Positions 1 to 64,000 of a DNA stretch of 64,000 nucleotides are shown here, in pieces. How positions within the stretch are numbered: the first letter of the stretch is position 1; each line of letters opens with the position of its first letter. The position numbers and the translations under genes were made by a program. The notes under the pieces were generated by a model that saw only the letters and a list, made by a program, of their open reading frames with translations, was not told where the DNA came from and did no database searches. Origin of the DNA: a virus. The stretch lies in the IMG/VR virus record IMGVR_UViG_3300012953_000001, positions 96,001-160,000 of that record. One strand, 5' to 3'.

Positions 1-3000
1 TCCCAGTAGTGAAGTCTTGCACTCCCTCTTTGTATGGGCGTGTTCGCCATTGTCAGAGTAAAGCGAGCCTCCATACCGTCAATGACAGGAACAGTCTCTA
101 GAATCTCATGCCCAAAAAGGTCTAAGTCAGCGGCTTCGTCGTACACCTCGGGGTAGACATTACCTGCTAATAATACCGGGTCTGTAGCTGGATTATCCAC
201 AGCTTGATCACACCCAACTTGAACTATCGGACCAAACCCGTAGTTGAACCCGCCTTCCAGTTCCCCGCTCTTGTTCCCTACCTGCGCGGCATACGGAGGA
301 ATAACAGGCATTGCCTGATTCCAAGTGCCATTTGTAAATGGTGCAGCCGGTGTAGCGTAGTCTCTGTGCGCGAAGTAATACGAGGTGCCGTTATTTTGAG
401 ACCCTGGCACGGTCGAATACACTCGAAACTTTCCGTCAGCCAGTGGCCCTAGTGGCTCTGCGGCCCAGTCCGTAGGACCTCCATAATTGGTAAGGGGATT
501 TCCATCGAAGTCTGTTGCGGGATATCCGGGCTTCCCGTTAACCACATCAATTAGTTCCTGAATAAGATGCTGCATCTCTGGCGCGGTACCGTTTTCGAGG
601 TTCCCCCCAGGAGGCAGTCCTTGTGCATTTTGTTTGCAGAAGAAGCCGTCATTATCGACCGCAATCATCTCACCATACTTGCCCCAGAGTTTGCTCGTGA
701 TTGTGAACTGTACCTCTAAGCCCACGACCTGCACTTGCATGTCTACTTCAAAGCCGTTGATGGCCGCATTCATAGCGTCCCACTCTGCTTTTAATCCCGC
801 AGCCCAGTCTCCAACGTAGGTGCCTCCATTATATATGGAAGCGCTATCGTCCACCTCCACAAACCCGCCCACTACATTTGGGTTTGCTGGGTCCGCAAGA
901 GGACAAATGATCTTCATGATCCCGCCTGGGTAATCTCCCGGGGCTGATTCTGTGAGTAGTGCTGAATCTACAGTGAAGGTTTTGGAAGCAAGTCCTGCCC
1001 CTCCGTTCCAAGAGTGCTTAAGATCGATGTCTTGTTGCCACATCGTCCCATCAATCCACACCTCCATCACTGTGGATTCCCTGTTGGGGTTGGTCATCAC
1101 ATCAAAGTCTGGAATTTGCGGAACGTCCGTCGCCTCAATAACCGCACTAGCGCCCGGAGAAAACTGCGCGAAGTTGTACTCGTGAAGAGGGCCAAAGTCC
1201 AACCCCTCAACCCTTGTGCGCCAGGGAGTCCCTGCGCCAACCTTCTTCACGCGGCCCCAGCCCTGCCAGAGCATGTCGTCGTCTACATTCTGTAGCTTGC
1301 CATCAAAGCTCTCGCGGAAAACGGTACAAGCTACATGCTGCCCAGCAGTGACACCTCGGTCAGCCCATTTCGGCTGCGTATGGTGGAGGATGAGGTCTAC
1401 CTCTGCGGGATGGCTCAATACATTCCAAGAGGACGATTCAGGGATAATCGAAGGAAGGTCATTCATTACCTGAAGTGAGCATCCCGGATTTCTACCTACC
1501 TCTTCTTTTTCTTTTCCACCATAAACCAAGCTAGGATCTTGTGAGTCTTGCGTGTAGTACGGCGTACCATAGTCGTATAATCTTGGGCGTTCCCGCATCA
1601 TGGAGAACACCAAGTTTGGATCAAAATTGTACTCAAGCTTGCCCGGATAAACAGTCCTGTTCTTACTGACAAGGAAACTGTCTACCCTGCCAACACCAAG
1701 CTCTGTACTTGAGTAAAACCTCGTAAGAGGCCACATCTGCAATTTCTCTGGGAGCGTAAGCCCCAGTGGTTGCGCAGCAGCTGTCTGGCTAAACGTAGAG
1801 TCTTCAGTCCAAGTAATTAAGAAATCTCGCCCGGGGACAACAGACCCCGGAATGTCCTCAGGGACAAAGTTCGTTTTTACGTGATCGGTGAATGGTAGAT
1901 GGGCCCCTAGAACAATGTCAGAGCCCTCTTTCTCACCAATCATTTTAAACATGGAGCCTTGTGCAGATCTCCGGTTAAGCCCCATCTCTGGGTCGCTAGT
2001 GTGGAGAGTCCCGATAGCGGGTACTTCTCCGAGAATGTCCACTGGCTCTGGGTAGATATCAAAGTCTTTGAGCTTTATGTAAATAGCATAATCAGACCCA
2101 GGATTTAGATAGGCACTCTCCACTGCTCGGACACGATTTAAAAGCGCATCGTTATATGTGTTATCCCTAAACCAATGGTTGGCACCAGCCTGCCCAACAT
2201 CATCTCCCCAGTTAGGAGCGCCGCCCTTGCTGGGAATAGGGTTTAGGTTATCGTTATGCGACCATGTAAGACCGCTGCCATCTGCGAGACGGATATACTT
2301 CGCGCTTAACAGTGCTGTTTTAAGCGCATCAGGCCAATCACCGTCACCAGCAACACCACCCCCAGCGTCAGATGCGGGAGGCATCAACTTTAGTACATTG
2401 GTGAATGGTAAAATACAGGAGCCACCGAAAATTGGATGCGACTTCCAATTAGCGGTCATATAAACAAGTGGTCCTAAGTTCTCATCGTACTCAGGCTTTA
2501 CTCTTGCCTGAAGGATATCTCTCTGCATGTCTGGCTCGCCGTGGCCAACGACAGACACAGAAACAATTTCCTCATAGCTATTAAGGATCTCGGTCTCAAT
2601 CCCTCGTTTGGTGTTCAGCGAACGCTCAGACAGACTTCGGGCAGCGCGAACTAGGAACTCCTCGTTAGTCTCCTTGGTAACCCCGCCAGTCATAGCGCTA
2701 AGATTGGTTACTCTGGAGACGCCGTCTAAACCGGTCTGGTAGCGGATAGCTCCCGCTGCGATGTTCATAGACGCATTGGGCTGCTGGGAGCGGACAGGAA
2801 TATCTATGTAATACTTCCCGCCTGAACGGACCATCTCATTGGGCGCGTATGTGTACGCTTCTTCCGCAGCAAAAGTTTCTCCCTTGGCTGTGGAGAAAGT
2901 GATGGACGCATCAACGCCCACAGATCGAGCATTATTAAAGTAGACCCTAACCGTTCCTCTAGCGTAGTCGCCCCACTGTCGCTCCGAGAGGACATTAGAT

Positions 3001-3350
3001 AGTAAAGCGTCCATCTCGGCTTCTGTCAGCGTAACAACATCTGACAAAGACTTCTGTGTTCTTAAGAACTCAATCTCCCTCTGCAAAGGCTCAAGGATGA
3101 GCGCCAAAGGGCTAACCAGAACATCTCGTATAATTGATCCTGGGCTTTGAACGTCGAACTGTGGGTACTCATCCTGTAATCGAGAGATAATGAAGGTTTC
3201 GATGTCTACTTTGTACGGATCAGTCCCAAGCCTCTTAATGAGTGGGTCGATGACCTTAACATACATCATAGAGCCCGACTGGTCGTTAAGCGTCGGGTCG
3301 AGGTCGAGAAGTCTCTCTACTAAGAATGTTTTTAATTGATCTATAGCCAT
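1..3350 (-). CDS. Baseplate J-like (wedge) protein, 3'-truncated by the window edge
   Basis: Not in the ORF track, consistent with no stop inside the window. Translated by hand from ATG 3350: MAIDQLKTFLVERLLDLDPTL...PGSIIRDVLVSPLALILEP...ARGTVRVYF...GGVTKETNEEFLVRAARSLSERSLNTKRGI, a typical Baseplate_J pattern. The frame is also open at positions 3-60; not every internal codon was checked. Confidence 0.8.
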   Translation of the reverse strand, partial: MAIDQLKTFLVERLLDLDPTLNDQSGSMMYVKVIDPLIKRLGTDPYKVDIETFIISRLQDEYPQFDVQSPGSIIRDVLVSPLALILEPLQREIEFLRTQKSLSDVVTLTEAEMDALLSNVLSERQWGDYARGTVRVYFNNARSVGVDASITFSTAKGETFAAEEAYTYAPNEMVRSGGKYYIDIPVRSQQPNASMNIAAGAIRYQTGLDGVSRVTNLSAMTGGVTKETNEEFLVRAARSLSERSLNTKRGIETEILNSYEEIVSVSVVGHGEPDMQRDILQARVKPEYDENLGPLVYMTANWKSHPIFGGSCILPFTNVLKLMPPASDAGGGVAGDGDWPDALKTALLSAKYIRLADGSGLTWSHNDNLNPIPSKGGAPNWGDDVGQAGANHWFRDNTYNDALLNRVRAVESAYLNPGSDYAIYIKLKDFDIYPEPVDILGEVPAIGTLHTSDPEMGLNRRSAQGSMFKMIGEKEGSDIVLGAHLPFTDHVKTNFVPEDIPGSVVPGRDFLITWTEDSTFSQTAAAQPLGLTLPEKLQMWPLTRFYSSTELGVGRVDSFLVSKNRTVYPGKLEYNFDPNLVFSMMRERPRLYDYGTPYYTQDSQDPSLVYGGKEKEEVGRNPGCSLQVMNDLPSIIPESSSWNVLSHPAEVDLILHHTQPKWADRGVTAGQHVACTVFRESFDGKLQNVDDDMLWQGWGRVKKVGAGTPWRTRVEGLDFGPLHEYNFAQFSPGASAVIEATDVPQIPDFDVMTNPNRESTVMEVWIDGTMWQQDIDLKHSWNGGAGLASKTFTVDSALLTESAPGDYPGGIMKIICPLADPANPNVVGGFVEVDDSASIYNGGTYVGDWAAGLKAEWDAMNAAINGFEVDMQVQVVGLEVQFTITSKLWGKYGEMIAVDNDGFFCKQNAQGLPPGGNLENGTAPEMQHLIQELIDVVNGKPGYPATDFDGNPLTNYGGPTDWAAEPLGPLADGKFRVYSTVPGSQNNGTSYYFAHRDYATPAAPFTNGTWNQAMPVIPPYAAQVGNKSGELEGGFNYGFGPIVQVGCDQAVDNPATDPVLLAGNVYPEVYDEAADLDLFGHEILETVPVIDGMEARFTLTMANTPIQRGSARLHYW

Positions 3351-3357
3351 TATAACC

Positions 3358-4392
3358 TCACTCGCCTACAGGCAGGCCTTCATAGCCTTGACTTTGAACT
3401 ATGCTCTCAATGGCGTCATGTGCAGTGCCGATCATTAAAGAGACAGTTGCCTGTCTACGAGCAAAAGTATTCAACCTGATTGTTAAATTGACCACCGAAG
3501 GGTCATCCTTATCATAATTCACACTTAGAACTTCAACATCACTTAACCGCTCAGTGGGAGGCAATTGACCCCAACCCTGTCTTGCGGAAAACATCAAGCC
3601 CGCTTGTATTATCTTCAATGTGGTCTTTGCCACAAGCACAGAAGGATTACTTGTGGGGGTATTTTGTCCAACCCAGTTTTGAAGATTGCCTCCGGTTTTT
3701 TTATCGAAGACATCTGAGCCTGGGGTGGTCATGAGAACTTTTATAAATTGCTGCACAAGCTTGAACTCACCCTCAACCGTCTGCGGCTCAGAGGAAAACA
3801 AGTAGGCGAACATAGACCTGCGGTTGATAGACTTAGAGTTAGTAATAACCTCAACGTCTTCAATTGCCTGCGCTTTGGGGGGAAGAGAGCAGAGGATCAT
3901 CTGGTTGTTCATTACTGTGAACGGGACAGTCCGCTTATTCACGTATACCGCGACAGCCTTGTTGAACTTGTCTCCCCTGAGTTGAAGGATTCCACCGTCA
4001 ACCGTAACCTTTTTTGACCCGGCCTTTGCCTGAGTATCAAGACCGCCTCCCAGAGAAACAGACTCGTTAGACACAAGGTCGTTGCCCTCCGAGTCCTTAA
4101 CTGTGCGGACAAGGTCAACAGCATTAACCATGGCCATATTTTGGCCCTGCCGCAGCATGTCTAATGGGAGGGCTATAAGAAGGTTGTAGGGGTTCTCCAA
4201 GAAGAAATTAGCGTTACTGCCGTTCACCAGAACACCTGTTACGCTCTTAAAGCTCGAAGTGTCTATATTGACAAACTCTGAGGGTGGCGTTTCAGGGAGG
4301 GTTACCCGAATCATCGACATATAATTTATGCCGCGTAGCTCAGCTACATCCCGCACAAAAACTGCTTGTATATCAATCATCGGTTTCCTCAT
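3358..4392 (-). CDS. Baseplate wedge protein with C-terminal gp25-like domain
   Basis: C-terminus FIKVLMTTPGSDVFDKKTGGNL...PPTERLSDVEVLSVNYD resembles gp25/GPW; lies just upstream of the baseplate J-like gene. Confidence 0.65.
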   Translation of the reverse strand: MRKPMIDIQAVFVRDVAELRGINYMSMIRVTLPETPPSEFVNIDTSSFKSVTGVLVNGSNANFFLENPYNLLIALPLDMLRQGQNMAMVNAVDLVRTVKDSEGNDLVSNESVSLGGGLDTQAKAGSKKVTVDGGILQLRGDKFNKAVAVYVNKRTVPFTVMNNQMILCSLPPKAQAIEDVEVITNSKSINRRSMFAYLFSSEPQTVEGEFKLVQQFIKVLMTTPGSDVFDKKTGGNLQNWVGQNTPTSNPSVLVAKTTLKIIQAGLMFSARQGWGQLPPTERLSDVEVLSVNYDKDDPSVVNLTIRLNTFARRQATVSLMIGTAHDAIESIVQSQGYEGLPVGE

Positions 4393-4756
4393 CTAGGAGG
4401 CCTACATGTTCAACCTCCAACGCAGCACCAATAGCACCGCTTTTTCCATCTTCACCTATTAATAGCTCTTGAAAGTAATTGAGCCTAGAAATAAGAGTCC
4501 GTTTTGCTCCAATAAAATCACCGGGTTCGTCGTCTTTTCCTTCTTCACCTATTAGCGCTAATCTCTCAGTGAGAACCTCTGCCAAAGAGTGTCCCGTAAA
4601 ATAATCATTTGTTCTAGCCGTATACCGTAAAAATTCAAGGGCTTCCTCAATTAGCGCAGCTGTCTTCCTCTGCGCGGATTTGTCCTTTGAGTCCCCCGCT
4701 AAGAGCGTCGTAGATGGTGGATTCGTAGTAGAATCATCAGATTTAGGTCCAGCCAT
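4373..4756 (-). CDS. Hypothetical protein
   Basis: 127-aa ORF tightly packed in the structural operon. Confidence 0.6.
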   Translation of the reverse strand: MAGPKSDDSTTNPPSTTLLAGDSKDKSAQRKTAALIEEALEFLRYTARTNDYFTGHSLAEVLTERLALIGEEGKDDEPGDFIGAKRTLISRLNYFQELLIGEDGKSGAIGAALEVEHVGLLDEETDD

Positions 4757-4758
4757 TT

Positions 4759-7700
4759 CTACAACTCCTCACCTTGTAATGGGTTTATTAGCTCATCGAC
4801 CTTATCATCCTGGCCTCTGTTGTAATAATCGTCCATGATTCCAGCGCCAAAGCTAACTTCGAAAAAGTCTGTCTCCCCACCTAATTTATCAAAAGCAGCG
4901 AGCAATAAGTTATCTATATTAGATTGCTCAGATACCTCTTCCACAGTCAGGTTTGCGAGATCCCCAAATCGTGCTGTTGTGAGCATAGACATGGGCAGAG
5001 TCAGTCTTTCCTGCTTGAGTGTACCTAGCAACTCATCCACAGTTTTGACAATATGGGCATCATACAAGAGATAGGCTTCGCGAACACTGTTCATCGCATC
5101 ACTAAGTTTCTCCAACAAAGTTACGTACTGCCCCTGTCCTGATCCAGAAGACACAAATACACGTGCTTCCCTCTGAAGCTCTCCAGATCCCGCTGCGGAA
5201 ATCAGTTCTCCCTCGGCTTTTCTTAGATCTCGAACCATAGTGATGAACTTGAACCAACCGTAAGCCACAATCTTCAAGTTCTCATATGGGTACGACACGG
5301 GAGAAACACCATCTAAAATGCGCATGGTCAATTTATTGCCTGAAACAGCTATGACTCTGCCCAACGGCCTAAGGGTTGTCCCTGTGCTCCCAGACAATTC
5401 TTCAAGGACAACGTCATTGGGATGAATCTCATACCCATCTCTTGGGTAAGTTCCTTGGAGATCTACCTCCAACTGAACCTCTGTGGAAAACCCGCTGTAC
5501 AGGTCCCCACTTGTATCAAACCCAAGCCCACCATTTACGGTAGATGTTACAGCGAGCGTACTATCTGATTCCGAGCTTTGAGACCTAGCCCGGATACGAC
5601 TTCTTGAAATATCACATGTCCAGTCGCCTTGGTTGGTAAGCTGTTCCGATTGTGTGTCGTCCACGGCAAGAGTTAGCGGGGGGTATACCTCCACTGCATA
5701 GCTTCCGCCTGAGAGCGCAGCGTAGGCGAGAACCTTGGTATGAAAAACGGGCGTGCCTCGACTGAGGGGCGCTCCTCCTGCTGACCACCTAACTCTTAAA
5801 TCATCCCCTTCCTCGGCCTGAATGTCCTCAGAAAAGGTCAACGTCTCTCCAGAGGAGTCTACTGTAAAGGAGACCCCAGTCATTAAGGTGTTTTCAGGAC
5901 AATCCACGTCCACTAAGCCAATACTGGATACTTGTGAAAACTGCGTGTCTTTTCCGAACCTCTCTTTTCGAGACGCGTACGTTGCCCCAAGAACATAGTT
6001 AGTATTCGGTAATGGGGTGCTCCAAGTTGGCGCAAAAGGTGCCGCAAGAAGTAAAGTACTCTCCAGGTAATTTGGAAAAGCCAACCTTGCCGCAGAACCC
6101 CTTTCGACATGAGGCCGAAAAAGGATGTTTGTGCTCGCCCCTTGCGCTTCTGAGGTAATAAGAAACTTATCAGTAAGGGCAGAAGAATTCAGCGCGTTCA
6201 CTAACATCTGAGGTGTGGTTATCCAGCTTGCAGGAATGCCCGGTGATAGTTCTGACGGTGTCTCGGTTATTACCGGTATTGGTGCCCCTACTAAATCGTT
6301 ATTTAGGTGCGCCCGAATAGCCGTGAATCCTGTTTGTATGCCCGAGTCCCCTGTGCTTACTGTGGCTACAGGCAGGTACTTGTAGTTTGTGTGTATTGAG
6401 GTTCCTTCGACTGCGGGGTAAGGCATCCGAATAAACATGTGTCCCGTCAGGTAGTGAACATAACCATAAGACTTGTGGTACATGTACGCCCCAGCCTGGA
6501 GATAATCTGTGGCAGCGGGGGCATATCCGTCTGTGTCCAGCAAGATCTTTCCAGTGTTATAGTTCACAGACAGACTAGGGGCAGACGCTCCTGTTGTGTT
6601 GCTCGTAACAACACAAAGATTATACCCTGGGTTGTTGGGGTCTGGGTTGGTAGTGGTTTGCCAGTCTATCAGGGCCGCGCCCATTTGCTCGGTAAGCGTG
6701 ATAGAAAGCGTAGAGTTGCTAGCAAGTTGGGCTCTAAGCTGATTGGTTGTAGGCGGATCCCCAAATCCAGGGACGGTAAACTGCTCCAGATTCCCATCAA
6801 AAGGGGTGTCTGGGTCCAGTTCATGCGGTGCCTCAGTGGTTGTACTTTTGTCTATCAGTATCCCATACCCGTTATCAACACAGTTGACCTCTACGGGTCC
6901 TTGCCCACTGTCGAAGTACCAAAAATTAACATTGACCCCGTTCTCATATCCGGGTCTTCCGTCAGATGGTCGAGTAGTTGTCTTAAGCCTCGGTATAGTT
7001 ACGATTGGGTAGCCGAGATCGTCTACCGTTCCGCCTATAAGGCCAGAGTTTTGTAGGTAAGGGTCTTCCGCGTACCCCGTAGTAGAAAACCAACGCTCTG
7101 TTGCAAGAATTTGTTTTGTATATTGCGTGTACAGCGCCCCAGCATCTGTGGACTCGAAGAGTGTGGAATTGACCAAGAAGCCATTCTCAGGTGCTCCAGA
7201 CTCAGGTCCAGAAATAGTCGCAGAAGACTGCTCATCGACCTCAAAAGTATCAGAAGCAGCACCGCCCTCAATAATGAAAGGTTTGGTGTCTCCCACCATT
7301 TCAGCGCGTGTACCCGGAAGGGTAGTCACAGAGCCTTCATACTTTGGGATGGTTACGTCTCTCTTCTTAGAAGATCTCCGACTGAGCAAAGAATTTAGTA
7401 CAACAGAATCAAGGATCGCAGCAGATAAGTCAGAACTTCCCACATGCGACTGAAGTGTCTTGGTGGCCAACTTTGCTTGGTTCTCAAGTGATAATGGCTC
7501 TAACTCAGCGGCGGTGTACTCATCGAGTGCCCCATGAAACCGTGGTATTTCCTCTAATAGGACCCCAATCAGAAAGTTAGTCTCTTCCGCTAATGCCAGT
7601 GATTGCTCTTTGGCGTACGAAGGACTAATGCCCGCATTGTGGAATCCGTCTTCGCCTACACTACTACTTACTAGTGCTTCAGTTACTCTAGAAAACTCCT

Positions 7701-8067
7701 GTAGAAGGAGTTGTTTCCGACCCTCATCAGCAACCTCTAGCTCATCACTTATCGCAATAAGCCTGTCTAATTTAGTGGTGTCAGGTTTGGGGTCTGTTTG
7801 TCTGGATACAGGTGCGTATCGAATAAGCAGGTCGATATTGGATAAGATCTTTGAGCAGATAATAATGTGTCTGTTAGCAAAGAGCTTCAGGAGAGCGTAT
7901 ATAGCGTCAACATCTGAGTTGAGGGACCTAAAGACAAGATCCTGAACACCGCTAACAAGGTCAACGGCTGACTGATTCTTGTTTCGGTCCAGTACCGCAG
8001 CACCAGCTTGAAGGGCTTCCGACCTCGCTAATACTTCTTCTTCGGTATAACTGTTGCTACCACTCAT
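4759..8067 (-). CDS. Large virion structural protein (1102 aa), probably baseplate/tail associated
   Basis: Long acidic Thr/Ser/Gly-rich ORF with helical termini, next to baseplate genes. Confidence 0.6.
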   Translation of the reverse strand: MSGSNSYTEEEVLARSEALQAGAAVLDRNKNQSAVDLVSGVQDLVFRSLNSDVDAIYALLKLFANRHIIICSKILSNIDLLIRYAPVSRQTDPKPDTTKLDRLIAISDELEVADEGRKQLLLQEFSRVTEALVSSSVGEDGFHNAGISPSYAKEQSLALAEETNFLIGVLLEEIPRFHGALDEYTAAELEPLSLENQAKLATKTLQSHVGSSDLSAAILDSVVLNSLLSRRSSKKRDVTIPKYEGSVTTLPGTRAEMVGDTKPFIIEGGAASDTFEVDEQSSATISGPESGAPENGFLVNSTLFESTDAGALYTQYTKQILATERWFSTTGYAEDPYLQNSGLIGGTVDDLGYPIVTIPRLKTTTRPSDGRPGYENGVNVNFWYFDSGQGPVEVNCVDNGYGILIDKSTTTEAPHELDPDTPFDGNLEQFTVPGFGDPPTTNQLRAQLASNSTLSITLTEQMGAALIDWQTTTNPDPNNPGYNLCVVTSNTTGASAPSLSVNYNTGKILLDTDGYAPAATDYLQAGAYMYHKSYGYVHYLTGHMFIRMPYPAVEGTSIHTNYKYLPVATVSTGDSGIQTGFTAIRAHLNNDLVGAPIPVITETPSELSPGIPASWITTPQMLVNALNSSALTDKFLITSEAQGASTNILFRPHVERGSAARLAFPNYLESTLLLAAPFAPTWSTPLPNTNYVLGATYASRKERFGKDTQFSQVSSIGLVDVDCPENTLMTGVSFTVDSSGETLTFSEDIQAEEGDDLRVRWSAGGAPLSRGTPVFHTKVLAYAALSGGSYAVEVYPPLTLAVDDTQSEQLTNQGDWTCDISRSRIRARSQSSESDSTLAVTSTVNGGLGFDTSGDLYSGFSTEVQLEVDLQGTYPRDGYEIHPNDVVLEELSGSTGTTLRPLGRVIAVSGNKLTMRILDGVSPVSYPYENLKIVAYGWFKFITMVRDLRKAEGELISAAGSGELQREARVFVSSGSGQGQYVTLLEKLSDAMNSVREAYLLYDAHIVKTVDELLGTLKQERLTLPMSMLTTARFGDLANLTVEEVSEQSNIDNLLLAAFDKLGGETDFFEVSFGAGIMDDYYNRGQDDKVDELINPLQGEEL

Positions 8068-8389
8068 CCCCGAACTCCATACCTCTAAGTCGCCTAGCGT
8101 CTTCTTCTGATATACTAGTAACTTTAGAGCGTACGAGGTCTGGTGATAAGCCTAGAATATCGCATACGATATTAAACGAACAGATATGATCTTCACTGTG
8201 ATCGTGAAAAAGCCATTGTCCTGCATCTGCTCCTATCTTCCGCAATTTCAAGCTCTCATGTTCGTGGTATAGCACCCAATCAACCGCCGCACGCCTAACA
8301 ACAGCAGCCCATAAGCGAAGGTACCAAGGCACTCCTGCCCCGGCATTGCCCCTCTCAATATCCCATAAAGCATCACGTGACGACAACAC
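8057..8389 (-). CDS. Hypothetical protein
   Basis: 110-aa ORF overlapping both neighbours. Confidence 0.6.
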   Translation of the reverse strand: MLSSRDALWDIERGNAGAGVPWYLRLWAAVVRRAAVDWVLYHEHESLKLRKIGADAGQWLFHDHSEDHICSFNIVCDILGLSPDLVRSKVTSISEEDARRLRGMEFGDEW

Positions 8390-9344
8390 TCAAGGCCCCC
8401 CGAAGCACCGGCTGGGGAGACATGGTTATACCCATATCCTCATCTGGAGCTTCTTGGGCGACTAAGAGTGTTGCGATTCCGACGCCTACAGCTGAAATCG
8501 TGAGAGTGTTACTGTCTGTAATTAAGTTTACTATAGTCCCACCTACATCATCAGACGTAAGCGTCACAGCGACAAGACCCTCCACTCTCAAGCCGCTCCG
8601 ATGAACGGTTTCCATTGAGAGTACTGCTTCTTGTCCCAACCCTAGGTTTACCACTGGTAGGTCTAGGGGAACTAATAATGAATCCGTGTTCGTGTCTGTA
8701 TACTCGACACCATCAACCACTGGAAATATTACGTCTGGTAGCGGAGAAGCAGCTAGGTCAGGAATCTCGATCTTTCTCGATAGATTCTCGTAACCCTCCA
8801 TATATACTTTGTATGTCGCACCGCGTAATAAATCGACCGTGGCGTAACCTGCACTATCTGTGCGTATAACTAATGACTTTGGGATAATAGCATTTGTTGT
8901 GTTGGTCCCTGAATAGTATGCAAGTTCCGGTAAGTCATCTTCCGAAAAATGAATACTAAGCTGATCCACCGGTCTCCCGTATGAATCCATAAAGGTTCCC
9001 GAACAACGACAAAAGTGATCGTCTGTCGCTGTCGGTAAAGCTGAGACATCAATAAGTACGTCAAACACCTGCGGGTCAGTTACTGCGTCTACAACCGCAG
9101 AGTGCAGATTGCCCTCTATGACAGACGCGGCTCCTAACGGAGGTGTGACTCTAATTTCATAAGTTGCAGCAGGATGATCGCCCAAATCCACGCTACCTGC
9201 GGGGTTTGGTCCTGCTCCCGTGGTCCCAGTAGCAATCGCAACACCGCCGCCAGAGGGATGTAGGGATACAACAACGCCATCTACCATGGCGCTCCCCGGA
9301 TCCCCAAAAGGGGTTGTTCTACAATGTACTAAGACTGTTGGCAT
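8373..9344 (-). CDS. Ig-like/beta-sandwich virion protein
   Basis: RTDSAGYATVDLLRGATY carboxypeptidase-regulatory-like repeat; resembles the C-terminus of 12100..14073. Confidence 0.55.
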   Translation of the reverse strand: MPTVLVHCRTTPFGDPGSAMVDGVVVSLHPSGGGVAIATGTTGAGPNPAGSVDLGDHPAATYEIRVTPPLGAASVIEGNLHSAVVDAVTDPQVFDVLIDVSALPTATDDHFCRCSGTFMDSYGRPVDQLSIHFSEDDLPELAYYSGTNTTNAIIPKSLVIRTDSAGYATVDLLRGATYKVYMEGYENLSRKIEIPDLAASPLPDVIFPVVDGVEYTDTNTDSLLVPLDLPVVNLGLGQEAVLSMETVHRSGLRVEGLVAVTLTSDDVGGTIVNLITDSNTLTISAVGVGIATLLVAQEAPDEDMGITMSPQPVLRGALSVVVT

Positions 9345-9355
9345 TTTCTATCCGA

Positions 9356-10093
9356 CTACCTTGATTTACTAAGCGTAGTTAAGTAGCTACCACCTCGGGA
9401 AGGTCCCATGGTGTTTTGTGATTGGGGGCCAGCTTTCCAGGCGTTATAGCTATTTTTCGCCATCTTTCCGCCGTAATACATGCTCGCAGCGCCAGCGCCT
9501 GTCATACCGACTCGACCAGCCTTGCCCCAGCCACCCAGACTTTTCCAGGGGCTAGACTTGAAGCTCATGCCTCCAAGAGATCTATTCCAGGGCATGCTTC
9601 CGCTGACAGCCGAACGTGCTCGATTACTAAAGCCTGCGCGAGCAGTTTGTGCAGCTTGTTGGGCTCGTCCAAGGCTCTGTCGCTCCAACATTCCTTTGGC
9701 ACCTCGCTGTGCGTAGGTCAGCCCTTTGTACGCGCCTGTGCCCGCCTTCTGCGCTGTACTGATGCCCTTGATAGTGCGACCAGCCATGTACGCTTTACGG
9801 CCAGCATTTGCTGCGCGAGCAGCCAAGACTCCGCCCCTAACAAGTCCACCAGCAACATTTAATCCGGGGATGAACATTGTAGCGGTAAGAGCCGCATCTA
9901 ATGGGTTGTCCTTGATATAGTTACCCACACTCTTAATGCCACCCCACGCCTTACGGCCCACACGTCTAGCCCACTGCCAAGCGACCTTCTCCATATAAGG
10001 GTCGATAGCAACAAGTTCTTCAGCAAAGGAACGCTGCATTCTATTTCTGGCAGCTACTTTCACCAGTGCATATCTTAACTGTTGATTATCCAT
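9356..10093 (-). CDS. Basic Gly/Ala-rich protein with KxA and RGGSYL motifs (candidate internal virion protein)
   Basis: LVKVAAR, YMEKVAW, C-terminal SRGGSYLTTL; Lys/Arg-rich and acid-poor. Confidence 0.6.
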   Translation of the reverse strand: MDNQQLRYALVKVAARNRMQRSFAEELVAIDPYMEKVAWQWARRVGRKAWGGIKSVGNYIKDNPLDAALTATMFIPGLNVAGGLVRGGVLAARAANAGRKAYMAGRTIKGISTAQKAGTGAYKGLTYAQRGAKGMLERQSLGRAQQAAQTARAGFSNRARSAVSGSMPWNRSLGGMSFKSSPWKSLGGWGKAGRVGMTGAGAASMYYGGKMAKNSYNAWKAGPQSQNTMGPSRGGSYLTTLSKSR

Positions 10094-10676
10094 TTTTTAC
10101 CTCTTCGCTGGGAAGGCCTGTTCCCCATCTTATAGGCCAAATACTTTTCGATAATAAGGCCCACCCGATTGGGGTCGAACTATCATACTTTGTTAATACA
10201 TCTTCGCAAGCTTCCCGTAAGCAACTAAACTCCTCAGAAGGACCCCAGTTGCCAATGTGGAAGTAAGAACCTGACTCAGACTGACAAAGACACATGGCGT
10301 GACCCATCAATTTACTATCACTCTCCCACGAAAAAATCCATATTACTGGGTTATATCTTTCTTGGATTGAGTTTGCGGCCCACACGCTAAAGTCATCACA
10401 GTCCAGAGATCCTTTAGGTTGAGTGTTACCGCTTTCTAACTCAGAAATGGCGTACTGCACCCAACCCGGTGACCCCACAGAGTCCCATAGCTCCTTCACC
10501 CCATCCTTGGTCCAAGTGAGAAGCTCCATCTTTTTTGAGGCCTCTTCCGTGGTTAAGTAGGGTCCAACAGCCATGCTCTTATACTTGTGATGCCAAATGA
10601 ACCGGTAAACACGGCTCCAAATACACCACCAGTATATTGCTACGACGTAGAATTTCTTTGCGAACCAAGCCTTCAT
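10086..10676 (-). CDS. Transglutaminase-like/papain-fold cysteine protease with N-terminal hydrophobic segment
   Basis: LDCDDFSVWA (catalytic Cys motif), downstream GHAMC (His). Confidence 0.55.
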   Translation of the reverse strand: MKAWFAKKFYVVAIYWWCIWSRVYRFIWHHKYKSMAVGPYLTTEEASKKMELLTWTKDGVKELWDSVGSPGWVQYAISELESGNTQPKGSLDCDDFSVWAANSIQERYNPVIWIFSWESDSKLMGHAMCLCQSESGSYFHIGNWGPSEEFSCLREACEDVLTKYDSSTPIGWALLSKSIWPIRWGTGLPSEEVKNG

Positions 10677-12100
10677 TAAACCACCTGATTACCGACAATT
10701 ACACCGGCCTTAGGTGCTTTTACCTTTGTCCCGTCTGTTACTCTCTTGGACTTCGCCAAAGCCGTTCTTGCCAAGGCAGACCCGGCTGCGGGTGCACCTG
10801 CTCCGCGTCTACCTCTCGTGCTCTTTAGGCCCTCATCTAGTTTGAACTGCCTTCTCACAGCCGAGGCGGATTGCTGTCCCTTGGCGTCTCTAAGAGCTTT
10901 ACCGAGACGAGACTTCTCATCAAGCTTCTTGATGTCCTTGCGGTCCTGTTTTAGCTGTTTTAGCTGTTTCGCTGTCCTAGAGCCTTTAGTTGCTCCTGTC
11001 ATAATATCCAAGTAGCTTCCGCCTCGGACTCCTGAGGACATGAGACCGCCTTTACCTTTAATCAAAGCAGAGGCTCCAGTATAACCTTTGTCGATTGCTT
11101 TTTTACCGGGACCCATCATGGACGCGGCTGCTGCGGGTATAGAGGAGAAACTAGCTCCAAGCGCGGCACCGCCGAGACCCATGTCTAAGCGTCTCGGGTC
11201 TACTAATGTTTCCCCAACGCTTTTCAAGGAATCCCACTTGCCTGGGTTTAGTGCGTAGCTTCCTCCGTAACCAGCAAGACCACCCTTGGCCCCGTAAGAC
11301 ATAAGCTTCTTACCTGAGCGAGCCAAATATCCCCCGGTTTGTGTCCAAGGCTTGTGAAGCTCATACCCCTTAGGGGCTCGGCCCTTAGCGAAAAATCCTC
11401 TAGGCCCCTTGATGAGTTGCCCAGTTTCCTTGTGTTTGTAAATGTTGCTCAGCCCACTGCCTCGCCCAAACAATTTTTGACGTACGCCCTCGCGCACAGG
11501 CTCGGTCCATCGGGCTGACCCCTTTGGAACGCTCGTTAAGGCTTCGCGTGTAAACGGTTGCATGGTCCTTGGGTCGATAAGCTTAGATGCCGCTCCACCC
11601 AGATCATCAGCTGCCTGTGGGGCTGCACGAGTAGCTCCGCTACGGGTTACCGCAGCCCTCGCTGCTGCACCGCCAGAACGAAGAGCGTTCCATCCAGCCA
11701 GTCCTGCTCTAGCCAACCAAGGCCAGACAGCTTCCTTCTCCATCAGAGCCAGCTTTTGCATCCCGGTCATTGGTACTAATGCAGAACCGACCTTAGGCAT
11801 ACCTGATCCCATACCACCCACTTGTTTAGCAGCAGCAACCCCTACAGGTTGCTTCTGTTGACGAGAGGCATTGGCAGTAAAACGCTTGATCAGCGATTTT
11901 CGCATAGCGCCTGCGGCCCAACCAGTCTGCATTTGTGCATTGTTAGACCCACCCTGGGTCGCGCCACCTGTAGGGTTAAGTGGTCCTGGCTCTGGAGCAG
12001 GAGCACCTGCTTGGCCACCAACGGCTGGTGCGGCTGCGATCTTTGCTGTGTACCGAAGAATCTCTAGAGCAGCGCCCTTATCAAAGTCTGTATTACGCAT
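10676..12100 (-). CDS. Basic low-complexity protein with KxA and RGGSYL motifs
   Basis: YTAKIAA, MEKEAVW, VRGGSYLDIM; Lys/Arg/Gly/Ala-rich. Confidence 0.6.
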   Translation of the reverse strand: MRNTDFDKGAALEILRYTAKIAAAPAVGGQAGAPAPEPGPLNPTGGATQGGSNNAQMQTGWAAGAMRKSLIKRFTANASRQQKQPVGVAAAKQVGGMGSGMPKVGSALVPMTGMQKLALMEKEAVWPWLARAGLAGWNALRSGGAAARAAVTRSGATRAAPQAADDLGGAASKLIDPRTMQPFTREALTSVPKGSARWTEPVREGVRQKLFGRGSGLSNIYKHKETGQLIKGPRGFFAKGRAPKGYELHKPWTQTGGYLARSGKKLMSYGAKGGLAGYGGSYALNPGKWDSLKSVGETLVDPRRLDMGLGGAALGASFSSIPAAAASMMGPGKKAIDKGYTGASALIKGKGGLMSSGVRGGSYLDIMTGATKGSRTAKQLKQLKQDRKDIKKLDEKSRLGKALRDAKGQQSASAVRRQFKLDEGLKSTRGRRGAGAPAAGSALARTALAKSKRVTDGTKVKAPKAGVIVGNQVV

Positions 12101-14073
12101 TATAAAGTCCTCTTGGGTGCTGCCACGATATTGGGAGTTAAAATATCAAACGGGTCATCTGCACCAGATAGTATTGTCAGTAAATTGGTCGGCCCTTCGC
12201 TACTAGGCACAGTAATCCTGCGTCTGAGTGATAGCGGGGCGATAGATACTTCTACCTGTATCCCCTGCACTAAAGAGAACTCAACGTACCCGTTAGAATC
12301 AGTCTTATAAGTTCTCTGCGAGTCGAAAACGCCAGTCCCAGAAAATAATTCTGGTCGGTGCACTAGTCCGACATGAACTGTCGCATTCCTCACTGGTGTC
12401 CCGTCCATATGGTAAAGCTGTGCGAACAATGTGCACATGTCTGCGGGCGCGGCAGAGGCAGTTACTGTGGGAGAAAACTCCTCAGTTATTAGTTGAAATG
12501 CCTGCGTATCTGTCCCTACAGAAGGATCTGGAAGTGAGTCTTGTCCCGGAATACCTTTGAACTTTACTGGGCTTAGAAGGCTGTCTGCCTCCAAGGTGCT
12601 CGAAACCTCTACTGTCATTTCAAAGTTATTGGTTGTGTAGACAACCCCAGCCTTGGTTAAAGAGAAAACATACTTCCCTGGTGGCACTTCTAAACGTAAA
12701 AAGCCGGTAACATCAGTGACACCCTGCGTTATCTGCACACCAGCTTCAGAACTTACGGTTACTGTGGTTCCTATGTGCGGCCCGGTATTCGGAGCAGAAA
12801 GCTTCCCAACAGTAATTAAGATAGTCTCTTTGCCTACTGCGGGAGTAATCAAGTAATCAGTTACGTAAGCTTGTACATTGTTATTGAACCAAACAATGAA
12901 GACTTCCTGCGCGGTGTTAAACGTCAGGTCCTGGAGTACGTACCCACCATAGGCAGCAGAGTAAAATGCCTGCACAGAGGTTCCGTCTGAGCCGAGAGGA
13001 ATAATATTTCCTCCCTGTGAGCCAAACCCTGTGATGCCTAGCTTCGCCAAGAGACTAGCCGTCCCTGCTTGGAGATCTAATTGGCTAGAGTCTCCTACTG
13101 CCCCTGCTGTCGCATTAAATACCAAATTATTCGTGGACGACTCTTGATCAAGAGTAATACGGTCGCCTGCTGCACCGTCAGTAATCGTTGTCTCAACAAG
13201 AACCTTTAGCTCAACAAAGGTAACGGACTCGCTGCTCAACACATTGTTTGCTGCTGGGGGAGAAACGTCAGTAGCCTCTGAGAGGCCGGTAATAGCGGAG
13301 AAATTGCCCTGCATATTACTAAGTGTAATTGTAGAACTTGAGCCTAAGCTGTCAGTTACAATCTCAATCTCACCAGCAGCGTCACGGGCGTATGCACCTT
13401 TTAACTGTGCGTTAAGAGCCGCAAGGTACGCAGCCTGATTGTTTGCTACACCATCTAGGTCAATACTTCGTACTGTGCCCCCGTCAATGCTGTAGTCCGC
13501 TGTATCCCCAAGTGCGCCTGCTGCGTACGTTGCCATAGTTCCTGTGGCTACCGCAGGAGCACATAAAAAAGTAAGGGTCTGCGGTCCTGTCGCGTTCGTG
13601 TCCGGGAGGACTTGGAATGTCAAAAAGTCTCCATCATCAACGGAGAAAGTTGTTACTGATTGGCCCCCAGTAAACGACGCGTACGTCTTGTCCGCAAGGG
13701 ATACGCCAGAGCCGTTGTAGAGATGCGCAGTAATAATCTCGTTGGGACCGCCAACTATATTATCCTCTAATACAACGTCTACTTCATCCCCGATTGCAAA
13801 ATCAGAGATTGGGTTCTGCCCCACGTCTAGCGTGCCATGCAAAACAACAGAGTCATTATACTTGTAGAATACGTTATGCTGCCCCAGGGTAAGCGGGGTG
13901 TAGGGGTCACTTAGGAAAAGATTCGGGGCTTCGATGACTTGAGAAAAACTAAGCACAGCCACTTCCGAACCAGTAGCATCTAACACCTGCGCCTCTAATA
14001 ACCCGAGGTCAACTACTACTGATTGGCTATCGAAGAACGGTAGTGTCCTTGCTTTTTGTATCTGTGCTTTCAT
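12100..14073 (-). CDS. Beta-rich virion structural protein (657 aa)
   Basis: Thr/Val/Gly-rich; TDVTGFLRLEVPPGKY and KTDSNGYVEFSLVQG Ig-like repeats. Confidence 0.6.
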   Translation of the reverse strand: MKAQIQKARTLPFFDSQSVVVDLGLLEAQVLDATGSEVAVLSFSQVIEAPNLFLSDPYTPLTLGQHNVFYKYNDSVVLHGTLDVGQNPISDFAIGDEVDVVLEDNIVGGPNEIITAHLYNGSGVSLADKTYASFTGGQSVTTFSVDDGDFLTFQVLPDTNATGPQTLTFLCAPAVATGTMATYAAGALGDTADYSIDGGTVRSIDLDGVANNQAAYLAALNAQLKGAYARDAAGEIEIVTDSLGSSSTITLSNMQGNFSAITGLSEATDVSPPAANNVLSSESVTFVELKVLVETTITDGAAGDRITLDQESSTNNLVFNATAGAVGDSSQLDLQAGTASLLAKLGITGFGSQGGNIIPLGSDGTSVQAFYSAAYGGYVLQDLTFNTAQEVFIVWFNNNVQAYVTDYLITPAVGKETILITVGKLSAPNTGPHIGTTVTVSSEAGVQITQGVTDVTGFLRLEVPPGKYVFSLTKAGVVYTTNNFEMTVEVSSTLEADSLLSPVKFKGIPGQDSLPDPSVGTDTQAFQLITEEFSPTVTASAAPADMCTLFAQLYHMDGTPVRNATVHVGLVHRPELFSGTGVFDSQRTYKTDSNGYVEFSLVQGIQVEVSIAPLSLRRRITVPSSEGPTNLLTILSGADDPFDILTPNIVAAPKRTL

Positions 14074-14090
14074 CTATTGGCCCACCTTAC

Positions 14091-14333
14091 TCAACTCTTT
14101 GGCTCGGAGATGCCAATCAGTTTTTTAACGTTGTCTATTACCACAACGCTATCATACCGCTTTTCCTTCTTCTCTGGACTACCTAGGCTACTTTCAAGCA
14201 CCGACTTTAAGAAAGTTCTTTCCGTTACCAAGCGGAGCTTCTCCGCTGTAACGTACTCCTTCACTTGATCCCTTAGTTTCTCTAGGACCTCTTTCTTATC
14301 TTCGGGCTTGTCAATAACACTCTCGATAGCCAT
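14091..14333 (-). CDS. Hypothetical protein
   Basis: 80-aa ORF with aggag RBS. Confidence 0.6.
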   Translation of the reverse strand: MAIESVIDKPEDKKEVLEKLRDQVKEYVTAEKLRLVTERTFLKSVLESSLGSPEKKEKRYDSVVVIDNVKKLIGISEPKS

Positions 14334-14345
14334 GCCAGTGTCTCC

Positions 14346-15242
14346 TTAGTCTTTGAGCAACGCATAGCCACCAAGTCCAAGTGCCGCAGGAACAGCTACC
14401 GCTTTGGCGGTGTCCATCATCTTTTTACGCTTGGCCCAGTTAGAGGCGAGTCTAGTCGCTCCACCAAGAAGCGCCGCAGCACCACCACCCTCTAATGCGG
14501 CCTTAGCCACTTCGGGTCCGTAAGCTTTTAAGTAGTCCATCGGAGCATCTGCAAACGATTTGCCTGATCTCTTCAGTGCGCGAGCTTTCCGAAGAAACTC
14601 AACCTCTTGGGCTGATCTATCGAAGGCACCCGGCACGAAATCCTTGCCCTCTTTCTTGGCCTGCTCCTTGGCAATGCGGTTCGTGTTGTATTTCTTTCCT
14701 AGAGCCTTACGTGCAGCTAGTCCTTCGGCCCCCTCACCAGCAAGAGTACGTAACTGGCGAAGTCTGTTAAGACCCATACCAAGACCACCAACGCCGCCAG
14801 CGCCCGCTGCGGTTCTACCCACGCCTCCCCATAAACTAAATGGGTTTTTGAAGGCTTGCTTCTCCATCCGATCACCGTAAGTGTTTTCGTAGAGAACAGC
14901 CGATGCCTGGGCAAGCCCACTATGCACGTAATGTGCAGAACTCTTTTTTGCCATGAACGGCGCTGTAGGTGCAGCGAGGGGTGCAGCGAGGGGTGCAGCG
15001 GGAGGTCTTCGGGCCATTGAGCCCATCCCGAACGGTTGCCTACGGGGTTTAGGTGCCCTAAGTGCCCCTGGGCCCATCTGCTTCATATTGTTGATGGCCT
15101 TTGCCACGTTCGGTGAGGGTTTGCGAGCGGGCGCGGCTCCGTACTGGCCCAGAACCGCAACCTTCTCAAGCATTGAGGCTACGCCTGCCGCTTTTTCCAT
15201 ACTCTTCATCGAGGTATCTAATCGTTTTAAGTTGTCCATCAT
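14346..15242 (-). CDS. Basic protein with several EKxA motifs and hydrophobic C-tail
   Basis: MEKAAG, LEKVAV, MEKQAF; ends AVAVPAALGLGGYALLKD. Confidence 0.6.
   Translation of the reverse strand: MMDNLKRLDTSMKSMEKAAGVASMLEKVAVLGQYGAAPARKPSPNVAKAINNMKQMGPGALRAPKPRRQPFGMGSMARRPPAAPLAAPLAAPTAPFMAKKSSAHYVHSGLAQASAVLYENTYGDRMEKQAFKNPFSLWGGVGRTAAGAGGVGGLGMGLNRLRQLRTLAGEGAEGLAARKALGKKYNTNRIAKEQAKKEGKDFVPGAFDRSAQEVEFLRKARALKRSGKSFADAPMDYLKAYGPEVAKAALEGGGAAALLGGATRLASNWAKRKKMMDTAKAVAVPAALGLGGYALLKD
14968..15000. repeat. 12-bp tandem repeat (ggtgcagcgagg) x2.75
   Basis: Read directly; encodes the PAAPLAAPLAAP stretch of 14346..15242. Confidence 0.85.
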
Positions 15243-16121
15243 TTACTCCGTAAGATGCCTCTGAAGTTTCTTTTTAATAGTGTTCTTCAGGCGACTAACT
15301 TGGTAATCGGGAATTTTCATTGCACGAGCAATAGTTCCCGTAGAGGACGTTTGAGGTTTGCCGTGTCCGGTCAAATACTCATATACCTCTCGTTCATTAC
15401 CCGTTAGTTCATACTTAAATAGGCGCAAAACCTCTTCAGATTTTGAAGGTGTTAACGCATACGGGTCCTCTTCGAACCCTTGAGAGAGCAAGTCGTTCCG
15501 TAGCTCGGCTTCCATCCTTCCGGTTTCAGCCATTGACCACCCGAGTCGCTCAGAAATTTCTTTAGTCAGAGGTGTCCTACCAAGATCTTCGGTAAGTTCA
15601 TCTCTGGCAGTTGTGAACAACTTGATCTTATAAACCCGATTCTCGGGGATACGACCAATATTCTGGTTCTCAACAATAAATCGTTTGGCCTTGTCTAAAT
15701 AACGAAAGACATAGGTACCGAGAGACCCCTTAGAGGGATCATATGAGCGTAAGGCATCTACAAAGCGTAGCTGAAACTCTGACTCAATAGCTGAGTCGGG
15801 AATCATCTTTACCTTACCCTTGTAGACATTGACCTTAGACCTGATCATTGGACGGAAGCTTTTGAGGAGAGGTCGGAGGTCTTCCGGCCTCTCCCCATTG
15901 GCTTTCCAATTATTCCACATCGCAAGCTCTCGACTCTTCTTATCATCTAAGTTGTCTAGAGCATTGAATGTGGCAAGGTTAGTCTCCGTGGCTTCCTCAG
16001 CATCCCTGGTGTGCTGTTTTACGGATACAACTTTCCCATTAGTTCGCCGTGGGTGTGCTCTTACTTGAGTACTCCCTGCGTACTTGAGAAATTCGGATAC
16101 TGGATCAGCCACGGACAACAT
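15243..16121 (-). CDS. RNA polymerase sigma-70 family factor with N-terminal extension
   Basis: Region 2 (ALRSYDPSKGSLGTYVFRYL), region 3 (LTEDLGRTPLTKEISERLGWS), region 4 HTH (TGTIARAMKIPDYQVSRLKNTIKKKL). Confidence 0.85.
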   Translation of the reverse strand: MLSVADPVSEFLKYAGSTQVRAHPRRTNGKVVSVKQHTRDAEEATETNLATFNALDNLDDKKSRELAMWNNWKANGERPEDLRPLLKSFRPMIRSKVNVYKGKVKMIPDSAIESEFQLRFVDALRSYDPSKGSLGTYVFRYLDKAKRFIVENQNIGRIPENRVYKIKLFTTARDELTEDLGRTPLTKEISERLGWSMAETGRMEAELRNDLLSQGFEEDPYALTPSKSEEVLRLFKYELTGNEREVYEYLTGHGKPQTSSTGTIARAMKIPDYQVSRLKNTIKKKLQRHLTE

Positions 16122-16125
16122 ACCT

Positions 16126-16818
16126 TTAGTCTAATGCTTTACCGATGCCATACGCGGTACCACCACCGATGAGACCTTGTCCCATTGGGCTTTTAGCACC
16201 TCGCCAAGCGGCCTTACCAGTTGCTTTTGCACCACGACCAGCAGCCTGCGCTCCCAAAGTACCGTAGTACTTGCCTTGGAATCCTCGCCACTTAGCCTGA
16301 TCGCCTACGGCCTTACCAGCACGCTGCAAAGCTCCACCGGCCTGACGCATCTTAGCCTTAGTAGCGCTAGCGCCTGCTTGACCCATTGCTTTGGTCTTAG
16401 CAGCACCAGCCTGTGCGCCACCCTTAGTTGCCTGCCAAGCCTTACTGACTCTAGCTGCACCAGCCTGCCCTGCGGAACGAGCCTTCAAGGCAGCAGCGAG
16501 ACCAGCTTTACGAGTCGCAGCTAAACCTGCAACAGCCTTTGCTCGGCCTGCGGCCATGGCTTTTCCACCAGCAGCCATGCCTCGTTGAGCCAGTGCGCTG
16601 GTGCCTCTTCCAAGACCCTTCCAAGCAGCAAGCTCGGCTCTACCGGCGCGTCCTGCACCGCTAGCAATAGCTTTACCAGCACGGCCAGCGAGTGCACCTG
16701 CACCACGAGCACCACGGCCAAGAGCCATAAGACCCGCAAGCGAAGCCTGCTTGTCCATGCCATGCGACGACTGCCGCAGGACTAATTCAAGATTGTGTTT
16801 ACGATTTGGTTCTAACAT
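16126..16818 (-). CDS. Very Ala/Gly/Lys-rich basic protein (DKQA motif)
   Basis: MDKQAS followed by low-complexity AGAK-rich sequence; ends GLIGGGTAYGIGKALD. Confidence 0.6.
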   Translation of the reverse strand: MLEPNRKHNLELVLRQSSHGMDKQASLAGLMALGRGARGAGALAGRAGKAIASGAGRAGRAELAAWKGLGRGTSALAQRGMAAGGKAMAAGRAKAVAGLAATRKAGLAAALKARSAGQAGAARVSKAWQATKGGAQAGAAKTKAMGQAGASATKAKMRQAGGALQRAGKAVGDQAKWRGFQGKYYGTLGAQAAGRGAKATGKAAWRGAKSPMGQGLIGGGTAYGIGKALD

Positions 16819-16847
16819 TGTTTCTAACCCCTTTTGGTTAATATAGA

Positions 16848-17186
16848 TTATTTGTTGGAGAGAAGTGCTCCTAAACCAGCAGCGCCAGCCGCCACACCGC
16901 CCCCAACCATGAGGGGCTTTTTGTGCTTCTTAAGCACGGAAGTCAATTTTGACTTAGGTAGCAGTCCTTTAGCTGCTGATCGAGATTTTAGCACCTTTGC
17001 TAATAAAGCGGCACCACCCACACCAGCGGCAGCACCTCCGATAATCTTCTTATGCTTTTTTAAGACCTCCAACAAGGACTTAAGCCTTGCGGATTTTGCG
17101 CCTTCCGAAGCGACTGTCTTCAGGGCGCTGCTTTTAGCGGCTAATTTAACCCGCAAAAGCTCTTTAGTATTACTGTTCATACACAT
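16848..17186 (-). CDS. Basic protein with internal duplication
   Basis: RVKLAA; two copies of KSxLxxVLKKHKK followed by a Gly/Ala hydrophobic stretch. Confidence 0.6.
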   Translation of the reverse strand: MCMNSNTKELLRVKLAAKSSALKTVASEGAKSARLKSLLEVLKKHKKIIGGAAAGVGGAALLAKVLKSRSAAKGLLPKSKLTSVLKKHKKPLMVGGGVAAGAAGLGALLSNK

Positions 17187-17247
17187 ACTCCCTTATCTAG
17201 TCACTACGGCCTGTATTATGCAACAATATGTCATGACAACATAGACC

Positions 17248-17484
17248 TTACCTTGATGCAGCAACAATCTTTTTCAATGAGATTCCTTTGGTGACCAACA
17301 ATACTCTCTTGTTAGCACCTACTCCGAAAGTCTCCTCTACCACATCATCGTTATTCCCCAAACTGATTGTATCCGAAGATACCTCATCTGTAGAACCATG
17401 GCTAATAGGCATTTTCGTCGGTTTCATAGCTTTGGCTAAGAGGTCAACTTTCTCATTATCATCGGTAATACTGTTATCTTCCAT
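17248..17484 (-). CDS. Hypothetical protein
   Basis: 78-aa ORF with aagg RBS. Confidence 0.55.
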   Translation of the reverse strand: MEDNSITDDNEKVDLLAKAMKPTKMPISHGSTDEVSSDTISLGNNDDVVEETFGVGANKRVLLVTKGISLKKIVAASR

Positions 17485-17495
17485 GTTGTGTAGCC

Positions 17496-20400
17496 TTACT
17501 CAGAGGATTTAGGGGGTTTGTGATCATACCCTTTTAGTTCTGCTCGCTTCTTTTCGCCAGCATCGTCGTCCATTTCTTCAACCAGACTGCCCCCGACATC
17601 TCGGAACCCTTGTTTTCTTAACCCAGCCAAGTACTTTCGCACACGATTATAGCGGTGCCACCTGGGGTCTATATCTTTATCGAGATCTCTAGGGTTCATT
17701 GGGTCCTTTGCCAGTACCGGCAAAATCGTTGGGACAATCTCTTTTCCTTCCCAATCATTCATCTGCGTATAAGGGCCAAACGCATCTCCATGGAAGCCCC
17801 GAGTAGGTATTCCTTGGCGATAATCGTCGTCCACAAACGCCTGTTGGTCGTATACTTTAGGGGCGAAGCCTGGGTTCATATTACCCATGACTTCTACCAT
17901 GTTAGCGTATTTTCTATCAATATAACCATCGATGAATAAATCAGTCGCTGCCCCTATCTCTTTTAGGGCTAACCATGTATCCGCAAGCTGGTCCGCAGCA
18001 GCCTCAGTTGTTTTCGCTGCTTGGGTAAGGTCTTCGGGGATGCGTAACTCAGTGTACTCAACCCCGCCGCCTCTATCGATTCCTGAGTCGGGCATCTTGA
18101 AAGGAACGGAAACAGTGGCGATACCACTCTCATTGCCACTAATCTCCGCGCCAGTGGTTACGCTGCGGGTAACAGGCTTTGGTTTATCTGCCCCAGGCCG
18201 GAACATGATCGGTGGGTTGTCCAGCACAGACTCGCACCCATACATGGGCATGTAGTACTTGGTACCGATGCTGCCTGGATGATAGATCGGAGAAAGCCAG
18301 GGTGGCATAAGGGTTGATTCAAAAGTAAAGCTAACCTTGCCTACAGCGGGATAGGATACATACCGATAAACATCGACCTCAACGGCATTGTAGCCAGACC
18401 CGTCTATGGCTGAAGCGTTTGGTTTTCCGTCAGCGCCAAGCAGTACGCGTGTTCCAGCGTTGTCATCCCCTTGGGGGGCTTTATTCGAGAAGTTATAATT
18501 ACTGCCTGTTTTACGGGCTTTAATTAGATATCGTCGGCCCTTCTTATACTCATTAGGACCTAAGACACGATTTGCTGCATCAGGCGATGATTGAATAACC
18601 ACGCCCCCGGGAACATCTGGATTAGTATTAGTAATAAAAGCCGTGTGTGGTTTACCGTCTTTAGGCGTAACTGGCTTTTTACCATGCCGCGTGTAGGATC
18701 TCTCAGTAGTGATCTTGCCATCCTTGGTGTCACCAAATAATCCTGCGTCTTCCCTGTGCCCACGGACTTTTATCAATTGAATAAGTGTCTGTGCGCCACC
18801 AGAGACATCGATTGTATGAACGATCTCTGCGATCTGTCCGACGTAGTGCGTTCCTTTAGGTGGGGCAGAGAGATTAACCGTATCTTTGCCTCTGATCTTA
18901 TCCTTGTTGTCTCCCTCGCCACCAACCGCATGAAGAATTCGACTGTCTTGCCTAACTGGATCTAACACAAGGCATGGCATCCCAGGGACAAGCTGTGGTG
19001 AATACCTAGCTGTGATCGCCATAGTCCTTGTGCCGTATCTCTGGGCAAAGAACATGTAGTTCGCCGCTCTTTGTAGATGCGGTTGTGGTGAGAACTTTGC
19101 CTCCCCTGATACAGACCCTTTGTCAAAGCCCTGCAAAGACCCCTTCTCTTCTTTCCACTTCTTCTTGGCCTCTTTCATTTCCTTCTTATGCATCTTCTTG
19201 AAAACGTCTCCGTCCCCAAGACCCATGATGCTAGGAATGATGCCCGTGTACTTCTCGTGCTTCATAACGAAGCCGCCGCCTTTTTTAACGGCCTGTGCGC
19301 AGTCTGTTACTGTAGGGCCTGCCAACATTTCCGCATTAGGTGAAAAGTAGCAATCCTTCTTGTTTCTTCCGCTCGAAGTCTTTCCATGAAGCCATAGTCG
19401 AGTAATCTCACTCATCCAATTTCGACTAAAGCGAATTGCCTGGATGTGGTCTGGAAACAAGACATTGCACCTTGGCGGGGGGCACATGTACACGTCCGGG
19501 TGGAAATAGGTAGTGTAGAGTCTGTCTCTAAGCTTTACCTGCTCTCGCTTAGGCACAACAGTTCTACCAGTAGCGGACCCAATGCCTTTCAAGTAGCACT
19601 CAAGCTTACGACGTATGTAAAAAAGGTTGTCCGAGTCGTGCTTGAGCTTGGCCATATTCTTATTTACTGCCGCGTAGTCATTTCCATGCGCGGCCTGCGC
19701 TCCCAAAAGTTGGGAGGCACGTATCCTAGCTTCCGCTAGACATTTATAGGCTTGCTGAATTCTATCCCCACGCTTTCTTAGCGTCTTGTCTCCTGTAGTG
19801 GCAGCTTTTTCATTTAGCTCCACTTTGATGGCCTGCCCCTTCAGGAAGTAAGGGTCTTTGGTAATGTCTGTAATGTCTGTTCGATCAGTTCCGCTAAGAC
19901 CACCTGGGTTAGACATGATGCCTGTGCCTGTATTGGTCTCATCAAACTCTTTGTGCTTGTCAGATCTTAGTTTCCCATCTTCCGCACGTTTGTACGTGTC
20001 GTTGGCGATCTGAGAGGACTCCCCAGGCTTTCGGTCGATTGTTCGACGATCCTTAAGAGCGTCTGATGTCTGCTTATTTCCTAGAGAGTACGTCTTTTTA
20101 GCGGCCTTCTCGTCAGCACTTAGCTTCCCGTTGTGCGTAAACTTCGCCTTGCCGCTCAGAACATATTCCGTGGTAATTACCGCAGAGTCAGAAAAGTAAG
20201 GGGGTGCAAGCTGTGAGTGCCATGTGTGGTAAATCTTACCGCATAGCATGTTTATGAACTGCATAAAGGTCGCAGTGTACTTCACCTGCTTGGATACTTT
20301 TCTCAAGTAACGCTTAAACGACTTACTGTTCGTAAACGTAGCGGAAGTATCGTCGTCTGTTGACGCCCCAATCTGCCTAGTCAGTTTTAGACGTATCTCT

Positions 20401-21101
20401 GCCTGACTAAGAAAGTCATTACACCCATGAAACTTCTTTTTAGCATCAGGAGAGTAACAACCGGTCGCTGCCTCAAGTACGGAAAAGATACCACCCATTA
20501 ACCCTGGGACATTGGGCATCGCTGAGGGCTTTGCCTGTAGTAATTTAATCAGGTCCCCAGAGCTATCAACCTTACTCTTTCCTCTGTAAAGCTGAGTCGC
20601 GCCCGAGAACACTGCTGTCTTATAGGAGTTGAACACGCTGGAACGCTTCTTACCCCAGTAGACTCGACAGTTGTCCCAGTAGGATGTGTGGTCTTGGCAT
20701 GCCAGTATGATGTCGCGTCGGCCACCTATCTTTGAAAAAGAGTAGCCCATGACTTCACCGACAAATAGCAACTTCCAGTTGTGCCAGTTGTCCTTATCTC
20801 GCAACAGGGTGGCGACACCCTTTTCCTTCGCCTTAGCGAGGTCTTCACCAGACTCTTGCCAATTAGTTTTTGTGGCATCTTTGCCTCGATAAGTACCAAG
20901 CTCCCAGCGAGAATCGAAGTAGAACACATGCACAAGCGTTCTTGGGAGTAAACTATGTACCTCATCACAGCTAGGAATAGTAATCGTAGCTGTGGCAGGC
21001 TGATTCACCCCACACGAGAGCTTCAAAGAGGTAACATCTACCTCAATACCCTCCATAAACAAGCGGACATCTAGCCGCCTTGCGTGTGTAGTTGACTCCA
21101 T
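17496..21101 (-). CDS. Baseplate hub-like protein (gp27/late-control-D-like), 1201 aa
   Basis: N-terminal LDVRLFMEGIEVDVTSLKLSCGVNQPATATITIP...LLFVGEV...IILACQD; later YSPQLVPGMPCLVLD...YVGQIAEIVHTI. Confidence 0.65.
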   Translation of the reverse strand: MESTTHARRLDVRLFMEGIEVDVTSLKLSCGVNQPATATITIPSCDEVHSLLPRTLVHVFYFDSRWELGTYRGKDATKTNWQESGEDLAKAKEKGVATLLRDKDNWHNWKLLFVGEVMGYSFSKIGGRRDIILACQDHTSYWDNCRVYWGKKRSSVFNSYKTAVFSGATQLYRGKSKVDSSGDLIKLLQAKPSAMPNVPGLMGGIFSVLEAATGCYSPDAKKKFHGCNDFLSQAEIRLKLTRQIGASTDDDTSATFTNSKSFKRYLRKVSKQVKYTATFMQFINMLCGKIYHTWHSQLAPPYFSDSAVITTEYVLSGKAKFTHNGKLSADEKAAKKTYSLGNKQTSDALKDRRTIDRKPGESSQIANDTYKRAEDGKLRSDKHKEFDETNTGTGIMSNPGGLSGTDRTDITDITKDPYFLKGQAIKVELNEKAATTGDKTLRKRGDRIQQAYKCLAEARIRASQLLGAQAAHGNDYAAVNKNMAKLKHDSDNLFYIRRKLECYLKGIGSATGRTVVPKREQVKLRDRLYTTYFHPDVYMCPPPRCNVLFPDHIQAIRFSRNWMSEITRLWLHGKTSSGRNKKDCYFSPNAEMLAGPTVTDCAQAVKKGGGFVMKHEKYTGIIPSIMGLGDGDVFKKMHKKEMKEAKKKWKEEKGSLQGFDKGSVSGEAKFSPQPHLQRAANYMFFAQRYGTRTMAITARYSPQLVPGMPCLVLDPVRQDSRILHAVGGEGDNKDKIRGKDTVNLSAPPKGTHYVGQIAEIVHTIDVSGGAQTLIQLIKVRGHREDAGLFGDTKDGKITTERSYTRHGKKPVTPKDGKPHTAFITNTNPDVPGGVVIQSSPDAANRVLGPNEYKKGRRYLIKARKTGSNYNFSNKAPQGDDNAGTRVLLGADGKPNASAIDGSGYNAVEVDVYRYVSYPAVGKVSFTFESTLMPPWLSPIYHPGSIGTKYYMPMYGCESVLDNPPIMFRPGADKPKPVTRSVTTGAEISGNESGIATVSVPFKMPDSGIDRGGGVEYTELRIPEDLTQAAKTTEAAADQLADTWLALKEIGAATDLFIDGYIDRKYANMVEVMGNMNPGFAPKVYDQQAFVDDDYRQGIPTRGFHGDAFGPYTQMNDWEGKEIVPTILPVLAKDPMNPRDLDKDIDPRWHRYNRVRKYLAGLRKQGFRDVGGSLVEEMDDDAGEKKRAELKGYDHKPPKSSE

Positions 21102-21505
21102 TAATCTGTCGGGCCTTGTTGAGCGTGGTCAAAAGTCGGTGCTTTACCGCGTAGTCTAGTAGGTACTCGCTTCTCTCTATGGCCTTTCGGCTCCTCTGGA
21201 AGCTTTGGTGGTTCGGCCATCGTTGGTTGATGGACTCCCATGTCGCTCAAAAGGTACTTTAGGGTCACCTGCTGTAAGCTAAGAGTGTGCTCTAGGTTAT
21301 CCATCCTCTTAGCATTATCATCAACATCCTCACTAATTTTATCTAGTGTGTCCGCCAGAGCCCGGTAGCTCCGCTTGTTCATCTGTTTGCTTTCGACGAC
21401 AGCGCCATGATTTACGGAGTACCTATTTATCAAAGACGTACCTAAACCGGATAGCCCGGTAATAAGTGCTACGATTACTGCTGATGTTGTTCTATCGATC
21501 TTCAT
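21101..21505 (-). CDS. Membrane-anchored coiled-coil protein (possible holin/spanin-like)
   Basis: Start reassigned to ATG 21505 (RBS ggagaggg); TM-like SAVIVALITGLSGLGTSLI then heptads. Confidence 0.5.
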   Translation of the reverse strand: MKIDRTTSAVIVALITGLSGLGTSLINRYSVNHGAVVESKQMNKRSYRALADTLDKISEDVDDNAKRMDNLEHTLSLQQVTLKYLLSDMGVHQPTMAEPPKLPEEPKGHREKRVPTRLRGKAPTFDHAQQGPTD

Positions 21506-21518
21506 TATACCCTCTCCC

Positions 21519-23381
21519 CTAGAAGTCCGTAATCGGACTACTGCCAGCATCAAAGCTGCCAGCCTCGTATTGTCCCCAGGTATTATTTGAATCTGTTACG
21601 AATGAGGAGCCGGTTTGAGCGCCAGTAGCAGCGTCGTACCCACTAGTTGCGCCAAGTCCAAGTACCTGCGTGGTGCCTAGCCCCTCGTTCCCATACTGGA
21701 TTACATCTTCTAGTGGCTTCATCTGCACAAGAGTCGCTGCTCCAGGCACAGCCTTGCTATATGCGGTCTCTCTTGTATCGTCACCGAGTCTGCCTGCACC
21801 TATAGAAAAGGCCATCGCGCCAAGCATTCTATCGATACTTCCAGACATGAAAGCTTCGCTCATGTTCTCCCCAAAGCCAGCAGGGGCACCAATCCAGTTT
21901 GGGTTGTTCTGCGTAGACCCTGGTCCGCCAGAACCCTGAGTCCCCCCGCCCATGGCCTGCATCTCTGCTGGTGATCTTTGCCCTGGCGCGTATCCTGAGG
22001 TATCTGTACCGGCACGACTTTTGACAGATATCCGGTCAACTACATTAGCGATAAATCCGAACCAAGCGTTGATCTCTCCACGCTGGACGCCCATGCCTTT
22101 CTCCGCTTCACCAATTCCAGCCTTGGCCCAAAACTTGAGACTATTATAGGCAAATTGGCGACCCCAATTAGTTAAAAACTGGTTGCCGATAGAGTCGCTC
22201 ACAGCATAACTAAGCAACCCTTTGCCCATACCGTCGATAAGGTCTGATAAAGCCGCCCCTGTAAACCTAGAAAAGGCTTGGGCTGTTTCACTGTCGCCTG
22301 CCCACGCACTCATTGCTCTATTAACAGCACCACCAGCCTGGGTTGCTCCGTAAGGACCAATGTACTCCAGTCCATGATTACTTCTAAAGAACTGCGCCAA
22401 GTCATCCGTCTTACCTGCTGACCCTGGTCCGCCAGTGTACCCGCCACGAATTCTGGAAATACGCGCTCTCTGCTGAGCCATGAAGCCTGATTGGGCGGAA
22501 GTGTTGATGTAGTTAGTCACATAGAACGTAAACTGGAAGGTCATGGCGTTCGGACTATCAGCGGTCTCAGCCGCTGCTGCGTTGATTGGGTATCCCTCAA
22601 CAACAATATCTTCCCAGCCAATGTACATTCTAGCGCCTAGCTCAATGAGCTTCGTGGCGCGAAAATATCGATCCCAGTTCTCCCAAAAAACTGCTCGCCA
22701 GTTGTAATCCAAGCTGTTCAACAGCAAACCTTGGAATTGCAAAGCTCTAGGTCTTTCACCAAAAGCATACAAGTAGGTATCGCCAAAGGTCTCTACTACC
22801 TGGGTTCTTTCCATGCGCTGCTCTCGGACTGATTGCAAAATCCAGTCTGTCCAGGCAGCTTTATTAGGAGGGTTTTTGGGTTGATCTGGTTTATCTTCTT
22901 TTGGGGGTGTGGAACCAAAGCTTAGGTTAGGCACGGGGATATCTGGGATTGCTATCCCGGTAGCAGGCCCTTTTAAGTATGTACCACCGCCAGCACCAGT
23001 CACAACGTCTTCTAGCTTTTGTTGTGTGTACTTCTCATCCTTGTCTCCGTACTTCCCGCTTCCATACTGCCCTGACAGGGATAGCTGCTCTTCTGACTTG
23101 CCTAATCCCACCCCTAACTGATTGAAAAGATAGACCGGGGTGCCGTTCTCTCTAAGTACTTGTACAAATGCATGTGTGTTGGGCTTAACTGACATCCCAT
23201 TAACGGGCCTACTTACTGTAGCAATATCGTTAAGGTCCCAACCACGGGCAGTAGCTGCTTCTGCTTGGGCTTTTAATGTGTCTTTACTAGACTGCCCATA
23301 CTGAGGGATGTACGCAGACACCGTATTGGCAGTCCCAATAAACGCGTCGGGTTCAATTAAAACTAACGGTGTCTTCGACAT
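21519..23381 (-). CDS. Tail tube initiator/baseplate cap-like protein
   Basis: WILQSVREQRMERTQVVETFGDTYLYAFGERPRALQFQGLL...MTFQFTFYVTNY tube-like fold pattern; upstream of the hub gene. Confidence 0.55.
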   Translation of the reverse strand: MSKTPLVLIEPDAFIGTANTVSAYIPQYGQSSKDTLKAQAEAATARGWDLNDIATVSRPVNGMSVKPNTHAFVQVLRENGTPVYLFNQLGVGLGKSEEQLSLSGQYGSGKYGDKDEKYTQQKLEDVVTGAGGGTYLKGPATGIAIPDIPVPNLSFGSTPPKEDKPDQPKNPPNKAAWTDWILQSVREQRMERTQVVETFGDTYLYAFGERPRALQFQGLLLNSLDYNWRAVFWENWDRYFRATKLIELGARMYIGWEDIVVEGYPINAAAAETADSPNAMTFQFTFYVTNYINTSAQSGFMAQQRARISRIRGGYTGGPGSAGKTDDLAQFFRSNHGLEYIGPYGATQAGGAVNRAMSAWAGDSETAQAFSRFTGAALSDLIDGMGKGLLSYAVSDSIGNQFLTNWGRQFAYNSLKFWAKAGIGEAEKGMGVQRGEINAWFGFIANVVDRISVKSRAGTDTSGYAPGQRSPAEMQAMGGGTQGSGGPGSTQNNPNWIGAPAGFGENMSEAFMSGSIDRMLGAMAFSIGAGRLGDDTRETAYSKAVPGAATLVQMKPLEDVIQYGNEGLGTTQVLGLGATSGYDAATGAQTGSSFVTDSNNTWGQYEAGSFDAGSSPITDF

Positions 23382-23384
23382 TAT

Positions 23385-23597
23385 TTACTCCTCAGAAGTA
23401 AGCTGCATCGCCCTAAAAGCAGACCCACCTAACGATGGTCCGTCTTTGCCAAACGTATCACTGGTAATATTATCAACCGGCTCTACGGCTTGGGATACTT
23501 CCTCAGGAATATATTGTTGGTTGCGTTGGATCCCTACGCCGCCCTGAATATTTTCCATCTCATCTCGCATAGCGATGAGAGTTTTTAGATCAAGCAT
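23385..23597 (-). CDS. Small hypothetical protein
   Basis: MLDLKTLIAMRDEMENI resembles the MNVSILRSMRDELEKIA start of 26016..26810. Confidence 0.55.
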   Translation of the reverse strand: MLDLKTLIAMRDEMENIQGGVGIQRNQQYIPEEVSQAVEPVDNITSDTFGKDGPSLGGSAFRAMQLTSEE

Positions 23598-23598
23598 A

Positions 23599-23703
23599 TC
23601 AGTTTCCGACTGTTACAAGCACAAGCATGATTGCGGCGTGTACTGAATAAGACATAAAAAGGAACTTATAGAACAGCACATCGTCTGAGCGTCTTCGGTT
23701 CAT
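23599..23703 (-). CDS. Unannotated 34-aa membrane peptide
   Basis: MNRRRSDDVLFYKFLFMSYSVHAAIMLVLVTVGN*; fills the gap between 23711 and 23597 (7-nt and 1-nt spacers). Confidence 0.5.
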   Translation of the reverse strand: MNRRRSDDVLFYKFLFMSYSVHAAIMLVLVTVGN

Positions 23704-23710
23704 AATAAAG

Positions 23711-25132
23711 TCATGTTTTGAGACCATACCTATCTCCTGCATCATAATTATCGGGCACAGCGATACCGACCTCTTTCATCCTCGATTCAATCGCAGACGT
23801 AGCGGTCGAGCGCCCTTTGTTAAAGTGCTCATTCTCATGAGCGTACGCTAAAAGTTCATCAAGCTCTCCCCTGCCTAGTGCTTCTGTTAGCTCAGAAACA
23901 GTGGAGCCTGCTAACTCAGTCAACTTGATTCGCTGTTCGGTCGAAGGGGTCGTAACCTCTTCCGGGGCTACCTTATTAAGAGAGCCGCCCAAACGCGAAA
24001 AATTTCGAAGTAACGCTTTTTGAGCCGAAGCAGCCGTTGAAGCAAGGTCTGCGAGTTTCTCAGCTGTGGTCGTTTCTTCTTCAGACGCAGAAGACCTAAT
24101 AGCCTCAAGATCCGCTGCTCTCTTGGCACGAGCCTCCTCAGCCTGGGCAACGTATGAGGCATTGTATGCCTCAGCGAACTTTGCTGACGCGACTTCAACC
24201 GTATCGGAACTATCCCAATCATCTCCTACCGCTGCGGCCATAAGGGCCACGCGACCAGCGGGAAGCGCCTCAGCTACCGTACTAACAGTAGTGGTGCGTT
24301 CTTCCGCTTCCGATGGCAGAGTTATCTCCCTAGGTTGGAATCCAAAAGGTGGTATGGGGGTGTTTATAATACCCTCCGCACCAAAGGACCTAAGAGTCTT
24401 TCCTGTGGAAGCTGGTTTGGCGAACCGATCACTACCGCCCGGAGTTGCCATCCTCTCAATCCTAGCAGGAGGCTCAAACCCAGCAGCGGAAAAAGCGGCA
24501 CCGCGCCTTTTGGTACTGAGATCCAAGAAGTCCTGGTACTGCGACCAGTTGATTCCTAATCTGCTTTCGATGTTCTCCGCCGTAAGAGACCCTTTGTCTA
24601 AAGCCTTAGCCATCCCAGTGGTCTCTGGGCCAAAGCCTTGAGAAGCAAGGTGCGCTTGTACCTCAGGGATAAGTTGTAGGGCAGGCGCTCTACCAAAGAC
24701 TAAAAACCTGTACCCGTTGGCATCAAGCTCTCCTGCATCACGCATAGTTGCGGCAACCACCGCAGTCATCTCGCGGCCACCAAGAGCTTCCCGCGCATCA
24801 TCGACACCGCTGTAAGTGTCCGGGTCATTTAGTACTGCTAATGCAGTTATGCGCTCAGCCTGGAATCCGGTCTCCAGCTTTGCGGCAAGGCCTTCATCAG
24901 ACTCAGATAACGTCAGTATCGTAGATACAATGCTGGACTCAAGCTCTAAACCAGAGACTTCATAGGCCGATGCAATAGCTGCTGCGTTCGGTGATGTGGA
25001 CTCCGAGATAAGCGACGTGAACACCTCAGAGGCGTAAGTCAACCTCGATTCCGTCGTCAAGGTGTCACCCACTGCCGTAGCCACGGAAACTAAATTCGCA
25101 GCACTGGATACTGCACCTTCATCAATCGCCAT
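23711..25132 (-). CDS. Hypothetical acidic Ala-rich protein
   Basis: 473-aa ORF with ggagg RBS. Confidence 0.65.
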   Translation of the reverse strand: MAIDEGAVSSAANLVSVATAVGDTLTTESRLTYASEVFTSLISESTSPNAAAIASAYEVSGLELESSIVSTILTLSESDEGLAAKLETGFQAERITALAVLNDPDTYSGVDDAREALGGREMTAVVAATMRDAGELDANGYRFLVFGRAPALQLIPEVQAHLASQGFGPETTGMAKALDKGSLTAENIESRLGINWSQYQDFLDLSTKRRGAAFSAAGFEPPARIERMATPGGSDRFAKPASTGKTLRSFGAEGIINTPIPPFGFQPREITLPSEAEERTTTVSTVAEALPAGRVALMAAAVGDDWDSSDTVEVASAKFAEAYNASYVAQAEEARAKRAADLEAIRSSASEEETTTAEKLADLASTAASAQKALLRNFSRLGGSLNKVAPEEVTTPSTEQRIKLTELAGSTVSELTEALGRGELDELLAYAHENEHFNKGRSTATSAIESRMKEVGIAVPDNYDAGDRYGLKT

Positions 25133-25153
25133 CTCTTTGTCCTCCGATAGTTA

Positions 25154-25336
25154 CTAAGCGTTACGCTCTTCCTGAACCTGCTTACGCAACTCTTTGCACT
25201 TAGTCGCAACCGTTTGTAGGACTTTTCGCACTCTTCCGCCAGCAGCATTGTTACCGTCTCCATGCTTGTTGGCATCAACAAGGGATTCGGCTAATACATG
25301 AATCATGTCTTCCATCTGTTTTTCTACGCTCTTCAT
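25154..25336 (-). CDS. Histone H1-like protein Hc1-family nucleoid protein
   Basis: GNNAAGGRVRKVLQTVATKCKELRKQVQE resembles the Hc1 GNKAAGxRxRK signature. Confidence 0.65.
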   Translation of the reverse strand: MKSVEKQMEDMIHVLAESLVDANKHGDGNNAAGGRVRKVLQTVATKCKELRKQVQEERNA

Positions 25337-25337
25337 A

Positions 25338-26006
25338 CTATCCTCCTATTTTCGTGTTAGGCATTCGAGCAAAACCAATTAACCTAGTTTCTCTATCAAG
25401 ATCGTGGGTTAATCGTTTTACGTGGGAGGGAAATCTCCCAACGTTTCCTTCTATTGTTTCTATCACACCGTGCTGATAATTCTCAATAATTCCAATGTGG
25501 CCTTGCCAAGACCCAGGCTTTCCTCGATCCCAGCATACGATATCGCCTGCTGCTGGTATCGTTACCTCAGACCCCGCTTCTTTGATATACTTGTACAGCG
25601 CTTTCGCTCCGTGACTAGTTTTGAAGGGAAGGTCAACGCCGAGACTATCCGCTGCAACCATACAGCAGTAACTAACGAAACTAGCACACCAAGCACCATC
25701 ATCATCAGGATTGCCGTCGTCAGGAATTCCTTTATAGCGAGCGATATGCTCCCCAGAGTTGTTACCACCAATTTCACCATTGCCGATCTCCTTGATAGCT
25801 GTTTCTAAAGCCATGAGACCGAGATTACTTGTGGGACCACTATTACCAAACATATCTAATAATAATGACTGCTGGGTTTGTGGGCCGCAGTAACCATCAA
25901 CAGACAAGCCCTTGCTTTCCTGCCAATGTTTAACGAGATGCATTATCTGCTCTTGGGTAAACAGCCCAAGCTCGATTTGGTGTTTATTATATGATTCTGC
26001 GCTCAT
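25338..26006 (-). CDS. Lysin: peptidoglycan-binding domain plus CHAP domain
   Basis: LSVDGYCGPQT (PG_binding_1); WCASFVSYC, PAAGDIVCW, GHIGII, IETIEGN (CHAP). Confidence 0.8.
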   Translation of the reverse strand: MSAESYNKHQIELGLFTQEQIMHLVKHWQESKGLSVDGYCGPQTQQSLLLDMFGNSGPTSNLGLMALETAIKEIGNGEIGGNNSGEHIARYKGIPDDGNPDDDGAWCASFVSYCCMVAADSLGVDLPFKTSHGAKALYKYIKEAGSEVTIPAAGDIVCWDRGKPGSWQGHIGIIENYQHGVIETIEGNVGRFPSHVKRLTHDLDRETRLIGFARMPNTKIGG

Positions 26007-26015
26007 ACGTATCCT

Positions 26016-26810
26016 TTAAAAATTCATCCTGAATAAGTTGCCCTGCCCAGTGGGGCTAAATGGCAATACGCCTGTATTCTTTTGTCCAAAAGGGTTGAAC
26101 TTTTGTCCAGCCCTAGGGGCTCTTGGAGTAGCCGGTGGCTTAGCCGGTCTTGTGATGCCTGAATTTGGGTACATGGGCGTTCTCGCCCTCATCAAACTGT
26201 TTGGCCCTGCGGCACTAGTCGCATTGGGTGACGGGGGCGTAGGCATCTTGGGGATCTTCAGCTTTAGCTTCGAGACAAGCGAAAGATTTTTACTCCAAGG
26301 GTGGGGTCCAGCCCTTACCGGAGTATGCGTTGGTCCCGTTGGTCTATTGAGTACGTTTGGTGCTGACTTACCTACCACTCTAGTTGGTTGACTGTATCCC
26401 CCAGGGGTAGTCTTGGTCCCAGATAAGGGTGGGGAAAGCATGGAGCCCTGTAGCAACTCCCCAGGACCACGCATACCAACTGGTTTAGATGAGTCCATGT
26501 ACCTACTCTGCCTATTAGTAGCTACTGCTTTTGCTTTTTGGTGCTTAGCTTGGATCTTATTCTGGATCCCTGTCCCTAATGCACCACCCTTACTACCGTA
26601 ATTGCCTGGAGCTTTAGGCATGTCAAATGCTTTGCCTCCGGGATGCGGCTTAGGGTTCTTAGTGCCATCCTTTACCACAGGTCTTGGGCGAGCTTTTCTT
26701 GGGGAATACGCGACCTTCTCCAACAGACCGAGGACATAATTGTCCGCAATCTTGGCTACAGCTATTTTTTCAAGCTCATCCCGCATTGACCTAAGAATAG
26801 ACACGTTCAT
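26016..26810 (-). CDS. Basic Pro/Lys-rich protein with DELEKIA motif
   Basis: MRDELEKIAVAKIAD, LLEKVAY. Confidence 0.6.
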   Translation of the reverse strand: MNVSILRSMRDELEKIAVAKIADNYVLGLLEKVAYSPRKARPRPVVKDGTKNPKPHPGGKAFDMPKAPGNYGSKGGALGTGIQNKIQAKHQKAKAVATNRQSRYMDSSKPVGMRGPGELLQGSMLSPPLSGTKTTPGGYSQPTRVVGKSAPNVLNRPTGPTHTPVRAGPHPWSKNLSLVSKLKLKIPKMPTPPSPNATSAAGPNSLMRARTPMYPNSGITRPAKPPATPRAPRAGQKFNPFGQKNTGVLPFSPTGQGNLFRMNF

Positions 26811-26815
26811 TGCAA

Positions 26816-27733
26816 TTAACCCTTTTGCATTTTTCGGGCTAATTCAAGCAGTTTATCCTGAACACCCTTCTTACCGCCCAACTCACCACGAGTGCTTAGT
26901 GGAACCGAGATAGACCCGTCTCGCTTCATACGGTCAATCGCTTTATCTCCAAAGCGCTTTCTCCAAGCCTTCTCCATTGCGGGAGACAGCTTCGAAGCCG
27001 ATGTGTCTGGCATAAAGAACGCGCCCATTGGGTTTCTTTTGCCTCGCTTCGGTTGCATATTAATAATGTCTTTCGCCCCCATCATCTTATGCAGTCTTCG
27101 TCTACCAAAGAAGCCAAGGGTTGGAGTATCTTTAATGCCCTTCTTCAAGGCTGATACGGCTAACATCTGTGGCCCCATCCCCACTAATTTTGCCTTGAGC
27201 ATCGGGCTCAACGTGGACTCGCCCTTTCTAGCAGCCTTAGCCCCCAACGCAGCGGCAGCAACATTACCAGAAGCCCCAGAGAGATAAGTCGTGTAAGCCC
27301 ACAACAGATCCCTTCGCGCCTTCTTGTATGTTTTTGGTGCAATACCTTTGAGCTTCTTTAGAGCCTTAAGTCCATGGTACGTGGCCAAGAATTCTTCTGC
27401 CAGTCTGGGTGCTTCCCCTGCGGCTTGAACTGCGCCATCTTGAACCATGTGTTTTCGTAGTTCTTTCTTACTTGGGGCCTTTCCAACGCCACGAGAATAC
27501 CGACGATACTTGTTAATTAGTTGAGAGACCCCTGGGCCTGCTCCATAACCAAGCATCCGAAGCTTTCGAACAGTTTTGCTTGAGCCTCTTAACGTCTTTG
27601 CATGCCCAAGCTCATGTGCAAGGATAGATGCAGGCGCTCTATGAGGAGTGCCTTTTCGTACAAGAGTCTCTAGCCCTCTACCCATCATCTGTTTTAGTGC
27701 GCTCTTCGCAGCATACTTCTCTAATGCGTTCAT
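26816..27733 (-). CDS. Basic zinc-metallopeptidase-like protein with LEKYA leader
   Basis: MNALEKYAAK; ILAHELGHA (HExxH); distal EEFLATYHGLKAL as in neutral zinc peptidases. Confidence 0.6.
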   Translation of the reverse strand: MNALEKYAAKSALKQMMGRGLETLVRKGTPHRAPASILAHELGHAKTLRGSSKTVRKLRMLGYGAGPGVSQLINKYRRYSRGVGKAPSKKELRKHMVQDGAVQAAGEAPRLAEEFLATYHGLKALKKLKGIAPKTYKKARRDLLWAYTTYLSGASGNVAAAALGAKAARKGESTLSPMLKAKLVGMGPQMLAVSALKKGIKDTPTLGFFGRRRLHKMMGAKDIINMQPKRGKRNPMGAFFMPDTSASKLSPAMEKAWRKRFGDKAIDRMKRDGSISVPLSTRGELGGKKGVQDKLLELARKMQKG

Positions 27734-28281
27734 TAAAATGTCCCCTGTATATTACCGGTAAAGTAGGGTTTTCGTTGGTTCCGACCTGCTCCTACTGGCA
27801 ACCGCGCCCCAATATTACCACGAATATTCTTTGATAATCTTCCGCCCCAACCCATGTTTAAGGTGCTTGGTCGTCCACCCGACAAGGTGGTCCCAACGCT
27901 AAGTGGACCGGCTTTCACGCCTAAGTTAGTCATAGACTTCTTCGGCATTACATCTCGCCAAGTCATTCCGACCGGCGCTCCGCTTCTGGCTAAACTTCGA
28001 TTGATAGAGAGACGCTGCAAGTTATCAGTTGCGCCCTGACCCCTAGCCATAATGCCTTGTAATCCCTTAGTAGGTCTTTCCATTTTGCTAAGAGAGGTCA
28101 TCGGGTTGCTTGAATGAGAAGCTGTCACCTTAACGGGTGACTTAGAGTACGCCTTGCCAATCCCAGAAAGGGTGGCCCCAACAGACGAACTAACTGTTGG
28201 CTTAGCCAAAATCTTCTTAGCTATCTCGGCTAACTTGGTAGTTAGCTTTCGCTTGGACGCGTATTTCTCTAAGGCGTTCAC
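27733..28281 (-). CDS. Basic protein with LEKYA leader
   Basis: Start reassigned to GTG 28281 (VNALEKYASK), 2 nt after the upstream TAA. Confidence 0.55.
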   Translation of the reverse strand: MNALEKYASKRKLTTKLAEIAKKILAKPTVSSSVGATLSGIGKAYSKSPVKVTASHSSNPMTSLSKMERPTKGLQGIMARGQGATDNLQRLSINRSLARSGAPVGMTWRDVMPKKSMTNLGVKAGPLSVGTTLSGGRPSTLNMGWGGRLSKNIRGNIGARLPVGAGRNQRKPYFTGNIQGTF

Positions 28282-28283
28282 GG

Positions 28284-28916
28284 TTATGACCCCTTTACCC
28301 ATTTCTGGTTGTCTTTGTCTTTCGTCTTGCTTGGGCTCCACTTGACCTTATCCGCCCAATAAGCCGCACTCAAACGACCCTTGGAAATGTTCTTGCCGTG
28401 GCGGGACTTAAACGCCTTGCGTTGACCAGCGGTCTGGTTGGTCTTCACGCCCTGCTGCCCAAAGCGGATAGTCTTTACTTGGTCACCCTCTTTAGCAACA
28501 ACGATGTGAGACTTAGTAGGGTGATTAGGTGTGCGCTTAGGCTTGTTGTAGCCAGAAACACCAGCACGTTCTAGCCGTGGGTCTCTCGAAGCGGCAATCT
28601 TAGCCCAAGCCTTCTTGGTCTTCTCGTCTTTAGGGACCACTCTCTCACCCTTATGCACACGAGCGTATGGCTTGCCCTTCTTGTCGGTCAAATAGCCATC
28701 CTTCTTCACGGGTCCGCCCTTGGAATAACCAGCTAGTCCGCTACCCTTCATCATCCGTTGGGTGAAATTGGAGTTCCCCATCATGGCGATTTTCAGCTTG
28801 TCACTGACAGCCTGAAGACGTTCGGCTTGACTTTTATGCATCTTGGAAGCCCCGTGAAGTTCCTTAACAATCTTCTTGAGCTTCTTCTTAGCGGCATATT
28901 TCTCTAGCGATCTCAT
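28284..28916 (-). CDS. Basic protein with LEKYA leader and a conserved phage C-terminal domain (DUF6321-like, from recall)
   Basis: ATGA overlap gives MRSLEKYAAK; C-terminus KPKRTPNHPTKSHIVVAKEGDQVKTIRFGQQG...AYWADKVKW. Confidence 0.6.
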   Translation of the reverse strand: MRSLEKYAAKKKLKKIVKELHGASKMHKSQAERLQAVSDKLKIAMMGNSNFTQRMMKGSGLAGYSKGGPVKKDGYLTDKKGKPYARVHKGERVVPKDEKTKKAWAKIAASRDPRLERAGVSGYNKPKRTPNHPTKSHIVVAKEGDQVKTIRFGQQGVKTNQTAGQRKAFKSRHGKNISKGRLSAAYWADKVKWSPSKTKDKDNQKWVKGS

Positions 28917-30064
28917 ATAGACCACCGGTCATTCTTTAGGCCTTCCTTCGTTCTCGGCGTAAGGTTTTGCCTATTGATCTGGGGTGTTGGGTAATACTCT
29001 CGGTATGGCATGGTTCCTCCGGAAGGAGTAGTCTTGCCAGTCTTACCGCCTAATCCGCCTTTGGCTTTAGGAGATTTGAGGAAAGCGCCCTTTGCTGCCT
29101 TAAGCCTATCGGTGAGACGGTTCTTGTCCCATGCTTTTTTGGCTTCCCAGCCCAGTACCCCTCCAGCAGCAGCGATTGCTGGTTTAGAGTTAACAAGCCT
29201 TGCAGCCATGCCACCCATTCTTCCGTAGTTTCTTCCAGCACGAGCAGCGAAAGTAGCCCCTCTGTTACCCCAAGTGGTAACAGGTGCTTTGATCCCAGTG
29301 CGTCCTCGCTTGAATCCCTCTTGCAAGCCTTTGCCAGCAGCCTGGGGGATTTGGCGGAGTCCAGTGGCCCCTGAGCGAACAGCAGCCTTTAGTCCTCTCC
29401 CTAATAAAGCCAAGTTTGCTGTCTTCACAGCGTCAACGCTCCCAGCCTTGCTCAACATAGTTAAGTAGGATCCTCCACGGACTTGCGAAGGGGGCGTAGG
29501 CGGCTTTATTGTTTTCGCCGCCGCGCTCAATGCCCCAGATTGCGCCTTATGTATCCAGCTACTCTTAACCTTTATTGGTTTGCCTGTGGTGTCAGGTTGT
29601 CCATTGCTTCCTTTAGGTAATTTGTATGCACCATAAGAGGACGCTTGCAGCGTGAGCGGGTGACCGCCCTGGGCGATTTTGCGTAATGCTGAATTTAGTT
29701 TCACTTTAGCTCCTGGAAAGACTGCGTCTTTGACCGGGTTTGGGTGCTCCCAGACCCTCTTCAGGGTTTTCTGGTAGCGCCCTTCTGGTTTTCTTGGTGT
29801 AGAGGATATTCCGCCACCACCTTTCATAATATCCAGGTAACTTCCCCCACGCGCCTGCCCACGTTGCGCACCACCGCTGCTCCCTTTGGAAGCTGAGGCT
29901 ACCGCCCTACTTAAGATCTTTGACGTGTCTTTTGTCTCTGGGTACTTCATTGGAGCGCCAGAGTACGGGTCTAACCCTGACTGCCTAAAAATTTCGAAGT
30001 CAGACTTGGCTAGCTTCTCAAAAGCATCGTTAATATATGCTAAGTAATACTGCTTAGTACTCAT
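28913..30064 (-). CDS. Basic protein with EKLA and two RGGSYL motifs
   Basis: INDAFEKLAK, ARGGSYLDIM, VRGGSYLTML. Confidence 0.6.
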   Translation of the reverse strand: MSTKQYYLAYINDAFEKLAKSDFEIFRQSGLDPYSGAPMKYPETKDTSKILSRAVASASKGSSGGAQRGQARGGSYLDIMKGGGGISSTPRKPEGRYQKTLKRVWEHPNPVKDAVFPGAKVKLNSALRKIAQGGHPLTLQASSYGAYKLPKGSNGQPDTTGKPIKVKSSWIHKAQSGALSAAAKTIKPPTPPSQVRGGSYLTMLSKAGSVDAVKTANLALLGRGLKAAVRSGATGLRQIPQAAGKGLQEGFKRGRTGIKAPVTTWGNRGATFAARAGRNYGRMGGMAARLVNSKPAIAAAGGVLGWEAKKAWDKNRLTDRLKAAKGAFLKSPKAKGGLGGKTGKTTPSGGTMPYREYYPTPQINRQNLTPRTKEGLKNDRWSI

Positions 30065-30073
30065 TATTACCTC

Positions 30074-30490
30074 CTAATATCCAGAAGAAGCTGAAGCTAC
30101 AGCAGCTTGTGCTTTTCCGCTAGTCCCAGTGCTCATTCGATCACCAGTTTTAATACGCATGTTAGAATCCTTCAATAGCTGATCTTTAACCAACCGGCTA
30201 AACGGTTCGAGAACTTTATTAGATGACAGCACTCGGTAAAAGCCAGCCATCTTAGACTGGTGTACCAGCAGAATATCAGGAGATACATACGCGAGGAAGC
30301 GTATATGGTGGGTTGCGGTGTCATAAGAGTAGGTCGTAAAGACCTCGTTCCTGTTCGGACCAATAGTTGTGTACTGTGCTGGTTCGCCCGAAAAAGGAGT
30401 CTGCTGAAACTGCCCCGTGCTGTTGTAGGTTTGTCGATTAACTCCATAGAAGTTAGTTACGACATCGAACTTGTTTGCGAGTGAAAACAT
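30074..30490 (-). CDS. Hypothetical protein downstream of tape measure
   Basis: 138-aa ORF with ggag RBS. Confidence 0.6.
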   Translation of the reverse strand: MFSLANKFDVVTNFYGVNRQTYNSTGQFQQTPFSGEPAQYTTIGPNRNEVFTTYSYDTATHHIRFLAYVSPDILLVHQSKMAGFYRVLSSNKVLEPFSRLVKDQLLKDSNMRIKTGDRMSTGTSGKAQAAVASASSGY

Positions 30491-30502
30491 TTATTACTCT
30501 CC

Positions 30503-33500
30503 TTAATTCTGTCCGGGCGGCTTCCAAGCCTTCAATTTGTCTGCCAATCCACTGAGTGCTGTTAAGACGCCCTGCACTGCTTCTTGGGCTCCTGCGCCTC
30601 CACCACCTCGGCCAGAAGTAGGATTAAGCGGAGCGAGGTTCGTTGATAGTCTTGTAATAAGCTGTTCACGCTTGGCCTTATCTCCGGCAGAGCCCGAGAC
30701 AAGATCTTTACTCAGCCCTTCGACCTCCTCCTCTGTAGCAGTCTTGCCAGACTTGCGGAAGATATCCCTCGCGGTCTCATTTAGCATACTCTCCAGTCTA
30801 GTGGTTAGTTCGCCTTTACCAGAAGAGGGATCTTTTAAGTACGCTTGTTCTTGCTTAGTCAGCTTATTGAATTTGGGGTTGTGCGAGATTGAGGACAAGA
30901 ACTTCATGGGAGAGTCTTTCGCCTCTTCCCACTGTTTCGTGTAATAACGAACGTTTGCGCCAACAACTGCCGCTCTACCTGTAAAGGCTGTACCACCCTT
31001 AGCCAACGAAGTAATTGCCCGATCTTTACCCTCATCGGTCATGTCATCGCCTAGGAACATCCCGGCGACTTTTTTCATTGCCTCGTTTTCATGGTCTTTA
31101 ATCTTGAAGCCTGACGATGGATCGTAGCTTCCCTGACCTTTATTAAACTCCTCAAGGTGCTTAGAAAAAGCATTCTTGCTGGCGTACCCACCAGCCATCG
31201 CTGCCATTCTAGAGCCTGAGGTGGCTTGGATTGACTCATCACCAAGAGCTTTTGTACGACCACCCAAGTAGCCGATGAGCTTTTTGCCCTCTTCACTGTC
31301 CTTGACCAGGGTGTCAAAGTTGGTTCCTTGGCCCCACCCGGCCTGCGCCAAAGACTTATTGGCACCCGTGTGAAGCATCAGTTTGTCATTGAGCGCACCG
31401 GGCTCTTTCATTTTATCAATAAAGTCGCCTGCGGTCATCTGGTCACCGGACCCAAATGCGCCACCAGTCTTAGCTAACGCTGCACTAAACCCTGGGACAG
31501 AACGAAACTCATCTATGTAGGAAGACCTCTGCGAAGTAGTAAGTTGGCCTCTAGCTCTATCCGCTTTTAACCTAGAAAGAATGCCCTGATACGGAGAACC
31601 CTCCGCGCCAGATAGTGTTCTATGAATTTCTGATAATACCGCGTTGTCTGTTTCTTGAGTGCCGGTGCCCCCGTAAGGGCTTTGCAAGCCTGAGCTGTTC
31701 ATGCTCAACGCTTTAGCTGTGGGTGTGCTTGAGGCCCTGACTAGTTTTGTTATCTCTTCATGCGGGGCCAACCCATCCCCCTGCTTAAAGTCAGGATTCT
31801 TCATGTTTGTGAGATGCTTTGAGAGCGTCCCCTCATCTACCCCAAGTGTCGTAGACAGTCTTGATAAGGAATCACCAGACTGGTGCCCCAAAAGTTGCTC
31901 AGCAATTCGTTTTCCTTGATCGCCACCCTTACCCAAAAGAGCTGTGATGTGAGCACCTGTTCTGTGTCCAAGCATTGTTGTTGTTCTGTCCCGAGCAGAC
32001 TCAGGGTCCATTCGATATTGAGCAGATGCCTGGAATCGTTTCTTGAGGCTTCCTTGGAACATCCCTTTTCCGGACATGTATTGGTAAGCCTGGGAACTGT
32101 TCGCACCGGTCTTCTCCATGAAGACCTTCATTCTTCTCTCATCAGATACATTGCCCAGGGCAGCGATATCACCTGCCACGCTCGTGAGCCGTTGCTCTCC
32201 CCCTAAGGCATCTATCATAGCTGAGTGGTCTCCACCCATACCCGCTATGAGTTCATGGATTTTTTTCTGTCCTCCAGAGGTCAGGAATCCCTGCGTTCCA
32301 CCATAGCCTTTGCCCCCATCTTCAAAGGTTCCGCCCAGTGGGGTAAGTCCTAATGCTTGAGCGGCCTCTGCATCAAGACCACCAACTGCTCCACCAACCT
32401 TGTGCCTCTCAGTGATGCTATCACCCAAAACACCTACACCTTGAAGTGATTCAATTAGTCTTGCGTTATTACCAGTAATGGCTCCTGCGGAAATTCCCGA
32501 CATCCCATACTGACGCATAGCTTCAGGAGCTTGGTTGGTTATCGCATCGTAAGCCATGAGTGGTACACCTACTGCCCCCAATGCACCGCCACCCATTCGT
32601 CCTAAGAATCCACCAACTCGTAAAGCACCACCACCAAGTCTAGCTGTGCCACCAACTAGTCCGTGGCCACCCATGCCCATAAAACCAGAACCGCTACCAC
32701 CAAAGAGACCAGTGTAACCAGAAGGGCCACCGCCAGTTATGCGTTGACCAATGTTACTCATCACCGCACCGGTAGCGCCAAAGATATTTCGGCCACCGCC
32801 AAAACCTCTAAACGCTGACGCAAATGCGAGCCCTGTTTGTCCAGGCTGATATTGTTCCAACCCTAGACCGCCCATGGGGAGTTCACTAAATTGGGTGCCC
32901 CCTCCTAATCCAGGAAGTTGGAATCCCATTGGTGTGAAGTCTCTTGCGAACTGCCCAGCCCAGGTAGTTGGGTTGGGGCGTCCACCAAGTTGCATGCCTG
33001 CTTGACCGCCAATTGCTTGGGTTAGTCTGTTGCTCCATTGATTAAGAGCACTAGTATTACCTGTCCAAGATAAGTTCTGAATCTGGCTAGACCATCCTCG
33101 ACCTTCTGTTCTAGAGAATGCTCCCGAGCCACCTTGCCCGGTCAATTGCGTGTTAACATCCTGCACGGCATCTTGGTAATATTGAGTCATGCTTGCGCCG
33201 AGTTTTTGGAACTGCTGGCGCACCGGCTTGGTCAATTCACTAACAGCCTTGCTCATGATATCGGTGATGCCCATCATCCCACCGCTACCTTCTTTGAACC
33301 CGGCTCTCGCTTCTTCAAGCATCTTCTGTCGGAGTGGTCCGGTACTACTAGACAACATCTCCATTGCTCGATGGTCGTTTCGGGTCAGCCCGGTCATCTG
33401 TCTAATCATTGACTCGGGCGAACTGCTCCGGTTGGCCAAGCTTCGGAGAGGAGAGGCGATGGCTTGGGGTCCGAACTCAGAAATAAACTGCCCAGCTAAC

Positions 33501-34663
33501 TCACCCCCTCGTGCGTTAAGCATGTCACGGGCCCCGGCCCCTTGAATGTTCTGGTTGTACAGTCCCTGAATTTGTTTCCAGGAGTACCCACCACCAGCAA
33601 TTCGACCAGCAATGTCAGAGTCGAACTCTCCTGTGGGGGTCATCATCGCCCCTAAAACTGTTCTACCGTTCCTAGACCCTAGGAATCTCGTAGCTGCTCC
33701 TGTATATCTACCCTGCGCTGCACCAGTGATACCTTTAATGAGGTTATTACGTTCCGTATACCCATAGACACCTGCACTAACCATAGCCCCGGTAGCTGCT
33801 TGTCCCATATCAATGCCAGCGGCTTGTCCGAAGTTAGCTCCTGCTTGTGCTACTCCCATCATGCCAGCAGGAGAGATATTTGATGCTTGTCCAATTCCCT
33901 TCATGGTTCCTAAGAACCCAGCAGCCTGATCTCCTGTTATCCCCATACCACTAACAGACTGCATTGCCTGTTGTGCTTGTTGTAATGAGGTATTCATCAC
34001 AGTGGCTACTTGACGAACGTTGCTCATTAATTTGTTAAAGGACTGGGAAAATTGTGTGAGTGTACTTGTGTCAATCGCTCCGCTATGAACACCTTGTTGC
34101 ATTACAGAGGTAATCTCGCGAAGATTCCCCATACCCATACGAGCTTGCGACTCTACTTGAGCAGACATCATGCCTAGCCCTTGAGAGTTCATGCCCGGGA
34201 ACATCTGTCCCATTTGGGAATTAAGCATCCCGCGATTTTGTGCACCCGCAACCATGTGGTTGGTAGCCCAACTACCCATGGCACCCATACCCATGTATGC
34301 GCCCATTGCTGCGCCACCCATTCCGATGGCACCTGCTAATCCTTGTCGGGCGAATCCTTGACCACCCATATGCATGGACATGGTAAACGGGTCGAGTTGT
34401 CGTGGACCGAAACCGAACATGGACATCATGCCCAGTCCGCCCATAGCCATACCCGGCATACGAGCCATCCCACCGCCTACACTACCGGCATGAAGACCCA
34501 TCTGTGCTTGGTGGGTAGACTGTCTTGGGTCATTTACACCCATTCCACCATGACTCTGGTAACCGTACTGCGCGGAAACCGCATGAGCATACGCGGCTGA
34601 GGCACTAAACATCCCTACCTGGGACTGAATAATGCCGCTGATCTCGGTACTACTAATTGGCAT
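30503..34663 (-). CDS. Tail tape measure protein
   Basis: 1386 aa, Gly/Ala/Met-rich helical composition, upstream of hub and baseplate genes. Confidence 0.75.
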   Translation of the reverse strand: MPISSTEISGIIQSQVGMFSASAAYAHAVSAQYGYQSHGGMGVNDPRQSTHQAQMGLHAGSVGGGMARMPGMAMGGLGMMSMFGFGPRQLDPFTMSMHMGGQGFARQGLAGAIGMGGAAMGAYMGMGAMGSWATNHMVAGAQNRGMLNSQMGQMFPGMNSQGLGMMSAQVESQARMGMGNLREITSVMQQGVHSGAIDTSTLTQFSQSFNKLMSNVRQVATVMNTSLQQAQQAMQSVSGMGITGDQAAGFLGTMKGIGQASNISPAGMMGVAQAGANFGQAAGIDMGQAATGAMVSAGVYGYTERNNLIKGITGAAQGRYTGAATRFLGSRNGRTVLGAMMTPTGEFDSDIAGRIAGGGYSWKQIQGLYNQNIQGAGARDMLNARGGELAGQFISEFGPQAIASPLRSLANRSSSPESMIRQMTGLTRNDHRAMEMLSSSTGPLRQKMLEEARAGFKEGSGGMMGITDIMSKAVSELTKPVRQQFQKLGASMTQYYQDAVQDVNTQLTGQGGSGAFSRTEGRGWSSQIQNLSWTGNTSALNQWSNRLTQAIGGQAGMQLGGRPNPTTWAGQFARDFTPMGFQLPGLGGGTQFSELPMGGLGLEQYQPGQTGLAFASAFRGFGGGRNIFGATGAVMSNIGQRITGGGPSGYTGLFGGSGSGFMGMGGHGLVGGTARLGGGALRVGGFLGRMGGGALGAVGVPLMAYDAITNQAPEAMRQYGMSGISAGAITGNNARLIESLQGVGVLGDSITERHKVGGAVGGLDAEAAQALGLTPLGGTFEDGGKGYGGTQGFLTSGGQKKIHELIAGMGGDHSAMIDALGGEQRLTSVAGDIAALGNVSDERRMKVFMEKTGANSSQAYQYMSGKGMFQGSLKKRFQASAQYRMDPESARDRTTTMLGHRTGAHITALLGKGGDQGKRIAEQLLGHQSGDSLSRLSTTLGVDEGTLSKHLTNMKNPDFKQGDGLAPHEEITKLVRASSTPTAKALSMNSSGLQSPYGGTGTQETDNAVLSEIHRTLSGAEGSPYQGILSRLKADRARGQLTTSQRSSYIDEFRSVPGFSAALAKTGGAFGSGDQMTAGDFIDKMKEPGALNDKLMLHTGANKSLAQAGWGQGTNFDTLVKDSEEGKKLIGYLGGRTKALGDESIQATSGSRMAAMAGGYASKNAFSKHLEEFNKGQGSYDPSSGFKIKDHENEAMKKVAGMFLGDDMTDEGKDRAITSLAKGGTAFTGRAAVVGANVRYYTKQWEEAKDSPMKFLSSISHNPKFNKLTKQEQAYLKDPSSGKGELTTRLESMLNETARDIFRKSGKTATEEEVEGLSKDLVSGSAGDKAKREQLITRLSTNLAPLNPTSGRGGGGAGAQEAVQGVLTALSGLADKLKAWKPPGQN

Positions 34664-34673
34664 GTGTTATCTC

Positions 34674-35147
34674 CTAGCCCGCAAGCTTAATGGCAAGTCT
34701 CCTACCGGGAGGAGTGTCTGATGGTCTATACACAGTCTTAACAACATGCCTAGATTCCTTCTTGCCAACATCACCGATTATGGCGTGGCCGCGCCCGGGC
34801 CATGTGTAATGGTACGTCATTCCTTTACGCAGTCGCAGCTTCATCAAAGATTTACGTAGCCTATTGATCTCGTCTTGAGATACTTGCGAACGCTCATTGG
34901 CACGTTGTTCCACATGCCCAATCCTGGCCCTCGCTGTCTTCTTCTTTGCTCGATCAAGGATTGCCCGCTTCATTGCAGACAATTGCTTTGGGCTCATCTT
35001 ATCCAAACAAGACTTACCGGTTAGCTGCTTAGACCAGCGCTTAAACTTGGGGTCATCGTCCCAAGGTATCCCAGCCTTCGTTGCTAACCTATGTATCTCT
35101 TTTTTGCTCGCCATCCAAAGCTCCCTGCCTACCGCAGTATATGTCAT
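34674..35147 (-). CDS. Basic hypothetical protein
   Basis: 157 aa, Lys/Arg-rich; KKTAR and terminal IKLAG. Confidence 0.55.
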   Translation of the reverse strand: MTYTAVGRELWMASKKEIHRLATKAGIPWDDDPKFKRWSKQLTGKSCLDKMSPKQLSAMKRAILDRAKKKTARARIGHVEQRANERSQVSQDEINRLRKSLMKLRLRKGMTYHYTWPGRGHAIIGDVGKKESRHVVKTVYRPSDTPPGRRLAIKLAG

Positions 35148-35239
35148 TTATTAGGTATAAGCACCATGAGTTCTAATACATGGAACTCACTATGTTCAAC
35201 TGCGGAGATAAACTCTCCCTTATATTAAAGGAGTCTACT

Positions 35240-35380
35240 ATGGACTGGAAAGAAGTAGGAAAGGTTGTTTTCTTTGGCATCGTTGTTCCTGTAGCTGTGC
35301 AAGTCGCGTCACAGTTAGCAGCAGCGTGGGCTGAAGAAGCAACCCGTAAATCGAAGAATCCTATAAATATTAACCTGTAA
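35240..35380 (+). CDS. Small membrane protein
   Basis: aaggag RBS then ATG 35240; MDWKEVGKVVFFGIVVPVAVQV. Confidence 0.55.
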   Translation: MDWKEVGKVVFFGIVVPVAVQVASQLAAAWAEEATRKSKNPININL

Positions 35381-35742
35381 TGCTTATCGCACTACTAGTT
35401 TCCTTTGGGGTTCTTCTTATCACATGGGCACTTATTTACCCAGGTGGCCCGCTGGGATATTATCTACTTTACAGAGTGTCGAGCTTCCTCGGAAAATGCT
35501 TGGATGACAATGAGAGCGCCTTTACCCATGTAGATGGGTTTGGTGCCTTATGTGTGGTGTTTCCAAATAATATGTTTTGGATCAACCATAAAAAGAGAAC
35601 ACACCATTTATTATTAGAGGAACTAGCCAAGGCAGTAGCTATGCACCGGGGCTATAAGAATGGTGTGGCCAGGGTGACTGAGACGGATACGTCTTTTCGG
35701 TTCACTGGTGGTACGCGACCTTCGATTAAAAGCATTCTGTAA
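35380..35742 (+). CDS. Membrane-anchored hypothetical protein
   Basis: TAATG overlap; hydrophobic N-terminus. Confidence 0.55.
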   Translation: MLIALLVSFGVLLITWALIYPGGPLGYYLLYRVSSFLGKCLDDNESAFTHVDGFGALCVVFPNNMFWINHKKRTHHLLLEELAKAVAMHRGYKNGVARVTETDTSFRFTGGTRPSIKSIL

Positions 35743-35751
35743 ATCGCGACA

Positions 35752-35785
35752 TGTGCTGGGGGCGTAGGGTTCCTGCGCTCCCGCA
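35752..35785 (+). terminator. GC-rich hairpin after 35742
   Basis: gtgc-gggggcgtagg / cctgcgctccc-gcac; no clear U-tract. Confidence 0.4.
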
Positions 35786-35798
35786 CGCCTATGTGATC

Positions 35799-35828
35799 CG
35801 CAAAATTGAGCACCCTTCTTGGCATAAG
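35799..35828 (+). promoter_or_regulatory. Repeated phage promoter, copy 1
   Basis: CGCAAAA-N15-GGCATAAG. Confidence 0.7.
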
Positions 35829-35874
35829 AATGATGGAAAGAACAACCACCAGTCGTTTTCCTTAGGAGGGAAAA

Positions 35875-36234
35875 ATGCTCACAGACGTAACACAACAACA
35901 ACTTTCTACCGATGGCATCAAGCTCCGTGGAGGAGTGTTCCTGGACGACCAGGATCTCCTTGATGTTATCTCCCTAGCGGAGTTTGTGGAGGACCATCCT
36001 CGTGATGGCCACTACTACGTTGGGATGGATGGATGGGAAACCATTCGGAAGAATCTACCGGGCTCTAGGCAGTACCGGGGCCTTTCCGAGGATCTTCCCA
36101 CTGTCCACGCCGCACTGCTATCGGATGGCCGATGGCTGCTGTGGTGCTCGAAGACGCGTTTCGCTCCCGCGTATTTCGAGGTTCGTATCCCTAAGCCAAC
36201 TTCATCTGACCGGTTCGGTCTTAAGAGTTGGTAG
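35875..36234 (+). CDS. Hypothetical protein
   Basis: aggagg RBS, 119 aa. Confidence 0.65.
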   Translation: MLTDVTQQQLSTDGIKLRGGVFLDDQDLLDVISLAEFVEDHPRDGHYYVGMDGWETIRKNLPGSRQYRGLSEDLPTVHAALLSDGRWLLWCSKTRFAPAYFEVRIPKPTSSDRFGLKSW

Positions 36235-36261
36235 GAGCCCCGTCCACGTATGGTGGACTCC

Positions 36262-36292
36262 AAACGTGCAGAGTCCTTCTCCGCACGTTTTT
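36262..36292. terminator. Bidirectional intrinsic terminator between convergent genes
   Basis: aaacgtgcagag...ctccgcacgttttt. Confidence 0.6.
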
Positions 36293-36294
36293 AC

Positions 36295-36486
36295 TTAGTC
36301 ATCGCCCCAAGTATTGTCTATCCAATCTGGTTTATCAATCTTCTCAAGCTGGATGTCTTCGTACTCAGGATGAACATCAAAGAGAACCTCTAAGATCCTC
36401 TCTTTAGGGTAAGGAGCCTGGACCACAAAAGATTGTTCTGTTCTGGTCTCTGCATTAAATACAGTGGCCCTATAAAAAAGCATCAT
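36295..36486 (-). CDS. Hypothetical protein
   Basis: 63-aa ORF directly after 36489. Confidence 0.5.
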   Translation of the reverse strand: MMLFYRATVFNAETRTEQSFVVQAPYPKERILEVLFDVHPEYEDIQLEKIDKPDWIDNTWGDD

Positions 36487-36488
36487 GT

Positions 36489-36857
36489 TTAGATCTCTTC
36501 TGTATTATTGATATATTGATGGGCAGGCTTTCCCTTTTTAGGTGGGGGCACTGGGGTATTGATAACATTCGGGGGGAGTACCTTTCTCAACTCTTTGGGC
36601 GGTTTAAGCGCTTGGCAATCCATTGTTCGTTCCTGCTTCACCCGAAAGGCCACACCTTTATCTGCTAGCTCTTTCACGCTCTTCCCTTTGGGGTTACCTT
36701 CGGTAACCACCGCCACCCCCTGTGATACTTCAATATTTGTCCATTGGCAAATATATGTGGTTGTTTCAGGGGTGTTTTGGAGAGGTTTAGGCGGCGTACA
36801 GCAAGCAGAGCTAACTACTAATAAAATGACAAATACCTGTGGTGCTATACGCCTCAT
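36489..36857 (-). CDS. Putative lipoprotein
   Basis: Signal-like MRRIAPQVFVILLVVSSAC with lipobox-like Cys. Confidence 0.5.
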   Translation of the reverse strand: MRRIAPQVFVILLVVSSACCTPPKPLQNTPETTTYICQWTNIEVSQGVAVVTEGNPKGKSVKELADKGVAFRVKQERTMDCQALKPPKELRKVLPPNVINTPVPPPKKGKPAHQYINNTEEI

Positions 36858-36928
36858 AACTAATAATACACACGGTAATAAGCTAAGTAGAAGATCTTGA
36901 TTTATATTTTTATCGTGTCTGTGTATTA

Positions 36929-36958
36929 CGCGAAATACACTGTCAGTATTGGTATAAG
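36929..36958 (+). promoter_or_regulatory. Repeated phage promoter, copy 2
   Basis: CGCGAAA-N15-GGTATAAG upstream of the nucleotidyltransferase. Confidence 0.7.
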
Positions 36959-37005
36959 AACTATGCAGGGAAGTACTCTGTAACTTTGGTTAAAAGGAGA
37001 AGGAC

Positions 37006-37746
37006 ATGACTGTTCAACTATTTGAAGTGGGTGGTAGTATCCGCGACGAGATTCTCGGACTCGAAAACAAAGACCGAGACTTCGTAGGCGTCTGCCCCGA
37101 GGGGTGGGACGGTCTACTTTCTTGGGCAAACGAGACACTGGACAAAGTGTTTCTTGTAGCGCCCGAGTACTTCACTATTCGTGGCATCTTAGACAAAGAA
37201 GTGTTCGACATCGTTCTTGCTCGCAAGGATGGTGCGTACAGTGATGGAAGACGGCCCGATGAGGTGGAGCCCGGAACACTAGAGGACGATCTGGCGCGTC
37301 GAGATTTCACGATGAACGCCATTGCTCGCTCTGTAGATACGGGTGAAGTGTTTGACCCTTTCAATGGGATATCGGATGTCCGCAGTGGGGTCATCCGTTG
37401 TGTGGGCAATCACGAGAATAGGATTGAGGAAGATTCTCTAAGGATCTTACGTGCCCTGAGGTTCATGCTCACAAAGGGCCTGTCTTTGGACAGCCACCTA
37501 ACAGCAATGATTCATCAGGACAGGTTGGCCTATGACTGTGACGGTTGTGAGGATTGTCCTCGCATATCCGAGCTTCTAAATAACGTAAGTCGAGAACGTG
37601 TTCGTGAGGAGATCGCGAAAATGTTTAAAGCAGACTCTTTGCTTTCAGCAAGGATCCTATTCGACGAGCGACTTGTTCACGTGGACCTTCAGACAGCAAT
37701 CCTTGGGGATGACATCTGGCTGAAGCCCACAATGGAAAGAAGGTGA
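37006..37746 (+). CDS. cca: Compact class II tRNA nucleotidyltransferase (CCA-adding/poly(A) polymerase family)
   Basis: EVGGSIRDEILG, KDRDF (DxD), ARKDGAYSDGRRPDEV flexible loop, LARRDFTMNA, FDPFNGISD, EDSLRILRALRF. Confidence 0.85.
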   Translation: MTVQLFEVGGSIRDEILGLENKDRDFVGVCPEGWDGLLSWANETLDKVFLVAPEYFTIRGILDKEVFDIVLARKDGAYSDGRRPDEVEPGTLEDDLARRDFTMNAIARSVDTGEVFDPFNGISDVRSGVIRCVGNHENRIEEDSLRILRALRFMLTKGLSLDSHLTAMIHQDRLAYDCDGCEDCPRISELLNNVSRERVREEIAKMFKADSLLSARILFDERLVHVDLQTAILGDDIWLKPTMERR

Positions 37747-37749
37747 CTT

Positions 37750-37875
37750 ATGGACTTTAGATACATCATCGCAGCAGTTGTTGGTGTCGTTCTTTTACGA
37801 GACCTGTACGACACATACCGGAGAATCCAGGATGACAAAGAGTACGAACAAGAAACGGAAAGCGAAGAGTATTAA
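37750..37875 (+). CDS. Unannotated 41-aa membrane peptide
   Basis: MDFRYIIAAVVGVVLLRDLYDTYRRIQDDKEYEQETESEEY*; gaggtg RBS. Confidence 0.5.
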   Translation: MDFRYIIAAVVGVVLLRDLYDTYRRIQDDKEYEQETESEEY

Positions 37876-38020
37876 ATCTCGAAGCTTGCCTGCTCTCGGC
37901 TTAGCCCTCCGAACGGGGGGCTTTGCTGGGAAGCACCATACCCGGGACAGAGATGTTCTTCGGGGTTCAAGCCGAAAGGCAAAACACAAGGAGCGGTTAG
38001 GAACCTATGTTGAAGACTAA
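37832..38020 (+). CDS. Small basic protein
   Basis: ggag RBS; MTKSTNKKRKAKSIKSRSLPALGLALRTGGFAGKHH...RKAKHK. Confidence 0.5.
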   Translation: MTKSTNKKRKAKSIKSRSLPALGLALRTGGFAGKHHTRDRDVLRGSSRKAKHKERLGTYVED

Positions 38021-38046
38021 CCCTCCTTTTTACTAGGAGGTTTCCC

Positions 38047-38139
38047 ATGGAAACTAGATGCACAGAAGGACTACTAGTTTTTCTAGGAATGATGGTTTTA
38101 ATTATCACATATGTCTTATCACCATCTGAGCTTGGTTAA
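38047..38139 (+). CDS. Unannotated 30-aa membrane peptide
   Basis: aggagg RBS; METRCTEGLLVFLGMMVLIITYVLSPSELG*; TAATG overlap with the next gene. Confidence 0.6.
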   Translation: METRCTEGLLVFLGMMVLIITYVLSPSELG

Positions 38140-38429
38140 TGGAGAACATAAGTCCTTGTATGGGCAGCGGATACTGCTGCTGGAAGGTTTTATGTCCTAT
38201 AGGAGTAGATAGGCACGGACCACAGTCTGGTCCGTGTCCATCACTCACCTTCAAAGATGGTCGCCACTGGTGTGGTGTAGTTCTGGATGCAAAAACAGAG
38301 GAGGAGAAATCATGGCTAATCGAGACCTTGTCCGTAGGGGCGGGATGTTGCAGCGCAATGAACAGTTGGCGGAGGGAGCCGATCATAGATCGGACGAAGT
38401 ACCGCTACCCAGACCGGAATTCGTCTTAG
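38139..38429 (+). CDS. Cys-rich Zn/Fe-S cluster protein (YkgJ-like)
   Basis: PCMGSGYCCWKVLC, GPCPSL, HWCG, GAGCCS. Confidence 0.55.
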   Translation: MENISPCMGSGYCCWKVLCPIGVDRHGPQSGPCPSLTFKDGRHWCGVVLDAKTEEEKSWLIETLSVGAGCCSAMNSWRREPIIDRTKYRYPDRNSS

Positions 38430-38604
38430 AGTTCTTAAGATCTATTATCAAAAATAATCCAAACGGAGATGTCCTTGCTCTCTCCATGATGGAGGCGGCG
38501 AGAAATACCTCCGCCACAAAAGAAGAAATCGCAATTCTCAAAGAAGCCGTAAGAGGAGAAATGCGTTCTGGGTCAATGTGGCCTAAAGGATTCTTCTCAA
38601 GCCT

Positions 38605-38799
38605 ATGAGCCACCGACTCTGTTGGCAGGGCGGGTGTTCTCGCGCCAAGTCCTGTCAGCAGGGGCAGGATGGTGAAGGAACTACTTGCGAAATCCATAGT
38701 GCGTGGAGATCTGGCTTTATCGCTGGACTGATCGTTGGTGGTGCCCTTATCCTTGGCATCACTATTGGATTTGTGCTTGCGTGGGTATTGCATCCGTAA
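38605..38799 (+). CDS. Small membrane protein
   Basis: C-terminal GFIAGLIVGGALILGITIGFVLAWVL. Confidence 0.5.
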   Translation: MSHRLCWQGGCSRAKSCQQGQDGEGTTCEIHSAWRSGFIAGLIVGGALILGITIGFVLAWVLHP

Positions 38800-38807
38800 T
38801 TAAAGTG

Positions 38808-38837
38808 TGCAAAATATACACGCGTTTATGGGATAAG
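38808..38837 (+). promoter_or_regulatory. Repeated phage promoter, copy 3 (Y-RNA/rsr unit)
   Basis: TGCAAAA-N15-GGGATAAG, 11 nt before the first stem-loop unit. Confidence 0.7.
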
Positions 38838-38848
38838 ATTATTGGAAG

Positions 38849-38918
38849 CTCTTAGTTAGATGCCGACTAGGATTACATCGAACATTAGTATCTTGGTTAA
38901 CACCTTGCTAATTAAGAG
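38849..38918 (+). ncRNA. Y-RNA-like unit 1 (70 nt, minimal)
   Basis: Outer stem CTCTTAGTTAG/CTAATTAAGAG; ATGCC...CTTG motif; inner stem GACTAGGAT/ATCTTGGTT followed by TACAT. Confidence 0.65.
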
Positions 38919-38954
38919 TTTCTTTTTGAGCACGACTCGTCGTGTTCTTTCCAC

Positions 38955-39107
38955 GTTCCGAATGCGTTTGAGGAGTACATCAAAGCAAGTAAAGACGGTA
39001 GTAACGCGACTCCTCTGGAGCGTACAAGCTACCTGACTTTTCAAACCAGAGGCTGAACCTTATGGCTAGGTCTCTATTTTAACTCTTCAAGCAAACCTTG
39101 TCGGAAC
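38955..39107 (+). ncRNA. Y-RNA-like unit 2 (153 nt, with structured insert)
   Basis: GTTCCGA-ATGC...CTTG-TCGGAAC; inner stem GTTTGAGGAGT/ACTCTTCAAGC; insert contains CCTCTGG/CCAGAGG stem. Confidence 0.7.
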
Positions 39108-39117
39108 ATCTTTTATC

Positions 39118-39183
39118 GCTGCTGAATGCCGTACTGGATTACATAAGCAAAAAACGAATCTAGTACACCCCCTTGTCAGCAGC
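39118..39183 (+). ncRNA. Y-RNA-like unit 3 (66 nt, minimal)
   Basis: GCTGCTGA-ATGCC...CTTG-TCAGCAGC; inner stem GTACTGGATT/AATCTAGTAC followed by ACAT. Confidence 0.7.
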
Positions 39184-39226
39184 ATCCTTAGAGCCTGAAC
39201 TATTGTCACAATCAAAGGAGTTTCTC

Positions 39227-40819
39227 ATGAACCCAGCAATCTTCAACACTCACACCGTCGTCAACCGCAGCGCAGAAGCCCCGGCAACTAACACTACCAA
39301 TGAGGCTGGTGGTGCTGCGTACGAGCTTGAGCCCAAGGCTCAGCTTGCACAGTACGTTTGTACTGGAACCCTCAACCAAACTTTCTACGCCCATGCTGGA
39401 ACACAGCTGGAGAAAGTCATCGAGCTTTGCGAGAAGGTCGAGCCTGAGTTCATTGCTCAGTGCGCGGTCTACGCTCGCACCAAGGGCCACATGAAGGACA
39501 TGCCTGCTTTGCTGCTAGGTATCTTGTCCATCAGGGATACGGCTCTGTTCGCACAGATCTTTCCTCGTATCATTACGAATGGAAAGATGCTGCGGAACTT
39601 TGCTCAGGTGATCCGCTCCGGTTCTGTTGGTCGTAAGAGCTTCGGCTCTCGCGCCAAGAAGTGCATCCAGGAATGGCTTCGGTCAAGAACCCCAGAGCAG
39701 CTTCTTGTAGCTACTATTGGGAACAACCCGACGCTTGGTGACATCATCAAGATGGTCCACCCTAAGCCGGTGGACGAAGTGCAAAAGGCGATGTTCGCTT
39801 GGATCATTGGTAGGGACTTCAACATCGAAGTTCTCCCCCAAGGAATCCAAGAGTACATCTCCGGTACTCGGGTGACCGAACAGATGCTTCAGAACCTTCC
39901 TCACAGACTGCTTACAAAGTACGATCTGACGACGGAAGACTGGCGCGTCATTGCACTAAATAGTGGGTGGACTGCTAAGCGAATGAATCTCAACTCGTTC
40001 GCGAAGCACGGCGTATTCTCCTCAGAGATTGGAGACTGGACTGCTAAGGAATTGGCTTCCAGTATCCGAGATCCGAACGAGATTCGTCGGTCCAGATGCT
40101 TCCCCTACCAGTTGCTGACTACCTTTCAGAACGTGAACGATGATGTACCCACTGTCATCCGAAGCGCTCTTCAGGACGCCATGGAGGTGGCTATCGAGAA
40201 TGTGCCAACCATTACTGGTAATATGGCGGTTCTCGTAGACACCTCTGGTTCTATGGGTAGTCCCGTAACTGGGTACCGAGCAGGGTCAACTACTTCGACG
40301 AGTTGCGTCGATGTGGCGGCACTGATTGCTTCGGCGTTCCTTCGTAAGAATGAAGACGGCTGCACAGTCGTCCCATTCGATACTAGGGTCCACCAAGCAC
40401 GCCTCAATCCTCGCGATTCTGTGATGTCAAATGCACAGACTCTCGCGAACTTTGGTGGCGGCGGTACTGATGTATCTTGCGCCCTTCGGCACCTCAACCA
40501 TGAGGGACATGAAGGTAAGTTGGTAGTCATCATTTCGGACAACGAGAGTTGGATGAATGATGATCAGTACCGCTACTACAATAGCAGTACTTCTACAGCG
40601 CAGGAGTGGGAGCATTACAAAGAGCGCAACCCTGGGGCTCGCCTCGTTTGTGTTGACATCGCACCGTACGGAAGCACTCAAGTGCCCACGGATAAGGATG
40701 TCCTCAACGTTGGTGGCTTCTCGGACTCTGTGTTTGACGTGATTGCGTCATTCGCAGGGGAGCGACCTCAATCAGATCATTGGGTATCAATGATTGAGGC
40801 TCAAGCTCAAGCCAATTAG
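39227..40819 (+). CDS. rsr: Ro60/Rsr TROVE-domain RNA-binding protein with vWA domain
   Basis: aaggag RBS then ATG 39227; NEAGGAAYEL, AVYARTKGHMKDMPALL, NGKMLRNFAQVIRSG, RMNLNSFAKHG, FPYQLL, MIDAS VLVDTSGSM, IISDNESW. Confidence 0.92.
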   Translation: MNPAIFNTHTVVNRSAEAPATNTTNEAGGAAYELEPKAQLAQYVCTGTLNQTFYAHAGTQLEKVIELCEKVEPEFIAQCAVYARTKGHMKDMPALLLGILSIRDTALFAQIFPRIITNGKMLRNFAQVIRSGSVGRKSFGSRAKKCIQEWLRSRTPEQLLVATIGNNPTLGDIIKMVHPKPVDEVQKAMFAWIIGRDFNIEVLPQGIQEYISGTRVTEQMLQNLPHRLLTKYDLTTEDWRVIALNSGWTAKRMNLNSFAKHGVFSSEIGDWTAKELASSIRDPNEIRRSRCFPYQLLTTFQNVNDDVPTVIRSALQDAMEVAIENVPTITGNMAVLVDTSGSMGSPVTGYRAGSTTSTSCVDVAALIASAFLRKNEDGCTVVPFDTRVHQARLNPRDSVMSNAQTLANFGGGGTDVSCALRHLNHEGHEGKLVVIISDNESWMNDDQYRYYNSSTSTAQEWEHYKERNPGARLVCVDIAPYGSTQVPTDKDVLNVGGFSDSVFDVIASFAGERPQSDHWVSMIEAQAQAN

Positions 40820-40991
40820 GCTTTTCCCAGGTTGCGCTCCCGTAAGGGGGGAGAGGGGTAGATTAGGCATCGGGCCTAACCCTCTCCTCCCATGCGGTTT
40901 CTTTTTAGTACTCCGGGTAGTCCGCTGAGCGGACTGCCTAAACCCCCATTATTCTTACCTAGAGGAGGAAGCTATCGACAATAAATGGACG

Positions 40992-41393
40992 ATGACTATT
41001 ACTGATGTCATCGATAATGAGCATAAATGCGTAATAGAAATAGAACTCGATGAAGACTTTGAAAAAGGTTTCATGGAGGTCAACCAGATCAAAAAGTGGA
41101 GTAACCCCAAATTCAAAGACTTCTTCAAAAAGGTCCTCTGGCGAACACTTATGTCGCTGGAAAAAGGTGGTTACGACACAATCTATGACAAGTACACGGG
41201 AAGGCCCGTAGGGAGCCTAAAGGACGTTGCGGTAGGCGATATCATTTCCTTTTGGAAGGAAAGCGGCGGTGAGCACACAAGAGTGATTGCAGATGTGCGC
41301 CGTGGGATATTTGTTACCGAGCCCCTCTGGGAAACAGATAAGTCCCTACGAGTTAAGCATGAAAATGTTACCCGAGTAGTGCGTAAACTATAG
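40992..41393 (+). CDS. Hypothetical protein
   Basis: 133-aa ORF. Confidence 0.55.
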   Translation: MTITDVIDNEHKCVIEIELDEDFEKGFMEVNQIKKWSNPKFKDFFKKVLWRTLMSLEKGGYDTIYDKYTGRPVGSLKDVAVGDIISFWKESGGEHTRVIADVRRGIFVTEPLWETDKSLRVKHENVTRVVRKL

Positions 41394-41417
41394 CAGTATC
41401 GAGTGGTGCCACGCGGC

Positions 41418-41768
41418 TCAAAAAAGTCCGTGGTGCCACTCTTTCCACATGATAAGCATGCCAAACAGATGCCAACATAGTACTAGACTGTAGATGGCTA
41501 CCAGCCCAGAAATAGTCCACCTATACCTGTCTGCTATTTTTTTATCTATGAACAATAGGCAGGCCGAAACAATGGCCACCTTAGCTATCAGGAACAGATG
41601 AGGGCCTACACCATAGATGTAAGCCATGATTGGGTTCATCTCCTCAACGCCAGCGCGGAGGAAATACAAGGTGATAACTCCATCTAAAAGGTTTAACGCA
41701 TGTAGTATTGGTATCTTTAAATCAATACTAAAAAGATTAACCCAGACTCGGGATTTATTATCAAACAT
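41418..41768 (-). CDS. Membrane protein (DUF5658-like)
   Basis: LNLLDGVITLYFLRAGVEEMNPIM plus further TM helices. Confidence 0.6.
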   Translation of the reverse strand: MFDNKSRVWVNLFSIDLKIPILHALNLLDGVITLYFLRAGVEEMNPIMAYIYGVGPHLFLIAKVAIVSACLLFIDKKIADRYRWTISGLVAIYSLVLCWHLFGMLIMWKEWHHGLF

Positions 41769-41769
41769 A

Positions 41770-42075
41770 TCAGGTCACCAATTTTAAGTCTGCTTTTCCA
41801 TCTCTCCTAAGAGGAACCATCCCGTCGCTTAAAGCGCTCCTGTGGACCTCAATTTGTTCAATGCCATAGGGGTTTTCTTCGCCGTGATCTACCGCCACGC
41901 GCACATCTGGAAAGACACGCAAAATCGTGCCAGTAGCTCCCGCTAAAATACGTAGGCTTACGAGATTCCCGAATTGGCCATCCCCCACCTGTACCTCCTT
42001 AACGAAGCGAACTCTGGTGCCTTTCTCAAACAAGTTTTGGGGCTCCTCCCCTTTTTTCCATATCTTTTCCGACAT
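41770..42075 (-). CDS. Hypothetical protein (SH3-like barrel possible)
   Basis: FEKGTRVRFV...GATGTILRV. Confidence 0.5.
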   Translation of the reverse strand: MSEKIWKKGEEPQNLFEKGTRVRFVKEVQVGDGQFGNLVSLRILAGATGTILRVFPDVRVAVDHGEENPYGIEQIEVHRSALSDGMVPLRRDGKADLKLVT

Positions 42076-42265
42076 TAAGTGCTCTTTCTATTAAGAGCCC
42101 CCTTCATGCCTAAATATTACATGTGTAATAACGGTGTGAGGAATGCGCTAATATTTTATAAAAAAGGTGTTCTACGAAAAGCGGGAACCAGCGTGCATCT
42201 AGGCCATAATTTTTGGAATAAGAGCACTGCGGAAAAAAATAACCGCTAATATAAGGAGGAACATT

Positions 42266-42454
42266 ATGGCCAGCGTTGATTGGACAAAACTGTCCGTTGC
42301 TGAACTTCTTGACCCTAAGGGCCATGGGTATACGATGTGTACCCACTGCACAGGGTATGGAAGCAGTTTGAAGGAATCTTCTTCTCGGTGTACCAAGTGC
42401 AAAGGTACAGGGTTAATTACCCAAGAAAAACGGAGAAAGAAGAATGGTAGATAA
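42266..42454 (+). CDS. DnaJ-type zinc finger small protein
   Basis: CTHCTGYG ... CTKCKGTG; aaggagga RBS. Confidence 0.65.
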   Translation: MASVDWTKLSVAELLDPKGHGYTMCTHCTGYGSSLKESSSRCTKCKGTGLITQEKRRKKNGR

Positions 42455-42983
42455 AGTAGCGGTATTCTCTACATCAGAGATATTCAGACATTGGTACCCC
42501 CGATTAGGACTACCGATTGTCGCTGAGATCGAAACCGCCGATGGTAGAACATCTAAGTTTGCATCCACTGGCTCATTAGAAAAAGCTTTGGAGGACGACT
42601 ACACCATCTATGTAGTGTCAACCAGAAGCACTCTATCTGAGCACGATGAGTGGTGGTTAGAGCTTGTAGACCGAGAAAACGTGTACCTTGCCGACGCTAA
42701 ATTTGAAGGTGTCGAACTTGGTGCCTGGGGCTACGAGGACGAGAACGTGGAAAAAGCAAATAGTGCTTGGATGAGGCTATACACCAAACTTGGTTTTGAC
42801 TGGCCTAAAGATGGCCTTGATGGGTTTCTTGACGACTGCCCAGTGGCCCATTGGACTACTGCGCGGTCGGAGTTAAAGCTTAGGCATAGCATACGCTTGG
42901 GCAGAGACTTTGAGGTCCCGTCCCCTAGACAACTAGAACTAAAACTACAAATGGATAACGGAGAAGATCATGAGCAACAATAA
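42444..42983 (+). CDS. Hypothetical protein
   Basis: 179-aa ORF coupled to its neighbours. Confidence 0.65.
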   Translation: MVDKVAVFSTSEIFRHWYPRLGLPIVAEIETADGRTSKFASTGSLEKALEDDYTIYVVSTRSTLSEHDEWWLELVDRENVYLADAKFEGVELGAWGYEDENVEKANSAWMRLYTKLGFDWPKDGLDGFLDDCPVAHWTTARSELKLRHSIRLGRDFEVPSPRQLELKLQMDNGEDHEQQ

Positions 42984-43161
42984 AATTGGAATCGGCGGAG
43001 ACATCGACTACCTAAAAGACTTGGTTGAAAGATATGGTGGTGAAGCAGAGGTAAAAACTGTTTGGGAGGGAGAGAAGAAGCGCCTGTCAGCGGTTATTCC
43101 CCCGCTAGATATGCAGGTAAACGTACGTAGGAATCCAAACAAAACTTTGGATGATAAATAA
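42970..43161 (+). CDS. Hypothetical protein
   Basis: ggag RBS, 63 aa. Confidence 0.55.
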   Translation: MSNNKIGIGGDIDYLKDLVERYGGEAEVKTVWEGEKKRLSAVIPPLDMQVNVRRNPNKTLDDK

Positions 43162-43227
43162 TGGCTAGGAAGGTCTACCTCCTAGGCAGTGGGTCTAATA
43201 AACTACTAATAACAGGAGGTGGTCTGT

Positions 43228-43668
43228 ATGCAGGAAGAGACAAAAAGCACGCTTTCAGACATCGAGAACTTTACTATGGCAACGGTAGCCCCATTCTTAG
43301 CGGCCTCTTTTGAAGGCCCTCTACAGTATGGATACAAAGAGTTTGATAGCCCGGATAGAAACACCACTTACCTGATGTTCTGCCACAAAGACCGTGTTCT
43401 GTTTTACGGTATCGACACCCCAAAGAAGCAGTTTGTTTTCCCAATGTTATCCAAAGAGGCTGACTGGGACGTACTCCATGAGTTATTCTCGCCATGCTTG
43501 TTTGTTAAGAAAGGTATCTTCTCAGATACAGAGCTTGAGAACCTTTGCTACGCAACAAGTGATGACGAGATTGATGAGTTGGAGTCCATTGAACCTGCTG
43601 ATGGTGAGGCGGAGAACGACTTCTTTTTGCGTAACGCAATGTGGCTTCTAAACCCGGTAATTCACTAG
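43228..43668 (+). CDS. Acidic hypothetical protein
   Basis: aggagg RBS; ATG 43228. Confidence 0.6.
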   Translation: MQEETKSTLSDIENFTMATVAPFLAASFEGPLQYGYKEFDSPDRNTTYLMFCHKDRVLFYGIDTPKKQFVFPMLSKEADWDVLHELFSPCLFVKKGIFSDTELENLCYATSDDEIDELESIEPADGEAENDFFLRNAMWLLNPVIH

Positions 43669-43722
43669 TTCCCCCTTCCCAACATTCGGGCTAGAAGCCT
43701 TTATTAGGGCGGCTCTGTTTTG

Positions 43723-43752
43723 TGCAGAGTCGCCCTTCTTTTATGGCATAAG
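43723..43752 (+). promoter_or_regulatory. Repeated phage promoter, copy 4
   Basis: TGCAGAG-N15-GGCATAAG. Confidence 0.65.
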
Positions 43753-43774
43753 ACACTTGAAGGAGGATACTGCT

Positions 43775-44038
43775 ATGAATAAACCTATTAAATTCTCCAC
43801 CTTCAAGATGATTGTGGACCTTAATGCGCTGCTATTATTTTCGGTGATACCTACTGTCGTCCTGCTACCTTTCTTTGGCTTTTCGTCAGGGACAACTTAT
43901 GGAGTGGCGCTTGGTGGAGTCTTCTTACTCACGCTAATGAGTGATGAAGACTTCCGTATTGGGTATCAAGAAGGCGTTGAAGAGGAATACGAAGCCTATC
44001 TTGAGGAGGAGCAAGAAGCTCAGCCTAGTTCTGAATAG
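43775..44038 (+). CDS. Two-TM membrane protein with acidic tail
   Basis: aaggagg RBS; hydrophobic helices then EEEYEAYLEEEQE. Confidence 0.6.
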   Translation: MNKPIKFSTFKMIVDLNALLLFSVIPTVVLLPFFGFSSGTTYGVALGGVFLLTLMSDEDFRIGYQEGVEEEYEAYLEEEQEAQPSSE

Positions 44039-44060
44039 AAATGCTTACCTTCGCGGTAAG

Positions 44061-44135
44061 AAGTGGCGTCCCTTACAGGGGCGCTACTTTTTTACCTAAA
44101 AGAAAAGCGGGGCAACCAATAAAGGCTACCCCGCT
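44061..44135. terminator. Back-to-back intrinsic terminators for convergent units
   Basis: aagtggcgtccc/ggggcgctactt plus T-run (plus strand); agcgggg/ccccgct preceded by an A-run (minus strand). Confidence 0.7.
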
Positions 44136-44159
44136 AATCTTGGTTAGTGTGTGGGTTAC

Positions 44160-44228
44160 TTAGCTACAGCAGCATGACTCACTGCAACAAGGTTTCTCAC
44201 ACGCACATTTACAACAATCCTTATCCAT
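44160..44228 (-). CDS. Unannotated 22-aa Cys-rich metallothionein-like peptide
   Basis: aaggagggatt-ATG; MDKDCCKCACEKPCCSESCCCS*; followed by a terminator. Confidence 0.65.
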   Translation of the reverse strand: MDKDCCKCACEKPCCSESCCCS

Positions 44229-44244
44229 AATCCCTCCTTAGTTA

Positions 44245-45912
44245 CTATCCAACAATGACCCAGCCTCTACCGGCACCAACGTAAACAAGCATCACAGAAG
44301 CCATTTTGAAATCGAGGGTAAGGTGTGGCTTACCTTCAACATGGAATCCCTGTGGATCTACGATTCGAACCTTGGCGTTCTCGGCAAGCCCGGTAGCCTT
44401 AACAGTGATTGCCATACCAATCAGGTCATGACACCCGTTAGGATCCCCAAACATTCCACCTTCTTCGGCCTCACCGATAGTGGGCGTTGGGGGTGGTGTA
44501 ACACTTTCGCCGCCACCCTCAGACAAGTGGCCTTCATACTCCGCCATCGCTGCTTTGTACTTATCCATTTCCGAATTGCTGAAGCTGAAACGTCCGAACT
44601 CATACATTGGGTGCCCCTCTGCGGGCAGAGTCAACGTAAAGGTTTCATCCTTACCAAGCTCATTAATGAGGAAGTTAGTACAAAAGCAGTCAGGACCCTC
44701 AAAGCTAATGTAGTGCCCACTCTCTTCACCTGTGGTTTCTAAGATCTTCCAAGCATACAGCTGCTTACGCAGATGCTCATGGAGAAGACCTAACTCCATC
44801 CTCGCTGAAGAAACTTCCGACGAAGCGTACTGTCGAAGATTCGAACTCATCTGTGGAAGAACTGAGTCGTAAAGATTGTCCCCAAACTCATTCTGCGCTT
44901 CGACGATCCCATCAATAGAGGCGGTGAAGGAGTCCTCCATTAGCTGATCAGCATTCTTATACCCCGCTTCGATATCAGCAACCGCACTATCGTTTTGGTT
45001 CTTGTAGCTGTTGAAATCAGACAGGTGCTGCTGAGCATCTTTACGATGCGAGTCTACCGTATCCCCAAGCGCACGAATCGCGCCCTCGTTGGCAACGATA
45101 GCCTCGCTCAGATCTTTATTGAAGTTCTCAATAATCGCCTGAAGACGACTCTCAGTGCTAGATAGCTCATCGGTAATCCTCTTACCAAGTAGCTCGTCCG
45201 CCGCAAGGCGAGCGTTTCTTTCACCAGCAACAGCAGCTACACGAAGATTCCTCTCAGCGACAACAGCCTCTGAAGCTTCTGCTCGATCCGCTGCTCTCTC
45301 AGCGTCATAAGTCTCTTTCTGGACAACTGCGGCCCCAAGAAACTTAGCGACAGGAACAAACACACCTTGATCGTTTTTGATCTCGATCTGGTCTAGCTCG
45401 TCATTGTAGACACAAGTGCCCTCGCCACCATCTTCGAACTCCCAAGAAGGAGTGCCCATCTCGTCAAGTCCAGTGATCCAGGCAATCTGGCCTTCTCTAT
45501 TGTAAAGAGGGTCGCCCTCTTCGACAGCAGGGTCTGTCTTGACGATGAAGCGAGCACCTTCTTGAAGATCCTCTGGTGCAAGGTCAGCAGACTTACCTAC
45601 CTGCCTTTTAACAGCATCTCGCCAAGTAACCTGTAGGCTGGCAAGCTGTGCTCTAAGGCCAGCAGCCTCCTTCTCCAAGTTCTCAGCGAGAGTCTCGAAT
45701 GCAGCTTCTGCGGCCTCTCTGACAGCGTCGTCGCCTGACTCAATAGCGGCCTGAAGCTCAGCTTTCTGATTCTCAAGATCAGATAGGATGCTCGCAACTG
45801 AGTTAGCATACTTACTATCTATTGCACCAAGCTCTGTCTGGTTGACCAACTGACCAACCTGACGTGCTGCGTGTTCAATAAGCTCCCACGCGGGTCTAAT
45901 ATTATGTGACAT
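44245..45912 (-). CDS. Coiled-coil protein with C-terminal virion/tail-fibre-type domain
   Basis: Long acidic heptads; C-terminal TFTLTLPAEG...VRIVDPQG...LTLDFKMASVMLVYVGAGRGWVI resembles termini of phage fibre proteins. Confidence 0.5.
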   Translation of the reverse strand: MSHNIRPAWELIEHAARQVGQLVNQTELGAIDSKYANSVASILSDLENQKAELQAAIESGDDAVREAAEAAFETLAENLEKEAAGLRAQLASLQVTWRDAVKRQVGKSADLAPEDLQEGARFIVKTDPAVEEGDPLYNREGQIAWITGLDEMGTPSWEFEDGGEGTCVYNDELDQIEIKNDQGVFVPVAKFLGAAVVQKETYDAERAADRAEASEAVVAERNLRVAAVAGERNARLAADELLGKRITDELSSTESRLQAIIENFNKDLSEAIVANEGAIRALGDTVDSHRKDAQQHLSDFNSYKNQNDSAVADIEAGYKNADQLMEDSFTASIDGIVEAQNEFGDNLYDSVLPQMSSNLRQYASSEVSSARMELGLLHEHLRKQLYAWKILETTGEESGHYISFEGPDCFCTNFLINELGKDETFTLTLPAEGHPMYEFGRFSFSNSEMDKYKAAMAEYEGHLSEGGGESVTPPPTPTIGEAEEGGMFGDPNGCHDLIGMAITVKATGLAENAKVRIVDPQGFHVEGKPHLTLDFKMASVMLVYVGAGRGWVIVG

Positions 45913-46117
45913 GATTCGCCCTCCTTTGTTTATAGCTCTACATCACTATAGTCAGCCAGCTCCCAAAAAACTCATTGAATTCAGAAGACTGGACTGGCCT
46001 ATGTACAGATAATAGTCACCTCGTAACACGAGTAGAATGGGTTTATGAAATTTATTTTTACGGCTACCCATTCAGGTCGCTAACAGCATATCTCAAAATA
46101 ATACGGTGCCGAAGTCC

Positions 46118-46147
46118 TGCAAACTAAACTAAATTTTTAGGCATAAG
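46118..46147 (+). promoter_or_regulatory. Repeated phage promoter, copy 5
   Basis: TGCAAAC-N15-GGCATAAG. Confidence 0.7.
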
Positions 46148-46194
46148 AGTATTGGTAAGAAGTGTCGCCAACTAATATTTTTAAGGAGTTGATT

Positions 46195-46968
46195 ATGGCA
46201 ACAGTTATTATTGGTGATGTACATGGGTGCGTCGAGGAGCTTAACCAACTTCTAGAAAAGGTTTACGATAACGTAGACGCTGTGGACGAATTTATTTTCG
46301 CAGGCGATCTCGTAGATAAGGGCCCAGGCTCTGTCGCAGTCCTTCGGTACGTCAAGGCTCTAAGTGCTCTCCACAATGTAACTATTGTGGAGGGCAACCA
46401 TGAGAACAAAAACTTCAGGTTTTGGAAGAAGGTTGAGGCGGGTGATCATGAGCGTGCCATGAGTATGAAGAACTCTTCGGAGCTTTCTAAGATCATGGAG
46501 AAGGCAGACACCCCGCTCAGAAACTGGCTGCGTGACAAGGTCGTCCCTTATGCAGTCCGTCCAATGCTTGGGGTGGTCGTTGTTCATGGAGGAATCACCC
46601 CATCGGTTGAAGACCTCCCCACGGACTACACCTTGCTTGGGGGTAAAAACAAGAAGCGGGTACTACGCAGCATGTATATCCGTTATATTGACGACGAGGG
46701 AGTAATGATTCCTTTCGGTAAGGAGCGATCTGGAGACAAGTTCTGGGCTGAAAAATATGATGGTCGCTTTGGCCACGTATACTTCGGACACCAGCCTTGG
46801 ATGAAAGACGGGCCTGAGTACTTTGAGTTTGCTACGGGAATCGATCTCGGCTGCGTCCATGGGGGCTACCTCTGCGCAGCCGTTGTTCGAGGACCACTGC
46901 TTGCTCATAGGGAATTCGTTACAGTCCGTGCGGGCAAGGAGTACTGCCCTCCCCTCTTGTTGGACTAA
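46195..46968 (+). CDS. Metallophosphoesterase (PrpE/ApaH/Pnkp-phosphatase-like)
   Basis: IIGDVHGC, AGDLVDKGP, EGNHE, VVHGG, YFGH, GIDLGCVHGG; aaggag RBS. Confidence 0.85.
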   Translation: MATVIIGDVHGCVEELNQLLEKVYDNVDAVDEFIFAGDLVDKGPGSVAVLRYVKALSALHNVTIVEGNHENKNFRFWKKVEAGDHERAMSMKNSSELSKIMEKADTPLRNWLRDKVVPYAVRPMLGVVVVHGGITPSVEDLPTDYTLLGGKNKKRVLRSMYIRYIDDEGVMIPFGKERSGDKFWAEKYDGRFGHVYFGHQPWMKDGPEYFEFATGIDLGCVHGGYLCAAVVRGPLLAHREFVTVRAGKEYCPPLLLD

Positions 46969-47006
46969 CCTCCCCTCCCCGCCCAAGGCCCGTCCGGGCA
47001 AACTTA

Positions 47007-47045
47007 GGGGCCGCTACACTATTTGGTGTGGCGGTCCCTTCTTTT
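47007..47045 (+). terminator. Intrinsic terminator
   Basis: ggggccgctacac/gtgtggcggtccc plus T-rich tail. Confidence 0.7.
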
Positions 47046-47092
47046 ACCTATTACTCGCCTTCTTTAAATATGATCAGTAATATAATATTAAT

Positions 47093-47314
47093 ATGTTACC
47101 GTTCTATTTCAAAAAGAGCCCAAAGATGCCTAAAAAAGAAAACGGCCCCGTACCCCAAAAAACTCTAACAAAGTCAGAGGTTGAGGGGTGGCTCCGCAAG
47201 GCGAGCGTTCGAGAGTTAAATATTTTCGTAGACAAAAACGCCATCATCGTATGGCTTTGTCGTGCGTTATTAAGTGCTTGGAATGACTCGGATTCTTATA
47301 AAGGCAACCCCTGA
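47093..47314 (+). CDS. Hypothetical protein
   Basis: 73-aa ORF; start uncertain. Confidence 0.4.
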   Translation: MLPFYFKKSPKMPKKENGPVPQKTLTKSEVEGWLRKASVRELNIFVDKNAIIVWLCRALLSAWNDSDSYKGNP

Positions 47315-47321
47315 CAATCTT

Positions 47322-47351
47322 TGCAAAATGTAGTAGCTCCATGGGTATAAG
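47322..47351 (+). promoter_or_regulatory. Repeated phage promoter, copy 6
   Basis: TGCAAAA-N15-GGTATAAG. Confidence 0.7.
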
Positions 47352-47393
47352 AATTGTGCATGAAGCACACTTAATTTCCTAAGGAGGGAAGAC

Positions 47394-47969
47394 ATGAAGT
47401 TTGGAATTAGCTCTATTTGTTCCGCATTTGGTAATAACGTAATCGGTACCCGGGTTATGGGCCAGGGTGACTTTCTCGCTGTACTTGACGAAGCCGTCCA
47501 AGCACACGACTCATCCAACGACCGTGTGAAGGGTCAACACTTCGTACAACTACCTGAGTCCGCAGTGGGCATGGTGTCCGCAGGTGTTGGTCGTGTCGAA
47601 GGGCAACCTGTTGAGCACTTCGTTGTGCGAGAGCACCGTGGAGAGGTCAATGCTTATCTGCACCGAGCGCATGCCGCTGAGGCAGATGGTGTGGCCGCTG
47701 TTGTGTACACCTTGGATGCCTACAAGGCTGATCCCGAGGTAGACATGTCATCGGAAAATTTCGATGATGACGTAAGTCATGTTATCGTCGCAGTCCTGGC
47801 TTTTGCTGGTCCTCAGTCACCGCTCACTACGTGGCGCTTTGTATCCAACCTCGCTGGTGGGAACAAAGAAGCGTTGGAGTGGAACGCTGATGAGATCCGA
47901 AGTCGTGCAGAAACAATCAAGAACTACTGGTCAGAATGGCGAGTGGTTGCTGATCACTACGAGGCATAG
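47394..47969 (+). CDS. Conserved hypothetical protein (remote DUF3228-like, uncertain)
   Basis: aaggaggg RBS; 191 aa. Confidence 0.6.
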   Translation: MKFGISSICSAFGNNVIGTRVMGQGDFLAVLDEAVQAHDSSNDRVKGQHFVQLPESAVGMVSAGVGRVEGQPVEHFVVREHRGEVNAYLHRAHAAEADGVAAVVYTLDAYKADPEVDMSSENFDDDVSHVIVAVLAFAGPQSPLTTWRFVSNLAGGNKEALEWNADEIRSRAETIKNYWSEWRVVADHYEA

Positions 47970-47972
47970 AAA

Positions 47973-48092
47973 ATGAAAGAACTTTTAGAGCTTTATCGAG
48001 AAGACCCTAAAACGTTTTGGCAAGAACTAGGTGGCGCTTGCCTCCTCACAGTAGGGATGTACGTCTTCACTGTGTTGATGTTCTGTATGTAA
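47973..48092 (+). CDS. Unannotated 39-aa membrane peptide
   Basis: MKELLELYREDPKTFWQELGGACLLTVGMYVFTVLMFCM*; ends at a terminator. Confidence 0.5.
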   Translation: MKELLELYREDPKTFWQELGGACLLTVGMYVFTVLMFCM

Positions 48093-48093
48093 A

Positions 48094-48123
48094 AGTTCGG
48101 GGGAGAAATCCCCCGACTTTTTT
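48094..48123. terminator. Bidirectional terminator
   Basis: agttcgggggagaaatcccccgactttttt. Confidence 0.7.
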
Positions 48124-49103
48124 TAGCCATCACTCAAAACTAACTTAGCTTTTATGCGTTTAAGTAGATCCGGTAAGAGCTTCTCTGCGGCCTCCACACC
48201 TGCCTTGTAGAAGGCAATTGCTTCCGAGTGTTCATAGTGGAACTGCGTAGTGTAGTCTGCCCACTTATCTGGTGCGGGGGCGTACACAATCTCCAAGTCC
48301 AGACCCGCGTCATAAACATCCTCAATGTCTTCATGAACATTAGAGGTGATAGCCGCCATGCAACCGCGAGCTACAATCTTATGGAACGGCTCTTTCTCCA
48401 CCCCAGGATTATGTCCAGGGCTTGGATCATCTAGAATGATACCGATGATCAAGGGATTCCTCTTTTTAAGCTCAGGCACACCCAACACAAAATCTGCTGG
48501 GAAGTACGAGGCCAGTCCTCCATCCACCAACATGTCTTTCCCAAAACGATGTTCATCAGGGAAGACATCCTTGATGTAGTCTGGGTAGTCATTCTCGTCA
48601 AAGGGGAAGGGGGTGAAAACCGCAGGTATGCAGCAACTGCCAATACAAAACTTCTTCCAAGCTTCTGGAGACATGTCTTGGAGATTGCACACGACTTCCT
48701 TACCTTGGGTGAGGGAGAAGGCGTTCACATAACAAGGCTTACTCAAGGGCTTGGGAAAGAAGTTCGGCTTATTGATGGCTTTCTTAAAAACTTTGGGAGA
48801 GCTTATAATCCCGCCATCCTTTAGCATGTAGTACACGTGGCTTATCACGCGACAAATGCTCCCGCCGATCCTGGCGTGGCGAGACAAGTTATCCTTCTTA
48901 TCAAAGATAGTAAGCTCTTTGAAGTCCACGTCGGAGGCAAGCCATGCGCTAACGATTGCCCCCGCAGAGTCCCCTGCATAAGCAGCGATCTCAATACCCT
49001 CATCCTCCAGCGCCTTCTTGATTACACCAGCAACCGCGCTCAGGTAAGGAAGCCTGCCTCCAGCACCACTCAAGACTAAACAGGTAGGTCTATCACTCAG
49101 CAT
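48123..49103 (-). CDS. Patatin-like phospholipase
   Basis: LVLSGAGGRL glycine box, GDSAG nucleophile elbow, LVDGG catalytic Asp motif. Confidence 0.85.
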   Translation of the reverse strand: MLSDRPTCLVLSGAGGRLPYLSAVAGVIKKALEDEGIEIAAYAGDSAGAIVSAWLASDVDFKELTIFDKKDNLSRHARIGGSICRVISHVYYMLKDGGIISSPKVFKKAINKPNFFPKPLSKPCYVNAFSLTQGKEVVCNLQDMSPEAWKKFCIGSCCIPAVFTPFPFDENDYPDYIKDVFPDEHRFGKDMLVDGGLASYFPADFVLGVPELKKRNPLIIGIILDDPSPGHNPGVEKEPFHKIVARGCMAAITSNVHEDIEDVYDAGLDLEIVYAPAPDKWADYTTQFHYEHSEAIAFYKAGVEAAEKLLPDLLKRIKAKLVLSDG

Positions 49104-49335
49104 CGTCCACTATCCGCAAGTTCCATGGCCAGTACCACGTCGAAATACCATCGGGGGTTTTAACATATACACGGTAAGCAAGATTATACAGATAACCACA
49201 CAAGTCTGTAACAACAAACTGTTCGCCAAGAAAGTCGCCCTGAGTCACCTCAACAAGCTGCCCCACCTTGGGGTGAGAAACATCTACGCCCGAAAATCTT
49301 CCGGGGTACTTCCTAAGCTTGCGGTAATCAGCCAT
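49093..49335 (-). CDS. Hypothetical SH3-like small protein
   Basis: PKVGQLVEV... 80 aa. Confidence 0.5.
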   Translation of the reverse strand: MADYRKLRKYPGRFSGVDVSHPKVGQLVEVTQGDFLGEQFVVTDLCGYLYNLAYRVYVKTPDGISTWYWPWNLRIVDDAE

Positions 49336-49398
49336 CCAAAACTCCTACATACAGTTGTATCAACTATATGTATTAGCGAGGAAGGCTCTAAAGTATTA

Positions 49399-49686
49399 CT
49401 AACTAATTTTCGAACGAACTTCTAGGATATGGACTTCTGCGATTGCCAACCTTTCTCTAAAGTTATCCTGCTCTGCCATGGCCTCTTTTAGAAGGCTCTG
49501 TTGCATAACAATCATCTCTTTAAGGTTGGCAGTTTGCTCCTCGGCGCGAACGGCAGTAGCTCTCAGTTCACCAGCTAGTCCCTGTATCTTGGTCGAAAGA
49601 AACCAAATCGCAGGGATAATGGAGGCGGTTACACTGAGCACAATAGAAAGAATCTGCGCCCAATCAGATGTTCCAGACATATTCAC
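49399..49686 (-). CDS. N-anchored coiled-coil protein (holin/XhlA-like possible)
   Basis: TM ILSIVLSVTASIIPAIWFL then heptads. Confidence 0.5.
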   Translation of the reverse strand: MNMSGTSDWAQILSIVLSVTASIIPAIWFLSTKIQGLAGELRATAVRAEEQTANLKEMIVMQQSLLKEAMAEQDNFRERLAIAEVHILEVRSKIS

Positions 49687-49742
49687 CTCTCATGCTAATT
49701 CCTAAGAGGCGACGACGCCCCGATCTTCTTACCCTATTATAA

Positions 49743-50183
49743 CTAACCTTGTTGCTCTGACGAAGTCGCAGAATTTTCTTTTTCCTCATTTTCAGCCATC
49801 GCCGCTTCTTGTGCTGCGCTGTACTTATCGGCTTCTTCTTTAACCTGCCAGAATGTAAGCAAGTCTTCGTTTTTCATCAAGCCTTCTTGCGCAGCCATGA
49901 ATTTAGGCCAATCCATGATCTCTTTGTCAAAGCAAATCTTAAACAAAGAAAACAAATGCGTCTCTAAGCGATTGATCGCCTGACCCGCCATCTGGTAGCC
50001 CCTGAGAAGCTCGCTGATGTAGCGCTCCGCAATGACCAAGCGCTCCTCAGCAGACTGCTCTTGCTGTGCTGGGGGAAGCCCAACAAACTCCGGTGGGAGC
50101 GGACTCCTATTTGCTTGATTTACTTCCTCTGGACTTCCTGGGTGTGGATTTCCGGACTGGTGATTTACGTTTTGGTTTTCCAT
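49743..50183 (-). CDS. Hypothetical protein
   Basis: ggagg RBS, 146 aa. Confidence 0.6.
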   Translation of the reverse strand: MENQNVNHQSGNPHPGSPEEVNQANRSPLPPEFVGLPPAQQEQSAEERLVIAERYISELLRGYQMAGQAINRLETHLFSLFKICFDKEIMDWPKFMAAQEGLMKNEDLLTFWQVKEEADKYSAAQEAAMAENEEKENSATSSEQQG

Positions 50184-50445
50184 CTGTTGCCTCCATCGCG
50201 TTTAGCGATTTTAATGCGCCTTCTTCTGAAGACTTTAGTTTTTGTATTTCGCCCAATATGCATTCAATTGCCTCATAAGAGACTGTTGAATCAAGGCATC
50301 TAACTTCGTCACTTACCATCAATGTCTCGGGCGCACCGCCCGTATCGTTTGGGAGGTAGTCGCCAAGGTACACCTCAATGTCGCTGTATACCTCTAACTT
50401 ATGTTGGGATAGTGTTATCCTAGCTAATACCTCTTCAATCTTCAT
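50107..50445 (-). CDS. Hypothetical protein
   Basis: ggagg RBS; basic C-tail. Confidence 0.55.
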   Translation of the reverse strand: MKIEEVLARITLSQHKLEVYSDIEVYLGDYLPNDTGGAPETLMVSDEVRCLDSTVSYEAIECILGEIQKLKSSEEGALKSLNAMEATDGKPKRKSPVRKSTPRKSRGSKSSK

Positions 50446-51089
50446 TACGCCTCCAAAAGAGCCTTAAACCTCTTCACCAAATCGCCGCCGCCGACAGTAT
50501 CAGTGATAATACTCTTAAGAGGGTAATAAACGCAGTCCCTATCTCTAGCCTGTTCCAAGGTTCTTGTGTACTTCTTGAAATTCATATCTGCTTGAGAATT
50601 CAACATCTCTCGTGCTTTGTGATGTAAATGATTCTCTTTAGTACGAACCATGTATACATCCGACAACCCCCCAAGAATTGTATAGAACTCTGCCATACGA
50701 CCAGCAATCTTCCCAGTATCCATGTTAAATCCGTAAGAGTCTGGCAGATTCTCCCTAATCTCAATAGTGCCGCAAAGCGGGCAAATGACGGGAGAAACAA
50801 ACCAGTTCTCATACAGTGCTTGATACTTGTGCGGCCACTTATGCACATCGTCCATGTTCTCTTCCCCGATTTCATCAATCGAATTCGCGGGAAGACTGAA
50901 CGAGTCGCTGAACAAGCCTTTACAACCGTTGGCAGGGCAAAACTTAAGTAGCTCGTCCGCCTTACCAAACTGACCGGCCTTCTTCCAAATGTGGAAGGAC
51001 CCTAGTCTATTAGATGTCTTAGGCCTAAAGACAGTGCTGACCTGAATCACATAGTCAGCCACAACGGTATTTGGATCAATTAACGACAT
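50445..51089 (-). CDS. Zinc-binding hypothetical protein
   Basis: FCPANGC and ICPLCG pairs. Confidence 0.6.
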   Translation of the reverse strand: MSLIDPNTVVADYVIQVSTVFRPKTSNRLGSFHIWKKAGQFGKADELLKFCPANGCKGLFSDSFSLPANSIDEIGEENMDDVHKWPHKYQALYENWFVSPVICPLCGTIEIRENLPDSYGFNMDTGKIAGRMAEFYTILGGLSDVYMVRTKENHLHHKAREMLNSQADMNFKKYTRTLEQARDRDCVYYPLKSIITDTVGGGDLVKRFKALLEA

Positions 51090-51104
51090 TTATTCTTACC
51101 AAAG

Positions 51105-51575
51105 TTATCTAAGGGACTTAACCCGTTCCTGCATCTTATCCTCAAAGCCAGAGCCTTTAATAAAAGGAAGAGGAACTTCGATCATCCCTGGTTCATCCTT
51201 ACCGGCAACTGAAGCAGACGGACTTAGGTTGGTATGGATTCCCAAAAGAAGCTGTCGAATATCCTGCACAGTCTTATCGAGTTCTTCGGACTCGAAAATA
51301 AGTACCCAGCCAAATACCACACGGCCCTTACTTAAGAAATACTTCTTACCAACAAAGGAGTACCAGCCGCCTTCATTCTCCAAGAAATCACCTAAGACCT
51401 TGAGCCAATACTCTTCGTCTAAGACGCGGCACAAGAACCTAATGTCCCCTCCGCGACTAGACGCGCTAACAACTTCAATGCAGCCACCAAGCGCCTCAAG
51501 TGTTTCTTTCATTTCAAGTTGCAGCTTCTCAAGAGATGCTGCTGGTTTCTTTGGCTTGTTTTTGCCCTGTGCCAT
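51105..51575 (-). CDS. Hypothetical protein
   Basis: aaggag RBS, 156 aa. Confidence 0.6.
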   Translation of the reverse strand: MAQGKNKPKKPAASLEKLQLEMKETLEALGGCIEVVSASSRGGDIRFLCRVLDEEYWLKVLGDFLENEGGWYSFVGKKYFLSKGRVVFGWVLIFESEELDKTVQDIRQLLLGIHTNLSPSASVAGKDEPGMIEVPLPFIKGSGFEDKMQERVKSLR

Positions 51576-51586
51576 CTTTCGACTCC

Positions 51587-52144
51587 TTACGTTACTATTT
51601 TGAGACCAAAATTGATCTCTGTTTTTGTGCTATTTTTAGCCTCTGCCCCCAAAAGGACCACAACGTCCTCGGCCAAAGACTCCACCTCTAAAAGATTAAT
51701 ACCAATAAAATTGTAGCTAGAGCTTCCATCTAAGTTTTCCTGTCTCGGTAACATTACGACCGAAGGAAGACCCACCCAATCACGAAAGTATTTAACAGAC
51801 CCAACAAACAGATGGCTGGCGTACAGATTTCGTTGACCAAGAAGAATCATGGCCTCAACCAGAGCTTCTCTAGCGGACTTTGTGCTTGAGAACTCTTCTA
51901 GCTCCACCCTGGAAAGAACGACATCTGCATCGTCCTCTGGGTCGCCTATCCGCAAAGAGTCAGAGATTGCTTTATACCAAGCAACCTCAATAGGCCTACC
52001 AGTCTTTAGGCTAATTGACTGTACGTAAGGTTTAGATAAAACCCTTTTAAGTACCGTCAGTATACCCTCGACGTTAGGAGGCATATCAATCTCTTCGACC
52101 GATAGCATTAGCGAAGAGTCTTTTGCTTCGCCCGCACTGCTCAT
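51587..52144 (-). CDS. Hypothetical protein
   Basis: ATGA overlap, 185 aa. Confidence 0.6.
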   Translation of the reverse strand: MSSAGEAKDSSLMLSVEEIDMPPNVEGILTVLKRVLSKPYVQSISLKTGRPIEVAWYKAISDSLRIGDPEDDADVVLSRVELEEFSSTKSAREALVEAMILLGQRNLYASHLFVGSVKYFRDWVGLPSVVMLPRQENLDGSSSYNFIGINLLEVESLAEDVVVLLGAEAKNSTKTEINFGLKIVT

Positions 52145-52755
52145 ATTTGCTCCACTTTTACAGATTGCTCGGACTTGCGTCTGATGTACTCCAGATACTG
52201 GATTATAATCTCGGTCATAGTGGTGTCGTTTTTAGCTGCGTAAAGCTTCAACCACTTATGGAGATCTCCAGATATCCGAATCTGCATCATCTTTTTTTCA
52301 GACAACATAGCTTCTGATACCTCCTCTATTGATCCTAGAAAACAGATCTCTCGATCTAACGTGCCAAGGTAGCGACTCCCGTACAGGAACACCTGACACA
52401 ACCATTGTCTGCTCTTTGGATTTGGTAAATTCCCAGTTATTAACTCTAATATTTCTCTCGCTGGGTACGTGGGCGGAAACCTCCCGTGACCAAAACGAAG
52501 ACCCTCTCTGACCTGATTCGTCGCTTTTAGCAACTCCTTGGCCACACGAGAGTCCTTGTGCGCCTCGTCCCCCACTCCACGCTTCGCGGTTATACGAATT
52601 CTCGGTGGTTTGGTTGATCGACAACGCTTGCAAGGCTTCTCCTTGGGAGTCCGTTTTCTTCGCGGTGTACCGCATACTGCACATACCCAATACTCGTTAA
52701 AATTGCGGTGTTTCGTCAGTCTCGCCTGAGACAGCCGTCTTTTTGACATGAGCAT
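52141..52755 (-). CDS. Zn-ribbon plus C-terminal ribbon-helix-helix DNA-binding protein
   Basis: CAVC...CKRC; MMQIRISGDLHKWLKLYAAKNDTTMTEIIIQYL. Confidence 0.55.
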   Translation of the reverse strand: MLMSKRRLSQARLTKHRNFNEYWVCAVCGTPRRKRTPKEKPCKRCRSTKPPRIRITAKRGVGDEAHKDSRVAKELLKATNQVREGLRFGHGRFPPTYPAREILELITGNLPNPKSRQWLCQVFLYGSRYLGTLDREICFLGSIEEVSEAMLSEKKMMQIRISGDLHKWLKLYAAKNDTTMTEIIIQYLEYIRRKSEQSVKVEQI

Positions 52756-53044
52756 CCCCCACGCCTAGTTGATCTGCAAACGCTCGAACATCACCTTCAG
52801 CTTGCCTAGCAGCAATAGAATCCTGCTGCATCGTGGCAATATTTTCTGGTGCCTCTGGTGCGCCTCCTGCTTCAAGATGCGAGTACAGCACTCCAGCCTG
52901 CTCGTCAGAAATAGGAAGAGCGAAATCGTTCCCGTTAGCCAGATTAAGAAGAATCAGTTCTGTTGTAGAGGTTTCTCCATCAAATAATACTGTAGACGAA
53001 ACTCCGATAATTAGGAGTCCGCTGGTAATCGGTTCTTCAGTCAT
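52697..53044 (-). CDS. Hypothetical protein
   Basis: gaggtg RBS, 115 aa. Confidence 0.55.
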   Translation of the reverse strand: MTEEPITSGLLIIGVSSTVLFDGETSTTELILLNLANGNDFALPISDEQAGVLYSHLEAGGAPEAPENIATMQQDSIAARQAEGDVRAFADQLGVGDAHVKKTAVSGETDETPQF

Positions 53045-53381
53045 CTTTCACCTCGTATTTTTCCTTATTGGTCATCTGCTGCACCACAATCGGTCCTTGT
53101 CGGAATGCTTCTTCCAATAGCTCGGTTGTCTGATCCTTGTATTGACGCCCGGTCGCTTCAATGTATGGATACATGGCATGTTTATAGGACTCGAACATCT
53201 CATGTCTCTTATCAGACCCCTCTGCGTGCATAGACGCGAGTGAGAGGTAGTACCGCTGCTCCTGACGATACCGCTGAACAAGTATACAAAGAGCCTCCTG
53301 TAAGCTTCCGGGTCGGGGTGGAGATGCGATCCTGTCGTAAAACAAATTGGCTCGCGCCCAGCCTAGAGGAGACTCTACCCA
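53037..53381 (-). CDS. Tail assembly chaperone gpT-like segment, likely reached by -1 frameshift
   Basis: Only a TTG start; the frame is open upstream (WVESPLGWARANLFYDR) to the slippery site at 53381-53387. Confidence 0.65.
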   Translation of the reverse strand, partial: WVESPLGWARANLFYDRIASPPRPGSLQEALCILVQRYRQEQRYYLSLASMHAEGSDKRHEMFESYKHAMYPYIEATGRQYKDQTTELLEEAFRQGPIVVQQMTNKEKYEVKDD

Positions 53382-54085
53382 TTTTTTAGTTTCTCAAAGT
53401 CATCGGAGTACAGGCGGTCAACTCTGTCATTGAACCAGTGAAGGTGGATCAAAAGAAGCTCAACCAACTTCTCACCCATGTTCATGATCTTTTTGTACTT
53501 CTCATTGAACAGGTCCATGTCAATGTCGTCGCCCTTGCCGACAAGAGGAAGCTCCTTCCCGTTAACGGACTCCAACGACAACGCCAATCGCGCATAACCC
53601 ATCCAACTACGAATGCCCCAGTCGGTCGTGGCTTGGTTCTCAGCGTTCCTTTCGATCCAAAAATTCTCAGATGCTAAAAGGGACCTGTACCTAGTAGTAA
53701 GCTTCCTCTCCAAGATAGGAACCGTCTGGTTAACTCGCCCTGTCAAAACAAGGTCTGAGAAATCCATAGGAGAACACTTCTTCTCAATCGCCTTTCGGAT
53801 TTCTGGGTTGTCTGACGGTGTGTTCCGATAAAACACGGGGTCCGTAGAAGTGCCAATGCCTGCGAGGACCTCTTCGTCCACCTCGATCTCTTCTTTGTGG
53901 AGCTTCTCAGCTTCAACCTCTTCTTCGTGCATGGTCTGCACATCTTGCTCGTACTCGCGAAGTTGTTTCGCGAGATCCGGGCTCATAGTCGGCTTCTCTT
54001 CCTCAGCCACTACTGCTGGGGCCTCCTGCTCATCCTCAAGCCTTTTTTTGATCTTAGAAAGATCTGGTTTCATACCGCTGCTCAT
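53375..54085 (-). CDS. Tail assembly chaperone gpG-like protein
   Basis: Ends CTA AAA AAT GGG TAG with an in-frame A AAA AAT heptamer; YARLALSLESVNGKELP core. Confidence 0.6.
   Translation of the reverse strand: MSSGMKPDLSKIKKRLEDEQEAPAVVAEEEKPTMSPDLAKQLREYEQDVQTMHEEEVEAEKLHKEEIEVDEEVLAGIGTSTDPVFYRNTPSDNPEIRKAIEKKCSPMDFSDLVLTGRVNQTVPILERKLTTRYRSLLASENFWIERNAENQATTDWGIRSWMGYARLALSLESVNGKELPLVGKGDDIDMDLFNEKYKKIMNMGEKLVELLLIHLHWFNDRVDRLYSDDFEKLKNG
53381..53387 (-). other. -1 ribosomal frameshift slippery heptamer A AAA AAT
   Basis: X XXY YYZ pattern in the correct phase, two codons before the stop. Confidence 0.7.
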
Positions 54086-54933
54086 TGTCCCGCTTCCTCC
54101 ATCACTCGGTCAAAAGGAAAGCCCGCTATGTCCCACTTTCTTTTTGTAATATGTAGGTGAGACATGTGGCCCTCAAAATTCCAAGGTTCATCGATAACTG
54201 TTGTTGAATCCGGATGCACTAATGGAATACCGAATTCCTTATATATGAAATTACTTAAATCTATACAAGTCTGTATTTGTGTTTCATACAGGCCCAAAAA
54301 TGTAGGGGTGCTGTTGTGCACCTTTGCTGTCCATACAGGGCGCTCGCCCCAGCGCTTCGCATAATACTTTTGGTATTTCATGTAAACAGCATTCGAGATT
54401 TCAAATCCTAGGGAGACCTTATTCATCTTCCGGTCTCCCGCGTGCCATCCAACATGGTCTTTGAAATCAAGGTGTTGCAGAAGAGTCCCATCATTATCAA
54501 TACTACCGTGACAAGATATACCACGCTTCTTAAGGATCTTATAGCAAGACTCCGCGCTAAGCGCAGCATCCCAATGCCAAACCACAGAAATAGGGTCTTT
54601 CCTTCGAGTCGAATGCCCAGCACCAATCAGCGAGTAAGCAGAATCAGGTGTGCAAGGAATGCTCTTAAACGGAACAGGCTTCAAGACACCACCAACAGTA
54701 ATAAACCCTTTGGCATCTGGATAACGCTCATGCGCGATAAACTCCGCCTGGGTCTGTAAGCGTCTCCATGTATTAGGTCCGCACTTCCCGTCAACCGCTA
54801 AATCCTGTTCTCTCTGAAACTCAGCTACAGCCTCTGTGATTTCCGTAAACGTGGCACTCTCTGATAGTCCAAGGTGCTCCCTGGTCCAACCGAGTTTGGT
54901 CATACTCCTAATGTTATACTCTTCAGCAGTCAT
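54082..54933 (-). CDS. Lysin: PG-binding domain plus N-acetylmuramoyl-L-alanine amidase (Amidase_2)
   Basis: LAVDGKCGPNTW; VVWHWDA, SCHGSIDNDG, SLGFEISN, SHLHITKRKWDIAGF. Confidence 0.8.
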   Translation of the reverse strand: MTAEEYNIRSMTKLGWTREHLGLSESATFTEITEAVAEFQREQDLAVDGKCGPNTWRRLQTQAEFIAHERYPDAKGFITVGGVLKPVPFKSIPCTPDSAYSLIGAGHSTRRKDPISVVWHWDAALSAESCYKILKKRGISCHGSIDNDGTLLQHLDFKDHVGWHAGDRKMNKVSLGFEISNAVYMKYQKYYAKRWGERPVWTAKVHNSTPTFLGLYETQIQTCIDLSNFIYKEFGIPLVHPDSTTVIDEPWNFEGHMSHLHITKRKWDIAGFPFDRVMEEAGQ

Positions 54934-55199
54934 TTACTTGTTGCTCCCTTAAGCCTCTTGTCCTCGACAAACCGGCCATGTGTAGTCTTTCGGCACCCTT
55001 CACAACTGAAGGAGTCCCACCTCTGCTTTGAGGCAAAAGACAGACAAGCCTCATAGTTAACACAATCCATGTGCCTAGGTATGATATTGTCTTCTGGATA
55101 GAGCCTAAATGGCCCCACCGCGTTTTCCCGGTCGTGGCGCAAAGACCGTTCCCGGGCGACATGATCCCAAAGATTCCACTGCTCATTTGCTAGAACCAT
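54930..55199 (-). CDS. Cys-containing hypothetical protein
   Basis: DCVNYEAC...SFSCEGC. Confidence 0.55.
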   Translation of the reverse strand: MVLANEQWNLWDHVARERSLRHDRENAVGPFRLYPEDNIIPRHMDCVNYEACLSFASKQRWDSFSCEGCRKTTHGRFVEDKRLKGATSK

Positions 55200-55788
55200 A
55201 ACTCCCCCCTGAAATACTGTTCATCAGTGAGTTATATCTAACCAAAAATTCCTTCTCTGCACTAGACGGAAGTAGTGGGCAGAAAGGGTAATCTGGTTTT
55301 TTAACAAAAGGTTCTAGAAACTTAAACTCCTGCTCCAGAGCTTTCTTGTCCGCGTGACGTACTGCGTCAGGAAAAGGGTATATAAGCGAAAACCTGCCAG
55401 CTATGCACTTTTCGACAGCGGTTTCGAACTTCATATAACCGGGTAATAACTTCTTAAGCGGGCTTACAACGTCACCCAGATAAGCCTCAGCGGCGTCATG
55501 AAGCAGAGCCGTGAGCGCAAGCTTGGGGTCGTTATCCTCATTGGTCACAATGTCGGAAACCATGACGCTGTGCTCAGCAACCGAGTAGTGCTCCGTGATG
55601 TGCCCATTGAATCGGCACTGTAGAGAAAGAGCATGTGCGATGTCCTCAATGAACACCTCCTCTGGTCGAGGGTCCAAAAGGTAAAACCGGTTGCCTGTCC
55701 AGGTATGAACAAAGGGCCCGCGCTCGTTTTCAGTTGAAGAACTTTCCATACACCCAAATCCTAGTTCGCTGTGTATATACCATATCAA
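55183..55788 (-). CDS. HD-domain phosphohydrolase (YfbR-like 5'-deoxynucleotidase)
   Basis: IEDIAHALSLQCRFNGH, YSVAEHS, ALLHDAAEAYLGD, VRHAD. Confidence 0.8.
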   Translation of the reverse strand: MIWYIHSELGFGCMESSSTENERGPFVHTWTGNRFYLLDPRPEEVFIEDIAHALSLQCRFNGHITEHYSVAEHSVMVSDIVTNEDNDPKLALTALLHDAAEAYLGDVVSPLKKLLPGYMKFETAVEKCIAGRFSLIYPFPDAVRHADKKALEQEFKFLEPFVKKPDYPFCPLLPSSAEKEFLVRYNSLMNSISGGSYGSSK

Positions 55789-55868
55789 ACATTACAGCAA
55801 ACATTAACCATATTTCAGTATAAGTAAAGTGTTAGAAACCATAACCACAAACCTATAGGAGGTGAATC

Positions 55869-56603
55869 GTGGGATTAGACTGGTGTGTGAAGGATAAAAT
55901 TATCCCTGAAATGAAAGAATCTCTGTCTTTCTCGGATGTTCAAATCGACAGGGTTAAGGCCGAACTAGAAGTTCTTTGGTTGAACTTTGCAAAGGCTTCT
56001 GGTGACCCAACATGTATGACTGTTTTTCCGAATCAAGTGTACGACGACTTTACTGGAGACGCGGCGAATAAGCCACTTCTTGAAAAGTTAGACCACTGGC
56101 TAGAGGTTCGTGGCACCTGTGTGACCTCCCCTATGGAGACGCTGGGTGCGCCAAGAATTGGCTTCGATGAAGAAGCTACTTCTTATGCAAGAGACCAATA
56201 TACCGAAGCCGTAAAAACTAACGAGAAGTTGCAGGCTAAGTATCCCTCCGTTGAGGAGTACTTGGAAGCAGAAAAGGGTCTCTACGTACCCCAGCTTGTT
56301 AAGTCAGAAGGCATCGCGTCCATCTCCGGTATTTTCGTTGGCGCTGAGTCCTTTAGGGGCAAGTGTATCGCTCGCATCGAATGGCTACCAGACTATGGTT
56401 TCCTGTTCGACTGCTACGAAGATCAATCTCCGGAAGAGTTAGTAAAAATGGGTAACAGTCTTGAAGAGGCGGCAGACCGTATTGAGGCTATTACCGATAA
56501 TATTAACAAGGACTTAGAGGAAGAACTAGAAGTTGTTAGAGACGCATCGAAATGGTGCAAGTTTTGGGGCAGGCACGGACACGGAATGTCTGCTTGGTAC
56601 TAG
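55869..56603 (+). CDS. Acidic hypothetical protein
   Basis: aggaggtg RBS then GTG; starts MGLD and ends with the W-Y pattern. Confidence 0.65.
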   Translation: MGLDWCVKDKIIPEMKESLSFSDVQIDRVKAELEVLWLNFAKASGDPTCMTVFPNQVYDDFTGDAANKPLLEKLDHWLEVRGTCVTSPMETLGAPRIGFDEEATSYARDQYTEAVKTNEKLQAKYPSVEEYLEAEKGLYVPQLVKSEGIASISGIFVGAESFRGKCIARIEWLPDYGFLFDCYEDQSPEELVKMGNSLEEAADRIEAITDNINKDLEEELEVVRDASKWCKFWGRHGHGMSAWY

Positions 56604-56616
56604 GAGGTACTTATTT

Positions 56617-56925
56617 ATGGAAGCTATAGAAGAGGAGGTAGTTCTCCCCAAATTTGATCTGGGCATGCTTGTAGCTACCCCAAATTTTGTAAGTAACGCT
56701 GAACGGCTTGGGCTTAACTATAATGAGGTAGTTGCTCGGGCGCTGAGGCGTCATACGATAGGTGACTGGGGCGATTGTTGTGAGGAAGACTCTCAGACAA
56801 ACGATCAGGCACTGAAAGAAGGTTCCCGCCTACTTTCCGTTTATATGATGGAGGATACAAAGTTCTGGGTAATCACTGAGTGGGATCGCTCAGTAACAAC
56901 AGTTCTTATGCCTGAGGATTACTAA
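56617..56925 (+). CDS. Conserved phage/plasmid hypothetical protein
   Basis: aggagg RBS; KFDLGMLVATP...RHTIGDWG...RLLSVY...WVITEWDRSVTTVLMPEDY. Confidence 0.7.
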   Translation: MEAIEEEVVLPKFDLGMLVATPNFVSNAERLGLNYNEVVARALRRHTIGDWGDCCEEDSQTNDQALKEGSRLLSVYMMEDTKFWVITEWDRSVTTVLMPEDY

Positions 56926-58235
56926 TGGGAAACAAAAGCAGCACCTATAAAGGTGACAGCCCTGGGAAGAAGGTAGCTCGCGCCCGCCTTTGGATTAATG
57001 CAGGGATGGTAATGACCGCCTTAGACGCCAAGTACAGGGGTGCTTACGTACTTGCTGGCGAAGGTGGAGACGTGTCTACACTTAAAGCACTGTCATTCCC
57101 CCCTAATACAATCACCGCAGTCGATACAGATAAGGACTACGCGGGCTTTGTAGGGGAGCTATATCCTGGAATACAAACACTTGCTGGTGAGGCTGGTAAC
57201 TGGTCTGAGGTAGCTGACTACAACGCTGCTAACTTAGACTTCTGTAATGGCATCACTTTAGAAAACATTGAGACGGCTTACAAGGTTGCGAAAAATGCAT
57301 CCTCGTATCCAATGTGCTTAGGGGTAACCCTTATGAAGGGTCGAGAGGCTCTTTCCAAACCAAACTATGGTGTGAACCCAGATCTTCCGAGAGCCATGCG
57401 AAAAGAGCTTCGAAGAAGGTCACTGAAGTTTGGTGAGCAGAGTGGTGACCAACTGCTTATGCGCGGAAAGAGATTTGATCCTGCTCTATGTATTGAGCGT
57501 TCTACTAAGAGGCTTATGAATACCTGGGCTGTTACCGGATTTGCTGAGGCTATCGGTGCCGCTCGGAATGGTAAGTTGACGCCTCTGGGCCACGGAATGG
57601 TTCGTATGGATGCTTTCAGAGGGTGTTTGGATCTAATGCTCTATGAGCATGGTCTCCAAAGTCAGATCGTAAGTTGTTTGAGCTACCACTCAAAGTCTAA
57701 GCACAGCGGTGGTACCGGATTTGTATGCGGAAATTATGTAATAGTTCCCATGCAGGAAAGGGAAATGCTTCAGGCATATCTGACAATACATGCGCCAAGT
57801 CTTATGATGTTTGACAATATCCCTGGTGGCGAAAGTCGAGACGCACTTCGTAAGTTTGCACTCAGTGGGTGCAAAGGTCTTCCTTCAAAGGTGGTCGCGG
57901 AGCTTTTCGATATTCCACCGGGAACGGTTGCGGCATGGCGAGCAAACAACACTCGTGGTAGGTACGTCAACGACGAACCAAACACTGTGGGAAGCTTGGC
58001 ACTTAGGCGTGGTGGTCTTCTGGTAGATGGTCATTCAAATATTCCCGGCCTAGGCAGGGTGAATATCGGTGAGGAAGGTGCTCCGATCTCACCCATGTAT
58101 TCCGGTTGGGGTAACATAGTATACACTCCCGAATGGGAGCTTCGTATGGTTCGTCCTGAAGAGGGCGCAAACGATGTTGAAAACAAGGAGGTAGGTAATG
58201 CCTGCAATAACGAAGTTACTAGAAAAACGGGCTAG
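56925..58235 (+). CDS. Methyltransferase-like fold with C-terminal HTH
   Basis: YVLAGEGGDV...ITAVDTD...NLDFC Rossmann-like motifs; SKVVAELFDIPPGTVAAWRA HTH. Confidence 0.45.
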   Translation: MGNKSSTYKGDSPGKKVARARLWINAGMVMTALDAKYRGAYVLAGEGGDVSTLKALSFPPNTITAVDTDKDYAGFVGELYPGIQTLAGEAGNWSEVADYNAANLDFCNGITLENIETAYKVAKNASSYPMCLGVTLMKGREALSKPNYGVNPDLPRAMRKELRRRSLKFGEQSGDQLLMRGKRFDPALCIERSTKRLMNTWAVTGFAEAIGAARNGKLTPLGHGMVRMDAFRGCLDLMLYEHGLQSQIVSCLSYHSKSKHSGGTGFVCGNYVIVPMQEREMLQAYLTIHAPSLMMFDNIPGGESRDALRKFALSGCKGLPSKVVAELFDIPPGTVAAWRANNTRGRYVNDEPNTVGSLALRRGGLLVDGHSNIPGLGRVNIGEEGAPISPMYSGWGNIVYTPEWELRMVRPEEGANDVENKEVGNACNNEVTRKTG

Positions 58236-58632
58236 TCAGAAGTCGAGGCAAGTCTTCCTTACAGAAGACAACCTAAAGTCTTTCCGTGAGGCTTACGCCT
58301 CTTGTGACGGACCAATGTTTGTCTTCGAGGGACAACCTGTTCTCTGCTCATACGCTGAATATCTACTGGAGTACTTTGAAGGTGCTCCGGTATCTAAAGA
58401 AAGCACTGCAACATGGTCGTACGAGCAGGAAAACGACACTACTAACGTCTGGAAAACTTACTCTGAGGCGGTAGCTAAAGTTAAAAAGTATCGCCTACCA
58501 GAAATGGAACATGCGACAAAAGAGCCAGAGTGTTGGGAGCATATGTGTAAAGCAAGAAAGCTGAGTAAGGAAAAGGCGTATGACTGGTGGGATTTTGTGG
58601 ATTCTGAGGATGACCCTTGGACCATTAAATAG
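58198..58632 (+). CDS. Hypothetical protein
   Basis: aaggaggt RBS, 144 aa. Confidence 0.6.
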   Translation: MPAITKLLEKRASQKSRQVFLTEDNLKSFREAYASCDGPMFVFEGQPVLCSYAEYLLEYFEGAPVSKESTATWSYEQENDTTNVWKTYSEAVAKVKKYRLPEMEHATKEPECWEHMCKARKLSKEKAYDWWDFVDSEDDPWTIK

Positions 58633-58712
58633 AAGTAATAACAAACAAAACAAAGGGCCGGGTGGTGTGTAAAAAGCATCTCCCGGCTTTTTTACTTTAA
58701 GGATAACTACGT

Positions 58713-59135
58713 ATGGCTAATTACTATGCAACTGCTCGAACGAGCTACACGAAAGTTAAGGACGAGGCGGTGTTCCTCCAGTGGGCCGAAACAATCCCTG
58801 ATGCAGAGGTCATCACCCATGAAACAGAAGAACACGGCAAGCTATATGGATTTCTGTTTGGCCCTAACAGTGACTGTGGGAGCTTCCCGCACTGTAAGTA
58901 CGACGAGGAACTCGATGAGGAGTTCGACTTAGATATCTTCGCAGAAATTCAACCCCACATCGCTGATGGCTGGTCCATCACGTTCATGGAGGTCGGTGCT
59001 GAGAAGTACAGGTATGTGGTGGGTACAGCGGCAGTAGTCACGCCCGAAGTAATCGAACATTACGACCTAAACAGGTGGGTAGAGGAAACTTTGAATGGGC
59101 TTGGCGACCCCATGAGTACGTCGTGTGAATACTAA
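58713..59135 (+). CDS. Acidic hypothetical protein
   Basis: 140 aa, MANYYATARTSY start. Confidence 0.65.
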   Translation: MANYYATARTSYTKVKDEAVFLQWAETIPDAEVITHETEEHGKLYGFLFGPNSDCGSFPHCKYDEELDEEFDLDIFAEIQPHIADGWSITFMEVGAEKYRYVVGTAAVVTPEVIEHYDLNRWVEETLNGLGDPMSTSCEY

Positions 59136-59146
59136 AGGAGTAACGA

Positions 59147-59335
59147 ATGACAGACAAAGTGTTTAACTACGAGTGCTTCGGTGAGACATTGGTTTTCGCT
59201 GAAGATCTCGGCTGGGTGGACAATCACCCAGATGCAGACGACCCAAACTACGATGGCCCTACAGCCGACGAGATTGAACAAGAAGCAATCGAGTTCATTC
59301 AGTCCAAAGGCTACAGGGTGGAGGGGTACAACTAA
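59147..59335 (+). CDS. Hypothetical protein
   Basis: aaggag RBS. Confidence 0.6.
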   Translation: MTDKVFNYECFGETLVFAEDLGWVDNHPDADDPNYDGPTADEIEQEAIEFIQSKGYRVEGYN

Positions 59336-59562
59336 TGTTTACAAATAAATGGGAGTCCCTGATGGAAGTCATCGTTCACCACGCCACTATTCAGGGCTGG
59401 AATGACCGGGTAACCATCGGCGTACTATGTGATTTTATTGAATCGCGAATGCGTCCACACCTCGAACAGCATGAGCGTGTAGATGAGCTTCGCAAATACC
59501 TAGAGGAAAGAGTGGCGGAAGAAAAAAGCTGGTGCGGTGGAGGGAGTGATGAAGATTGGTAA
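59335..59562 (+). CDS. Hypothetical protein
   Basis: TAATG coupling. Confidence 0.55.
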   Translation: MFTNKWESLMEVIVHHATIQGWNDRVTIGVLCDFIESRMRPHLEQHERVDELRKYLEERVAEEKSWCGGGSDEDW

Positions 59563-59872
59563 TAAGAGATTAGAATGCCTAGTTGTCCAAGAATCTGACC
59601 ATGGAGAATACGTGCTGATAAAACCTGTCCCCGGGCAGGTCGTGGCACACGTAGATCCCGGACCTCTTCAGGAGGAGTACGCGAGGCTTTTTGCGGCTTC
59701 CCCTGAACTGCTCAGGGCATTGCGTAGCTTGGTTCTTTGTCTAAGTGATGAACAAGACGATTACCCAGACCTTGGGTACTTCCGAATGGTTCAGCGCAGG
59801 AAGAACGCGGCTCATATAGCACTGACACCATTCGAAGGTGTTTTAGAAAAAGGAAAAGATAATGAGTCATAA
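59549..59872 (+). CDS. Hypothetical protein
   Basis: ggaggg RBS; ARLFAASPELLRAL motif common in small phage early proteins. Confidence 0.55.
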   Translation: MKIGNKRLECLVVQESDHGEYVLIKPVPGQVVAHVDPGPLQEEYARLFAASPELLRALRSLVLCLSDEQDDYPDLGYFRMVQRRKNAAHIALTPFEGVLEKGKDNES

Positions 59873-60104
59873 TATAAGAGACTACGGTCTTGTTGACAGC
59901 GAGCCAACAGGAATCCCCACAGCCAAACCAGCGCCAGAGGAGCTTCGAAAAGAAGGATGCCCTCACTGTGGTTGTAAGGAGGTTATGGAGGTGACTGTAG
60001 AAATTGAACAACCCCTATTGAAAGGCGGTGGCGGAAAGGGTACTTACTTTGGATGCCCTGCCTGCCCCTGGGCTTCGCCAATGCTTGCGGTGACAAATGG
60101 GTGA
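59862..60104 (+). CDS. Zn-ribbon protein
   Basis: GCPHCGC ... GCPAC. Confidence 0.6.
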   Translation: MSHNIRDYGLVDSEPTGIPTAKPAPEELRKEGCPHCGCKEVMEVTVEIEQPLLKGGGGKGTYFGCPACPWASPMLAVTNG

Positions 60105-60612
60105 TCGCTGCTACCTAAATATAAGAATACATCCAGACGACTACGCACTCGCGAAATCTATACTGGAATCAAGCACATTCCAAAATTGGCCAGATTCGAT
60201 TCAAGCGTTTCGCGCTAGTGGTGCGCCAGAGTCTGGTGATTTTTGGGCCGACGAATTGTGCGTAAAAGATGGTTTGCTGGTTGTTGAAGAGTACGAGGCC
60301 AACTGGGGCTGGTATGAACAGCTAACCGAACTAGGTAAAGAGGGTTGTCGTTTCGTTGCGTACAACGGCGACGGAGACAACTACTCTTACGGTGTCACAA
60401 TAGGTACCGGTATCTTAGAAAGTGAGGTGGATGGAGAAAGGATTCATAGGTTTCACGAACTAGCCTCCAACCAGGATGGGAACCCGATTGCTACGGTAAA
60501 CAAGCACGGGAATATTCCCCCGGAAGTGCAAAAGTTGCTGAGACAAGCGATGCGTGATTTACGAAACATAGAACGAGAATTTTCAAAGCTAAAAAGAAAA
60601 CAAGAGCCGTAA
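60097..60612 (+). CDS. Hypothetical protein
   Basis: 171 aa, overlapping start. Confidence 0.6.
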   Translation: MGDRCYLNIRIHPDDYALAKSILESSTFQNWPDSIQAFRASGAPESGDFWADELCVKDGLLVVEEYEANWGWYEQLTELGKEGCRFVAYNGDGDNYSYGVTIGTGILESEVDGERIHRFHELASNQDGNPIATVNKHGNIPPEVQKLLRQAMRDLRNIEREFSKLKRKQEP

Positions 60613-60633
60613 GGCTAATAACTTGGAGAAAGC

Positions 60634-60936
60634 ATGGGACGCGAAAAATCCCGATGGCTAACCCTAGACGAATGGACTTGCCCTAACCACTTACCCTCAC
60701 CGAGATTTCCAGCAAGCCTGGAGAAGTGTTGGTATTTGAATTGTGGAAGTCGGCCACCTCTTGAGGACAGACCTACCCCCAAGAACCCTGTCTGCGCATG
60801 GCAAATGTGTGATAAGGGTTTCTCGGGTGGTAGGGCGTTTTCTAGGGAGAAAAGTAAATATTGCTCTAGAGATTGTTCGAACAAGAATGCTAGAGCCAGA
60901 CACAAAGATCGGAAGGGAGTAGACGATGAACGATGA
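60634..60936 (+). CDS. Zinc-finger protein
   Basis: CAWQMC...KYCSRDCSNKNAR. Confidence 0.55.
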   Translation: MGREKSRWLTLDEWTCPNHLPSPRFPASLEKCWYLNCGSRPPLEDRPTPKNPVCAWQMCDKGFSGGRAFSREKSKYCSRDCSNKNARARHKDRKGVDDER

Positions 60937-61135
60937 GCAGGAATACCGAGATGAGATTAGAAAACTAGAGGCGGCAGTAAAGGCGCTACTATATATAGTT
61001 TCTGAGTATGTCCCGCTATCTGACCATCATAATGTGTACGGACATAAAATTGATTTTAGTCCTGAGCTAACTGCCGTCCGTGCAGCCCTTAAGCAAACTG
61101 AGACCTTTAAGGCCAGTTGGGAAGATAAAACATAG
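60926..61135 (+). CDS. Hypothetical protein
   Basis: gggag RBS, 69 aa. Confidence 0.55.
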   Translation: MNDEQEYRDEIRKLEAAVKALLYIVSEYVPLSDHHNVYGHKIDFSPELTAVRAALKQTETFKASWEDKT

Positions 61136-61144
61136 GAGGATCGT

Positions 61145-61402
61145 ATGGTACAAGGAGATACCTTTACTGTTGTGATCACAGTAGGAGGCACGCTAACAAG
61201 CGAGCTTAAAGAAAAGCTAAACCAAGAGCACCCAGACAAAACATTCGTGAAAGCCATAGAGTCTTGTCTGACGAATGCGCTAAGTATGGGTATCCTTGAA
61301 GATATTTGTGAAGAGGTTAATATCTCCTACACAAACGTAAATGCACAATGTAATGTGTCCAAAAATCAAGTACCGTTGTCTGAAGAAATTATTACTAAGT
61401 AA
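61145..61402 (+). CDS. Hypothetical protein
   Basis: aggagg RBS, 85 aa. Confidence 0.55.
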   Translation: MVQGDTFTVVITVGGTLTSELKEKLNQEHPDKTFVKAIESCLTNALSMGILEDICEEVNISYTNVNAQCNVSKNQVPLSEEIITK

Positions 61403-61647
61403 TGGGCCCCATACACGATAGAAAATCTTACGAGGAACTGCGAGACGCAGTTTTTTACTGGGAGAGACTCCTCCGAAAAATTTGGAGGTATATCACTCGC
61501 CCGCTTAGGAGAACTCAATGAAAAGCTGTGCAAACAGTGGCCCGCCAAATACGGGTTCCTCTGAGGCTTCTATACGCCTCGGAGATAAAAAAGGGAGTCC
61601 CGAATACCCGGACTACGAACAGTCCTTCATATTCGATACACCCCCTA

Positions 61648-61962
61648 CTAAGCCTCAGCAATTGGCTTTGTCATAGTCCAAGTGAGGTAGGAGAGGTAAG
61701 CCATCAGTTGCTCACAAAAGTCAGCGAGCAGATCGTGATGTCTTAAGAGTTCCTTCCAGGACTTTTCATCTAATCGGATGTCGCCCTTTTCGGCGCATAC
61801 AACTCTAACGATTTCGGCTTCTTCATAGTCGGACTCGTCTATGTATGGGTCTGTCTTCGTCCAATAGGGGTCATCCTTAATCGAAGTCAGACTGCACTGA
61901 ACTTGCCAATCCTGTCCCGCAACTGGGAAGCTTACGTAGAAAACCATAGAGTCGTCTACCAT
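61648..61962 (-). CDS. Acidic hypothetical protein (likely start MVDDSM)
   Basis: Protein-like ORF with ggag upstream; opposite strand to its neighbours. Confidence 0.45.
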   Translation of the reverse strand: MVDDSMVFYVSFPVAGQDWQVQCSLTSIKDDPYWTKTDPYIDESDYEEAEIVRVVCAEKGDIRLDEKSWKELLRHHDLLADFCEQLMAYLSYLTWTMTKPIAEA

Positions 61963-62005
61963 TGTAGGGGCTCCAAAATCATACACAAATTTTATCGAAA
62001 GGATC

Positions 62006-62215
62006 GTGATGGACGAAGTATGCAACAAAAATAAAACAACCAACAATCTCGTAAATCATCTCATGTCTTACGAAGCTGGCGAAATGTCGGACGATGAGCA
62101 AATTAAATTTTTCCAAGAGTTAATTAATACCGGCTTAGCCTGGAGTCTCCAGGGGCACTACGGAAGAGTTGCTGCATCTATGATCGAAGCCGGTTTATGC
62201 GAAAGCAAGGAGTGA
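62006..62215 (+). CDS. Conserved small phage protein
   Basis: FFQELINTGLAWSLQGHYGRVA. Confidence 0.6.
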   Translation: MMDEVCNKNKTTNNLVNHLMSYEAGEMSDDEQIKFFQELINTGLAWSLQGHYGRVAASMIEAGLCESKE

Positions 62216-62220
62216 GTAAC

Positions 62221-62628
62221 ATGGGACAATACCATATAGTCGTTAATATCGACAAAGAGCAAATCTTGGACCCACATAAGTTTGGGTCTGGTCTAAAGTT
62301 GATGGAGTTCGGTAATGACGGGCAGAGTATCTTAACCGGCCTAGCCGTTTTGTTGGCAGATAGCAACGGGCGTGGTGGTGGTGACCTTAGGAGTGACAAG
62401 CCTATTGTTGGCTCTTGGGCTGGAGACCGGATTGTTATCGCAGGAGACTACGGTGACGATGGTAAGTGGATCGAAGGCGGAGAGCGAAACCTATATCAGC
62501 ACGCTGACGAAAACTACGCTGACATCTCAAACGAGGTGATCGAGGCAATCGTAGAAGGTGAGGGAAGTTGGCACAGGTTGTCCAAGATTAACCTCTCCGA
62601 GCCCGGTTGGCGAAACGCCCTCGTATGA
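62221..62628 (+). CDS. Conserved phage hypothetical protein
   Basis: aaggag RBS; MGQYHIVVNIDKEQIL...GLKLMEF...GSWAGDRIVIAGDY. Confidence 0.65.
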   Translation: MGQYHIVVNIDKEQILDPHKFGSGLKLMEFGNDGQSILTGLAVLLADSNGRGGGDLRSDKPIVGSWAGDRIVIAGDYGDDGKWIEGGERNLYQHADENYADISNEVIEAIVEGEGSWHRLSKINLSEPGWRNALV

Positions 62629-63422
62629 AACTCTACCACGGAACCAGTGAAACCGTAGCTCGCCTCGCCATCACGGAGGGGCTTAAAACCAGAGAAAACT
62701 CTGGGTCGAAAGGTAACTGGGAACACTCTATCGACTCCGCCCCAGACCGGGTCTACATGTCAGTTGCGTATGCTGGGTACTTCGCCTACTGCGCCACGGA
62801 GTCAGGCGAGCCCTGGGGAATTGTAGAAATAGACACTGACTTACTATTCGAAGACCTTCTACTTCCAGATGAGGATTTCTTAGAGCAAGCTAGTCAAAAT
62901 GAGGATGTCCCTGAGGACTCCATATTTGATGGTCTTAGGGAGGCCCAATCATTAACAACCGTTAGCGACAGGATGAAAGCCAGAACAGCTTTCTACCGAG
63001 ATAACGCGTTTATGTTTGGGCACTTGTGGAGCGACTCGATAAAGTTTTTGGGTAACTGTTGTTACTGGGCTAACGTCCCGCCAGAAGCAATATCCCGAGT
63101 CACAGTATTTGATCCAAAGTCAAACCATGACATCTACATGTCGGTAGACCCGACTATCACGTTAATGAACTACCGTTTCTGCGCACAAAAATACAAAGCG
63201 ATCACAAGATGGTTGGCTGGTTACACGGACGTAGACGCGCAAGATCTAACGATGCTCTTCGGGGAGTACGCTGAGATAACGCTGCCTGATGATGTTGAGG
63301 TACCTAAAGAACTCCAAGAGCTAGTTGCACTTAAAAATAATAAGATGGCAGTGCAAGACTATTGGAGAGATGTAGTTATCCCTAACAGAGAGGGCCTAGA
63401 AGTAATCAAGCAAGGCGCTTGA
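62625..63422 (+). CDS. ADP-ribosyltransferase-fold protein (candidate)
   Basis: MKLYHGTS, ITEGL, RVYMS, GIVEID, LLPDEDFL. Confidence 0.55.
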   Translation: MKLYHGTSETVARLAITEGLKTRENSGSKGNWEHSIDSAPDRVYMSVAYAGYFAYCATESGEPWGIVEIDTDLLFEDLLLPDEDFLEQASQNEDVPEDSIFDGLREAQSLTTVSDRMKARTAFYRDNAFMFGHLWSDSIKFLGNCCYWANVPPEAISRVTVFDPKSNHDIYMSVDPTITLMNYRFCAQKYKAITRWLAGYTDVDAQDLTMLFGEYAEITLPDDVEVPKELQELVALKNNKMAVQDYWRDVVIPNREGLEVIKQGA

Positions 63423-63426
63423 TACT

Positions 63427-63461
63427 AAAGTGTGCTCCTATTCCTGGGGCACACTTTTTTT
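63427..63461. terminator. Bidirectional terminator
   Basis: aaagtgtgctcc/ggggcacacttttttt between convergent genes. Confidence 0.7.
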
Positions 63462-63725
63462 ACCTGTGTCCCGTATGACGATCTCTAGCTCAACCTCAGG
63501 ACTTACCTCAATGTTTACCGTGTGTCCGTCAAGAGATTGCGTAACCACGCACGGCCCGAGGATGTGTACCTCATGAGCCAAGGTGTGGGCCTTGCTCACA
63601 TTGGTCACCTGAATGCTCGGCCTGTTACTTCCCTTAACCTTCTTGTTTTCCATTAAGGCGGGCTGGTTTACGTTCACCTTTACAGGTTTAGGTCCACGTC
63701 CCTTGTCCTTATAACGGCGCTCCAT
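63438..63725 (-). CDS. Hypothetical protein
   Basis: 95 aa; KGSNRPSIQV...AHEVHILGPCVV. Confidence 0.55.
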   Translation of the reverse strand: MERRYKDKGRGPKPVKVNVNQPALMENKKVKGSNRPSIQVTNVSKAHTLAHEVHILGPCVVTQSLDGHTVNIEVSPEVELEIVIRDTGKKSVPQE

Positions 63726-64000
63726 TAGTCACCTGTTTCAAAAGCTATCGTTCCTGGGACATCCCCAGGAACAGTTACCCACTTATGTGGGCTTCGCTTA
63801 CTTAGTTCGTTCTCGATGAACTCTTGGTGTGAGGTGTACTCCTGCCAGTTTGTCATAACCACCTCATACAAAATGCGGGGCCAGAGCTTCTCGTACTCTT
63901 CAGGAGATAGCCTCTCTTTCCCGATATCCGTGACGCCAACCTCAGTCGCGTAAGGACACCCAAGTCTAAGCCAACCCTTGTCTCTCGCGTAGTGTGTATG
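63725..64000 (-). CDS. Partial hypothetical protein (5' end outside the window)
   Basis: Open frame ...GWLRLGCPYATEVG...GTIAFETGD* ending in a TAATG overlap. Confidence 0.55.
   Translation of the reverse strand, partial: HTHYARDKGWLRLGCPYATEVGVTDIGKERLSPEEYEKLWPRILYEVVMTNWQEYTSHQEFIENELSKRSPHKWVTVPGDVPGTIAFETGD

Follow-up and report, generated by a model that had tools for sequence, protein, structure and literature searches.

Three probable Y RNA-like genes without a tRNA-like domain precede the Ro60/Rsr gene of a large marine phage

What are the three structured RNA units that stand, under a phage promoter, before the Ro60/Rsr gene in the 178-kb genome of an uncultured marine phage, and do they partner the protein encoded behind them? 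The units lie in a window of 64,000 nucleotides (the whole stretch of DNA that was analysed), for which a preliminary description had claimed one promoter, three stem-loops of the same architecture and a TROVE-vWA gene, all of which are found at the coordinates it gave (Table 1). The order on the + strand is promoter, unit 1, spacer hairpin, unit 2, unit 3, rsr and a likely terminator. Judged from sequence, the units are very probably genes for Y RNA-like (Yrl-type) noncoding RNAs partnering the phage's own Ro60/Rsr.

Table 1. Features of the Y RNA-rsr locus, with positions in the window
Feature	Position	Strand	Basis
Phage promoter, class YGCRRA-N16-GGNATAAG	38808..38837	+	Genome-wide motif copies, conservation in L005/L007
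Promoter boxes: -35-like TGCAAA; -10-like GATAAG	38808-38813; 38832-38837	+	
Y RNA-like unit 1, hairpin-only (YrlB class)	38844..38923	+	Fold, covariance model R1, conservation
Spacer hairpin, 8 bp and 4-nt loop, then UUCUUUCC	38928..38952	+	Fold -10.3 kcal/mol, z -2.9
Y RNA-like unit 2	38953..39109 (core 38955-39107)	+	Fold, architecture, L008 homology
Y RNA-like unit 3, hairpin-only (YrlB class)	39118..39183	+	Fold, covariance model R1
rsr / Ro60 orthologue, 530 aa	39227..40819	+	Pfam, PHROG, PDB matches
Strong hairpin, then UUUCUUUUU	40840..40906	+	Fold -40.8 kcal/mol

The gene behind the units, with an AAGGAG ribosome-binding site 6 nt before its ATG, encodes an Rsr composed of a TROVE ring (PF05731, 25.5 bits against a cut-off of 23) and a C-terminal vWA domain (PF25045 vWA_Ro60, 53.7 bits against 27.7) with the MIDAS motif DTSGS; residues D338, T339, S340 and S342 are invariant among six relatives. 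The protein matches PHROG 850 (E 1.3e-41), aligns over residues 20-509 with the Ro60 of phage phiLo (PDB 9KOP, E 3e-18) and over residues 22-510 with Deinococcus radiodurans Rsr (PDB 2NVO), and is ~50% identical to many bacterial Rsr proteins. A DNA search against deposited phages returned no match and a single-protein scan of IMG/VR no relative; relatives in IMG/VR were obtained by an alignment-based scan. The closest Rsr relatives are P0002, P0004 and P0005 (62-79% identical), whose contigs are excluded from the locus comparison. Myxococcus phage Mx1 is the closest deposited phage (Rsr 45.6% identical); upstream of its Ro60 gene there is no unit, the region being occupied by one tRNA-like element and a pair of small annotated CDS.

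A common layout underlies the three units: an outer stem, R-AUGC, an inner stem running to GGA(U/G)UACAU, an apical part, the returning strand of the inner stem, 4-5 nt, CUUG, and the returning strand of the outer stem. MFE folds give this layout in all three units, with none of 200 shuffles as stable, and the apical parts of units 1, 2 and 3 measure 16, 105 and 16 nt. Unit 1, the core of which (38849-38918) extends to a 16-bp outer stem beginning at the predicted transcript start, continues with GAUGC and an inner stem that runs to GGAUUACAU; its 16-nt loop contains CAUCGAACA, and CCUUG stands on the returning side (-24 kcal/mol, z -4.67). In unit 3 (-22.7 kcal/mol, z -5.62), the outer stem GCUGCUGA/UCAGCAGC encloses AUGC, an inner stem likewise running to GGAUUACAU, a 16-nt loop rich in A, and CCUUG. 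Unit 2 (-49.2 kcal/mol, z -3.55) combines the outer stem GUUCCGA/UCGGAAC and a CGAAUGC motif with an 11-bp inner stem ending GGAGUACAU and an apical domain of two or three hairpins, without a T- or D-arm. Units 1 and 3 are hairpin-only, in line with the ~16-nt loop described earlier, and the earlier characterisation of unit 2 as the carrier of a long insert without a T-arm stands. All three lie 44-383 nt upstream of rsr and on its strand.

Published features of Y RNAs include the 5'-strand motif GNCGAAN0-1G and, in YrlA, a conserved YUAY (PMC4201824). The first of these is matched at 7/8 positions by both unit 2 (UCCGAAUG) and unit 3 (GCUGAAUG), the CGAAUG and UGAAUG of which resemble it, with relatives spanning CCGAAUG to CAAAUG. 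Unit 1 (GUUAGAUG), the loop of which contains AUCGAACA, reads UAGAUGC, not CGAAUGC, and therefore fits the published Rsr-binding motif poorly. The UUAC of units 1 and 3 fits YUAY; unit 2 has GUAC.

The promoter class upstream of unit 1 occurs eight times in the genome, always on the + strand and six times within the window (0.07 in shuffles), and a related pattern has four copies in the window (against 0.31); the motif is kept ahead of unit 1 in the relatives L005 and L007, and the transcript is predicted to start near 38844. A second promoter motif between unit 3 and rsr was not found. Contigs over the units were identified in four marine metatranscriptome runs of four studies, including one of 308 nt that spans unit 1, unit 2 and the start of unit 3, with strain differences confined to loops, bar one compensatory A-U to G-C change. 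Contigs from two studies start at 38843 and 38844, a slight hint in keeping with the predicted start. These contigs are no proof of transcription, because RNA libraries can contain DNA, and neither discrete ends nor processing are visible in them; positions 38500-38842 and 39172-39927 are uncovered in the four runs, an absence that in contig data is no evidence. The earlier proposal of one transcript processed into three RNAs is weakly suggested by the single promoter, the lack of a second one before rsr and the bridging contig. The spacer hairpin after unit 1, crossed by RNA-library contigs, looks like a leaky terminator or processing site; a hairpin of other sequence with the same U/C-rich tail after it occupies this position in L005 (z -3.1), and the L007 spacer hairpin is no different from shuffles (z 0.06). 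The strong hairpin behind rsr probably terminates the Y RNA-rsr unit.

The preliminary description had further read the units as Y-RNA-like modules beside Ro60/Rsr, with stems covarying through G-U pairs, and had proposed both a covariance-model search and a comparison with the Rfam families YrlA and Y_RNA. The module reading is borne out by a covariance model (R1) built from nine short phage units only, which gives unit 1 a score of 68.1 bits. Unit 3 scores 74.5 bits when read on the + strand and 5.6 bits when read on the - strand, an asymmetry that, together with the G-U pairs in the stems, marks + as the RNA strand. R1 retrieves a Salmonella-type YrlB (L003:876-945; 35.7 bits, E about 1e-6), a Y RNA bound by Rsr in experiments and scored by Rfam as YrlB at 105.5 bits, as well as phage units outside its seed, and gives 74 matches across 80 metagenomic rsr loci, every one on the rsr strand. 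Units were identified beside rsr in nine further distinct phage rsr loci, upstream or downstream and always on the rsr strand, with two to seven per locus except in L015 (one by scan, two weak R1 matches). No significant R1 match was obtained in L002, L009, L010, L013, L018, L019, L024 or phiLo (L029), the matches in L015 and L024 being weak (E 0.2-0.5); other Y RNA types may be present in loci without an R1 match. Unit 2 is missed by R1, even with filters off, because of its 105-nt apical part, and its membership is based on direct reading and a stem scan.

Conservation of structure across these units is pronounced. Among 20 units, 14 of 17 pairs have changed on both sides and 90.9% of cells are paired, against 31-53% with the partners slid; the covariation score was reached by 0/500 shuffles. 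Unit 1 is identical to its L005 counterpart at 80/80 positions, the flanks being 51-77% identical, so that it is kept at 100% in two phages with only 77% identity between their Rsr proteins. On both strands of the 178-kb genome, a tolerant motif-plus-stem scan returned the three units and one low-scoring match, the latter without CUUG and inside a long ORF, and an R1 search of the whole genome returned nothing beyond the units. Scanning IMG/VR with the module pattern yielded mostly chance matches, with R1-confirmed modules in 8/80 loci; tblastn on these loci, most of them short, found rsr in the contig of L021 only, and of five further records two hold a Ro60 vWA gene, the others being fragments.

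In Rfam, the whole window gives no match at gathering thresholds, and the region 38700-39300 searched at E<=10 yields, apart from a spurious match to an lncRNA, no more than a weak alignment with YrlB. The YrlB model (RF02565) aligns end to end with unit 1 at 18 bits (gathering 97; E 0.96) and has no match in units 2 and 3 at E<=10. Neither YrlA (RF02553, threshold 69 bits) nor Y_RNA (RF00019) has a match at E<=10 in the locus, and the gathering score is reached by none of the Rfam Y RNA families.

Could the units act in cis, as a structured rsr mRNA leader, with Rsr binding this 5' UTR to control its own translation or stability or with the hairpins serving as attenuators, rather than as stable trans-acting Y RNAs? 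With no promoter motif between unit 3 and rsr, the gene would be read through the units; a terminator-like hairpin and U-tract follow unit 1, and unit 3 ends just 43 nt from the start codon. This explanation is nonetheless improbable. The same modules lie downstream of rsr, where they cannot be leaders, in four phage loci (L022, L023, L025, L026) and in the majority of the 80 metagenomic loci, and the upstream Y RNAs of Mycobacterium smegmatis, YrlA and YrlB, which arise from a single precursor, end up as stable RNAs bound to Rsr (PMC4201824); the cis and trans roles are also compatible with each other. Alternatively, the RNAs might be decoys or sponges for a host Rsr or another host RNA-binding protein, disabling host RNA surveillance, a role for which three copies per transcript would titrate well and for which cross-binding to host Rsr is plausible, given a handle shared with bacterial Y RNAs; the intact rsr that the phage carries in the same transcription unit, and a module-rsr linkage that holds across very different phages, leave this very improbable. 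The idea of chance hairpins, generic terminators or DNA-level repeats unrelated to Rsr, to which the U-rich tracts after units 1 and 2 and the lack of an Rfam family at threshold might lend colour, has a negligible chance of being right in view of the fold z-scores (-3.6 to -5.6) and the identity of unit 1 between phages, and is effectively refuted by the covariation, the strand-consistent matches in independent rsr loci and the lack of units in the rest of the genome.

Against the reading as Y RNA-like partners of Rsr stands the missing tRNA-like domain, absent from all three units. Every species in the study of Chen et al. (2014) had one or more Y RNAs with such a domain; among the loci compared here, Rfam-grade YrlA is present in 15/20 related metagenomic loci (control L003, 70.9 bits), and T- and D-arms are visible in the phage loci L021 and L025. 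Unit 2 has no tRNA or YrlA match at E<=10, no tRNA by ARAGORN and no T-loop motif. A homologue of its apical domain is present in L008 unit 3, the comparison showing three compensatory pairs and the conserved letters AGACGRUAGUAA..CCUCUGG, and a natural strain variant replaces the pair A39048-U39075 by G-C. Exact-pattern scans of IMG/VR for the domain returned only the contig of L008, so that it is known from two lineages and one strain variant. On sequence grounds, unit 2 shares in its apical part a conserved domain of non-tRNA type with one other phage lineage. The domain was also considered as a mimic of the 16S rRNA 3' end (CUCCUCU), and this was rejected, the L008 homologue reading CCCUCU and the letters not being kept. 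A more far-reaching proposal, conceivable if on balance doubtful, is that the lineage comprising the window phage, L005/L006, L007/L030 and L008 dropped the tRNA-mimic module, that the ~100-nt domain might tether Rsr to an effector of non-tRNA-mimicry type, and that unit 1 might have its own sequence-specific partner.

For processing, Rsr binding, effector and biological role, we infer the following course. Transcription from the one phage promoter would begin near 38844 and make the units the leader of the rsr transcript. The RNAs would probably be freed through processing, or else through partial termination where the hairpin and U-tract follow unit 1, with the 5' and 3' ends of each RNA pairing into a stem. 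The conserved asymmetric internal loop (R-AUGC opposite N4-5 CUUG) and the GGAnUACAU end of the inner stem would form a handle for binding the outer face of the Rsr ring, one that is also present in enterobacterial YrlB and YrlA. Units 1 and 3 would most likely serve as gates or regulators of the Rsr cavity, and the 105-nt module of unit 2 would most likely tether Rsr to an effector. The first candidate effector would be the 3'-5' exoribonuclease PNPase, by analogy with D. radiodurans, Salmonella and phiLo, and specifically that of the host, because the phage encodes none (nothing in its genome matches the RNase PH domain of PNPase, and RtcB is absent too). During infection, the RNP so formed would act on structured RNA by remodelling or degrading it.

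The locus leaves the known picture of the Ro60/Y RNA system unchanged and adds to it a set of Y RNAs that is unannotated and invisible to Rfam. With a small model of the handle (AUGC / GGAnUACAU / CUUG), such RNAs are recovered beside rsr in many phages and bacteria, so that most hairpin-only Y RNAs go unseen in current annotation. Rsr recurs in large phages together with Y RNA sets of their own, two to seven in most loci read, and the sets in the lineage of the window phage are without the tRNA-mimic module. With three RNAs and a single protein in one compact operon, the locus is suited to testing the effects of Y RNA modules on one Rsr ring.

Known systems supply counterparts for most of these features, and the preliminary description overstated their novelty: hairpin-only Y RNAs, namely S. 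Typhimurium YrlB, M. smegmatis YrlB and D. radiodurans Yrn2 (Chen et al. 2013, 2014; PMC4201824), upstream Y RNAs from a single precursor (PMC4201824) and a biochemically characterised phage Ro60 with two Y-like RNAs upstream (PMC12135203) were already published, as was the Yrl criterion of a position within 4 kb of rsr on the same strand (PMC4201824). YrlB-type RNAs, like units 1 and 3, are long hairpins with paired ends and a small apical loop, beside rsr and on its strand. The Salmonella type reads GCGCGA-AUGC-UGGCCGGGAUUACAU...UUUG-UCGCGC, with architecture and letters as in units 1 and 3, and AUGC, GGAnUACAU and CUUG are shared by the units with both Salmonella YrlB and YrlA; the stems, however, are unrelated in sequence, and unit 1 is without the CGAA letters. 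Whereas the Salmonella Y RNAs lie downstream in an rsr-yrlBA-rtcBA operon, those of the phage lie upstream of rsr behind a phage promoter, with two YrlB-type RNAs in the locus, unlike Salmonella.

YrlA (RF02553), the Y RNA that mimics tRNA and is known from >250 bacteria and 22 phages (PMC4201824; 10.1101/312249), is modular, joining an Rsr-binding stem (CGAAUGC...CUUGUC, YUAY) to an apical effector module; unit 2 has the same layout, but its apical module is without a T-arm, D-arm or closed acceptor stem. The Thermus phage phiLo (PDB 9KOP, 9L5Y; NAR 2025) resembles this phage in its 178-kb genome and in a Ro60 gene placed after tandem Y-like RNAs in noncoding DNA, its Ro60 binding the two upstream RNAs and forming complexes with host PNPase in a RYPER-like manner (PMC12135203). 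The Ro60 proteins of the two phages are ~24% identical, and phiLo has two units (Yrl1 and Yrl2) against the three found here; since R1 finds no match in the phiLo upstream region, phiLo is a precedent by analogy, not homology. Y RNAs also lie upstream of rsr in M. smegmatis and mycobacteriophage loci, as here, although those loci have a tRNA-like YrlA, cut by RNase P and with CCA added, and the units here have no tRNA-like part, even though a gene for a phage tRNA nucleotidyltransferase is found 1.1 kb upstream. Set beside these systems, the units join the known Y RNA family of bacteria and phages as new and rather ordinary members, unusual mainly in being without a tRNA-like part.

Three tandem stem-loops lie within the 420 bases upstream of the phage rsr gene, whose product carries the TROVE and vWA domains of Ro60/Rsr ring proteins, and very probably act as Y RNAs, predicted to bind the phage Rsr by way of an AUGC/CUUG internal loop plus the helices on either side of it. 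Sequence reading and folding return these units exactly where the preliminary description had placed them and in the order it gave: outer stem, R-AUGC, inner stem ending in GGA(U/G)UACAU, apical part (short in units 1 and 3), inner stem', 4–5 nt, CUUG and outer stem'. Minimum-energy folds agree with this architecture, none of 200 shuffles being as stable; stem sequences differ among the three, with an overall identity of 57% between units 1 and 3. A stem-aware scan of both strands of the whole genome returned only the three units and one low-scoring match, which has no CUUG and sits in a long ORF, and R1, a covariance model trained on short phage units only, found nothing besides the units across the 178-kb genome. 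With R1, unit 3 reaches 74.5 bits on the + strand versus 5.6 bits on the − strand, indicating that the functional strand is that of rsr. The hairpin separating units 1 and 2 may be a leaky terminator or processing site.

Features of the promoter, Y RNA and rsr region, in window positions
Feature	Position	Strand	Remarks
tRNA nucleotidyltransferase gene	37006-37746		preceded by promoter-motif copy
-10 element GATAAG	38832-38837	+	upstream of unit 1
Unit 1	38849-38918; 38844-38923 with 16-bp outer stem	+	apical part 16 nt; fold z -4.7
Small hairpin then UUCUUUCC	between units 1 and 2		conserved
Unit 2	38955-39107	+	apical part 105 nt; fold z -3.6
Unit 3	39118-39183	+	apical part 16 nt; fold z -5.6
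rsr	39227-40819	+	530 aa; Pfam vWA_Ro60 and TROVE
Hairpin then UUUCUUUUU	3' of rsr	+	fold -40.8 kcal/mol
Metallophosphoesterase gene	46162-46968		preceded by promoter-motif copy

The promoter copy proposed upstream of unit 1 belongs to a real motif class, YGCRRA-N16-GGNATAAG, with eight genome copies against 0.07 in block shuffles, all on the + strand, six of them inside the window, at 35799–47352, and the other two at genome positions 49584 and 70214; behind these copies lie the tRNA nucleotidyltransferase gene, the Y RNA–rsr unit, the metallophosphoesterase gene and other small genes. The -10 element sets the predicted start at ∼38844, the first base of the unit 1 outer stem, and since the interval from unit 3 to rsr has no further copy, transcription of rsr must pass through the units; a rival reading takes the units as a purely cis-acting leader, and in some related phages units lie downstream of rsr. 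The nucleotidyltransferase gene, of the poly(A) polymerase family, is compact (246 aa) and is found 1.1 kb before the Y RNAs, distant from the phage's four tRNA genes (genome 166–169 kb).

Contigs over the units come from four marine metatranscriptome runs in four studies (38844–38999, 38851–39154, 38867–39123 and 38862–38926), as assembled contigs only, and DNA can occur in RNA libraries. The second (308 nt) spans units 1 and 2 and reaches into the beginning of unit 3, and the fourth runs on into spacer of the type found in the related phage locus L005, and thus originates from a sister phage. Contig starts at 38843 and 38844 in two studies coincide with the predicted start, a weak hint at most. 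In a variant strain from one run, unit 1 differences are confined to the apical loop; the unit 2 changes A39048G and T39075C jointly turn the A–U pair closing an apical hairpin into G–C (pairing from the fold), and C39037A disrupts a weakly predicted pair.

The source record is a 178,429-bp IMG/VR virus with direct terminal repeats (the window being bases 96001–160000), and window DNA occurs repeatedly in marine metagenomes. Judged by its sequence, the rsr product is a bona fide Rsr/Ro60 orthologue: Pfam vWA_Ro60 and TROVE score 53.7 and 25.5 bits, each above cut-off; PHROG 850 'RNA-binding protein' is matched at E 1.3e-41; the protein aligns nearly end to end with the solved phiLo Ro60 (9KOP) and D. 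radiodurans Rsr (2NVO); and its MIDAS motif, DTSGS, does not vary among the closest relatives. It is ∼50% identical to Rsr proteins from a great many bacteria. Decoys for a host Rsr constitute a second rival reading of the units.

The Rfam comparison proposed for the units gave a weak end-to-end alignment of unit 1 to YrlB, the hairpin-only bacterial Y RNA (18 bits, the threshold being 97), as the only such match at E ≤ 10, and no gathering score was reached anywhere in the window; a single positive-control contig gave 105.5 bits for Salmonella-type YrlB and 70.9 bits for YrlA, the tRNA-mimic Y RNA. R1, seeded with nine short phage units and unable to score those with long apical parts, recovers additional, non-seed phage units and finds Salmonella-type YrlB at 35.7 bits (E ∼1e-6). 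Taken to 80 metagenomic rsr loci (Rsr 45–56% identical to the phage protein), it produced 74 matches, every one on the rsr strand and most just 3' of the gene. The covariation claimed for the stems holds in a 20-unit alignment, where 90.9% of cells are paired versus 31–53% with the 3' partners slid, 14 of 17 pairs are changed on both sides and none of 500 shuffles reaches the covariation score, the alignment being fitted to the model and hence favourably biased, though the margin is large. Chance hairpins are effectively excluded as an explanation. Salmonella-type YrlB reads GCGCGA-AUGC-UGGCCGGGAUUACAU..., with AUGC after the outer stem as in the units, and YrlA reads GGCACGA-AUGC-UGGUGGAUCUACAC...CUUG-UCGCGCC; the letters that the units share with both correspond to two published features, the GNCGAAN0-1G motif of the 5' strand, which unit 1 fits poorly, and the YUAY conserved in YrlA (PMC4201824; 10.1101/312249). 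Alongside the R1 match, the strand linkage and the covariation, this assigns the units to the Rsr-binding Yrl RNAs of bacteria.

As Y RNAs of the phage Rsr, units 1 and 3 would gate or regulate the protein and unit 2 would tether it to an effector, for which host PNPase is, by analogy, a tentative first candidate, given that neither RtcB nor a match to PNPase's RNase PH domain is present in the phage genome.

An alignment-based IMG/VR scan yielded 22 phage loci with related Rsr, the loci compared excluding the nearest Rsr relatives (62–79% identical); every unit in the phage loci read lies on the rsr strand. L005/L006 (Rsr 77% identical) share the window's promoter and carry three units, L007 (57%) the promoter and two, L008 (48%) three upstream and L021 (44%) seven in tandem, placed between three tRNA genes and rsr; two to four units follow rsr in L022, L023, L025 and L026, and in L015 the stem scan gives one unit and R1 two weak matches just downstream. 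The stems and apical parts of L005 units 2 and 3 are unlike those of the window, and unit 1 (38844–38923) is identical to L005:2635–2714 at 80/80 positions between flanks of 51–77% identity, a sign of very strong constraint at each base or else of recent exchange. Across the same pair, rsr DNA is 76.5% identical and neighbouring spacers ∼51%.

tmRNA genes directly adjoin the Y modules downstream of rsr at L023:6210–6577 and L025:4922–5318. In the L021 array (2088–2910), four long modules have a T-loop-like GGUUCRAnUC and two of these also a D-arm-like part, all below the Rfam YrlA gathering score. L026:4804–4926, which shares a row with a tRNA and ordinary Y modules immediately behind rsr, is a full cloverleaf with acceptor, D-arm and T-arm (50.7 bits for Rfam tRNA) and with the anticodon arm replaced by 60 nt resembling a circularly permuted Y module (CUCUUG, capped stem, GGAUGC, stem with GUACA loop), a topology inverse to that of YrlA.

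Hairpin-only Y RNAs are an already published class, with YrlB of S. Typhimurium and M. smegmatis and Yrn2 of D. radiodurans listed as long hairpins with a small loop (Chen et al. 2014; PMC4201824), and the Ro60 of Thermus phage phiLo (2025) binds two Y-like RNAs from just upstream and complexes with host PNPase (PMC12135203). Among the metagenomic loci read, tandem arrays are common, as in L061, with three R1-type units and two Rfam-grade YrlA; an arrangement of promoter, tandem Y RNAs and rsr was thus known before. L061, L079, L038 and L084 each mix Rfam-grade YrlA with short R1-type hairpins invisible to Rfam (three to five Y RNAs). In the enterobacterial contig L003, whose deposited name is 'Escherichia phage' (UNVERIFIED_ORG), YrlB and YrlA are followed by another Y-like unit, the third (1079–1187), which has a T-arm (GCAGGUUCAAUCCCUGC), precedes rtcB and stays below Rfam gathering. 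Myxococcus phage Mx1 (L002) has no Yrl-type unit upstream of its Ro60 gene; a tRNA-like element (2313–2395; GGGUUCGAUUCC T-arm, weak tRNA-Sec match of 20 bits) lies ∼520 nt upstream, with two small annotated CDS between. No tRNA-like module was found in the window units, the long apical part of unit 2 included, where the preliminary description had noted no canonical T-arm, nor in any unit of L005, L007 or L008, in contrast to Rfam-grade YrlA in 15 of 20 related metagenomic loci and clear T- and D-arms in L021 and L025. The apical domain of unit 2 has a homologue in unit 3 of L008 (conserved AGACGRUAGUAA and CCUCUGG, three compensatory pairs), and exact-pattern IMG/VR scans find it in no other lineage. 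These two features, together with the invariance of unit 1 towards L005, are what remains unusual. The original observation is confirmed and its identification supported, and the locus varies on a known system, to a moderately interesting degree, in lacking a tRNA mimic and in its new apical domain.
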